A DNA stretch of 32,000 nt from Rickettsiales bacterium. GTDB taxonomy: Bacteria; Pseudomonadota; Alphaproteobacteria; Rs-D84. Shown here one piece after another: positions 1-32,000 of the stretch (the stretch's first letter is position 1; each line of letters begins with the position of its first letter). The stretch lies in the NCBI GenBank assembly GCA_031288835.1, contig JAITQO010000006.1, forward strand, positions 132,340 through 164,339, in the 5' to 3' direction. Made by a program: the position numbers and the translations under genes. The notes under the pieces are model-generated. The model was not told the origin of the DNA, made no database searches, and worked only from the letters and a program-made list of their open reading frames with translations.

Positions 1-1630
1 CGTGGTTGCGCAGTTCCCACGGCAAATCTTTGTCCTGCCGGATTCCGGCCGCCCGCTCCTCCAGCGAAATGCGGCGCACCTGGCTTGTCCCCGTTTTTCC
101 GCCCATTTTCTTCCCATCCACGTTTATATAACTTCCGGACGCCGTGCCGCCTTTTTCCAGAACCGCCGCAAGCCCTTTGGACACCTCGTGAATATTCTGC
201 GGGTCAAGCCCGACCAATTCGCGCGATACCTCCCTGTCATACGTCAGACGCGGCTTTACCTTGTAATTCGTCATCGCGGCGCCGAGCATGACCGCCAGCT
301 GCATGCAGTTGGCAAGCGCGAACCCCTGTCCGATTGCCGTAATCACCGTGTCTCCGTGAACCCACGGAACGCCTATGTTGCTTTCCTTCCATTCGCGGGA
401 CGGCACGATTCCCGTCTTTTCGGATTCGTCGTAATTGTCGAACGAGCGCGCGCCCAACCCCAGCTTCCGGGCCATGGCCGCAATCGCGTCGATTCCTATC
501 TTCAGGGACATCTGATAAAAGTAAATGTCGCAGGAATGCTTCAGCGCCGCATGCAAATCCATGCCGCCGTGCCCGCGTTTTTCCCAGCAGTGATAGAGGT
601 GGTTTCCATACCGCCATTCGCCGTGGCACACAACCTTGTCCGTCGGCTTCATCGTTCCGGATTCGAGTCCGGCCAGCGCGACCACAATCTTGAACACCGA
701 GCCGGGCGGATACATTCCGTCAAGAACTTTGTTCAAAAACGGCTTCATCGGATTCTTTCCGAGCTCGTCCATATAATCCTCGCCGTCTTCGCTTCCGAAC
801 AGGTCGGCGTTGAAACTGGGCAGGGAGGCCATCGCCAAAACGTCGCCTGTTTCCGCGCTGAGCGCGACCCCGCATCCGGATTGCAACTTTTCAATCTCCT
901 TTTCCAAAGTTTCCTGGACTCTTTTCACGAGCGTCGTCTGCAGCGGCAGGCCGAGGCGCGCGGGAAAGCCCTGGCTTGGGTCTTCGCCTATGATTTTTCC
1001 CTCGGCGTTCGCAATGTTCATCGTCCTGCCGGCCCTGCCCATCAGCGTATCGTTGTATATCCTCTCCAAACCGGACTTGCCCGTCTTGAAGAAAGGAACA
1101 ACGGAATCCTTGGGCTCGGACAAATATCCGAGTATATGCGCCGCCATGCCCCCGAACGGATATCGGCGCGCGTATCCCTGCTCGATATGGACGCCCGGCA
1201 TGTTCAGCGCCGACAGTTCGGCCATTTTTTGCCAATTCAATTTTTCCCTGATTAAAATCGGCTGGAAATCCCGCTGCTTTTGCCGGGTTTTCCAAATGCG
1301 GGCGAGATTCTTTTCGCCAAGCCCGAGCGCATTGGTCAAAAAGTCCAAATCGGCGTTGAAATCGCCCATGTCCTTCGGAATGACGTAAAGACGGTATACC
1401 TGCTCGTCGCGAGCCAAAATATCGCCGCCGCTCGCGTATATGATTCCGCGCCGCGGAATGTCGACCTTGATTCTGTAAATATTGCTCTGCGACAATCTTC
1501 GATATCTCTTTCTTCTAAGAACCTGCAAACTGAACATTTGCAGAACCAAAACGGACGTCAGCACGCCCACCCCGCCGACAATGAGCGCGGCGCGCCTGTC
1601 GAATACAACTTTCTGATAACTATCTATCAT
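1..1630 (-). CDS. mrdA: Penicillin-binding protein 2 (elongasome transpeptidase); C-terminus cut by the window edge
   Basis: Absent from the ORF track because it has no stop inside the window. The reverse-complement frame from ATG at 1630 appears open down to position 1 (hand translation). Translation MIDSYQKVVFDRRAALIVGG... carries SxxK (PGSVFK), SxD (HSCDIYFY) and KTGT (GGKTGTSQV) in the expected order. The ATG overlaps the mreD stop by 11 nt, which fits the mreCD-mrdA operon order. Confidence 0.85.
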   Translation of the reverse strand, partial: MIDSYQKVVFDRRAALIVGGVGVLTSVLVLQMFSLQVLRRKRYRRLSQSNIYRIKVDIPRRGIIYASGGDILARDEQVYRLYVIPKDMGDFNADLDFLTNALGLGEKNLARIWKTRQKQRDFQPILIREKLNWQKMAELSALNMPGVHIEQGYARRYPFGGMAAHILGYLSEPKDSVVPFFKTGKSGLERIYNDTLMGRAGRTMNIANAEGKIIGEDPSQGFPARLGLPLQTTLVKRVQETLEKEIEKLQSGCGVALSAETGDVLAMASLPSFNADLFGSEDGEDYMDELGKNPMKPFLNKVLDGMYPPGSVFKIVVALAGLESGTMKPTDKVVCHGEWRYGNHLYHCWEKRGHGGMDLHAALKHSCDIYFYQMSLKIGIDAIAAMARKLGLGARSFDNYDESEKTGIVPSREWKESNIGVPWVHGDTVITAIGQGFALANCMQLAVMLGAAMTNYKVKPRLTYDREVSRELVGLDPQNIHEVSKGLAAVLEKGGTASGSYINVDGKKMGGKTGTSQVRRISLEERAAGIRQDKDLPWELRNH

Positions 1631-2081
1631 GCCCTATCCATTTGAACAACGCGACGAACGGAAAATACAAAAGAAACAGCCAAAAGTAAAGCCAGACCGC
1701 GCCGGCAAGAAACACAAAGAAACGATGGGCGCCGAAAACTTCGAACGAAAAAATAAAAAACACGGCCAAGCCGAGAAACATGCTGAACGACTTTATGTAA
1801 AAACCAGAGCCGCTGTCTTTTTCCAGAATTCCGAAGAAAGCGTTCAGCGCGTCCATCAGCAAAAACACCGAGCTGAACAAAAACAAAGTGCCGGCGTTGA
1901 AATCCAAAAGAAAGCACATCAGAAATCCGAAAAAAAACCAGCGCTTCACCGGATAGCAGAACCTGTAATAAAAAATCGGAACAAGCGACAGAATGCCGAA
2001 AGGATTAAAACGCGGCTCGGACAGATACCACAGTATTATGGTCGCGACGAACGGGAAAAATTGGCGCAATATATTATTCAT
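1620..2081 (-). CDS. mreD: Rod shape-determining protein MreD (polytopic membrane protein)
   Basis: A small, very hydrophobic multi-TM ORF lying between mreC and mrdA. The track start at 2096 is TTG. The ATG at 2081 (MNNILRQFFPF...) is the more likely start. Confidence 0.6.
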   Translation of the reverse strand: MNNILRQFFPFVATIILWYLSEPRFNPFGILSLVPIFYYRFCYPVKRWFFFGFLMCFLLDFNAGTLFLFSSVFLLMDALNAFFGILEKDSGSGFYIKSFSMFLGLAVFFIFSFEVFGAHRFFVFLAGAVWLYFWLFLLYFPFVALFKWIGHDR

Positions 2082-2124
2082 TTTTGTCCGAATCAAAACT
2101 TACTTTTCGCGAAGGGCGGAAAAA

Positions 2125-2940
2125 TCATTCGTATCTGCCGGCTTTGTCAAAAAACAAAATTATGACGCTTTCCTGCTCTTTCAATTCGCTGCCCGGCTTG
2201 ACCTTTACGCCGTCTGATTTTACGGATTCGATTTTTCCGACCGGAATATCGCTCGGAATATTTCCATTCACCCCGCTGGTAATCAAAAACATTCCGTCCT
2301 TGGGGACAAAGTCCCCGTCGGACAAGAATCGCAATTCCGGCCAAGACGTTCCGGTTCCCTGCATAAACCCGAAGACATCCGTTCCGGCTATGCGGACGGG
2401 AATGTTGGAGTCTCCGTCCCTAATCGACTGTATTTTGGCAAAGCCGCCCATTTTTTCCACTATTATTCCAAGCAGATATCCGGCGTTCGACACCACGACG
2501 TTTCCGGGAAACACTTCGTCGCCGGGACTTTTTATTACAAAACTTTGCTTCTCTAAAAAACTGTTATTATGGATGATTCGCGCGACGGCGGCCTCATATT
2601 TCATACTCTCTATGATTTTTAATTTTTCCTTTAACAATTCGTTTTCGAGCCTGAGTATCTCGTTTTCCACCGATACCTTGCTTATTTCCTCCAACTCGGC
2701 AATTATTTTCGCATTTTCCCTCATATTTTCCTTATTCTTGCGAACGCCCTCGGTTATTTTTCCAATAAGTCTGATTGGATATGATAATCCCTGGCCAACC
2801 ACCTGCGCCACCGGAACCGCCGCCCTGTGAATGAAATTAAAAAAAAGATAATCCGGCTTATCAATCAATATGATTATCATTACCGCGGGTATCGCGATTA
2901 CTGATAAAAATGCGGATAATAAGCGGTTTTTTCTCTGCAT
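2125..2940 (-). CDS. mreC: Rod shape-determining protein MreC
   Basis: 271 aa with an N-terminal TM segment, a coiled coil (ENELLKEKLKIIE) and a beta-rich C-terminal half (GDEVFPGNVVVSNAGYLLGIIVEK...ITSGVNGNIPSDIPVGKI). This is typical MreC. It sits upstream of mreD and mrdA. Confidence 0.85.
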   Translation of the reverse strand: MQRKNRLLSAFLSVIAIPAVMIIILIDKPDYLFFNFIHRAAVPVAQVVGQGLSYPIRLIGKITEGVRKNKENMRENAKIIAELEEISKVSVENEILRLENELLKEKLKIIESMKYEAAVARIIHNNSFLEKQSFVIKSPGDEVFPGNVVVSNAGYLLGIIVEKMGGFAKIQSIRDGDSNIPVRIAGTDVFGFMQGTGTSWPELRFLSDGDFVPKDGMFLITSGVNGNIPSDIPVGKIESVKSDGVKVKPGSELKEQESVIILFFDKAGRYE

Positions 2941-2981
2941 ACTGCTTTATACAATATATTTGCATTCTTTTCAATTAAATC

Positions 2982-3009
2982 TTGATTTTTTGCAAAAATA
3001 ATATAAAAT
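2982..3009 (+). promoter_or_regulatory. Candidate sigma70-type promoter for rpmJ
   Basis: TTGATT (2982-2987), a 16-nt spacer, then TAAAAT (3004-3009). It lies about 20 nt upstream of the rpmJ ATG, which has a GAGG Shine-Dalgarno at 3022-3025. Confidence 0.4.
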
Positions 3010-3030
3010 TGCTCAGCAAGCGAGGTTATT

Positions 3031-3165
3031 ATGAGGATTTTGAGTTCATTAAAAGGGTGGAAAAAACGCGGCGAGTTAAAACAGATACGCCGCGGAAAAC
3101 AAATCATATTATTCGACCCGGCGAAACCTAAGTTCAAAGCGAAACAAGGTTATAAAAAGAAATAA
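3031..3165 (+). CDS. rpmJ: 50S ribosomal protein bL36 (non-zinc, YkgO/alphaproteobacterial type)
   Basis: A 44-codon ORF, below the track's size cut-off: MRILSSLKGWKKRGELKQIRRGKQIILFDPAKPKFKAKQGYKKK. It matches the M(K/R)(V/I)xxSLK...RRKG...P(R/K)FKA(K/R)QG pattern of type-B L36. It has a GAGG SD upstream and a strong terminator right after the stop. Confidence 0.7.
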   Translation: MRILSSLKGWKKRGELKQIRRGKQIILFDPAKPKFKAKQGYKKK

Positions 3166-3193
3166 ATCCCCGGTTTGAGGGATTTGTTTTTTT
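3164..3193 (+). terminator. Rho-independent terminator of rpmJ
   Basis: Stem AAATCCC (3164-3170) pairs with GGGATTT (3179-3185) around an 8-nt loop. GTTTTTTT follows at 3186-3193. Confidence 0.7.
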
Positions 3194-3252
3194 CATCAAG
3201 AATAAAAAAATTAAACTATTATTATTTATATTACTATTATGTATTGAAATTA

Positions 3253-3445
3253 TGTTAAAAATAAAATACTTTACTATTTAATGATATTTTTAACAAAAAA
3301 ATATGCGATTTTTGCATGTTTTATAAAATTGTTAAAATAATATGATTATTTTTAACAAAATAAGAATTGTTAAAAAAAGAATGTTTATTTTTATTTTAAA
3401 CAATATCTTCATTAATTATTTTTCTATTGTTAAAATATGTTAAAA
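3253..3445. promoter_or_regulatory. Array of TGTTAAAA / TTTTAACA motifs in the AT-rich region upstream of virB3
   Basis: TGTTAAAA occurs on the plus strand at 3253, 3330, 3368, 3428 and 3438. The inverted copy TTTTAACA occurs at 3288 and 3350, with a variant TTTTAAACAA at 3394. The copies alternate as convergent pairs. The last two direct copies are 10 nt apart and overlap the predicted virB3 promoter. Confidence 0.55.
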
Positions 3446-3455
3446 TCTTTATAAT
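3427..3455 (+). promoter_or_regulatory. Candidate sigma70-type promoter of virB3-virB4
   Basis: TTGTTA (3427-3432), a 17-nt spacer, then TATAAT (3450-3455). It ends 21 nt upstream of the virB3 ATG. A purine-rich AAAGG...GGGGAG tract lies between them. Confidence 0.5.
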
Positions 3456-3476
3456 TCCAAGAAAGGCAAGGGGAGA

Positions 3477-3773
3477 ATGAAGATTCCTATATTGAAGGCA
3501 TTGGCGAATCCTGCGCGCATATTTTTTGTGCCGTATAGTTTGGCGGTGTTTAATTTTTTAATATTATTTATTATATATTTGGCGATTTTTTCGATTGGAT
3601 TGGTTTTTAGCAACGGAAGAATATCGGTAAATCCGCTGTATTTTTTATTGACGTTGATGGCGGTGCATTCTATTTTGGCTTTTTGGTCTAAAAAGGAGCC
3701 GTTTTTAATGCGTATTATTATTGCGAAAATAGCGTTGTTCAAAAAGAGAATACCAAGCAGACTGGTTGTATAA
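3477..3773 (+). CDS. virB3: Type IV secretion system protein VirB3
   Basis: 98 aa with two TM segments. It has VirB3-like N-terminal (ILKALANPARIFFVPY) and C-terminal (HSILAFWSKKEPFL) signatures. Its stop TAA abuts the virB4 ATG directly. Confidence 0.8.
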   Translation: MKIPILKALANPARIFFVPYSLAVFNFLILFIIYLAIFSIGLVFSNGRISVNPLYFLLTLMAVHSILAFWSKKEPFLMRIIIAKIALFKKRIPSRLVV

Positions 3774-6203
3774 ATGCACGAATTTTTTGATTTTTTTATA
3801 AAGAATGATTTTCAAATGACGAACCTTTTGTTCGTCGGGCTTCTGTTTTTAATCTTTTTTATTCTGATTTTTTATACGCCGTTGCTATCAAAGGTTTTCT
3901 TCCCGGTATTCGGATATAAAAAATACAGCGATTATCTGCCGTTCGACCGGATTCAGGGCGACAATATGACGGTGAAATTGAAAGACGGGACGCTGGTCAG
4001 GGCATTCGGGATAGGCGGCGTTCAGACGGGGATGATGGACGAGAATCAAAGCCAGCGGCTGTTCGATATGAAACAATCCCTGTTCAATCAAATAAAGGAT
4101 AGGGATATAGTTTTAAGATTTTATACAATCCGCACCAAGACGGCTTATGACGACGATTATGAGTTTGACCAGAATATCTTGCAACGCATTTACAACAGGT
4201 GGAAAAAACAGGGGTTGAAAATATTCGACAACAAAAACTATCTGGTTTTGAGCGTTTTCGGAACGGACGCGGTCGAACGCATGGACAATTATACGAATAC
4301 TATTTTATCCATTTTATCCGTTTTCAACGCGAAAATCATGAAACATGACGAGCAGGAAAACATAGCCTCCCTGTTTTCGCGCGTTTTGTCGCCCGTTTCT
4401 ATGCCGGTAATCCTGCGTGCGAACCAAAATATGAACGAATTGGTTTCTTCGGACAACGCCGAGTTTTTGCCGGGCGGAATCATAAGATTCAATTTCGGCA
4501 CAGACGCGAAGTATGCGTCCATTGTATCTATAAAAGTCGCGCCGGATTTCATCGACACAGATTTTTTCGAACAGGCGCTGGGTTTGCAGTGCGAGGTTGT
4601 CTCGTCGAGCGCGTTCCGTATTCATAACGCCGTGAATATCGAGCGGCTGATGCGGCAAAAGCAGTCGAGCGAATCGTCAAATAAAAACAGCCAGAAAATA
4701 GTTTCGGAGCAAATCGAGCAGGCGTATGAAAAAATCGACGAAAACATCATGGGGAACCAGACGTTCGTCGATTTTTATCCTTCGTTTATGATTTTCGGCG
4801 AGACGGTCGAGGAGTTGGAGTCTAACGTATCCGAGATGAAGAAAATATTCGCGATATTCGGGGTGGCGCCCGTCGCGGAGGTATTCGCCCTAAAGGCTGC
4901 GTTTTTTTCTCAAATCCCCGGATTCGACGATTTCCCGCGCGGATTCAACGTCCTGTCCGGCGCTGCCGCCGCGGCGCTGCCCCTCGGCTTTATTCCGCCC
5001 GGCATTCCGAATTCGGACTGGGGCAGGGGGCCGCTTGTCGTTTTTCCGACATCCGCAGGCACTCCGTATCAATTCCAATTCCATGTTTCCGAACAGCCGG
5101 GCGCCGTGGGGCATACCCTGGTCATCGGCCCGACGGGCGGCGGAAAAACGACTTTGTTTTCATTTTTAATCGCGCAGAGCCTGAGGCATCAGAAATTGAA
5201 GGCGTTTTTCTTCGACCGCAACCGCGGCGCGGAAATTTTTACGCTCGCGACCGGCGGAAAATACGTCGGTTTGGAAAACCGCTCGCAGAACGCGGATAGA
5301 ATCGCGGCGTCGTTCAATGCGAAAATGAATCCCCTGAAAATGGAGGACAACGAATACAACCGCGCGTTTTTGCGCAAGTGGCTGGCCTTGCTCGCCAATG
5401 CGACGCAGCCGTCCGATTTGGATGAAATCGCCCGCGCCGTATCCGTCGTGTTCGATTATCTGGACGGCAAAGACAAACTGCTGGAGAATCTTTACACGGC
5501 GTGTTTTTCAAGCGGCGGCGGCATTCGCGGCGAATTGAAGAAGTGGATTGACCCGCTGCAATACGGCGACGTATTCAACGAGGACACGGACACTTTGGAC
5601 CTGTTCTCGCGCCTGACGACATTCGACTTCACCGACGTGCTGAACGACGCGGTTCTCGCGCCCGCGGTGATTTCCTATATATTGCACAGAATCAATTCAA
5701 TCACCCTGTCGTCAGGCGCGCCCGCGCTGATTATGATTGATGAGACCGCCCCAATGCTCGAAAACAAAATGTTCCGCGACAATTTCATAACCGGACTGCA
5801 GGAGGGTCGCAAAAACAGGCAATGCTATATGGCGGCCTTTCAGAGGGCGAACGTTATCGACAAACTCGGCATCGGCGATGTGGTCCGCGGGCAGGCACAG
5901 ACGGTTTTGTTCTTCCGAAATCAGGCCGCGACGAACGAGGATTACGGTTATTGGAAACTGAATCCTACGGAAATGGCGTTCATAAAGGGAACGGCGTATC
6001 CGAATCTGAAAAGGGCGGTTTTGCTTTCGCGCCCGATTACCGGGGAATCGGTCATATTGAACACCGAGCTTGGCGGATTGGGCAATCTGCTGAAATTGTT
6101 CGAAAGCGGACGCCCGTCGGTTTTGCTGGCCGAGGAGTTATACCGCCAGTTTGGCTCGGGCTTTGTAGACCATTATCTGAAGCAGGTTGAAGTCGATGAG
6201 TAA
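3774..6203 (+). CDS. virB4: Type IV secretion system ATPase VirB4
   Basis: 809 aa. Walker A is VIGPTGGGKTTLFSF and Walker B is ALIMIDETAP. The C-terminal motifs (RKNRQCYMAAFQ, VLFFRNQ) and the position after virB3 fit VirB4/CagE/TrbE. Confidence 0.9.
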   Translation: MHEFFDFFIKNDFQMTNLLFVGLLFLIFFILIFYTPLLSKVFFPVFGYKKYSDYLPFDRIQGDNMTVKLKDGTLVRAFGIGGVQTGMMDENQSQRLFDMKQSLFNQIKDRDIVLRFYTIRTKTAYDDDYEFDQNILQRIYNRWKKQGLKIFDNKNYLVLSVFGTDAVERMDNYTNTILSILSVFNAKIMKHDEQENIASLFSRVLSPVSMPVILRANQNMNELVSSDNAEFLPGGIIRFNFGTDAKYASIVSIKVAPDFIDTDFFEQALGLQCEVVSSSAFRIHNAVNIERLMRQKQSSESSNKNSQKIVSEQIEQAYEKIDENIMGNQTFVDFYPSFMIFGETVEELESNVSEMKKIFAIFGVAPVAEVFALKAAFFSQIPGFDDFPRGFNVLSGAAAAALPLGFIPPGIPNSDWGRGPLVVFPTSAGTPYQFQFHVSEQPGAVGHTLVIGPTGGGKTTLFSFLIAQSLRHQKLKAFFFDRNRGAEIFTLATGGKYVGLENRSQNADRIAASFNAKMNPLKMEDNEYNRAFLRKWLALLANATQPSDLDEIARAVSVVFDYLDGKDKLLENLYTACFSSGGGIRGELKKWIDPLQYGDVFNEDTDTLDLFSRLTTFDFTDVLNDAVLAPAVISYILHRINSITLSSGAPALIMIDETAPMLENKMFRDNFITGLQEGRKNRQCYMAAFQRANVIDKLGIGDVVRGQAQTVLFFRNQAATNEDYGYWKLNPTEMAFIKGTAYPNLKRAVLLSRPITGESVILNTELGGLGNLLKLFESGRPSVLLAEELYRQFGSGFVDHYLKQVEVDE

Positions 6204-6891
6204 AAGGGACAAGGAACAAGGGACAAGGGATTATGGGACGATGTTTGGAGTTGCGTTAAAAGCAATGATTGGGCGTCTTGTCCCTTGTTCCTTGTCCCTT
6301 GTCCCTTTTATTGTATTTTCTCAGCTTCAGGCAAGCGAATGCCTGCAGTATAAAATGCTCCCGTCCTTGGAAATCAAGGTTCCGGAGTTTTCGGTGTCCA
6401 TAGTCCAGCCGGAAAAAAAGATGGATTTGCTGCACGGAAACGTCATATCGACCCTTTCGGAGGAATACGAGATGTCATACGGCGCGCAAAGGGTGGACGG
6501 AGGATTCTGCGTTTTCATCGAGCATATATCCGCGGCAATCGGGTATACCGATTTCGTCGTTCAGATAGACAAAAGGCATCCGTTCGATTCCTGCGAATGG
6601 CATGCAATCAAGGAGCACGAGGACGAGCATATTCGCGCGCACCTTTCCGTGATTGACGACGGAATCGAGGATATGAGGCGGGCGATTGCCGGCGCGGCGA
6701 ACAACATGCTGCCGGTATTTGTGGAAAACGAGGACGACATTCACAATGTCATGGACGATATAGAGGCGGAATTGGAATCGCAGCCGCAAATCAAGCTGAT
6801 GCGCCAGAAATTGAACGCCGAACAGGAAATCCGAAACAAGAAAATCGACCTGAACGACAAAGGCTGGCGCATCCGCGCCTGCGGCGCCTAG
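6196..6891 (+). CDS. Putative secreted HExxH zinc-peptidase-like protein (DUF922-like)
   Basis: The ORF is open from 6187 (TTG). The ATG at 6196 overlaps the virB4 end by 8 nt. The N-terminus MSKRDKEQGTRDYGTMFGVALKAMIGRLVPCSLSLVPFIVFSQLQA/SE looks like a signal peptide. An HExxH motif sits in CEWHAIKEHEDEHIRAH, after a GFCVFIEHISAAIGY strand pattern reminiscent of DUF922. Alternative starts are 6241 and 6355, the latter if the palindrome acts as a terminator. Confidence 0.55.
   Translation: MSKRDKEQGTRDYGTMFGVALKAMIGRLVPCSLSLVPFIVFSQLQASECLQYKMLPSLEIKVPEFSVSIVQPEKKMDLLHGNVISTLSEEYEMSYGAQRVDGGFCVFIEHISAAIGYTDFVVQIDKRHPFDSCEWHAIKEHEDEHIRAHLSVIDDGIEDMRRAIAGAANNMLPVFVENEDDIHNVMDDIEAELESQPQIKLMRQKLNAEQEIRNKKIDLNDKGWRIRACGA
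6201..6310. repeat. 110-bp palindromic element: 30-nt inverted arms around a 50-nt spacer
   Basis: The left arm (6201-6230) is TAAAAGGGACAAGGAACAAGGGACAAGGGA. The right arm (6281-6310) is TCCCTTGTTCCTTGTCCCTTGTCCCTTTTA. They are complementary at 28 of 30 positions. Both arms are built from GGGACAAG/GGAACAAG units. The left arm starts on the virB4 stop codon, and TTTTATTGTATTTTC follows the right arm. Confidence 0.85.
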
Positions 6892-7706
6892 GATAGCAGC
6901 GATTCCAATTCCTTTACCGCCGCGGACTTGTCCCGCGCGTTTCTTATTTTTTTTATCAGGATAGCCATCCGATAATAATCCAAGCGGGTGCTGTTTAATT
7001 TCTTTTCCATGTTTTTATCGCACCAGTCCGTTACCAAATCGACAAGCGGCGCGCCGAGTTTCCTGAGATTATGTTCGAAATGCCCGAACCTTGCGCCGTC
7101 GAAGTCGATGATGCCCGCCAGGTCGAAGTCTTCGCCGCAAATGATGTTTTTTCCGTGCAGGTCTCCGTGAATCAGTCCGCCGCCCGGCGCGGCGACAGAT
7201 TCGCGCAATCGGGATAATTTTCTCCAAATACCGGCTTTTTTGATGTATTTTCTTATGAGCAAATACTGCCGGAAATTGCGGAAAAAGGAAAACCAGTCGC
7301 GGCGCGCGAATAGTTTTTTATCCCCGTTTTTTCTTGCCATTCCCCCCATTTGATAAAGTTTGAGCAATGCGGCGGCCAGTTGTTCCGCGAACTGTTTTTG
7401 CCGCGCGGGAGCAAGTTTCGAGAACTCGCCGTAGTCGAAACTCGTGCCGCAAATCCCGTCGTGAACGGAATAGGCGCGGAACCCTCGAACGAAACACGAC
7501 AGCGACGGCGTTTCGCACCCTATGCCTCCGCCCGTCGATTTTATAAAATCCAGAATGCGCCTTTCTTTTTCATACGTGCCGAAGAATATAGGTTTGACGC
7601 GGATTATTTTTCCGGATTCCGTCTTGAAAACCGCGCTCTTCACGCCGCTGGCGAGATAGTCTAGCTTCTCGTTCGGGAACAAAGATTTGATTCGTTTAAT
7701 GCTCAT
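6888..7706 (-). CDS. Aminoglycoside-phosphotransferase (APH)/choline-kinase family small-molecule kinase
   Basis: It has the Brenner motif LIHGDLHGKNII and the metal-binding motif GIIDFDGARFG. The track start at 7763 would run into the tRNA promoter, so the ATG at 7706 (MSIKRIKSLF) is preferred. Its stop overlaps the convergent upstream ORF within a shared CTAG (6888-6891). Confidence 0.7.
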   Translation of the reverse strand: MSIKRIKSLFPNEKLDYLASGVKSAVFKTESGKIIRVKPIFFGTYEKERRILDFIKSTGGGIGCETPSLSCFVRGFRAYSVHDGICGTSFDYGEFSKLAPARQKQFAEQLAAALLKLYQMGGMARKNGDKKLFARRDWFSFFRNFRQYLLIRKYIKKAGIWRKLSRLRESVAAPGGGLIHGDLHGKNIICGEDFDLAGIIDFDGARFGHFEHNLRKLGAPLVDLVTDWCDKNMEKKLNSTRLDYYRMAILIKKIRNARDKSAAVKELESLLS

Positions 7707-7756
7707 AATTGCAAATATATAGCATTTTGCTGGATTTTTCAACATTGCCGTCCTGC

Positions 7757-7784
7757 TTGACAATAAATGAAAAGAGTGTATAAT
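7757..7784 (+). promoter_or_regulatory. Consensus sigma70 promoter of tRNA-fMet
   Basis: TTGACA (7757-7762), a 16-nt spacer, then TATAAT (7779-7784). The tRNA 5' end lies 12 nt downstream. Confidence 0.7.
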
Positions 7785-7796
7785 CAGAAAACTTCC

Positions 7797-7873
<77 letters not shown>

Positions 7874-7947
7874 AATCAAGCAAAGCCGTCCGGCGCGTTT
7901 TTTTTTGTGGTTCTGGCCTTCGGACGATTTTTTAGAGCGCAAGACAA

Positions 7948-7977
7948 CTGATAAGATACAGTCTTTATCAGTTTTTT
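7948..7977 (+). terminator. Hairpin plus T-run, a likely intrinsic terminator downstream of tRNA-fMet
   Basis: CTGATAAG (7948-7955) pairs with CTTTATCAG (7963-7971), leaving one bulge. TTTTTT follows at 7972-7977. Confidence 0.5.
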
Positions 7978-8055
7978 GAACTTATTTTGCTTGCTTTATT
8001 TATGTGTTTCACATTATACTTCCAATTAGTCAATCGGTTTTGGTAGGTCTGCGGC

Positions 8056-8310
8056 ATGAAAGATATTAAAAATGCGGGGAAGCTTTTTCGTTGCGAAAAA
8101 AAGCCTTATTATGATAAGCCCCCATATGACAATTTTGATGAAAAAAATATTGAATATATAAGAGAGCATATTTGTGACAAAACAGTAGAGCAAATAGTGG
8201 CCCCAGCGCTGGAGCAGCGGGCACTAGTGTCGCGTCCTTTAGCGGCTTGTGAGATTACGACTACTTTGGCAAGCCGGAGGCTTGTTGCAGAGGCTTTGTT
8301 GGGTCGTTAA
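8056..8310 (+). CDS. Hypothetical ORF of doubtful coding status
   Basis: 84 aa. The AT-rich 5' half encodes MKDIKNAGKLFRCEKKPYYDKPPYDNFDEKNIEYIREH. The GC-rich 3' half is full of local palindromes. I found no convincing SD and no recognisable family. Confidence 0.2.
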   Translation: MKDIKNAGKLFRCEKKPYYDKPPYDNFDEKNIEYIREHICDKTVEQIVAPALEQRALVSRPLAACEITTTLASRRLVAEALLGR

Positions 8311-8406
8311 TAAGAGCCTTAATATTCCTTACAAGGCCTGCCTCGTAAAACTTATTAGTTCTAAACTCGCTTGTTTCCTTCAATCAAAATAAAACGAAAT
8401 GAAATC

Positions 8407-8428
8407 GAAGCCCGCCCAGGCGGGCTTC
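8407..8428. terminator. Strong GC hairpin (9-bp stem, 4-nt loop)
   Basis: GAAGCCCGC, loop CCAG, then GCGGGCTTC. An A-rich tract lies upstream and the T-rich tract is on the complementary strand only. It sits just upstream of the DUF374 gene promoter, so it may insulate or act bidirectionally. Confidence 0.4.
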
Positions 8429-8437
8429 CTTACTCTC

Positions 8438-8466
8438 TTGAAATCCTCGGCGTTTGCCGCTATAAT
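8438..8466 (+). promoter_or_regulatory. Near-consensus sigma70 promoter placed for a leaderless transcript of the DUF374 gene
   Basis: TTGAAA (8438-8443), a 17-nt spacer, then TATAAT (8461-8466). The ATG at 8474 is only 7 nt after the -10 box. Confidence 0.5.
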
Positions 8467-8473
8467 TCAGATT

Positions 8474-9184
8474 ATGAAGAAAATCAGAAAAAAGATTTTC
8501 ACAGCGATAAAATCCTTCGGCCCCGTCCAGTGGCTGATTGCCCTATTTTTTTATTTCGGCATAAAACTGGTGTATTGGACGTCGAAAAAGGAAATCCGCG
8601 GCGATTATATTTTCCGGGACTTCAAAGGGCACCCGGCGATTTTCGTTTTCTGGCACGGGCGCAGCATGATGCTGTCGCCAATCGTCAGGCGGTTCGGACA
8701 TCACGGATACGCCATTTCTTCAAAGCACCGCGACGGGCGCATGATGGCGAAGCTGCAGCGCATGTTCGGGTTAAGGCCGATTTTCGGCAGCACGCGGCAC
8801 GGCGGCGTGAACGTTCTGCGCCAGGGCGTCAAAATGCTTAGGAACAACAATATCTTGTGCCTGTCGCCCGACGGCCCGAGGGGGCCGCGCATGCGGCTGA
8901 ACGACGGGTGCGTTTATTTCGCGAAGATGTCTGGCGCGCCGATTATCCCCGTTTGTTTCACCACGACGAGACCGTGGTTTCAGGACAGGTGGGACAAATA
9001 TCTGATTGCGAAGATGTTCGGGAAAATAATCTGCGTGGCGGGCGCGCCGATTTATTATGACAAATCGAATCCGAACGAAACGCTGGACATGCATAAAAAA
9101 CTGGAGGATTACATGGTCATGCAATTGCAGCAATTGGACAAAGAGGTCGGACTGCCGGTCATGGAGCAGGAGCCCGAAAGGTGA
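8474..9184 (+). CDS. DUF374-family lysophospholipid-acyltransferase-like protein
   Basis: The motifs FWHGRSMMLSP, SSKHRDGRMMAKL, FGLRPIFGSTRHGG, LSPDGPRGPR and MSGAPIIPV fit the DUF374 pattern usually found beside waaA/lpxK. The track start at 8399 would translate the hairpin and promoter, so the ATG at 8474 (MKKIRKKIF) is preferred. Confidence 0.75.
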   Translation: MKKIRKKIFTAIKSFGPVQWLIALFFYFGIKLVYWTSKKEIRGDYIFRDFKGHPAIFVFWHGRSMMLSPIVRRFGHHGYAISSKHRDGRMMAKLQRMFGLRPIFGSTRHGGVNVLRQGVKMLRNNNILCLSPDGPRGPRMRLNDGCVYFAKMSGAPIIPVCFTTTRPWFQDRWDKYLIAKMFGKIICVAGAPIYYDKSNPNETLDMHKKLEDYMVMQLQQLDKEVGLPVMEQEPER

Positions 9185-9190
9185 TATGAC

Positions 9191-10147
9191 ATGATAACGC
9201 CGTTTTGGTTTCGCAATTTCAATCTGTTCGCGGTCTTGCTGCTGCCTTTGTCGGCCGCATATTTTCTGTTGTCGAAAGTTTTTTTTATCCCCCGGTTGTT
9301 TTGCGGAAAAATATCAAAAACACCGGTGATTTCGATTGAAAAATCATATCTTGGCGCCGCCGAAACAACCCCTTTTGTTCGTGAGATTGCGAAATACTTG
9401 GGCGCGCCCGTCATAGTGCCCGGCCGCGGCCGCGGTTCGAAGGCCAGGGCATCGGACAGCGCGCGCGAGGCTGGCGTTCCGGCGAAAATACTGTCCGCGT
9501 CCGGCATAGACGTTTATATCGGAAACGCCCCGGAAAACATAAGCGCAATCGATTATGCCGAATCAAAGGTTCCGGCGATTGTTTTGGATGGCGCCTGGAA
9601 CGGCGCAAAGAACGGCATTTCAATTCTATTTTTCGACGAAAGCGCCGGGAACTCGTTTCTGTTGCCCGCGGGCCCGATGCGCGAGACGCCGCGTTCCGGG
9701 GTTCGACGGTGCGATGCGGTTTTGCTGGAGCACAATAATGCCGCGGCCGCGAATCTTCGCATACTGAAGGTGGCAAAAAAGGCAAAAAAGCCGGTATTTT
9801 TTGCAAGGTGCGAACTTGACGCGACGGGGTTGTTCGGCAAATACGTCGCGTTCGCCAGCGGCGATGCGAACGTTTTTTTTGACGCTCTGAGAAATGTAAT
9901 CAGCATTCGCGTCGTTGAAAGGGTTCCGTTCCGCGGAAACCATTTTTATACCAGGGATGAAATCGTAAAATTGTTTCGGCTGGCGAAAAAATACGACGCC
10001 CGTTTGGTTTGCTCCGAGAACGACTGGAACAAATTGCCGCGCAACATTCAGCAAAAGGTTCGCTTTGTGCCAAAGAAAGTAACGCTGCAGCCGAACTTTT
10101 ACGTATGGCTTGAAAAGAAACTTGGGGTTGAAAATGAAGAAGGTTGA
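9191..10147 (+). CDS. lpxK: LpxK (tetraacyldisaccharide 4'-kinase) homologue with degenerate catalytic motifs
   Basis: The N-terminal membrane helix, LLPLS, LPAGPMRE, DAVLL and the C-terminal SENDWNK align with LpxK. The P-loop GNxxxGGxGKTP reads EKSYLGAAETTP, SRGYG reads GRGRG, and DDGxQH reads LDGAWN. Confidence 0.7.
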   Translation: MITPFWFRNFNLFAVLLLPLSAAYFLLSKVFFIPRLFCGKISKTPVISIEKSYLGAAETTPFVREIAKYLGAPVIVPGRGRGSKARASDSAREAGVPAKILSASGIDVYIGNAPENISAIDYAESKVPAIVLDGAWNGAKNGISILFFDESAGNSFLLPAGPMRETPRSGVRRCDAVLLEHNNAAAANLRILKVAKKAKKPVFFARCELDATGLFGKYVAFASGDANVFFDALRNVISIRVVERVPFRGNHFYTRDEIVKLFRLAKKYDARLVCSENDWNKLPRNIQQKVRFVPKKVTLQPNFYVWLEKKLGVENEEG

Positions 10148-11120
10148 AATATCGGGCGTCGGGATTCATTCCGGCGTCGAATCAAGCATAACTGTCCGGG
10201 CGACGGATTCGGGCGGAATCGTTTTTATAAGGAACGGGGTTCGAATTCCGGCGTTGTATAAAAATGTGGCCAACGCCATGTTGCGCAACACCGCAATCGG
10301 AATTCCGCCGAACGAGGTGACGACAATCGAGCATTTCATGGCCGCGATGTTCGTTTGCGGGATTGCGAACGCGGAAATAGAAATCGACGGCCCCGAGATG
10401 CCGATTCTGGACGGCGCCGCCGCGGAATTGATTGGCAGATTGAAGGGCTTGGTTCCGGCGGTCCAGTCCGGTCTTCTGGTTGTTAAAAACGAGGTTGTCG
10501 CAAGGCGGGGGGAATTGGATAAAAAACTGCCGTGGTGGATAAAGGCTGCCAACTTTATTTGCGGGCGGCGGCGGGACGGCTATGTCAAGCTGTCGCCGTC
10601 CGATGGAAAAAGACTGGAAATTTTCGCCCGGCTGATTTACAAGGAACCGGTCATCGGCGACCAAAAATACGCGTTTGTTTTCGACTATGGCGATTTCGGC
10701 GCATCGGCCGCGGATTTTGAGAAAACCATCGCAAAGGCGCGGACATTCGGAACAGTCGGCGAGTGGGAATGGCTGAAAAGGCGCGGCATGGGGCGGGGCG
10801 CGAATGAGCGGAATGTTATCGCGCTTGGCACTATAAGCGAATTGGAAAGGCTGCAGAGGCTTGGCCTGGGGTGCGGCGTGAAAGCGGAAAACATAACGTC
10901 GGCGGGAAAAAACGACGTCGTAGCGCTGACGAGGCTTTATTACCCCGACGAATTCGTCCGGCACAAAATCATCGATATTGTCGGCGACCTTTACATGTCG
11001 GGATTTCGCGTCGCCGGAAAGATTGATTCGTTCAAGGGCAGCCACGCGCTGAACAATCTCGCGCTCAGAAAATTATTCAGCAATGCGGAAAATTATGATA
11101 TAATTCCGTTTGAGATATGA
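10134..11120 (+). CDS. lpxC: UDP-3-O-acyl-N-acetylglucosamine deacetylase LpxC
   Basis: ISGVGIHSG, TTIEHFMAA, DGPEMPILDGAAA, KARTFG, FVRHKIIDIVGDLYMSG and KGSHALNN all match LpxC, so the zinc and catalytic residues appear present. The ATG at 10134 overlaps the lpxK end by 14 nt; the track start is 10110. Confidence 0.85.
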   Translation: MKKVEISGVGIHSGVESSITVRATDSGGIVFIRNGVRIPALYKNVANAMLRNTAIGIPPNEVTTIEHFMAAMFVCGIANAEIEIDGPEMPILDGAAAELIGRLKGLVPAVQSGLLVVKNEVVARRGELDKKLPWWIKAANFICGRRRDGYVKLSPSDGKRLEIFARLIYKEPVIGDQKYAFVFDYGDFGASAADFEKTIAKARTFGTVGEWEWLKRRGMGRGANERNVIALGTISELERLQRLGLGCGVKAENITSAGKNDVVALTRLYYPDEFVRHKIIDIVGDLYMSGFRVAGKIDSFKGSHALNNLALRKLFSNAENYDIIPFEI

Positions 11121-11503
11121 AAAAAACGCTTGCATTTTTATTGCTCGGACTGGCGGCTTGCACGGGACTTGTCGAAAAAAATCCCGAAACGGAAAATATA
11201 ACGCAGCTTAGGGACGAGCCGATTGGATGCCAATTCCTCTACCGCCTTGAAGTCGACGCGCTGGTCTATAATAAGGAGGACGCCATCGCATACCTTGAAA
11301 ATCGCATCGTCGACCAGGCGCGGAAAGGAAACGCGTATTGGATTGTGTCAATCCGGACGAATCCGAAGGAATGGAAATTCTTCGGGCAGGAAAGGTCGTA
11401 TATAATAACGACGAACGTCTACAAATGCCCTGCGAACGTAATCACGCGGTCGGATTTGGAAAAAACCAGCGATTATCATTTGTATGACTGGGGCGAGGAA
11501 TAG
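11117..11503 (+). CDS. Small lipoprotein (DUF4156-like)
   Basis: The signal peptide MKKTLAFLLLGLAAC has a lipobox. Two further Cys residues and the GNAYWIV...VYKC pattern resemble DUF4156 lipoproteins. The start overlaps the lpxC stop (ATGA). Confidence 0.55.
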   Translation: MKKTLAFLLLGLAACTGLVEKNPETENITQLRDEPIGCQFLYRLEVDALVYNKEDAIAYLENRIVDQARKGNAYWIVSIRTNPKEWKFFGQERSYIITTNVYKCPANVITRSDLEKTSDYHLYDWGEE

Positions 11504-11608
11504 TCAGACATACGGCGCGAAAATCACGCATATGCCAAGCGCGAAGCCGATGAAAAAACCGACCTTGAGCCCGCTGACGAACGACGAACGCCTGCGACGA
11601 TACAGCAT
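11504..11608 (-). CDS. Possible 34-aa membrane peptide
   Basis: MLYRRRRSSFVSGLKVGFFIGFALGICVIFAPYV has a basic N-terminus followed by one TM helix. Its stop abuts the stop of the convergent lipoprotein gene. There is no homology evidence. Confidence 0.25.
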   Translation of the reverse strand: MLYRRRRSSFVSGLKVGFFIGFALGICVIFAPYV

Positions 11609-11671
11609 ATTTTTATGATAAGGCGGTTCGCCTTGGTTTGCAATCGGAACGATTTCCTATAGAATTAAGTC

Positions 11672-12151
11672 ATGTTTTTGAAAAATGTCGAATCTTTGCG
11701 GAATTATGCGGCCGGGTTTGCGAGGGAATTGCGGCCGCCGGTTTGCGTCGCGCTGCACGGCGAGCTCGGCGTCGGAAAGACCGAATTCGCGCGCGCCGCG
11801 ATTCGGGCGATGTGCGGCGAAGACATCGTTGTTCCAAGCCCGACGTTCACGTTGGTTCAGGAATACGAAATCCAAAGTCCGGAATCCGGCGGCCAAATCC
11901 CGCCGTCCGGATTTCAAACATTTCATTTTGATTTATACAGGGTGAATAGCGCCGAAGAATTGGAAGAAATCGGATTTTTTGACGTGATTTCGTCCGGCTT
12001 GGTCTTTGTCGAATGGCCGGAAATCGCAGCCGGTTTTCTACCCGAAAATACGATGCATGTTTATTTGTCCGTCAGCGGGGCAGGGCGGGAAGTAACGGTC
12101 GACCCATGTATGAAACCATCCTACCCTGTTGGATTTTCATCTGCGCAATGA
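11672..12151 (+). CDS. tsaE: tRNA t6A37 biosynthesis ATPase TsaE (YjeE)
   Basis: It has the P-loop LHGELGVGKTEF, then SPTFTLVQEY, HFDLYR and VFVEWPE, which are diagnostic TsaE motifs. Confidence 0.85.
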   Translation: MFLKNVESLRNYAAGFARELRPPVCVALHGELGVGKTEFARAAIRAMCGEDIVVPSPTFTLVQEYEIQSPESGGQIPPSGFQTFHFDLYRVNSAEELEEIGFFDVISSGLVFVEWPEIAAGFLPENTMHVYLSVSGAGREVTVDPCMKPSYPVGFSSAQ

Positions 12152-12266
12152 TATTTTCTCATTCGATAGCGCATGATGCGTATGTTGTAAGTGTCCCTTA
12201 TCGTCCGTTTGCGGACTTTCGTGTTGGCTTGGCGGAATCAGGGGTGAACTGATTTCTACATTGTGT

Positions 12267-12302
12267 GTGCCGGGGCATGCGGTGTCGCCGGCACTTGTTT
12301 TA
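12267..12302 (+). terminator. Candidate intrinsic terminator downstream of tsaE
   Basis: GTGCCGG (12267-12273) pairs with CCGGCAC (12288-12294) around a 14-nt loop. TTGTTTTA follows. Confidence 0.45.
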
Positions 12303-12406
12303 TATGAATTACCGACATCAATTTCCGTGTATCCGGGCGGACACAATGCCGATAGATTATGAGTTGCCAAAATTGGTAACTGAAATTCGAACTCCGGATG
12401 AATCGT

Positions 12407-12430
12407 CGCGCGTTTCGCGCGCATTTTTTA
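12407..12430 (+). terminator. Second compact GC hairpin plus T6
   Basis: The CGCGCG-TTT-CGCGCG palindrome at 12407-12421 is followed by CATTTTTTA. The T-run is on the plus strand only. Confidence 0.45.
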
Positions 12431-12532
12431 TTACCTGGATTACGTTGTCGTTTGGCAACGCGACGGAATGACGAGTCATGTTATAATTCCAATATTAGAA
12501 TGATAAAACCACTTTGATTATATTACCGAAAC

Positions 12533-14239
12533 TTATCTCTTTGGCAGCAGTTTCACGACCGCATCCGCAAAATCCGGCGCGTTGTGCAGAAAACTGCCGC
12601 TGACCAGAAAGTCCGCGCCCGCGTCCCAGCACAGTTGGGCGGTTTCATCGTTGATTCCGCCGTCCGCCGAAATCCGGTAATCAAAGCCGTATTTCGCGCG
12701 CGTGTTCGCGATAATCCGAATCCTTTTCGGCGTTTCCGGCCGAAATTGCTGCCCGCTGGCGCCGGGGGCGACGCCCATTACCATCACCTCGTCCAGCATG
12801 AACAGCAACTCCTTTCTCAAGTTCCCCAAATCAAAATCCGGATGCAGCGCCAATCCGCATTCCTTTCCCGTCATTTTTATTTTTTTCAGCGCCCCGACGA
12901 TGTTTCTTGTTCCGCTGGAAAGAATTATCGTGTCCGCTCCGTGCCGGGCGACAGGCTCAATCCACGCCATCGGGTCGTCGACCATCAGGTGCGCGTGCAT
13001 CCGCATGGGCGTCCTCGCGCGGATTTTCCGCATGTCGTCCAAGGTGCCCGACACGCGCGTTGTGTAAAATCCGTCCATTATATCCATGTGGATTTTGTTT
13101 ATTCCGACGCTTGAAAACATTTTGTAGAGATAGGCGTTGCCTATGTCCCAGCACATGACAGACGGAATAATCGGCACGTTTCTTCTCGGTTTCAACCCGG
13201 CCGGTTCCCGTCTTTTTATACCCATATTCTGCTTGAACATGTTTCCGAACGCGCCGACAACCGCATATTCGTCCAATATCGTTATTTCTTCCAATCCTTT
13301 GTTTTTAAGGATTAGAGAGTATATATTGTCGGGCGTCGTTCCGGCCCCGGTTATGAACATGCGTCGGCTGTCGGTTCTGAGCCCTCCTAGAATCTCGTCC
13401 ATAATCCGCTCGTTCGCCTCGTTCCATGCGTTCCATACGTCGCTGCGCGTGATTGAGCTGTGTATGTCCGATGCCGACACGTATTCGTCCGACTGCGCCG
13501 GCGGAACGTTCAGCGCGTCCAATTTTATTTTCTCGGCGTCCGCATGCCTTATGCCGAAATCCGCGGATATTTTTTTTGTTATTTCGTCTTGTCCCATTCC
13601 GATGTCGAACCTTTCGACCAGCCCCCTGTTTTTGCACACGCCGACCGATGTTTTCGTCTTGCCAAAATCGATGAACACGGCCGTTTCGTTTTTTTTGTGG
13701 TACGCCTTTCCCAGGAGATATATCGGGTCGTAGAATCCGAGCGGCGGAACGCACGCGGACATCAGCCCCCTTTTTATTTCTTCGATGATTTCGTCCGGAT
13801 ACGTTATGGCGTTGAAGCGGACGGAAAACGTGCCGCATGAAATGTCCCGCATGTTCGCGACGTCGCCGCCGTCGACCAGAAATTGCAGCGGAATCAGGTG
13901 CAGGGTCGCGTTCGCTGTGCAGCGCGCGTCCCGCGAGTTGAAAATCGCGTTGCAAACGTCTATCTGCCCCAGCCTTCGCGGCCTTGGGAAGCAGATGGTG
14001 TTTTTTCCGAACACGGATTCCACCGGCCCGAAATTTCCCGTGATGTGCGCGCCGCCGAACCGGACGTTTAATTTTTCTTCGATTGCGTCGATTGTCCGCG
14101 CCATGTTTTTCGCCGTGCTGTCGCCGCTTTCGGAGTGAAGGCAGCTCCGCGTCGTCCCGCCGTCGCACGCCATGCCGAATCCGCGCACGGTTTGGCTTCC
14201 CACGTCAAGCCCCAGAAAAGAAGTTTTTTTCCTAGACAA
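12533..14239 (-). CDS. ftsA: Fusion protein: FtsA-like actin-fold division protein (about aa 1-340) joined to a ribulose-phosphate 3-epimerase-like TIM barrel (about aa 355-568)
   Basis: It is one uninterrupted 568-aa ORF. The N-terminal part aligns with FtsA: FLGLDVGSQTV, LHLIPLQFLVDG, VFIDFGKTKTSVGV, GIRHADAEKIK, MFITGAGTT and YAVVGAFGNM. The C-terminal part aligns with Rpe: IIPSVMCWD, KIHMDIMDGFY, HAHLMV, VMGVAPGASGQQF, ISADGGI and FLVSGSF. The start is TTG, 3 nt after the ftsQ TAG and in the same frame. Confidence 0.8.
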   Translation of the reverse strand: MSRKKTSFLGLDVGSQTVRGFGMACDGGTTRSCLHSESGDSTAKNMARTIDAIEEKLNVRFGGAHITGNFGPVESVFGKNTICFPRPRRLGQIDVCNAIFNSRDARCTANATLHLIPLQFLVDGGDVANMRDISCGTFSVRFNAITYPDEIIEEIKRGLMSACVPPLGFYDPIYLLGKAYHKKNETAVFIDFGKTKTSVGVCKNRGLVERFDIGMGQDEITKKISADFGIRHADAEKIKLDALNVPPAQSDEYVSASDIHSSITRSDVWNAWNEANERIMDEILGGLRTDSRRMFITGAGTTPDNIYSLILKNKGLEEITILDEYAVVGAFGNMFKQNMGIKRREPAGLKPRRNVPIIPSVMCWDIGNAYLYKMFSSVGINKIHMDIMDGFYTTRVSGTLDDMRKIRARTPMRMHAHLMVDDPMAWIEPVARHGADTIILSSGTRNIVGALKKIKMTGKECGLALHPDFDLGNLRKELLFMLDEVMVMGVAPGASGQQFRPETPKRIRIIANTRAKYGFDYRISADGGINDETAQLCWDAGADFLVSGSFLHNAPDFADAVVKLLPKR

Positions 14240-14242
14240 TTT

Positions 14243-14884
14243 CTATTTCACAAGCGCGCGGCCGGCATCCCTTAAATCCAGCGTCGAGAACGATTTGCCG
14301 AGAATGCCGGAACCCGTTATTCGGCGAATCGCGTCCGCCTCGTTTCGTTCAGGCAACATCACGAGCGCGCCGCCCGCCAGCACTATGTTCCACCTGCGCC
14401 CCTCCGCATACTCCAAATAACGGATTCTTTTCGCCAGTTCCGGCGCCCCAGACAAAATCCTTATTATTTCCCCGACGCCATTCGGCAGCGCGCCGCGGAA
14501 TACGATGCCTTGCTCCGGCTTTTTCGGAAACGCGGCGCTTATATGCGCCCCGTTTTCCAGCAGCGGGTAAAACACTCCATCGTTTTCCCAGACGCCTACA
14601 ACCTTTTTATATTTGATTCGGACATCGGCCGTTCCGTTTTGGTTGTTCCTGACGGAAATATGCTCTATATTCGGGAACCGTTCCGCCAGTTCCGCGGGGA
14701 TTTTTCCCGGCGTTTTTGCATTTTTTGACAAGAATTGCCGGACATCGTCGCCAATCTTTCCAATGTTGGAATAAACGATAATTTTATTCGGCGGAACGTC
14801 TCCGATTGCGAACCGCACGGCCGCGTAAACCATAATCGCGCCGGCGGCGAACGCGCAAACGAAAAGGGGGAGTTTTCCTTTCAT
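14243..14884 (-). CDS. ftsQ: Cell division protein FtsQ
   Basis: 213 aa with an N-terminal TM segment, a POTRA-like region (ISVRNNQNGTADVRIKYKKVVGVWE) and the motif EGRRWNIVLAGGALVMLPE. It sits immediately upstream of the ftsA homologue. Confidence 0.8.
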   Translation of the reverse strand: MKGKLPLFVCAFAAGAIMVYAAVRFAIGDVPPNKIIVYSNIGKIGDDVRQFLSKNAKTPGKIPAELAERFPNIEHISVRNNQNGTADVRIKYKKVVGVWENDGVFYPLLENGAHISAAFPKKPEQGIVFRGALPNGVGEIIRILSGAPELAKRIRYLEYAEGRRWNIVLAGGALVMLPERNEADAIRRITGSGILGKSFSTLDLRDAGRALVK

Positions 14885-15729
14885 TCCCGTATCATGGCCT
14901 TCAGTTTGTTCATGTTTTTCTCGAAACTGTAGTTCTGCGCGCGGCGGATGTTTTCGTTCTCGAACTTCTCGCGCTGCTTCGACGGCGTTTCCAATATTTT
15001 TTGCAGCACATCGGACACGCCGTTTTTAAGCAGTATGTTGGGTTTTATGTCGCTCTGCCTCCACGCGGTCATGCGCCCCATCGCGTTGGCGGCGATTTTA
15101 TAGAAACTGCTTTTGTTGGACAGGGATATGATTGCGAAACTCGCCCGCATGAGCGACGGCAGGTCTTGCTCTTTCCCCACGTAAATGATTTGCGGGACGT
15201 TTTCGATTTTCCTGCTGATTCGCCGCGCCGTCCTATGGGTGATTTTTCCATAGAGGGCGATTATATAGTCGTCGCGTCCCAGTTCCTGAATCGTCTGAAT
15301 CAGGCTTTTTATGTCCTTTTCCGGAAAATCCATCGCAAGAAGCATCTTCTGGTGCGGCTGTATATTGTATTGCGCCAGCAGCATTGTCTGCCTGTTCCCG
15401 GAAATAGCCTTGGGATTCCATACGGACAGGTCGATTCCTATGTTCTCCAGAAACTCCGCCGCTTGCCGCCGCGCCTTTTTCGCGAACGCCGCCGCCGGCC
15501 CGTCGAAGCACACGATTTTTCCTTGAAAGTTTTTAATCTTTTTCGCGCCGAGCAAGCACCGGCCTATTTTGCGAAGGCGGATGAAATGCCTGGCCGAAAA
15601 ATACTGCAGGTTTTCATTCGCCGGCGCGCCTATGAAGACGTCGCATCCGCCGCGCGTCATCTGCTTCGAGAACGCAATCAGCTGGCGCGACAGATGCGAC
15701 GTTAAAAACAGCAAATTGTTATTCTGCAC
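14881..15729 (-). CDS. Glycosyltransferase-like protein (degenerate GT-B/GT4 pattern)
   Basis: GIDLSVWNP resembles the GT4 GVDxxxFxP motif, and IIYVGKEQDLPSLMRASFAIISLS resembles the GT4 C-terminal pattern. The canonical EX7E motif is not evident. Its stop overlaps the ftsQ ATG (ATGA). Confidence 0.4.
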   Translation of the reverse strand: MQNNNLLFLTSHLSRQLIAFSKQMTRGGCDVFIGAPANENLQYFSARHFIRLRKIGRCLLGAKKIKNFQGKIVCFDGPAAAFAKKARRQAAEFLENIGIDLSVWNPKAISGNRQTMLLAQYNIQPHQKMLLAMDFPEKDIKSLIQTIQELGRDDYIIALYGKITHRTARRISRKIENVPQIIYVGKEQDLPSLMRASFAIISLSNKSSFYKIAANAMGRMTAWRQSDIKPNILLKNGVSDVLQKILETPSKQREKFENENIRRAQNYSFEKNMNKLKAMIRE

Positions 15730-16105
15730 GGAGTAGGTATCCTTTTTTGAACATGCATTTCCTGTATGCGCCGACAGATTTGCTGGTCGTCCCCGGAGGG
15801 CTGGACATCAGGTACCTCTGCGGAATATCCTTGTTTTCGTTCGATTGGAAGGTCACCCACATTCCCTCCCAGTTCGGCATTTGGTTTCCGGCGTTCGGCA
15901 TCAGCAATTTCGCCACGCGCGAGCGCGGCATGTGCGCGGGCCGGTCCACGCCAAGGCAAACCTTGTGGTCCTTGACGAACTGCTCGCTGGTGACGGATTC
16001 GTTCTCCCAGTTCAGAATGGTGGCGTTGTCGATATTCCCGCTGTTCGGGCTGCTGCATGCGTAAATCGACAACAGACACGCGACAATAGGCAAGGTTTTT
16101 TTCAT
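15719..16105 (-). CDS. Lipoprotein of unknown function
   Basis: MKKTLPIVACLLSIYAC has a lipobox when started at ATG 16105 (or 16114). The track's longer start at 16264 would overlap the divergent gene. The 3' end overlaps the GT-like gene start by 11 nt. Confidence 0.55.
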   Translation of the reverse strand: MKKTLPIVACLLSIYACSSPNSGNIDNATILNWENESVTSEQFVKDHKVCLGVDRPAHMPRSRVAKLLMPNAGNQMPNWEGMWVTFQSNENKDIPQRYLMSSPPGTTSKSVGAYRKCMFKKGYLLRAE

Positions 16106-16126
16106 TGTCCGCATATTATAATTTAA

Positions 16127-16156
16127 TTGCGTCAAAGGGTCAATAGTTTCTATAAT
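16127..16156 (+). promoter_or_regulatory. Candidate promoter for the 16176-17776 two-gene operon
   Basis: TTGCGT (16127-16132), an 18-nt spacer, then TATAAT (16151-16156). The -10 box overlaps the track's ATG at 16155, which argues for the downstream ATG at 16176. That ATG has a GAGAGGG SD. Confidence 0.4.
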
Positions 16157-16175
16157 GTCCGAAAGAGAGGGCCGA

Positions 16176-16475
16176 ATGGAAAAGTTCAACGCTCTGGCCG
16201 GATTGTATGAAAAAGTCCGGACAGTCATGTCCGCCATATGCGTCGAAAAGGGCGGAATCGACATAGATAATTACAGCGGACGGTTCTTCGCCGCCGATTT
16301 GCTGGAACTTGTCGTCGCGTTTGGCGAAGCGGCCGGAGCGGACGTGTCGGAACTGAAGGCGGAGCTGGAGGCGAAGAAGGACAATCTCACGCCTTCGAGC
16401 AAGCCGATTTACGAAATGACTCTGGCGGAGTTCGAAAAGCTGATTGCGCCGGAGGAAGTAAAGGATTTGACATGA
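16176..16475 (+). CDS. Small acidic, predicted helical protein of unknown function
   Basis: 99 aa (MEKFNALAGLYEKV...) with no signal peptide. Its stop overlaps the ATG of the downstream lipoprotein (ATGA), which implies translational coupling. Confidence 0.5.
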   Translation: MEKFNALAGLYEKVRTVMSAICVEKGGIDIDNYSGRFFAADLLELVVAFGEAAGADVSELKAELEAKKDNLTPSSKPIYEMTLAEFEKLIAPEEVKDLT

Positions 16476-17776
16476 GGAAAATCTTGACGATAGTTTTTTG
16501 TTTCTTGCTTCTCGCGTCGTGCCAGCGGCAGAAAGGCGACGATTATGATTCGGTGCAGGTTGTCGAAAACTTTGTCGTGGACGAGCATTCCGTTCCGATT
16601 TATCCGAGAAAGGCGGCGCTGACGACCGACACCGCGCGGCGCTTTTCTTTGGAATTGCCGCGCCGCTGCCGCGTAGATTGGGACAACCAGAGCGTCCTGT
16701 CCGTTCTGCCAGAGGAAACCGTGGGTATTGTCAGGCTTGATTCCGGCGACAAATTGCCGCCATTCAACGTCAAGGATTACAAGTTTGAGAAAAAGACGGC
16801 CGCCGAGGCGCTGGCCGCGCTGCTTGAAGGAACGAAAATCCAGGTCGTGGAAGACCAGTCGATTCCCGACAGAATCTCGGCGGATATAAAATCGGGCGGC
16901 CTGGCGGACGCGGCAGAGTTGCTGTCGAAAATGGTGCGCTCTTATTACTACTATGACGACGACGCCAAGGAACTGCACCTGACCAACAACGCAAAATGGC
17001 TGGTCAAGATGCCGAAGAATGAAATGGTCGTAATGGCTCTGCTCGACGCCCTCCATGGCGCGGACATGTCGAACATGGTGGTAAATTGGGATGACAAGAC
17101 TTTATCCTTCGACGGGAATTACCAGACGGAAAAGGAGGCGCGCGGCATCCTGGCGGACATCGGAACGCGCAATTTCCTGATTGCGTATGACATGGACGTC
17201 TACCGCGTTTATCCGAGAACCGAAAATCCGATTGTTTGGATGAACATCCTGCCGGCGTTCGGCGACAAGAATGTGAAAATGTCCATTCCGGGCGTAATGG
17301 GGCGCGCATTGGTCGTGTCGCCGGAAATCAACACCAAGACACTGCAGACATTTCTGGCGCAACAGGCGAACGTCGTTCTGATTTCCGAGGGGTCGTTCGT
17401 GGTTCCGAACGGCTGGTCGTCGCGGTTCGACATAGGGCAGTGCACGAAGGAAGAGCGGCTCGAAACCGACCTGATTGTCGGCGCCCGCGGCAGATACGGC
17501 GATTACGGCGGAAAGAAAAAAGTCGAATCCAAGATAGTTCTGCGCACGCACAACGGCGAAGTTGCGAACTTTGACGTTCCGACGAACATGGGCGACAATA
17601 TGGTGATTATCGGAATCCCGACCCACGCGTTCGTCCAGGACCCGGAGACGACGATTTCCCCGTTCGCCGAACTGGTCGTGTTCATCAGCCCGAAGGTCAT
17701 ATCGATTGTTCCTGCGGAAGACAAGGACGGCGAACCGCTCGCCGGCGCCGCTCTGCGCGAGTATTTGGAGGAATGA
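16472..17776 (+). CDS. Outer-membrane lipoprotein with secretin-like domain organisation
   Basis: It has the lipobox LLLASC. There are N-domain-like repeats: KFEKKTAAEALAALLEGTKIQVVED, then LADAAELLSKMVRSYYYYDDDAKELHLT, then ADIGTRNFLIAYDMDVYRVY. The segment TFLAQQANVVLISEGSFVVPNG and the C-terminal GDNMVIIGI...AELVVFISPKVI resemble the end of secretin domains. Confidence 0.45.
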   Translation: MRKILTIVFCFLLLASCQRQKGDDYDSVQVVENFVVDEHSVPIYPRKAALTTDTARRFSLELPRRCRVDWDNQSVLSVLPEETVGIVRLDSGDKLPPFNVKDYKFEKKTAAEALAALLEGTKIQVVEDQSIPDRISADIKSGGLADAAELLSKMVRSYYYYDDDAKELHLTNNAKWLVKMPKNEMVVMALLDALHGADMSNMVVNWDDKTLSFDGNYQTEKEARGILADIGTRNFLIAYDMDVYRVYPRTENPIVWMNILPAFGDKNVKMSIPGVMGRALVVSPEINTKTLQTFLAQQANVVLISEGSFVVPNGWSSRFDIGQCTKEERLETDLIVGARGRYGDYGGKKKVESKIVLRTHNGEVANFDVPTNMGDNMVIIGIPTHAFVQDPETTISPFAELVVFISPKVISIVPAEDKDGEPLAGAALREYLEE

Positions 17777-17785
17777 AACAGGAGA

Positions 17786-18493
17786 ATGTGTCGGGAAATG
17801 AAATATGATTTCGATTTTGAGAAGGTGAAAAACTCGGTTGCGGATTTGATGAAATCGGCCGGTGGGCACGGGTTGAAACATGCGCTGGATGTTCTTGAAA
17901 ATGCTATGAAAATCGCCGCGGGCGAGGATGGAAAAGGCGCGGATAAAAATATAATCGCCCTGGTGGCGCTGCTTCATGATGTCGACGACTATAAATTTTT
18001 CGGCAATTCGGAGAATTATGGAAACGCGCGGAGGATTATGGCGGACGCCCGGATTGCGCCGGAGGTTCAGGCGCGCGTCACTGATGGAATAAAAACAATC
18101 GGATTTTCCAAACGGCTGAAGGGTATTGTTCCAGAATTTTTGGAGGCGAAAATCGTGTCCGACGCCGACATGATGGATGGAATGAATTACGAGCAAGCGC
18201 TGCAGAGAATGGAAGATTACAGGCAGGGCGGGGCTGTCTTGTTTGATGCAAAAGTTTTGCCCAGACTAAATGTGTCCGCCGAAGAATATGGAAAAAGGCC
18301 GACTGTTCCGCTGGTCAATCATATAATGGAAAAACTTTTGAGGCTGAAGGACATGATGCTGACGGACGCTGGGCGCGCGGCCGCGGAAAAACAACATATA
18401 TTTCTGCGCGGGTTTCTTCGGGGCGTATTCAAGTCCCATAATGCGGCCGAATGGAACGAAATGCTGGACAAACAATTGAATCTGGAAAAATAA
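17786..18493 (+). CDS. HD-domain metal-dependent phosphohydrolase
   Basis: GLKHALDV...ALLHDVDD forms the H...HD...D signature, and the protein is 235 aa. Confidence 0.7.
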   Translation: MCREMKYDFDFEKVKNSVADLMKSAGGHGLKHALDVLENAMKIAAGEDGKGADKNIIALVALLHDVDDYKFFGNSENYGNARRIMADARIAPEVQARVTDGIKTIGFSKRLKGIVPEFLEAKIVSDADMMDGMNYEQALQRMEDYRQGGAVLFDAKVLPRLNVSAEEYGKRPTVPLVNHIMEKLLRLKDMMLTDAGRAAAEKQHIFLRGFLRGVFKSHNAAEWNEMLDKQLNLEK

Positions 18494-18494
18494 A

Positions 18495-19748
18495 ATGTTC
18501 ACGAAGCTCGAAAGAAAAGTTGCATTCCGATACATGCGCACGAGAAAGCGCGGGTTCGGCAGCGTCATCTCATGGGTGTCCCTTGTCGGGATAATGCTCG
18601 GCGTCGCGACGCTGGTCGTCGTCATGTCCGTGATGTCCGGATTTCATCACGTCCTGTTGTCGCGCATAGTCGGAATGAACGGGCATATCGTGATTTACCA
18701 CCAGGACGGGGCAATCAGGGATTTCGATTATCTGATAAGAAAAATCAGCGAGGACAAGCGCGTCTCCGGCGCCGCGACAGGAATTGTTCCGGTGGTCGAG
18801 GGGCAGGTGATGGCGTCCTTTAACGGCAGGAACTCGGGCGCGATGGTGCGCGGAATCCGCATGTCCGACCTGTCCAAAAAGGTCGACGCCGGAACGAAGA
18901 TTTACGGCTCGGCGCTTGCAAAAATCGCGGGCGGCGACGTCGTCATGGGCGCGACGCTCGCGCGCAGCTTGCGTCTGACACTCGGCGACAGCGCAACCTT
19001 GGTTTCCGCAAACGGCGGCACGCCCACCGCGTTCGGAATGATGCCGAGAATCATGTCGTATAAGGTCGCGTCCACTTTTTTCATGGGAATGCACGAATAT
19101 GATTCCGGCTTTGTCTTCATGCCGCTTGACGCCGCGCAGAAGTATCTGAACATCGGGAACGCCGCGACGCACGTCGACATATTCCTGAGAAATCCGAACG
19201 ACACCGATTCGATAAAGCGCATTGTCGCGGACAATCTGCCGAACGGGTTCGTCGTCCGCGACTGGCGGGAACTGAACCGCGGATTCGTCGGCGCGCTGCA
19301 GGTCGAATCGAACGTGATGTTTTTAATCCTGCTTTTGATTGTGATTGTCGCCGCGTTCAACATCGTGTCGTCGCTGGTCATGCTGGTCAAGGACAAATCG
19401 CGCGACATCGCTGTATTCCGGACGTTCGGCGTGCCCAGAAAATCGATTATGAAAATCTTTATTCTTTCCGGCACAAGCATAGGAATCGTCGGCGCGCTCG
19501 TCGGCGCGGGGCTCGGCGTTTTGATTGCGAGTTACGTAGAGCAAATCAGGCAGTTCTTCCAATGGGCGACCGGGCGCGATTTGTTTCCGGCGGAAATGTA
19601 TTATCTCTCCGAACTGCCGTCCGAAATAAACGTTGCGTCCGTTGTCGGGATAGCGTTGGTTGCGATTCTTTTGGCGTTTCTGGCGACATTGTATCCGGCG
19701 TGGAAGGCTGGCAAAACAGACCCGGTGGAGGTTCTGAGATATGAGTAG
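18495..19748 (+). CDS. lolC: Lipoprotein-release ABC transporter permease LolC/LolE
   Basis: 417 aa. FRYMRTRKRGFGSVISWVSLVGIMLGVATLVVVMSVMSGF is typical, as is the FtsX-type C-terminal four-TM module. lolD follows directly. Confidence 0.85.
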   Translation: MFTKLERKVAFRYMRTRKRGFGSVISWVSLVGIMLGVATLVVVMSVMSGFHHVLLSRIVGMNGHIVIYHQDGAIRDFDYLIRKISEDKRVSGAATGIVPVVEGQVMASFNGRNSGAMVRGIRMSDLSKKVDAGTKIYGSALAKIAGGDVVMGATLARSLRLTLGDSATLVSANGGTPTAFGMMPRIMSYKVASTFFMGMHEYDSGFVFMPLDAAQKYLNIGNAATHVDIFLRNPNDTDSIKRIVADNLPNGFVVRDWRELNRGFVGALQVESNVMFLILLLIVIVAAFNIVSSLVMLVKDKSRDIAVFRTFGVPRKSIMKIFILSGTSIGIVGALVGAGLGVLIASYVEQIRQFFQWATGRDLFPAEMYYLSELPSEINVASVVGIALVAILLAFLATLYPAWKAGKTDPVEVLRYE

Positions 19749-20454
19749 CATTCTGAAATCATTGTCGAAGGCGCCGCTCGCGAGGCCCGTTCTGTCCGCT
19801 CGCGATATCGGCAGGACGTTCATCGACGGCAACGGCCAGCCGCTCGCGATATTGCGCGGCGGCGGATTCGATTTGCGCAGGGGCGAGATAGTCGCGCTGG
19901 TCGGCCCGTCCGGCTGCGGCAAATCCACGCTGCTCCAATGCGTCGGGTTGCTCGACCGGCCGACGCGCGGTCAAATCATAATAGCGGGCGTTGCGGCCAA
20001 TAAATTGAATGATGCGGAAAGGACGCTGCTGCGCCGGCATAAAATCGGATTCGTTTATCAGCGAAACAACCTGCTGTCGGATTTTTCGGCGCTTGAAAAC
20101 GTGATAATGCCGATGCTGGCGGCGGGCGTTCCCGAGGGCGATGCCGTTCTGCGCGCGAAGAAATTGCTGAAAACCATGAACATCCTGCATCGCGCGCTTC
20201 ATCTTCCGTCCGAGATGTCCGGAGGCGAGCAGCAGCGCGTCGCCGTCGCGCGGGCGTTGGCGAACAATCCTGACATAATCCTGGCGGACGAGCCGACCGG
20301 TTCGCTCGACCCTCAGCATGCAAAGGTCGTCTTCAATCTTCTGGTCGATATCGTTAAAAAGACCGGAACCGCGATGTTGTTTGTGACGCATGATTTGGAA
20401 TTGGCGAAAAGCGCCAACCGGACAATTACAATAAAAAACGGAAGGATAGGGTAA
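19741..20454 (+). CDS. lolD: Lipoprotein-release ABC transporter ATP-binding protein LolD
   Basis: It has Walker [10 protein letters not shown], the signature SGGEQQR and Walker B ILADEPTG. It overlaps the lolC end by 8 nt. Confidence 0.9.
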
Positions 20455-20704
20455 TCGCTCTCCCTATCGGGATTTATCAACTCCTGTCAAAAGCGTCGGC
20501 AGACGATAAACGCCTCCTGGCAGAATGTCTGCGGAATAAATCGAAGGCGCCGAATTATCCCTGGTGACAACCTTCTGCCACCACTTTGGTAGCTTTTATG
20601 AGAAGATGAAATAAAAGTGTTTTTGCTACCATTATGAAACCGCGGAACAAGGGAGTTCTTCAAGATTGGCATGAACGATTCCGGCGTCTGCCGGATTCGG
20701 AGAT

Positions 20705-22309
20705 TTAGTTCGCCTTCATCCTAACTTCGTCGATTAATTGCTTGTCCACGGAGTCGAGTTTCGTCGGTTGAAACGCCGGGTCGGAGACGACCTCGCCTTC
20801 TTCTTCCGGATATACCTCCACCGGCTCGGGATTTTCATATGGCGCGTCCGCATAGGAAGTCGCCCCGTATGTTTTCGAGTGGTATTTTGACGCAATATGC
20901 TCCGGCAGGCGGATATAGTTCATCGGGTCATATCCGTCGGACGAAAGTTTTTTTCTGAACGGCTTGCCCAGTTCATAGTCCGACGTTTGGTAAATCGGCT
21001 TTGTGAAACTCGATTCGGCGCGCTTTTTGATGGTCGGAAGAGAAACGCCGTTCAGCTGCATTATCACGAGCGCCCTCTCGTTTTCGCCGTTCGGGCGCAG
21101 TCTGACCAATCCGTCCATCCCGTTGTATCCGCTTGGGTCCAAAAGATACGCGCCGATTGGCTTCGGCCCCGACAGCGCCTTTATCGCCAGCATTGCCGCG
21201 TCGTATGCGATGGTGTCGAACCGGGTCGGCCTCACCCCCTCTATTTCCGAATAAAGTCTCATGAACGAATCGGATATGCGCGGCAGGCCGGCGTATTCGC
21301 CGCCCGCGAGCGAACTGTCGCGGTATGCTATGTCCGTGTCCCACAATGCCGAGCCGTAAAACTGCGTCGTGCCGGCGGTGATGTCGTAATAACGCAGGTA
21401 TGCGCCCAGTGTCTTGCTGTCCGCCGCCGTTCCGAGGAACAAGACGGAATCAAACGGCGCTTCGCCCAGTGAATCGCGCTTGTTCAGTTCCTCCAGTTGC
21501 GTTTTGATAGAGTCTTTTTCGGACGGAATTAGCTTTTGGTTGATTAGAACGTCCGACAAAATCTCCTTCGCGTTCACAAGGTTGCTTGCCCGCGCCTGAT
21601 ACAGCGACACCTCCTCCGCCAAGGACTTCATGTCCGCCGCGTCCTGCTCTATGAAAAAATACAACCCCGCGACGTCCACGTCGTATATTCGCGCGGATTG
21701 GAGCGCATTGTTCGCCAACATGTATCCGGTCGCGGTATCCGGGGCGAGAATCAGCAGTTTTTTCTTCTCCTCGACCTTGATTTGCTTCATAATCGCCTCG
21801 ACGGCCTGGTTTGGAATCAGGGCCAGCGTGAACACCCCGTCGCCCAGAGCGCGCTTTGCGGACGTAAATGTCAGCGCCGCCAATTCCGTCGGCTTCATTT
21901 CCTTCAGCATCTCGGCGTCGTCGGCGAACAGGGGGCCTATAATCAAGTCCGGCTTGTTCGATAAAACCATGTCCATGACGCGGCGGCGGTCCTCTGTCTT
22001 GCCGCTGATGTCGTGGAAGGATACCATTATGTTTCCGGGCTGCTTTTGGAAGAACGCGATTTCAATCGCATGCTGTATTCCCGTTCCGACCGCGCCGTTC
22101 GGGCCGGACAAAGGCAACAGAACGGACACGGTTTTCAGGGTTTTATCCACCGGCTCGGCCCCGTATTCGCTTGCCGGGCTTTCCATCATTTCGGTCGGAG
22201 CCGCCGGCTCGGTCCCGGACCATTCGCTTCCCCATTCGCGCCCGTGGTCCACGCAGCCGTTCAAGAACGCAAAACCCAACAATAAAAACGCCGCTTTCTT
22301 CATAAACAT
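20705..22309 (-). CDS. lpoA: LpoA-like lipoprotein with a type-1 periplasmic-binding fold (putative PBP1 activator)
   Basis: It has the lipobox FLNGC and a Leu/Ile/Val-binding-protein-like core (VSVLLPLSGPNGAVG...). It is divergent from rsmI, matching the conserved lpoA(yraM)/rsmI(yraL) arrangement in E. coli. Confidence 0.55.
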   Translation of the reverse strand: MFMKKAAFLLLGFAFLNGCVDHGREWGSEWSGTEPAAPTEMMESPASEYGAEPVDKTLKTVSVLLPLSGPNGAVGTGIQHAIEIAFFQKQPGNIMVSFHDISGKTEDRRRVMDMVLSNKPDLIIGPLFADDAEMLKEMKPTELAALTFTSAKRALGDGVFTLALIPNQAVEAIMKQIKVEEKKKLLILAPDTATGYMLANNALQSARIYDVDVAGLYFFIEQDAADMKSLAEEVSLYQARASNLVNAKEILSDVLINQKLIPSEKDSIKTQLEELNKRDSLGEAPFDSVLFLGTAADSKTLGAYLRYYDITAGTTQFYGSALWDTDIAYRDSSLAGGEYAGLPRISDSFMRLYSEIEGVRPTRFDTIAYDAAMLAIKALSGPKPIGAYLLDPSGYNGMDGLVRLRPNGENERALVIMQLNGVSLPTIKKRAESSFTKPIYQTSDYELGKPFRKKLSSDGYDPMNYIRLPEHIASKYHSKTYGATSYADAPYENPEPVEVYPEEEGEVVSDPAFQPTKLDSVDKQLIDEVRMKAN

Positions 22310-22325
22310 TGAAAATACTCCGATA

Positions 22326-22342
22326 TTGTTATATTATAACAA
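22326..22342. promoter_or_regulatory. Perfect 17-bp palindrome in the lpoA/rsmI divergent promoter region
   Basis: TTGTTATA-T-TATAACAA. Its half-site TTGTTA/TAACAA is the same as in the repeats upstream of virB3. Confidence 0.4.
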
Positions 22343-22407
22343 AAAGGGCAAGACATATGCAACTGTGTTCCGGATATTTTTTGTCCTTGAAATCTGAATA
22401 ACGGATT

Positions 22408-23205
22408 ATGACGATGAAAAACGGTTTATATATTGTCGGGACGCCGATTGGAAATATGGGCGACATGTCGCCGCGCGCCATTGAAGCGCTGAAAAATGCG
22501 GATATAATCGCGTGCGAGGATACCCGCGTGTCCGGAAAGCTATTGGAGCATTTCGGTATAAAAAATAATCTTGCGGTATTCGCTGAGCATAACGAAACGG
22601 AAGTCCTTCCGGCGTTTTTGGAAAAAATCAGAATGTCGCCGGTCGCGCTGATTACCGATTCCGGAATGCCGGGGATTTCGGACCCTGGGTTCCGCCTTGT
22701 CCGCGCATGCAGGGATGCGGGCCTGCCGGTTTTTGTCGCGCCCTGCGCGTCGGCGGCAATCAGCGCGCTTGTGCTGTCCGGTTTTCCGACGGACAGATTC
22801 ACCTTTTGCGGCTTTTTCAAAGGAGGGAAGGAGCTGTCCGAAGACAACAGAATCCGGCATACGATTATCTACTATGAATCGCCGAAGCGGATTATGGAAA
22901 CTCTCGCGCTATGCGCGAAGGTCATGCCGGAACGAAAGGTGGCAATTGTCCGGGAAATCACGAAGATGCACGAGGAAACCATTATCGGTTATCCAGCCGA
23001 TTTGGCGAACATAGAGCCGCCGCGCGGAGAAATCGTTTTGGTCATAGCTCCGGCGCCGGCCAGAAAAATCACCGATGCCGAGATTTCCGGAATTGTGAGC
23101 GACGTTGTCGGCGCCGGATTGAGAACCAAGGACGCCGCCGCGGAAATTGTCAAAATAACGGGCATTTCCAAAAAAGAAGCATACGAAAGGGTGCTTAAAA
23201 AATGA
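22408..23205 (+). CDS. rsmI: 16S rRNA (cytidine1402-2'-O)-methyltransferase RsmI
   Basis: LYIVGTPIGNMGDMSPRAIEALKNADIIACEDTR, the tetrapyrrole-methylase fold and YESPKR are RsmI hallmarks. Confidence 0.9.
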   Translation: MTMKNGLYIVGTPIGNMGDMSPRAIEALKNADIIACEDTRVSGKLLEHFGIKNNLAVFAEHNETEVLPAFLEKIRMSPVALITDSGMPGISDPGFRLVRACRDAGLPVFVAPCASAAISALVLSGFPTDRFTFCGFFKGGKELSEDNRIRHTIIYYESPKRIMETLALCAKVMPERKVAIVREITKMHEETIIGYPADLANIEPPRGEIVLVIAPAPARKITDAEISGIVSDVVGAGLRTKDAAAEIVKITGISKKEAYERVLKK

Positions 23206-23714
23206 TAACTTTCATGGGGGCGTTTGACAGCGTGAGAAATCTGCCGCGGCATCCGAGCATAAGGGAATACGCCTTTGCCGGAAGGTCGAACGTCGGAAAG
23301 TCGTCTTTGCTGAATGCGCTGGCGGGTGTCAAAGTAGCCAGGGTGTCGAACACGCCCGGCCGGACGCGCGCGCTTAATCTATTCAACTGGGACGACAGAG
23401 TATGGCTGATGGATTTGCCGGGATATGGATACGCGCGCGTGTCGAAAGACGAGCAAATCGCATGGCTGAACCGCTTGGAGGAATATCTGTCGTCGCGCGC
23501 GGAATTGAAAAAATTGTTTATTCTGATTGATTCCAGGATTGGAGCGAAGGACGTCGACAAAATTATCATTGATTTTTGCAATTCTCGAAAAATCCCGTTT
23601 CAAATCGTTTATACGAAATGCGACAAAAAAGAAGCGCTGAGTTTCGACGACGGGATTATGACCAGCAGCGAAAGGAAGACCGGGATTGGAGAATTGAAAT
23701 GCTGTATCAAATAA
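23202..23714 (+). CDS. engB: Ribosome-biogenesis GTPase EngB/YihA
   Basis: G1 is GRSNVGKSS, G2 is PGRT, G3 is DLPGYG and G4 is TKCD. Its start overlaps the rsmI stop (ATGA). Confidence 0.85.
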   Translation: MITFMGAFDSVRNLPRHPSIREYAFAGRSNVGKSSLLNALAGVKVARVSNTPGRTRALNLFNWDDRVWLMDLPGYGYARVSKDEQIAWLNRLEEYLSSRAELKKLFILIDSRIGAKDVDKIIIDFCNSRKIPFQIVYTKCDKKEALSFDDGIMTSSERKTGIGELKCCIK

Positions 23715-26125
23715 CAGACCCGACAAAGATGATTGAAACGCTTTCATCCTTGCTTTTAAAGGATAGGAGCGATTTGTCCCGTGCGCTGGTTTTCGTTCCG
23801 ACGCGCAGGGCGGGGCGGAAGTTGGAAGAGGTTTTGGCGGAAAAACTGGGCGGCGCGGCAATGATGCCGAAAATAGTCGGCTTGGGCGAGGGCGATGGGG
23901 AAGACGAGCATGACGCCGTAAGCAATACGGAGCGGAAAATCGTTTTGGCGAAACTGCTTTTATCCGTTGCCGCCGCCGTCGGGGTCAAAAGCGGTTTTTC
24001 CGGCGCCCTGTCGGTAGCCGGGGAACTGGCGGCTTTGTCTGATTATTTGGAAAACGAAGGCGTTGACGCGCGGGCAATCGATTGGCCGGGTTTGATTTCC
24101 GACGCGCGAAAGGCGGCGCTTATGAACGTGCTTGCAACCTTGGATTTTGGACGCCCAACCGCGCCGGAGGCGCGAAACCGCGGCATAAGGAATTGGCAGA
24201 AGCATCTTGGCGAATATGAAAGGGTTTTTTGCATGGGTTCGACCGCTTCTGTAAGACCCACGCGCGATTTGATGCAAAAAATATCGGAAATGCCGAACGG
24301 ATACGTCATTTTGCCGGGTCTTTTGCAGGATTTCGCCGACATAGGGCGCGCCGACCCGTATTGGTCGATAAAGCAATTCCTGGCGGGCCGCCGTCCCGAG
24401 ACAATCGATGTCGGCGGCGGAAAAATCCAGTTTTTCAATAGTTGCTTCGACAACGATTTGTCCGGGAAAAAATTGGAAACGCCGGGACATGTAACGCGCG
24501 TCGACTGCAATACGGAGTCGGAAGAAGCGAATGTTGTCGCGGCGGTTTCCGCAATGGCGAGGAATGCCGGCGGAAAAGTTCTGGTCATAACGCCTGACAG
24601 CGCGGGCGAGCAAAGAATCAGAAGCGCGATGGATGGCTATGCTTTGTCTGTCGATTCATCTGGCGGAACGCCCCTTGCCCGGACGGAAATCGGACGTCTG
24701 GCGACGCTGGCTTTCGATTATGTTCTCGGCGCGGAAAAAAAGCCGTCCATTGACGCCGATATTGCGAAGATTGCCGAAACCAAGAGATTGGGCGAATTGA
24801 AGTATGGCGGCTGTTTGCTTGATTTTATTTCCGACTCGCTCGAGAAGCTGGATTATAAAACGGCGGACAGGGACAAGGCCGCCTTGTTTTTCGACAAAGT
24901 GTCCGGCTTGTCGGAAATCGTAAAAAAATACGATTTGGACGCGGAAAGCGCGGCGGAACTGCTGAAAGACATGCTGCAATCGGAGTCCGTTCGCGCGCCT
25001 ATGGCGGCGGACTATGATGTGGCGGTTCTCGGGACGGCAGAATCCAGAATGCAAACGGCGGACGTGGTGATACTTACGGGGCTGAACGAGGGAATGTTCC
25101 CGGGAGACGGATTCCGGCATTCGTGGCTGCCCAGAAACATCGCGAAGAAAATCGGGTTGCCGTCGTCCGATTCCAAAGTGTCGCTGATGGCGCTGGATTT
25201 CATGACTCTGTCCTGCGGCAAGAAAGTCTATTGGACGCGGAGCAAAATGGCGGGCGGGACCGAAACAACGCCATCCCGCTTTCTTTCGCGCGTTTCTGTC
25301 CGGTGCGACGTCCGCCAGGGTTCCGATATTTTGGCGGCGGTTCGCTCGCTCGATGACATTCCGTCCGCGCCTGTTGACGCGGCGCCGCCGATTGTAAAAT
25401 ACTCCGGGGATTATTACGCCACCTGGCTGGAAGACTTAATCCATAATCCGTACCGGTTTTACGCCAGGCATGTCTTGCGTTTGCGAAAGAACCCGGACAT
25501 AGGGGACGAGGCCGGCGCGCGAGAGTTCGGAACCATGGTTCACGACGTTCTGAAAAGCGCCGCGGAAAGCGGAATAAAATCAGAGCAGGAAATTGCGAGG
25601 ATGCTGTGCGGCGAGGCGCTGAAGTATATCGGCAAAGAAAATGTATTGTTCAGGTTCTGGCAAAGCCGGTTTGGTGAAATCGCGCGCGCGGTTTCGGAAT
25701 TATTGAATAACGGCGCGTCCGCGACGGCGGAGGAAAAAATAGAAACGACATATCTGGGACGGCGTATGCTCGCCATTGCGGACAGGATTGAAAACGGCAG
25801 CCGGGTGATTGACTATAAAACCGGCGGGGTTCCGAGCGACAGCCAGCTTGGTCTTGGCAAGGATGAGAATTGCACAATGCCGCAGCTGCCGCTTGAGGCG
25901 AAGATTTTGCGGGACAACGGCGCGCCCGATGTGAGAATGGCGTTTTTGTCGCTTCGGAAGAATCACGCCGGATTGGCCGAATACACTGCGGAACAAACCG
26001 CGAAGGCTATTTCGGCGGTCGAAAAAAAACTGAAAGTCATATTGAATATTGAGAAATACGAGAGGCCGGAATACGTGGAGGAAAAATACTCCGATTTTGA
26101 CGATTTATGCAGGGCTGGGGATTGA
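23699..26125 (+). CDS. addB: AddB-like double-strand-break repair protein with a PD-(D/E)xK nuclease C-terminus
   Basis: The N-terminus LVFVPTRRAGRKLEE is typical of alphaproteobacterial AddB. The C-terminal nuclease motifs are GTMVHDVL, ADRIE and VIDYKTG. The track start at 23576 overlaps engB by 139 nt, so the ATG at 23699 or 23729 is preferred. No addA follows. Confidence 0.65.
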   Translation: MLYQITDPTKMIETLSSLLLKDRSDLSRALVFVPTRRAGRKLEEVLAEKLGGAAMMPKIVGLGEGDGEDEHDAVSNTERKIVLAKLLLSVAAAVGVKSGFSGALSVAGELAALSDYLENEGVDARAIDWPGLISDARKAALMNVLATLDFGRPTAPEARNRGIRNWQKHLGEYERVFCMGSTASVRPTRDLMQKISEMPNGYVILPGLLQDFADIGRADPYWSIKQFLAGRRPETIDVGGGKIQFFNSCFDNDLSGKKLETPGHVTRVDCNTESEEANVVAAVSAMARNAGGKVLVITPDSAGEQRIRSAMDGYALSVDSSGGTPLARTEIGRLATLAFDYVLGAEKKPSIDADIAKIAETKRLGELKYGGCLLDFISDSLEKLDYKTADRDKAALFFDKVSGLSEIVKKYDLDAESAAELLKDMLQSESVRAPMAADYDVAVLGTAESRMQTADVVILTGLNEGMFPGDGFRHSWLPRNIAKKIGLPSSDSKVSLMALDFMTLSCGKKVYWTRSKMAGGTETTPSRFLSRVSVRCDVRQGSDILAAVRSLDDIPSAPVDAAPPIVKYSGDYYATWLEDLIHNPYRFYARHVLRLRKNPDIGDEAGAREFGTMVHDVLKSAAESGIKSEQEIARMLCGEALKYIGKENVLFRFWQSRFGEIARAVSELLNNGASATAEEKIETTYLGRRMLAIADRIENGSRVIDYKTGGVPSDSQLGLGKDENCTMPQLPLEAKILRDNGAPDVRMAFLSLRKNHAGLAEYTAEQTAKAISAVEKKLKVILNIEKYERPEYVEEKYSDFDDLCRAGD

Positions 26126-26143
26126 GCAAATACGGAGCGAGCG

Positions 26144-26673
26144 GTGCCAGTCGATGCGCATAGGCAGGTATTTGAAAAGACGGCGGGCGAATTGGCCCCT
26201 CGCAATATCCTTGACGCCGGTAGCGGCCGCACCAGCCTTGCGCTGTTATGCGAGATGTTTCCGCGGGCAAAAATAGATGCTGTGATATTCCCCGGCGACG
26301 AGCGCAAAAGAAAATCCGTCGCCAGTGTGCGCTGACCCGCGATTTCAGTCTTGTCGAAACAGATATTGCGAAGATATATGATTTGGTGGTGGCACACCTG
26401 TTGCTTGGCGAAGACAAAAGATGGGGCGACGATGTTCCGGCTTTATTAAAGAAACTTTTTCCCGCGACGGGGAAGCATACGATGATTTCCGATTTCCCGC
26501 AAGACCCGGAAATAGATTTCGCGCTGATTGAAAATCTTGCCGCGGACAACGGATTTAAAGTATCCAGGATGACAATTGTGCCGTGCGTTCCGCCTTTTAT
26601 TATGAATTCCGGCGCGGATAGTGTCCGATTTCAAGGAGATTTTTACAAATCTGTGTTGCTGGAAAAGATATAG
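26144..26673 (+). pseudogene. Small SAM-dependent methyltransferase split by a -1 frameshift
   Basis: ORF A (26144-26335) carries motif I, ILDAGSGRTS, then AVIFPGDE. ORF B, one frame back and open from 26248, continues with VETDIAKIYDLVVAHLLLGE, a post-I/II/III-like pattern. The frames overlap across the A-rich tract GCAAAAGAAAATCC at about 26303-26316. Confidence 0.5.
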
Positions 26674-26861
26674 GCTCAGGACATCCGAAAAGATACACAT
26701 TCGATTCTCGGGTGCATTATATTAATTTAATAAGTATTTGAAAGTTTCTTCGCATATTGCAGATGATAGATGTTGATTTCCGCGTAATCCCCGCCTTCGG
26801 ATGTTTTGGTGATTTCATTTGTTGCCATGGTTTTTTCTTTTGGCTATCATAGCGTATCGAA

Positions 26862-27353
26862 ATGAAAAGCGAAAGGCGCGTTATCGGAATCGACCCGGGG
26901 CTGGTTCACACAGGGTGGGCTGTTATAGATTCCGTCGGGAGCGGGCGGCATTATGTCGCGTCCGGCGTAATTCTGCCGTCGACAAAAGGAGTGCTGCCGG
27001 CTCGGTTGTCGTTCATTTTCAACGAACTCGGCGCGTTGCTGGATTTGTGGAAACCGGACGAATGCGGGATTGAAATCACGTTCGTGAATCAGAATCCGAC
27101 GACGACACTGCTACTTGGGCATGCGAGAGCGGCGGCAATTCTGGCAATCGCTACGCGCGGTATCCCGATTTACGAATATGAGCCCAACAAAATCAAAAAG
27201 GCGATAACCGGCGCCGGGCACGCCGACAAATCGCAAATCGATGCGATGGTTCGGCTGCTGCTTCCGTCCGCAAAACCAAAAACGCCGGACGAGGCGGATG
27301 CCATCGCCATCGCCTTGGCGCATTCCAATTACAGCAGAATAGAGAATAGATAA
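26862..27353 (+). CDS. ruvC: Holliday-junction resolvase RuvC
   Basis: VIGIDPGLVHTGWAVID, EIVFVNQNP-like ITFVNQNP, and DEADAIAIALAH are the RuvC catalytic acidic motifs. Confidence 0.9.
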   Translation: MKSERRVIGIDPGLVHTGWAVIDSVGSGRHYVASGVILPSTKGVLPARLSFIFNELGALLDLWKPDECGIEITFVNQNPTTTLLLGHARAAAILAIATRGIPIYEYEPNKIKKAITGAGHADKSQIDAMVRLLLPSAKPKTPDEADAIAIALAHSNYSRIENR

Positions 27354-27492
27354 CAACAAATGGCGAACGGACGGGGATGTTTTGCACCTTTCGTTTTCTA
27401 TTTTTCGTTGCTTTTACAGGACGTCTGCTTTCGAATGCTGCGCTGTGGAATGAAATGTTCGCGCGACGGCGCCCGTTCCGCGTCTTGGCGGT

Positions 27493-28209
27493 TTATGCGG
27501 CGGCGGTGAACACCTTTTGCACGTCGTCGTTCGCGTCCAATGCATCCACCAGTTTTTCCAATTGGGCGGACTTCTCGTCGTCCAATTCCATCGGATTGTT
27601 CGGGAGCCATTCAAGAGACGCCTCTTCCGGCTCGCCCAATTTTTCGGCCAATGCCTTTTGAACGTTCGCGAATGTTTCGGGTTTGGTATAAACGATATAT
27701 CCTTCGTCCGCGGCTTCCAAATCGTCCGCGTCGGCGTTCATAATGATTTCCGTCATTTCATCCGCATTCTTCGCTGAGGACAATGGGTAGTAAATCGCGC
27801 CCTTCTGGGCGAACATAAAGACTACCGAGCCCATTTCGCCGAGATTTCCACCGCCCTTGGCGAACAGGTTTTTGATTTCCGGCGCTGTGCGGCGGGGATT
27901 GTCGGTCATCGCCTCAACAATCATCGGCACCGCGCCGGGCCCGTATCCCTCGTAGCGGGCGGTTTCGTAACTCTCGCTGTTCGCGCCCTGCGATTTGTCA
28001 ATCGCGCGCTTTATGTTGTCGTTCGGCATGGACGCCTTTCTTGCGTTCAGAATCGCGAGGCGCAGCCGCGAGTTGTTGTCCGGATTCGGGTCCCCGAGTT
28101 TCGCAGCCATTGTGATTTCGCGCGCCAGTTTCGTAAACTGCGAAGACCGTGCCGCGTCCGCGAGACCTTTTTTGTGTTTGATAGTGCTCCATTTGGAATG
28201 CCCGGACAT
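27493..28209 (-). CDS. yebC: YebC/PmpR-family DNA-binding regulator
   Basis: MSGHSKWSTIKHKKG...AREITMAAKLGDPNPDNNSRLRLAI is nearly invariant in this family. Confidence 0.9.
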   Translation of the reverse strand: MSGHSKWSTIKHKKGLADAARSSQFTKLAREITMAAKLGDPNPDNNSRLRLAILNARKASMPNDNIKRAIDKSQGANSESYETARYEGYGPGAVPMIVEAMTDNPRRTAPEIKNLFAKGGGNLGEMGSVVFMFAQKGAIYYPLSSAKNADEMTEIIMNADADDLEAADEGYIVYTKPETFANVQKALAEKLGEPEEASLEWLPNNPMELDDEKSAQLEKLVDALDANDDVQKVFTAAA

Positions 28210-28256
28210 TTGATTTGCTCCGCATTTTGTTTTAATATAAGAAAAAAGGATAGCAA

Positions 28257-28838
28257 ATGTTTGGAAAATTGCAAGGGGCTGTCGAGTATGTCGGGGTCGG
28301 TTTCGTGATTTTGCTCGTGAGCGGGGTCGGTTTCAAAGTGCTTCTGCCCGAGAATATCTTGGCGCGGCAGAAGGTTGGAAAAAACGCGGCGTTTTGGATT
28401 GAAACCATTGTGCGTCAAGATGCAATCCAATTGATTGGATTCGATGCCCAGGACGAGCAGGATATGTTCCAGAAGCTGGTCGGGGTTTCCGGAATCGGAA
28501 CGAAATTGGCCCTGGCGGTAATCGGCGCGTTCAGGCAGGGCGTTCTGCGGACGGCCATAGCGAGCGGCGACGCGAAAACGCTATCATCCGTTCCCGGCGT
28601 CGGGAAAAAGGTTGCCGAGCGCATCATTGTCGAACTGAGGGGCAAAGTTGACGGCGCCTTGGCGTCGTCCGAATCGGACGGCGACGTTTACGGAGATGTT
28701 CTGTCCGCGCTGGAATCGCTCGGATACCGTCGCGCGGATTCCGTCGAACTGGTGCAGAAACTGATTAAAGAAAATCCGAACGAAAACGTCCAGTCCTTGC
28801 TTACAAAGGCGTTGAAAGAATATGCAGTCGGCAAATAA
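28257..28838 (+). CDS. ruvA: Holliday-junction DNA helicase subunit RuvA
   Basis: The OB-fold N-terminus is MFGKLQGAVEYVG...GVGFKV. HhH motifs are LVGVSGIGTKLALAVI and LSSVPGVGKKVAERI. A domain III lies at the C-terminus. Confidence 0.85.
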   Translation: MFGKLQGAVEYVGVGFVILLVSGVGFKVLLPENILARQKVGKNAAFWIETIVRQDAIQLIGFDAQDEQDMFQKLVGVSGIGTKLALAVIGAFRQGVLRTAIASGDAKTLSSVPGVGKKVAERIIVELRGKVDGALASSESDGDVYGDVLSALESLGYRRADSVELVQKLIKENPNENVQSLLTKALKEYAVGK

Positions 28839-30096
28839 CACGATTTTCGCGCTTTCTTCGGGGCAGGGGAAATCCGGCGTGGCCGTTATCAGGGTATCGG
28901 GCGCGGATTTGGATTTTTTGCCGGTTCCGCAACGGCCGCGGTTCGCGAAATTGATTGATTTTTACGGCATAGACAGCCTGATTGCCATTTATTTCAAGGC
29001 GCCGGAGTCGTTCACCGGCGAAGACGTCGTCGAGCTGCATTGCCATGGCGGGCAGGCGGTAATACGGGCGATTTTTGACAAACTGCGGACATTCGGGTTT
29101 CGCATGGCCGAACGGGGCGAGTTTTCGCGCCGCGCGTTTGACAACGGCAAGATGGATTTGGTCGAAGTCGACGGAATGCGCGCCCTGATTGACGCCAGGA
29201 CGGAATCTCAGCGCCGTCGCGCGCTTTTGGGAATCGTCGGCGCGGATAGCGGCGTCTATGTGCGCTGGCGCGAACAGATGATTGAATTGGCTGCGTTGTC
29301 CGCGGCAAGAATGGATTATGATGCCGGCGATTTGCCGAAAAACATAGGCGAGCGGATTCTGAAAAAAACAACGGCGCTGTTATCCGAGGTCAAATCGGCG
29401 CTGCAGTCTAAGGCGCGGCTTGTTGAATCCGGATTCAATGTCGTTCTGGCCGGGGAGACGAACGTCGGAAAGTCGTCTTTGTTCAACCGGCTTTTGGGCG
29501 AAGGCAGGGCGATTGTGTCCGATATCGCGGGAACCACGCGCGACGTGATTTCTGCGGAACTGGATATCGACGGATACCTTGTGCGGTTGCTTGACACCGC
29601 CGGGCTTCGCGAATCGAACGACGAGATTGAAAAAATCGGAATTGAAAAAACAAAAGAGCAGGTTGAGAACGCCGACCTGGTTGTCAGGGTATTTGATTGG
29701 CAAAATCCGGGAACCAAAATCGGGAATCAAAATCCCGAAAATGAAATAATTGTCGTAAACAAGTCCGACATGGTTGCGAATCAGGAATCGCAAATCGCAG
29801 GCCGTGTTTACGTGTCGGCGAAAACTGGCCGCGGGATTGGCGGACTGCTGGATGAAATAAGAAAAAAACTGCACGCGCAGCTGGACGGAGCGGAAAACGA
29901 TTTGGCGGTGGGCGAACGCGCCCGCGCGCATCTTGAAAATGCGGTTGCCGAACTTGAAAAATCTATAGATAAGGAGCCGGATTTGCAATCGGAGCACATA
30001 GCGCGCGCCGCGGACGAATTGGGCCTAATCCTTGGAGTCATAGGAACAGACGAAATTTACGATTCCGTGTTCGGCCAGCTTTGCTTGGGGAAATAA
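28822..30096 (+). CDS. mnmE: tRNA modification GTPase MnmE (TrmE)
   Basis: TIFALSSGQGKSGVAVIRVSG, the G-domain motifs GETNVGKSSL and DTAGLR, NKSD, and the C-terminal CLGK motif all fit MnmE. It overlaps the ruvA end by 17 nt. Confidence 0.9.
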   Translation: MQSANNTIFALSSGQGKSGVAVIRVSGADLDFLPVPQRPRFAKLIDFYGIDSLIAIYFKAPESFTGEDVVELHCHGGQAVIRAIFDKLRTFGFRMAERGEFSRRAFDNGKMDLVEVDGMRALIDARTESQRRRALLGIVGADSGVYVRWREQMIELAALSAARMDYDAGDLPKNIGERILKKTTALLSEVKSALQSKARLVESGFNVVLAGETNVGKSSLFNRLLGEGRAIVSDIAGTTRDVISAELDIDGYLVRLLDTAGLRESNDEIEKIGIEKTKEQVENADLVVRVFDWQNPGTKIGNQNPENEIIVVNKSDMVANQESQIAGRVYVSAKTGRGIGGLLDEIRKKLHAQLDGAENDLAVGERARAHLENAVAELEKSIDKEPDLQSEHIARAADELGLILGVIGTDEIYDSVFGQLCLGK

Positions 30097-30220
30097 AATG
30101 TAATATGTAACAAGTGATATGCGAAGTGTGATACGAATGAAGGTATGCGATTTTCAATGCGGCGCCGGCAGACAAAAGACATATCACATTTAATTTGTCA
30201 CTTGCTACATTTCGCAAAAG

Positions 30221-32000
30221 ATGAAAAAAGATTTGTTTGATTTTTTAACGACCGATTTGCAGTTCATAAAGGGCGTCGGCCCTGTGCTGGCCGGCCGGCT
30301 GGAAGAATTGCTGGGCGGCCGGCGTGTGATTGACTTTCTTTTGCACATTCCGCGCGCGGTCAAAAACCGCCCGCCGATTGAAAGCATTCTGGACGCCAGG
30401 GTCGGCGAAGTGATTACAATCCCGCTGGAAATTCGGACTGTGAAAAAAACATCGGTTTCAAAGTTTTCGAAAAGGCGCCCGCCGACGCAGGTTTTCGGAT
30501 ACGACAAGACGGGCGGACAGGTGATTCTGCAATTTTTCGGGACTTCGTTTCTGGATTATTGGCTGGAGAAACTGCCGGTTGGCTCGGTTCGCATGGTATC
30601 CGGGAAACTGGATGCGTCGGGCGAGCGGTTTGTGATAAACCACCCGGATTTTATAGAGCCGATTGAAGCGGCGGACAAAATCCCGGCGTTCCAGGCGATT
30701 TATCCACTGTCCGCTGGGTTGACCCAGCGCGTTATGGCGAATGTCCGGGACGGCATTTTTGCAAAAATGCCGGACGGCGGCGGGCAGATATTCGGTTTGC
30801 TGAAAAAGGCGCATTATCCGGAAAATACCGAGGACCTGCTGCCGACGAACGAAACCATCCAGCGGCTGGCGTATATGGAGTTGCTGGCGGGGCAGGCCGC
30901 CATTGCGATTACGCGCAAGCAAAGAGACAAGAAGCAAGAGACAAGGGACAAGAAGGACAAAGTTTCCGATTATTGCGGCAAGATGGAATCGTCGCTGCAA
31001 TTCGCGCTGACCAGGGCGCAAAAACGCGCGCTGAGTGAAATACGGAACGATATGCTGTCTCCGTCGCCGATGATGCGGCTGGTTCAGGGTGATGTGGGCA
31101 GCGGAAAAACAATCGTCGCGCTGCTTGCCATGCTCTATTCCTTGGATTTCGGCGGGCAGAGCGTTTTGCTGGCGCCGACGGACGCCCTGGCGAAGCAGCA
31201 TTTTGATAAAATCGGGCCGATGTGCGAAAAACTCGGCATAATTTGCGAAATCCTGACCGGACGGGACAAGGGGGCGGCCCGGCATGAAAAACTAGTATCG
31301 CTGAAGTCCGGCCGCGCGAGAATCGCAATCGGGACGCACGCGCTGTTTTCCGACGACGTCGAATACAAGAACCTGACCCTTGCGGTTATTGACGAACAGC
31401 ACAGGTTCGGGGTCGCGCAGCGGACGGCGATGTCCGCGAAGGGCCGGTTCGTCGATGTTCTGGCGCTGTCGGCGACGCCGATTCCAAGAACTCTTTCAAT
31501 GACGATTTACGGCGATATGGACGTGTCGGTTATAAACGAAAAGCCGGCCGGCCGCCTTCCTATTGTCACAACGAAACTTCCCGCGAACCGCCTGGGCGCG
31601 CTGGTGGAGCGAATCAAGGCGCAGATGCCTACAAAGGTGTTCTGGGTCTGCCCGCTGGTCGAGGAATCCGAGACGTCAGACATGATGAACGCGCAGAAGA
31701 GGTTTGACGAACTTGGACGATATTTCAGGGCGGGGCTTGTCCACGGGCAGATGGAAAAGAAGGAACGCGACAGGGTTATGGAAGAATTCGCGCATGGAGA
31801 CCTGGAGGTTCTGGTCGCCACATCCGTGATAGAGGTCGGAATCGACGTCCCTGACGCGACGATTATGGTGATTGAAAATGCCGAGCGGTTCGGATTGTCC
31901 GCATTGCACCAAATACGGGGTCGCGTCGGACGCTCCGATAGGCAATCGTATTGCATTTTGCTGCATGGCTTCGGATTGTCCGAAAACGGCGAAAAGCGTT
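30221..32000 (+). CDS. recG: ATP-dependent DNA helicase RecG; C-terminus beyond the window edge
   Basis: Absent from the ORF track because it has no stop inside the window. The frame from ATG 30221 appears open to the window end (hand translation). It contains FALTRAQKRALSEIRNDM, PMMRLVQGDVGSGKT (Walker A), DEQHRFGV, SATPIPRTL, VATSVIEVGIDVP and LHQIRGRVGR. Confidence 0.9.
   Translation, partial: MKKDLFDFLTTDLQFIKGVGPVLAGRLEELLGGRRVIDFLLHIPRAVKNRPPIESILDARVGEVITIPLEIRTVKKTSVSKFSKRRPPTQVFGYDKTGGQVILQFFGTSFLDYWLEKLPVGSVRMVSGKLDASGERFVINHPDFIEPIEAADKIPAFQAIYPLSAGLTQRVMANVRDGIFAKMPDGGGQIFGLLKKAHYPENTEDLLPTNETIQRLAYMELLAGQAAIAITRKQRDKKQETRDKKDKVSDYCGKMESSLQFALTRAQKRALSEIRNDMLSPSPMMRLVQGDVGSGKTIVALLAMLYSLDFGGQSVLLAPTDALAKQHFDKIGPMCEKLGIICEILTGRDKGAARHEKLVSLKSGRARIAIGTHALFSDDVEYKNLTLAVIDEQHRFGVAQRTAMSAKGRFVDVLALSATPIPRTLSMTIYGDMDVSVINEKPAGRLPIVTTKLPANRLGALVERIKAQMPTKVFWVCPLVEESETSDMMNAQKRFDELGRYFRAGLVHGQMEKKERDRVMEEFAHGDLEVLVATSVIEVGIDVPDATIMVIENAERFGLSALHQIRGRVGRSDRQSYCILLHGFGLSENGEKR
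30917..30962 (+). repeat. GACAAG-rich segment inside recG related to the left arm of the 6201-6310 palindrome
   Basis: CAAAGAGACAAGAAGCAAGAGACAAGGGAC (30920-30949) matches AAAAGGGACAAGGAACAAGGGACAAGGGAT (6202-6231) at 24 of 30 nt. Both are read in the same codon phase, giving QRDKKQETRD against KRDKEQGTRD. Confidence 0.5.

Follow-up and report, generated by a model that had tools for sequence, protein, structure and literature searches.

The window, a 32,000-nucleotide stretch of contig JAITQO010000006.1 of a Rickettsiales bacterium, encoded on the reverse strand a string of genes that ended in a single long reading frame combining ftsA and rpe. The following features were recognized at the locus:

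12533..14239 (-), ftsA::rpe fusion ORF from the ORF list, 568 aa, with a TTG start and the stop codon at 12533-12535
13223..14239 (-), FtsA-type actin-like domain, residues 1-339, including a 1C/SHS2 subdomain (approximately residues 74-161); motifs: phosphate-1 LDVGS (11-15), phosphate-2 DFGKTKT (191-197), and adenosine ITGAG (296-300)
13175..13222 (-), inter-domain linker GIKRREPAGLKPRRNV, residues 340-355, polybasic, rich in Pro and Gly, predicted to be disordered
12533..13174 (-), Rpe-family (beta/alpha)8 barrel, residues 356-568 and the stop codon; metal and catalytic residues H384, D386, H417, and D526; methionines M388, M419, and M488; phosphate loops PGASGQ (492-497), DGG (526-528), and SGS (546-548)
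14243..14884 (-), ftsQ, 213 aa, directly upstream of the fusion (PF03799 FtsQ_DivIB_C, E=7e-8)
14881..15729 (-), gene of 282 aa with no assigned function, overlapping the start of ftsQ by 4 nt (family F27, in 7 of 81 copies)
15719..16114 (-), small conserved gene for a probable lipoprotein at the head of the string; its start is likely M51 or M54 of the 181-aa ORF call (MRTMKKTLPIVACLLSIYAC...)
16115..16143 (-), promoter-like site TTGACC-17-TATAAT (11 of 12 matches; consensus scan only), the best in the region and directly next to where the small gene probably begins
11672..12151 (+), tsaE, in convergent orientation to the fusion and closing the division-gene string (PF02367, E=2e-30)

The TAG stop codon of ftsQ (14245-14243) lay 3 nt before the TTG start of the fusion, and the two genes are probably translationally coupled because only this gap separates stop and start. 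ORF clustering placed an FtsQ-family ORF directly upstream of the fusion in 80 of the 81 genomic copies, and the deepest-branching member of the family (P0133, locus L087) had the gene order ftsI-ftsQ-fusion. The 282-aa gene was without a Pfam match, gave a weak match to the NCBIfam model GlcN_PG_synth (E=2.5e-4), and belonged to the string in some lineages only. The small gene at the head was also without a Pfam match; its family (F2) was found upstream of ftsQ in most loci, and its signal peptide and lipobox were read by inspection of the ORF translation. The site at 16115..16143 is a candidate for the promoter from which the entire string, including the fusion, is transcribed. Another promoter-like site (13195-13167, 9 of 12 matches) was present in the linker-coding region and might in principle drive a separate Rpe; chance alone would give 3.5 sites of this quality there.

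In most of the 80 loci, tsaE likewise lay convergently behind the fusion. No ORF of at least 70 aa with the tubulin signature of FtsZ (GGGTG[ST]G, then GGTG[STA]G) was found in the window or within 10 kb on either side of the fusion in the 80 loci. Thus, the canonical ftsA-ftsZ linkage is missing: ftsZ neither follows the fusion nor lies within 10 kb of it. Neither ftsZ nor further copies of ftsA or rpe were found in approximately 52 kb comprising the window and the roughly 10 kb that Logan contigs added at either end.

The FtsA-Rpe fusion is a genuine in-frame protein and is strongly conserved. A preliminary description, made from the sequence alone, had proposed that one 568-aa ORF directly after ftsQ joins an FtsA-type fold and an Rpe barrel in frame, and this was confirmed. 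The Logan assembly of SRR14710895, produced with a different assembler, contained the same fusion gene, uninterrupted. The predicted start differed between gene callers (556 aa in JGI, 546 aa in Logan), and no record matched the JGI protein P0001 exactly. The AF2 model of the protein (pLDDT 89.3) comprised two folded domains connected by a linker disordered over residues 340-352 (pLDDT <50), so that the structure prediction recommended in the preliminary description agreed with the two-domain layout.

The same fusion was present, intact, in all 80 GTDB species recovered and in all 81 genomic copies analyzed. The carriers were gut Alphaproteobacteria of the Rs-D84 / 'Ca. Enterousia' group with genomes of less than 1 Mb; the fusion is fixed across this entire order, in at least 80 GTDB species. 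The protein search gave 139 matches, including more than 100 full-length homologs, and all 120 matches listed carried both domains. In a collection of 1.84 billion representatives, the fusion formed approximately 22 clusters at 50% identity, below which the scores dropped sharply to stand-alone Rpe proteins. No split form of ftsA and rpe was found among the 81 genomic copies or the representative matches. Three apparently split natural versions, P0139 (Rpe only), P0143, and P0146 (both FtsA only), were examined and rejected, all being fragments: the first residue of P0139 is the Met within the conserved I-M-P-S motif, P0143 terminates where the FtsA core ends, and P0146 continues into out-of-frame sequence. 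Four loci carrying the barrel motif variant HVDVMDG encoded intact fusions.

Both halves of the fusion are under strong purifying selection. The dN/dS values over 71 pairs were 0.081 for the FtsA part, 0.162 for the linker, and 0.055 for the Rpe part. Invariant in all 81 copies were D12, G14, H114, P117, D191, G193, and G298 in the FtsA part and H384, D386, M388, H417, M419, M488, and D526 in the barrel.

We found no description of an FtsA-Rpe fusion in the literature searched, in line with the preliminary description, which knew of none; the protein itself is nevertheless present in public databases across the order. There, the fusion proteins are named 'ribulose-phosphate 3-epimerase' or 'PilM', with no annotation of the first half as FtsA. 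The preliminary description had named a widespread and already annotated fusion as a finding that would refute it; this applies in part, the fusion being widespread and its annotations being those of an epimerase or PilM and not of FtsA.

For residues 1-339, the full FtsA fold that had been read from the sequence was shown; it contains the 1C subdomain, and its nucleotide-binding motifs are conserved. With single-sequence models, the FtsA half of the window protein scored below both cutoffs (PF14450, 28.9 bits vs. 31.8; TIGR01174, 30.7 vs. 175.85), while an Enterousia-type relative exceeded the gathering score of PF14450 (58.5 bits), and the SHS2_FTSA Pfam domain was precomputed on several homologs. 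The profile of the whole family matched the FtsA structure 7q6f end-to-end (E=4e-22 to 4e-21) and S. aureus FtsA 3wt0 (1e-20). Thus, of the profile searches advised for the two halves, that with PF00834 succeeded directly for the barrel, whereas for FtsA the single sequence gave a weak signal and the family profile the end-to-end match. The top Foldseek matches of the window protein's FtsA half were FtsA structures (TM 0.64-0.69); those of a relative's FtsA half reached TM 0.70-0.75, in alignments of approximately 350-390 columns. Identity to solved FtsAs was 13-19%. The HxIP motif of subdomain 1C was invariant in the family (H114, P117).

In its subdomains 1A, 1C, 2A, and 2B, its phosphate-1, phosphate-2, and adenosine motifs, the HxIP of 1C, and the position of its gene after ftsQ, the fusion resembles canonical FtsA (E. 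coli, T. maritima, S. aureus, and V. maritimus; 7q6d, 1e4f/4a2a, 3wqu, and 7q6f). In contrast to canonical FtsA, it has no free C-terminal linker and helix, since the chain runs into an enzyme domain of 213 residues, its core is approximately 40 residues shorter, and its gene is not followed by ftsZ.

The variant phosphate-2 motif DFGKTKT had been taken to suggest altered ATP binding. It is poor evidence for this, because bona fide FtsAs also vary at this motif (DIGAGT in V. maritimus, DIGEDVT in S. aureus) and D191, G193, T/S197, D12, G14, and G298 are conserved family-wide (T/S197 in 50 of 51). ATP- and AMPPNP-bound crystal structures exist for S. aureus FtsA with its DIGEDVT motif.

The second half of the protein matched PF00834 (Ribul_P_3_epim) over residues 373-550 (E=3e-35; 121.7 bits vs. 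a gathering score of 21.1). NCBIfam rpe models matched residues 354-560 with scores below their equivalog cutoffs (TIGR01163, 133.4 vs. 212.6; NF004076, 149.8 vs. 165), and an AlsE-type model also matched the barrel (109.8 bits). Rpe of S. pyogenes (2FLI) was aligned over residues 356-561 with 34% identity (Foldseek TM 0.91, rmsd 1.5 A), and H384, D386, H417, and D526 corresponded to its H34, D36, H67, and D176. We take these four residues to be the metal ligands and acid-base residues of Rpe, and M388, M419, and M488 to be the active-site methionines. The motifs HMDIMDG, HLMV, and ADGG, from which a complete Rpe-like barrel had been recognized, were thus indeed retained and aligned to the catalytic positions of 2FLI. 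The full (beta/alpha)8 barrel, the His/Asp/His/Asp set, the methionines, and the DGG and GS loops are shared with the Rpe proteins of S. pyogenes (2FLI), human (3OVP), and Synechocystis (1TQJ); unlike these stand-alone enzymes of approximately 220 aa, the barrel is placed behind FtsA. Two deviations were found family-wide: the capping loop reads PGA(A/S)GQ vs. PGFGGQ in canonical Rpe, and the canonical H-x-E after strand 4 is replaced by L-S-(S/T). The changed capping loop and the NCBIfam scores below cutoff mean that the substrate could differ from Ru5P.

Because the barrel is under purifying selection and its metal and catalytic residues are invariant in 81 of 81 copies, it is most likely still an enzyme and not just an anchor. 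The earlier suggestion that it was reused as a membrane or partner anchor is disfavored by these residues and by the lowest dN/dS value of the protein. Genes of the non-oxidative pentose phosphate pathway have been reported in most Rs-D84 genomes, in a work that does not mention FtsA (PMC12306168).

The window linker (alignment columns 338-356) consisted of 19 residues with a muH of 0.26, a net charge of +5, and four Pro/Gly, in agreement with the basic linker noted between the halves. A longer linker of 34-41 residues was found in 78 of the 81 copies, in which an amphipathic helix is followed by a polybasic run (median muH 0.65); in the model of P0034, this helix spanned residues 347-371 (pLDDT 83-95). 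It resembles a membrane-targeting sequence. Both the tethering of FtsZ to the membrane and the switching of the oligomeric state of FtsA are regarded as requiring the C-terminal amphipathic helix of FtsA. Compared with canonical FtsA, the amphipathic helix is thus internal in most relatives and absent from the window copy, whose termite-gut subclade appears to have deleted it. The preliminary claim that the barrel replaces the membrane helix consequently holds for the small subclade of the window, and not for the 78 copies that keep the helix internally.

The 20 C-terminal residues of the window protein had a muH of 0.56. A C-terminal amphipathic tail was nevertheless rejected, as these residues form the final helix (alpha-8) of the barrel, which was modelled with confidence; the chain ends there in the AF2 model with no extra tail, as the preliminary description had stated. 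The linker of P0133 (WDYRWVQIKNWFEKHL) resembles the tail of E. coli FtsA; with a muH of 0.37 (Eisenberg scale), it was not counted as evidence for a helix.

Separate genes were found in one gut alphaproteobacterial MAG (locus L084; ENA scaffold XIEF21-1_SAMN15830133 scaffold_45) in the order ftsQ-ftsA-ABC-rpe. Its stand-alone FtsA ends in NFWNKFMKFWMENFG (muH 0.57), and rpe is located one gene downstream. As in the fusion loci, ftsQ, ftsA, and then rpe lie on the same strand with no ftsZ after ftsA, and the terminal amphipathic helix of its FtsA resembles the linker helix of most fusions. Unlike the fusion loci, it contains two genes with an ABC-transporter gene in between, and its proteins are only remotely similar to the fusion (identity of 22-23% for FtsA and 36-39% for Rpe). 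On the gene order of this one lineage, ftsQ-ftsA-X-rpe is a plausible precursor arrangement. The fusion may have arisen once, during genome reduction, from neighboring genes, when a deletion fused rpe to ftsA behind the C-terminal amphipathic membrane helix that FtsA already possessed. A deletion at this position would explain why a helix and a polybasic run lie between the domains in most members. The termite-gut subclade of the window would later have lost the helix, leaving a short, flexible, and highly basic linker, and its membrane attachment would then have to proceed via this linker, partner proteins, or oligomerization through the barrel.

Taken as a whole, we consider it probable that the fusion is the FtsA of this lineage, carried in one polypeptide with a catalytically competent Rpe-family enzyme as a conserved, bifunctional protein fixed in the Rs-D84 / 'Ca. 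Enterousia' order. The FtsA part would still work in the divisome, and the barrel would still serve the truncated pentose phosphate pathway of the carriers by interconverting ribulose-5-P and xylulose-5-P or closely similar substrates.

Metabolic enzymes acting on the divisome are known: UgtP of B. subtilis, OpgH of E. coli, and GdhZ and KidO of Caulobacter are regulators that bind FtsZ reversibly. By analogy, the fusion may likewise place a metabolic enzyme in physical association with the early division machinery, with the difference that its enzyme is covalently joined to FtsA while those are separate proteins. The barrel could accordingly be imagined as a ligand-binding or oligomerizing module, and FtsA as hard-wired order-wide to a pentose phosphate enzyme whose occupancy or oligomeric state controls FtsA polymerization and membrane attachment according to pentose phosphate levels. 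The growth state would thereby be physically coupled to the divisome, and the function of the lost helix would, in the window subclade, have passed to the barrel together with the basic linker. The precedent of GdhZ and KidO in Alphaproteobacteria fits this idea, as do the order-wide retention of the covalent linkage with no split form and the preservation of the fusion in the window subclade, which has no helix. The barrel also sits where FtsA has its regulatory, membrane-binding C-terminus, a switch for polymerization and membrane association (PMC4252000). We nevertheless regard such sensing as unlikely. The sequence fits plain catalysis just as well, and a housekeeping enzyme would be predicted to conserve its catalytic residues equally; no fixed inter-domain interface is indicated by the AF2 pTM (0.58-0.62) or by the disordered linker; and fusions of neighboring genes are common in reduced genomes, where they need no regulatory meaning.

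The preferred reading, that of a working FtsA carrying an active enzyme, also has to be weighed against the N-terminal domain being an FtsA-like scaffold of, e.g., the PilM/FtsA family, which organizes the metabolic enzyme while a canonical ftsA resides with ftsZ elsewhere. This would agree with the lack of ftsZ within 10 kb of any locus, the high divergence (low identity to solved FtsAs and a window copy that stays under the thresholds of the FtsA models), and the name 'PilM' given to one member by NCBI. PilM (2ych, 5eox) does share with the fusion an FtsA-like fold with a 1C-type subdomain. Such a paralog is quite unlikely, however: the gene adjoins ftsQ (ftsI-ftsQ in P0133) with nearly abutting coding frames, and pilN, pilO, pilP, and pilQ were not found near the fusion loci, whose context is ftsQ and ftsI. 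With the family profile, PilM (~1e-10) and MreB (~1e-8) both scored weaker than FtsA, by about 10 orders of magnitude, and in the structural comparison of the relative, PilM reached a TM of 0.56, below the range for FtsA. The invariant HxIP motif of 1C is typical of FtsA, and genomes of less than 1 Mb rarely retain paralogs (PMC12306168).

A barrel that had lost its epimerase activity and served only as a structural, dimerizing, or anchoring substitute for the FtsA C-terminal tail would account for the altered canonical positions (H-x-E to L-S-(S/T), PGFGGQ to PGA(A/S)GQ) and the scores under the equivalog cutoffs. It is highly doubtful in view of the four metal and catalytic residues, three methionines, and DGG and GS loops, which are invariant down to 31% overall identity with the window protein, and of the barrel being its most constrained part. 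Moreover, non-oxidative pentose phosphate pathway enzymes are reported in Rs-D84 (PMC12306168), and the Rpe recorded by databases in these MAGs is the fusion gene. Finally, an artefact, either a chimeric join or an indel deleting a stop codon between two genes, which is suggested only by the general experience that fusions in single MAGs can be artefacts and by the disagreement of gene callers over the start, is extremely improbable and already refuted for practical purposes by the same in-frame fusion in 80 independent species genomes, including a closed 958-kb chromosome (OZ007020.1), by apparent split forms that were contig-end fragments or frameshifts, by the concordant second assembler, and by purifying selection acting on the junction.

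The fusion is annotated only as an epimerase or 'PilM'; as a result, Rpe is counted in metabolic reconstructions of Rs-D84 / Ca. Enterousia, whereas FtsA is probably overlooked. If both halves just do their usual jobs, the protein is a tidy case of gene fusion during genome reduction and of moderate interest. A whole bacterial order appears to bury the helix of FtsA between two domains, with one subclade having deleted it and a 24-kDa enzyme hung on the end. If the fusion is the only FtsA of these bacteria, it shows how much the FtsA C-terminus tolerates and would provide a naturally occurring test case for membrane attachment in which the terminal helix is missing. If the barrel did act as a sensor, the protein would be a covalent device coupling metabolism to division and a new way of anchoring FtsA. 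The fusion is a candidate physical link from central carbon metabolism to cell division in organisms with minimal genomes.

The fusion gene was encoded on the minus strand, immediately after ftsQ:

12533..14239, minus strand, fusion ORF of 568 aa in the ORF listing, with a TTG start
14243..14884, minus strand, ftsQ, directly upstream of the fusion, with an FtsQ/DivIB C-terminal domain

The TAG stop of ftsQ (14245-14243) and the TTG of the fusion were separated by 3 nt. Public gene calls on the fusion DNA start downstream of this TTG (JGI, 556 aa; Logan, 546 aa) and would cut off the phosphate-1 segment F-L-x-L-D-x-G, which was nearly invariant in the family alignment; TTG is therefore the best start. 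Start calls that clip this segment (window 14204-14239, minus strand; protein P0001; contig L083, 6712-8352) may be one reason why the FtsA half goes unannotated.

As a single sequence, the N-terminal half scored below the cutoffs of PF14450 (28.9 bits; cutoff, 31.8) and TIGR01174 (30.7 bits; cutoff, 175.85), and a PDB sequence search with it gave no match at E<=0.01. A profile built from an alignment of 51 fusion proteins (A1) matched the FtsA structures 7q6f (4e-22), 3wt0 (1e-20), and 1e4f (7e-14), and other actin-like folds more weakly (PilM, 8e-10; MreB, 9e-9). A further alignment, A3, restricted to the N-terminal domain, matched Vibrio maritimus FtsA end to end (residues 5-339 on 7-372), including the H-x-I-P motif of subdomain 1C as well as the adenosine motif. 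At the level of sequence comparison, the family profile removes the doubt about the FtsA identity of this half that the single sequence had left. Foldseek against the PDB placed the window model on FtsA with a TM of 0.64-0.69 (on target), and an Enterousia-type member on FtsA with 0.70-0.75 vs 0.56 for PilM. Residues D12, G14, H114, P117, D191, G193, and G298 were invariant in all 81 genomic copies, i.e., the window and 80 further loci. The phosphate-2 motif reads DFGKTKT in the window and D-F-G-A-E-F-T in the family consensus. The preliminary description supposed that this deviation might alter ATP binding; this was not upheld, because FtsA proteins vary at this site (DIGAGT in V. maritimus, DIGEDVT in Staphylococcus aureus), and the S. 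aureus protein was crystallized with ATP and AMPPNP (3wqu and 3wqt, respectively).

The AlphaFold2 model based on A1 (pLDDT 89.3) contained two folded domains with disordered residues 340-352 between them. In 78 of the 81 genomic copies, the linker was 34-41 residues long, had a median net charge of +10, and contained a 14-mer of strong amphipathicity, after which came a polybasic run. The hydrophobic moment (muH) of these 14-mers had a median of 0.65 and a range of 0.44-0.93, with 68 of the 78 above the 95th percentile of background 14-mers. Two control tails gave similar values: muH was 0.57 for the C terminus of an unfused FtsA encoded in a gut alphaproteobacterial MAG (NFWNKFMKFWMENFG) and 0.62 for that of Escherichia coli FtsA. 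The AlphaFold2 model of P0034, an Enterousia-type relative, had a linker helix of 25 residues (347-371, pLDDT 83-95) and, after it, a basic stretch modelled as disordered. The linker helix was absent from the window protein, from its two GTDB relatives (termite-gut MAGs L001 and L002), and from the other metagenomic members of their subclade. Across 17 proteins of the subclade in all, the linker had 16-24 residues; the three genomic copies of the subclade had linkers of 17-19 residues with a net charge of +3 to +7 and a muH of 0.23-0.40, and the window linker contained four Pro/Gly residues. The initial reading that the membrane-targeting helix had been replaced thus holds for the window subclade, but not for the family, in which the helix is internalised.

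Residues 356-568 form a barrel that belongs unambiguously to the Rpe family: they matched PF00834 at E=3e-35, and NCBIfam rpe models spanned residues 354-560. Together with the FtsA profile match (4e-22), this bore out both halves of the fusion as originally proposed. Phmmer against the PDB retrieved 14 structures of the Rpe family, 13 of them Rpe and the other a D-allulose-6-P 3-epimerase, the best match being 2FLI of Streptococcus pyogenes (E=9e-35), and Foldseek aligned the window barrel with Rpe at a TM of 0.91 and an rmsd of 1.5 Å. H384, D386, H417, and D526 pair in the alignment with H34, D36, H67, and D176 of 2FLI, which we take to be the metal ligands and acid-base residues of Rpe. Invariant in 81 of 81 genomic copies were H384, D386, M388, H417, M419, M488, and D526. 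Family-wide, the canonical PGFGGQ loop of Rpe is changed to PGA(A/S)GQ and the canonical H-x-E after strand 4 is missing, and the barrel scores under the NCBIfam equivalog cutoffs. The barrel probably retains Rpe chemistry and is a predicted epimerase, whose exact substrate may differ from Ru5P.

We regard it as rather probable that the protein is bifunctional, the FtsA domain being the lineage's divisome FtsA, presumably in sole copy, and the barrel a working Rpe-family epimerase. Folds, motifs, selection, and synteny are observed, whereas both activities, the single copy, and the route of origin are inferred from them. A regulatory or sensor role of the barrel is unlikely, though it deserves some weight. 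That the N-terminal part is an FtsA-like paralog, the true ftsA lying elsewhere in the genome, is improbable.

Among cluster representatives, three other Rpe fusions were found (P0165, P0265, and P0222; 429, 472, and 362 aa, respectively), whose N-terminal partners, read by eye, were hexulose-phosphate-synthase-like, 6-phosphogluconolactonase-like, and RuvX/YqgF-like; judging from these sequences, the Rpe barrel seems prone to N-terminal fusion. In many Enterousia-type proteins, the I-M-P-S motif at the barrel start contains a Met, and the linker-coding DNA just upstream of the barrel contains a weak promoter-like match at chance level (TTGAAA-17-GATTAT, 9/12; 13195-13167, minus strand). It is conceivable that the barrel is also made separately from such a putative internal start.

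The conserved gene order was a small gene of unknown function (probable lipoprotein), in some loci a 282-aa gene of unknown function, ftsQ, the fusion, and convergent tsaE and uvrB. In the window, the neighbouring features were:

9191-11120, strand opposite to ftsQ-ftsA, lpxC and lpxK, near the fusion
14881-15729, minus strand, 282-aa gene lying between the small gene and ftsQ, with a 4-nt overlap at the ftsQ start
15719-16264, minus strand, small gene of family F2, called as a 181-aa ORF
16143-16115, minus strand, near-consensus promoter-like site TTGACC-17-TATAAT, ending at an internal Met of the 181-aa ORF

We failed to find an ftsZ-like ORF within ±10 kb in any locus, or in ~52 kb around the window, where mreC, pbp2, and rodA were present. 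Across the window and the 80 loci, the cluster of division and cell-wall genes was fragmented: the usual mur and ddl genes were absent before ftsQ-ftsA, and convergent tsaE-uvrB followed in place of ftsZ. The 282-aa gene (family F27; 7 of 81 copies) had no Pfam match and only a weak NCBIfam match to a glycosyltransferase-like GlcN-PG synthase (E=2.5e-4). Family F2, without a Pfam match, was kept upstream of ftsQ in most loci. The 181-aa ORF probably begins too early: the internal Met is followed by what reads as a signal peptide and lipobox (MRTMKKTLPIVACLLSIYAC), which suggests a predicted lipoprotein of ~130 aa, whose transcript may have no leader or a very short one.

Elsewhere in the window were found:

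2125-2940 (and contig L082), minus strand, intact mreC, a small gene (possibly mreD), pbp2, and rodA, beside topA and dnaG
3001-4000, AT-rich stretch (30% GC vs ~52% in the rest of the window), adjoining the virB3-like and VirB4 genes
3477-6203, plus strand, virB3-like small membrane protein (98 aa, our own reading) and VirB4/TrbE-type ATPase (809 aa; PF03135)
7797-7873, plus strand, tRNA-Met (CAT), the sole tRNA of the window

Since mreC, pbp2, and rodA are intact, the elongasome is retained in the organism. The virB3-like/VirB4 region may represent either an acquired island or what is left of a type IV secretion system; a T4SS coupling protein also lies near the division genes in L087, the locus of fusion protein P0133.

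Slightly less probable still than a paralog is a pseudoenzyme scaffold: Nei-Gojobori dN/dS, calculated for 71 fusion-gene pairs at 80-95% amino-acid identity, was 0.055 for the barrel, 0.081 for the FtsA part, and 0.162 for the linker. An artefact can practically be discounted, as the ORF is intact in the 80 other loci and the window (552-598 aa) and Logan, a second assembler, yields the same gene from the source sample.

The 80 loci were kept from a GTDB scan in which each species was represented by one genome. In every locus the match was near full length, from query residues 1-7 to 561-568; one locus lies on a closed chromosome of 958,618 bp. Their carriers were 'Candidatus Enterousia', 'Alphaproteobacteria bacterium', and 'Rickettsiales bacterium' MAGs from human, ruminant, horse, mouse, and termite guts. 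Ca. Enterousia belongs to the order Rs-D84 and has genomes mostly <1 Mb, a fermentative metabolism, and most non-oxidative pentose phosphate pathway genes (PMC12306168); that paper, to whose MAGs loci L036 and L043 belong, never mentions FtsA. A homologue search gave 139 matches; all 120 listed share both domains, most being full length (~546-598 aa) with 30-59% identity to the window protein in full-length alignments. Among 1.84 billion cluster representatives, ~22 near-full-length fusion clusters (384-884 bits) and fragments were found, below which scores fell abruptly to stand-alone Rpe (~217 aa, <=184 bits). Natural split forms were rejected: the apparent single-domain matches were one truncated call, one contig-end fragment, and one frameshifted read-through. 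Of the possibility raised at the outset that the fusion is widespread and already annotated, the first part proved true; the sequences are in public databases, but their annotation reflects only the barrel, and the matches listed bear the name 'ribulose-phosphate 3-epimerase' or, in one case, 'PilM'.

Among the fusions, the deepest branch is P0133 (623 aa), with the gene order ftsI-ftsQ-fusion-rpmB. An unfused locus, L084, encodes on one strand ftsQ, ftsA (417 aa), an ABC-transporter gene, and rpe (230 aa), and its stand-alone FtsA has a C-terminal amphipathic tail. This order suggests how the fusion was born: during genome reduction, loss of intervening DNA would have joined ftsA, past its membrane helix, to rpe. 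The suggestion is weakened by the distance of L084, whose FtsA and Rpe share only 22-23% and 36-39% identity, respectively, with the fusion. Of the Rpe structures, those of the proteobacteria Pseudomonas aeruginosa, Neisseria gonorrhoeae, and Stenotrophomonas (1e-14 to 1e-17) are farther from the fused barrel than the Lactobacillales-type Rpe 2FLI of S. pyogenes (9e-35). One top-scoring stand-alone Rpe cluster, that of L084, belongs to gut 'Alphaproteobacteria bacterium' MAGs; other top matches come from Lactobacillales, with Trichococcus and Aerococcus clusters among them, or lie in unrelated contexts. The nearness to Lactobacillales-type Rpe hints at a non-alphaproteobacterial origin of rpe in gut Alphaproteobacteria.

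Full-text literature searches (FtsA with Rpe or epimerase; Rs-D84; Ca. Enterousia) retrieved no description of the fusion. The most economical explanation is neutral, namely that neighbouring genes fused in shrinking genomes. An FtsA that carries an enzyme domain and whose membrane helix is internal or lost would clearly surprise a cell-division specialist.
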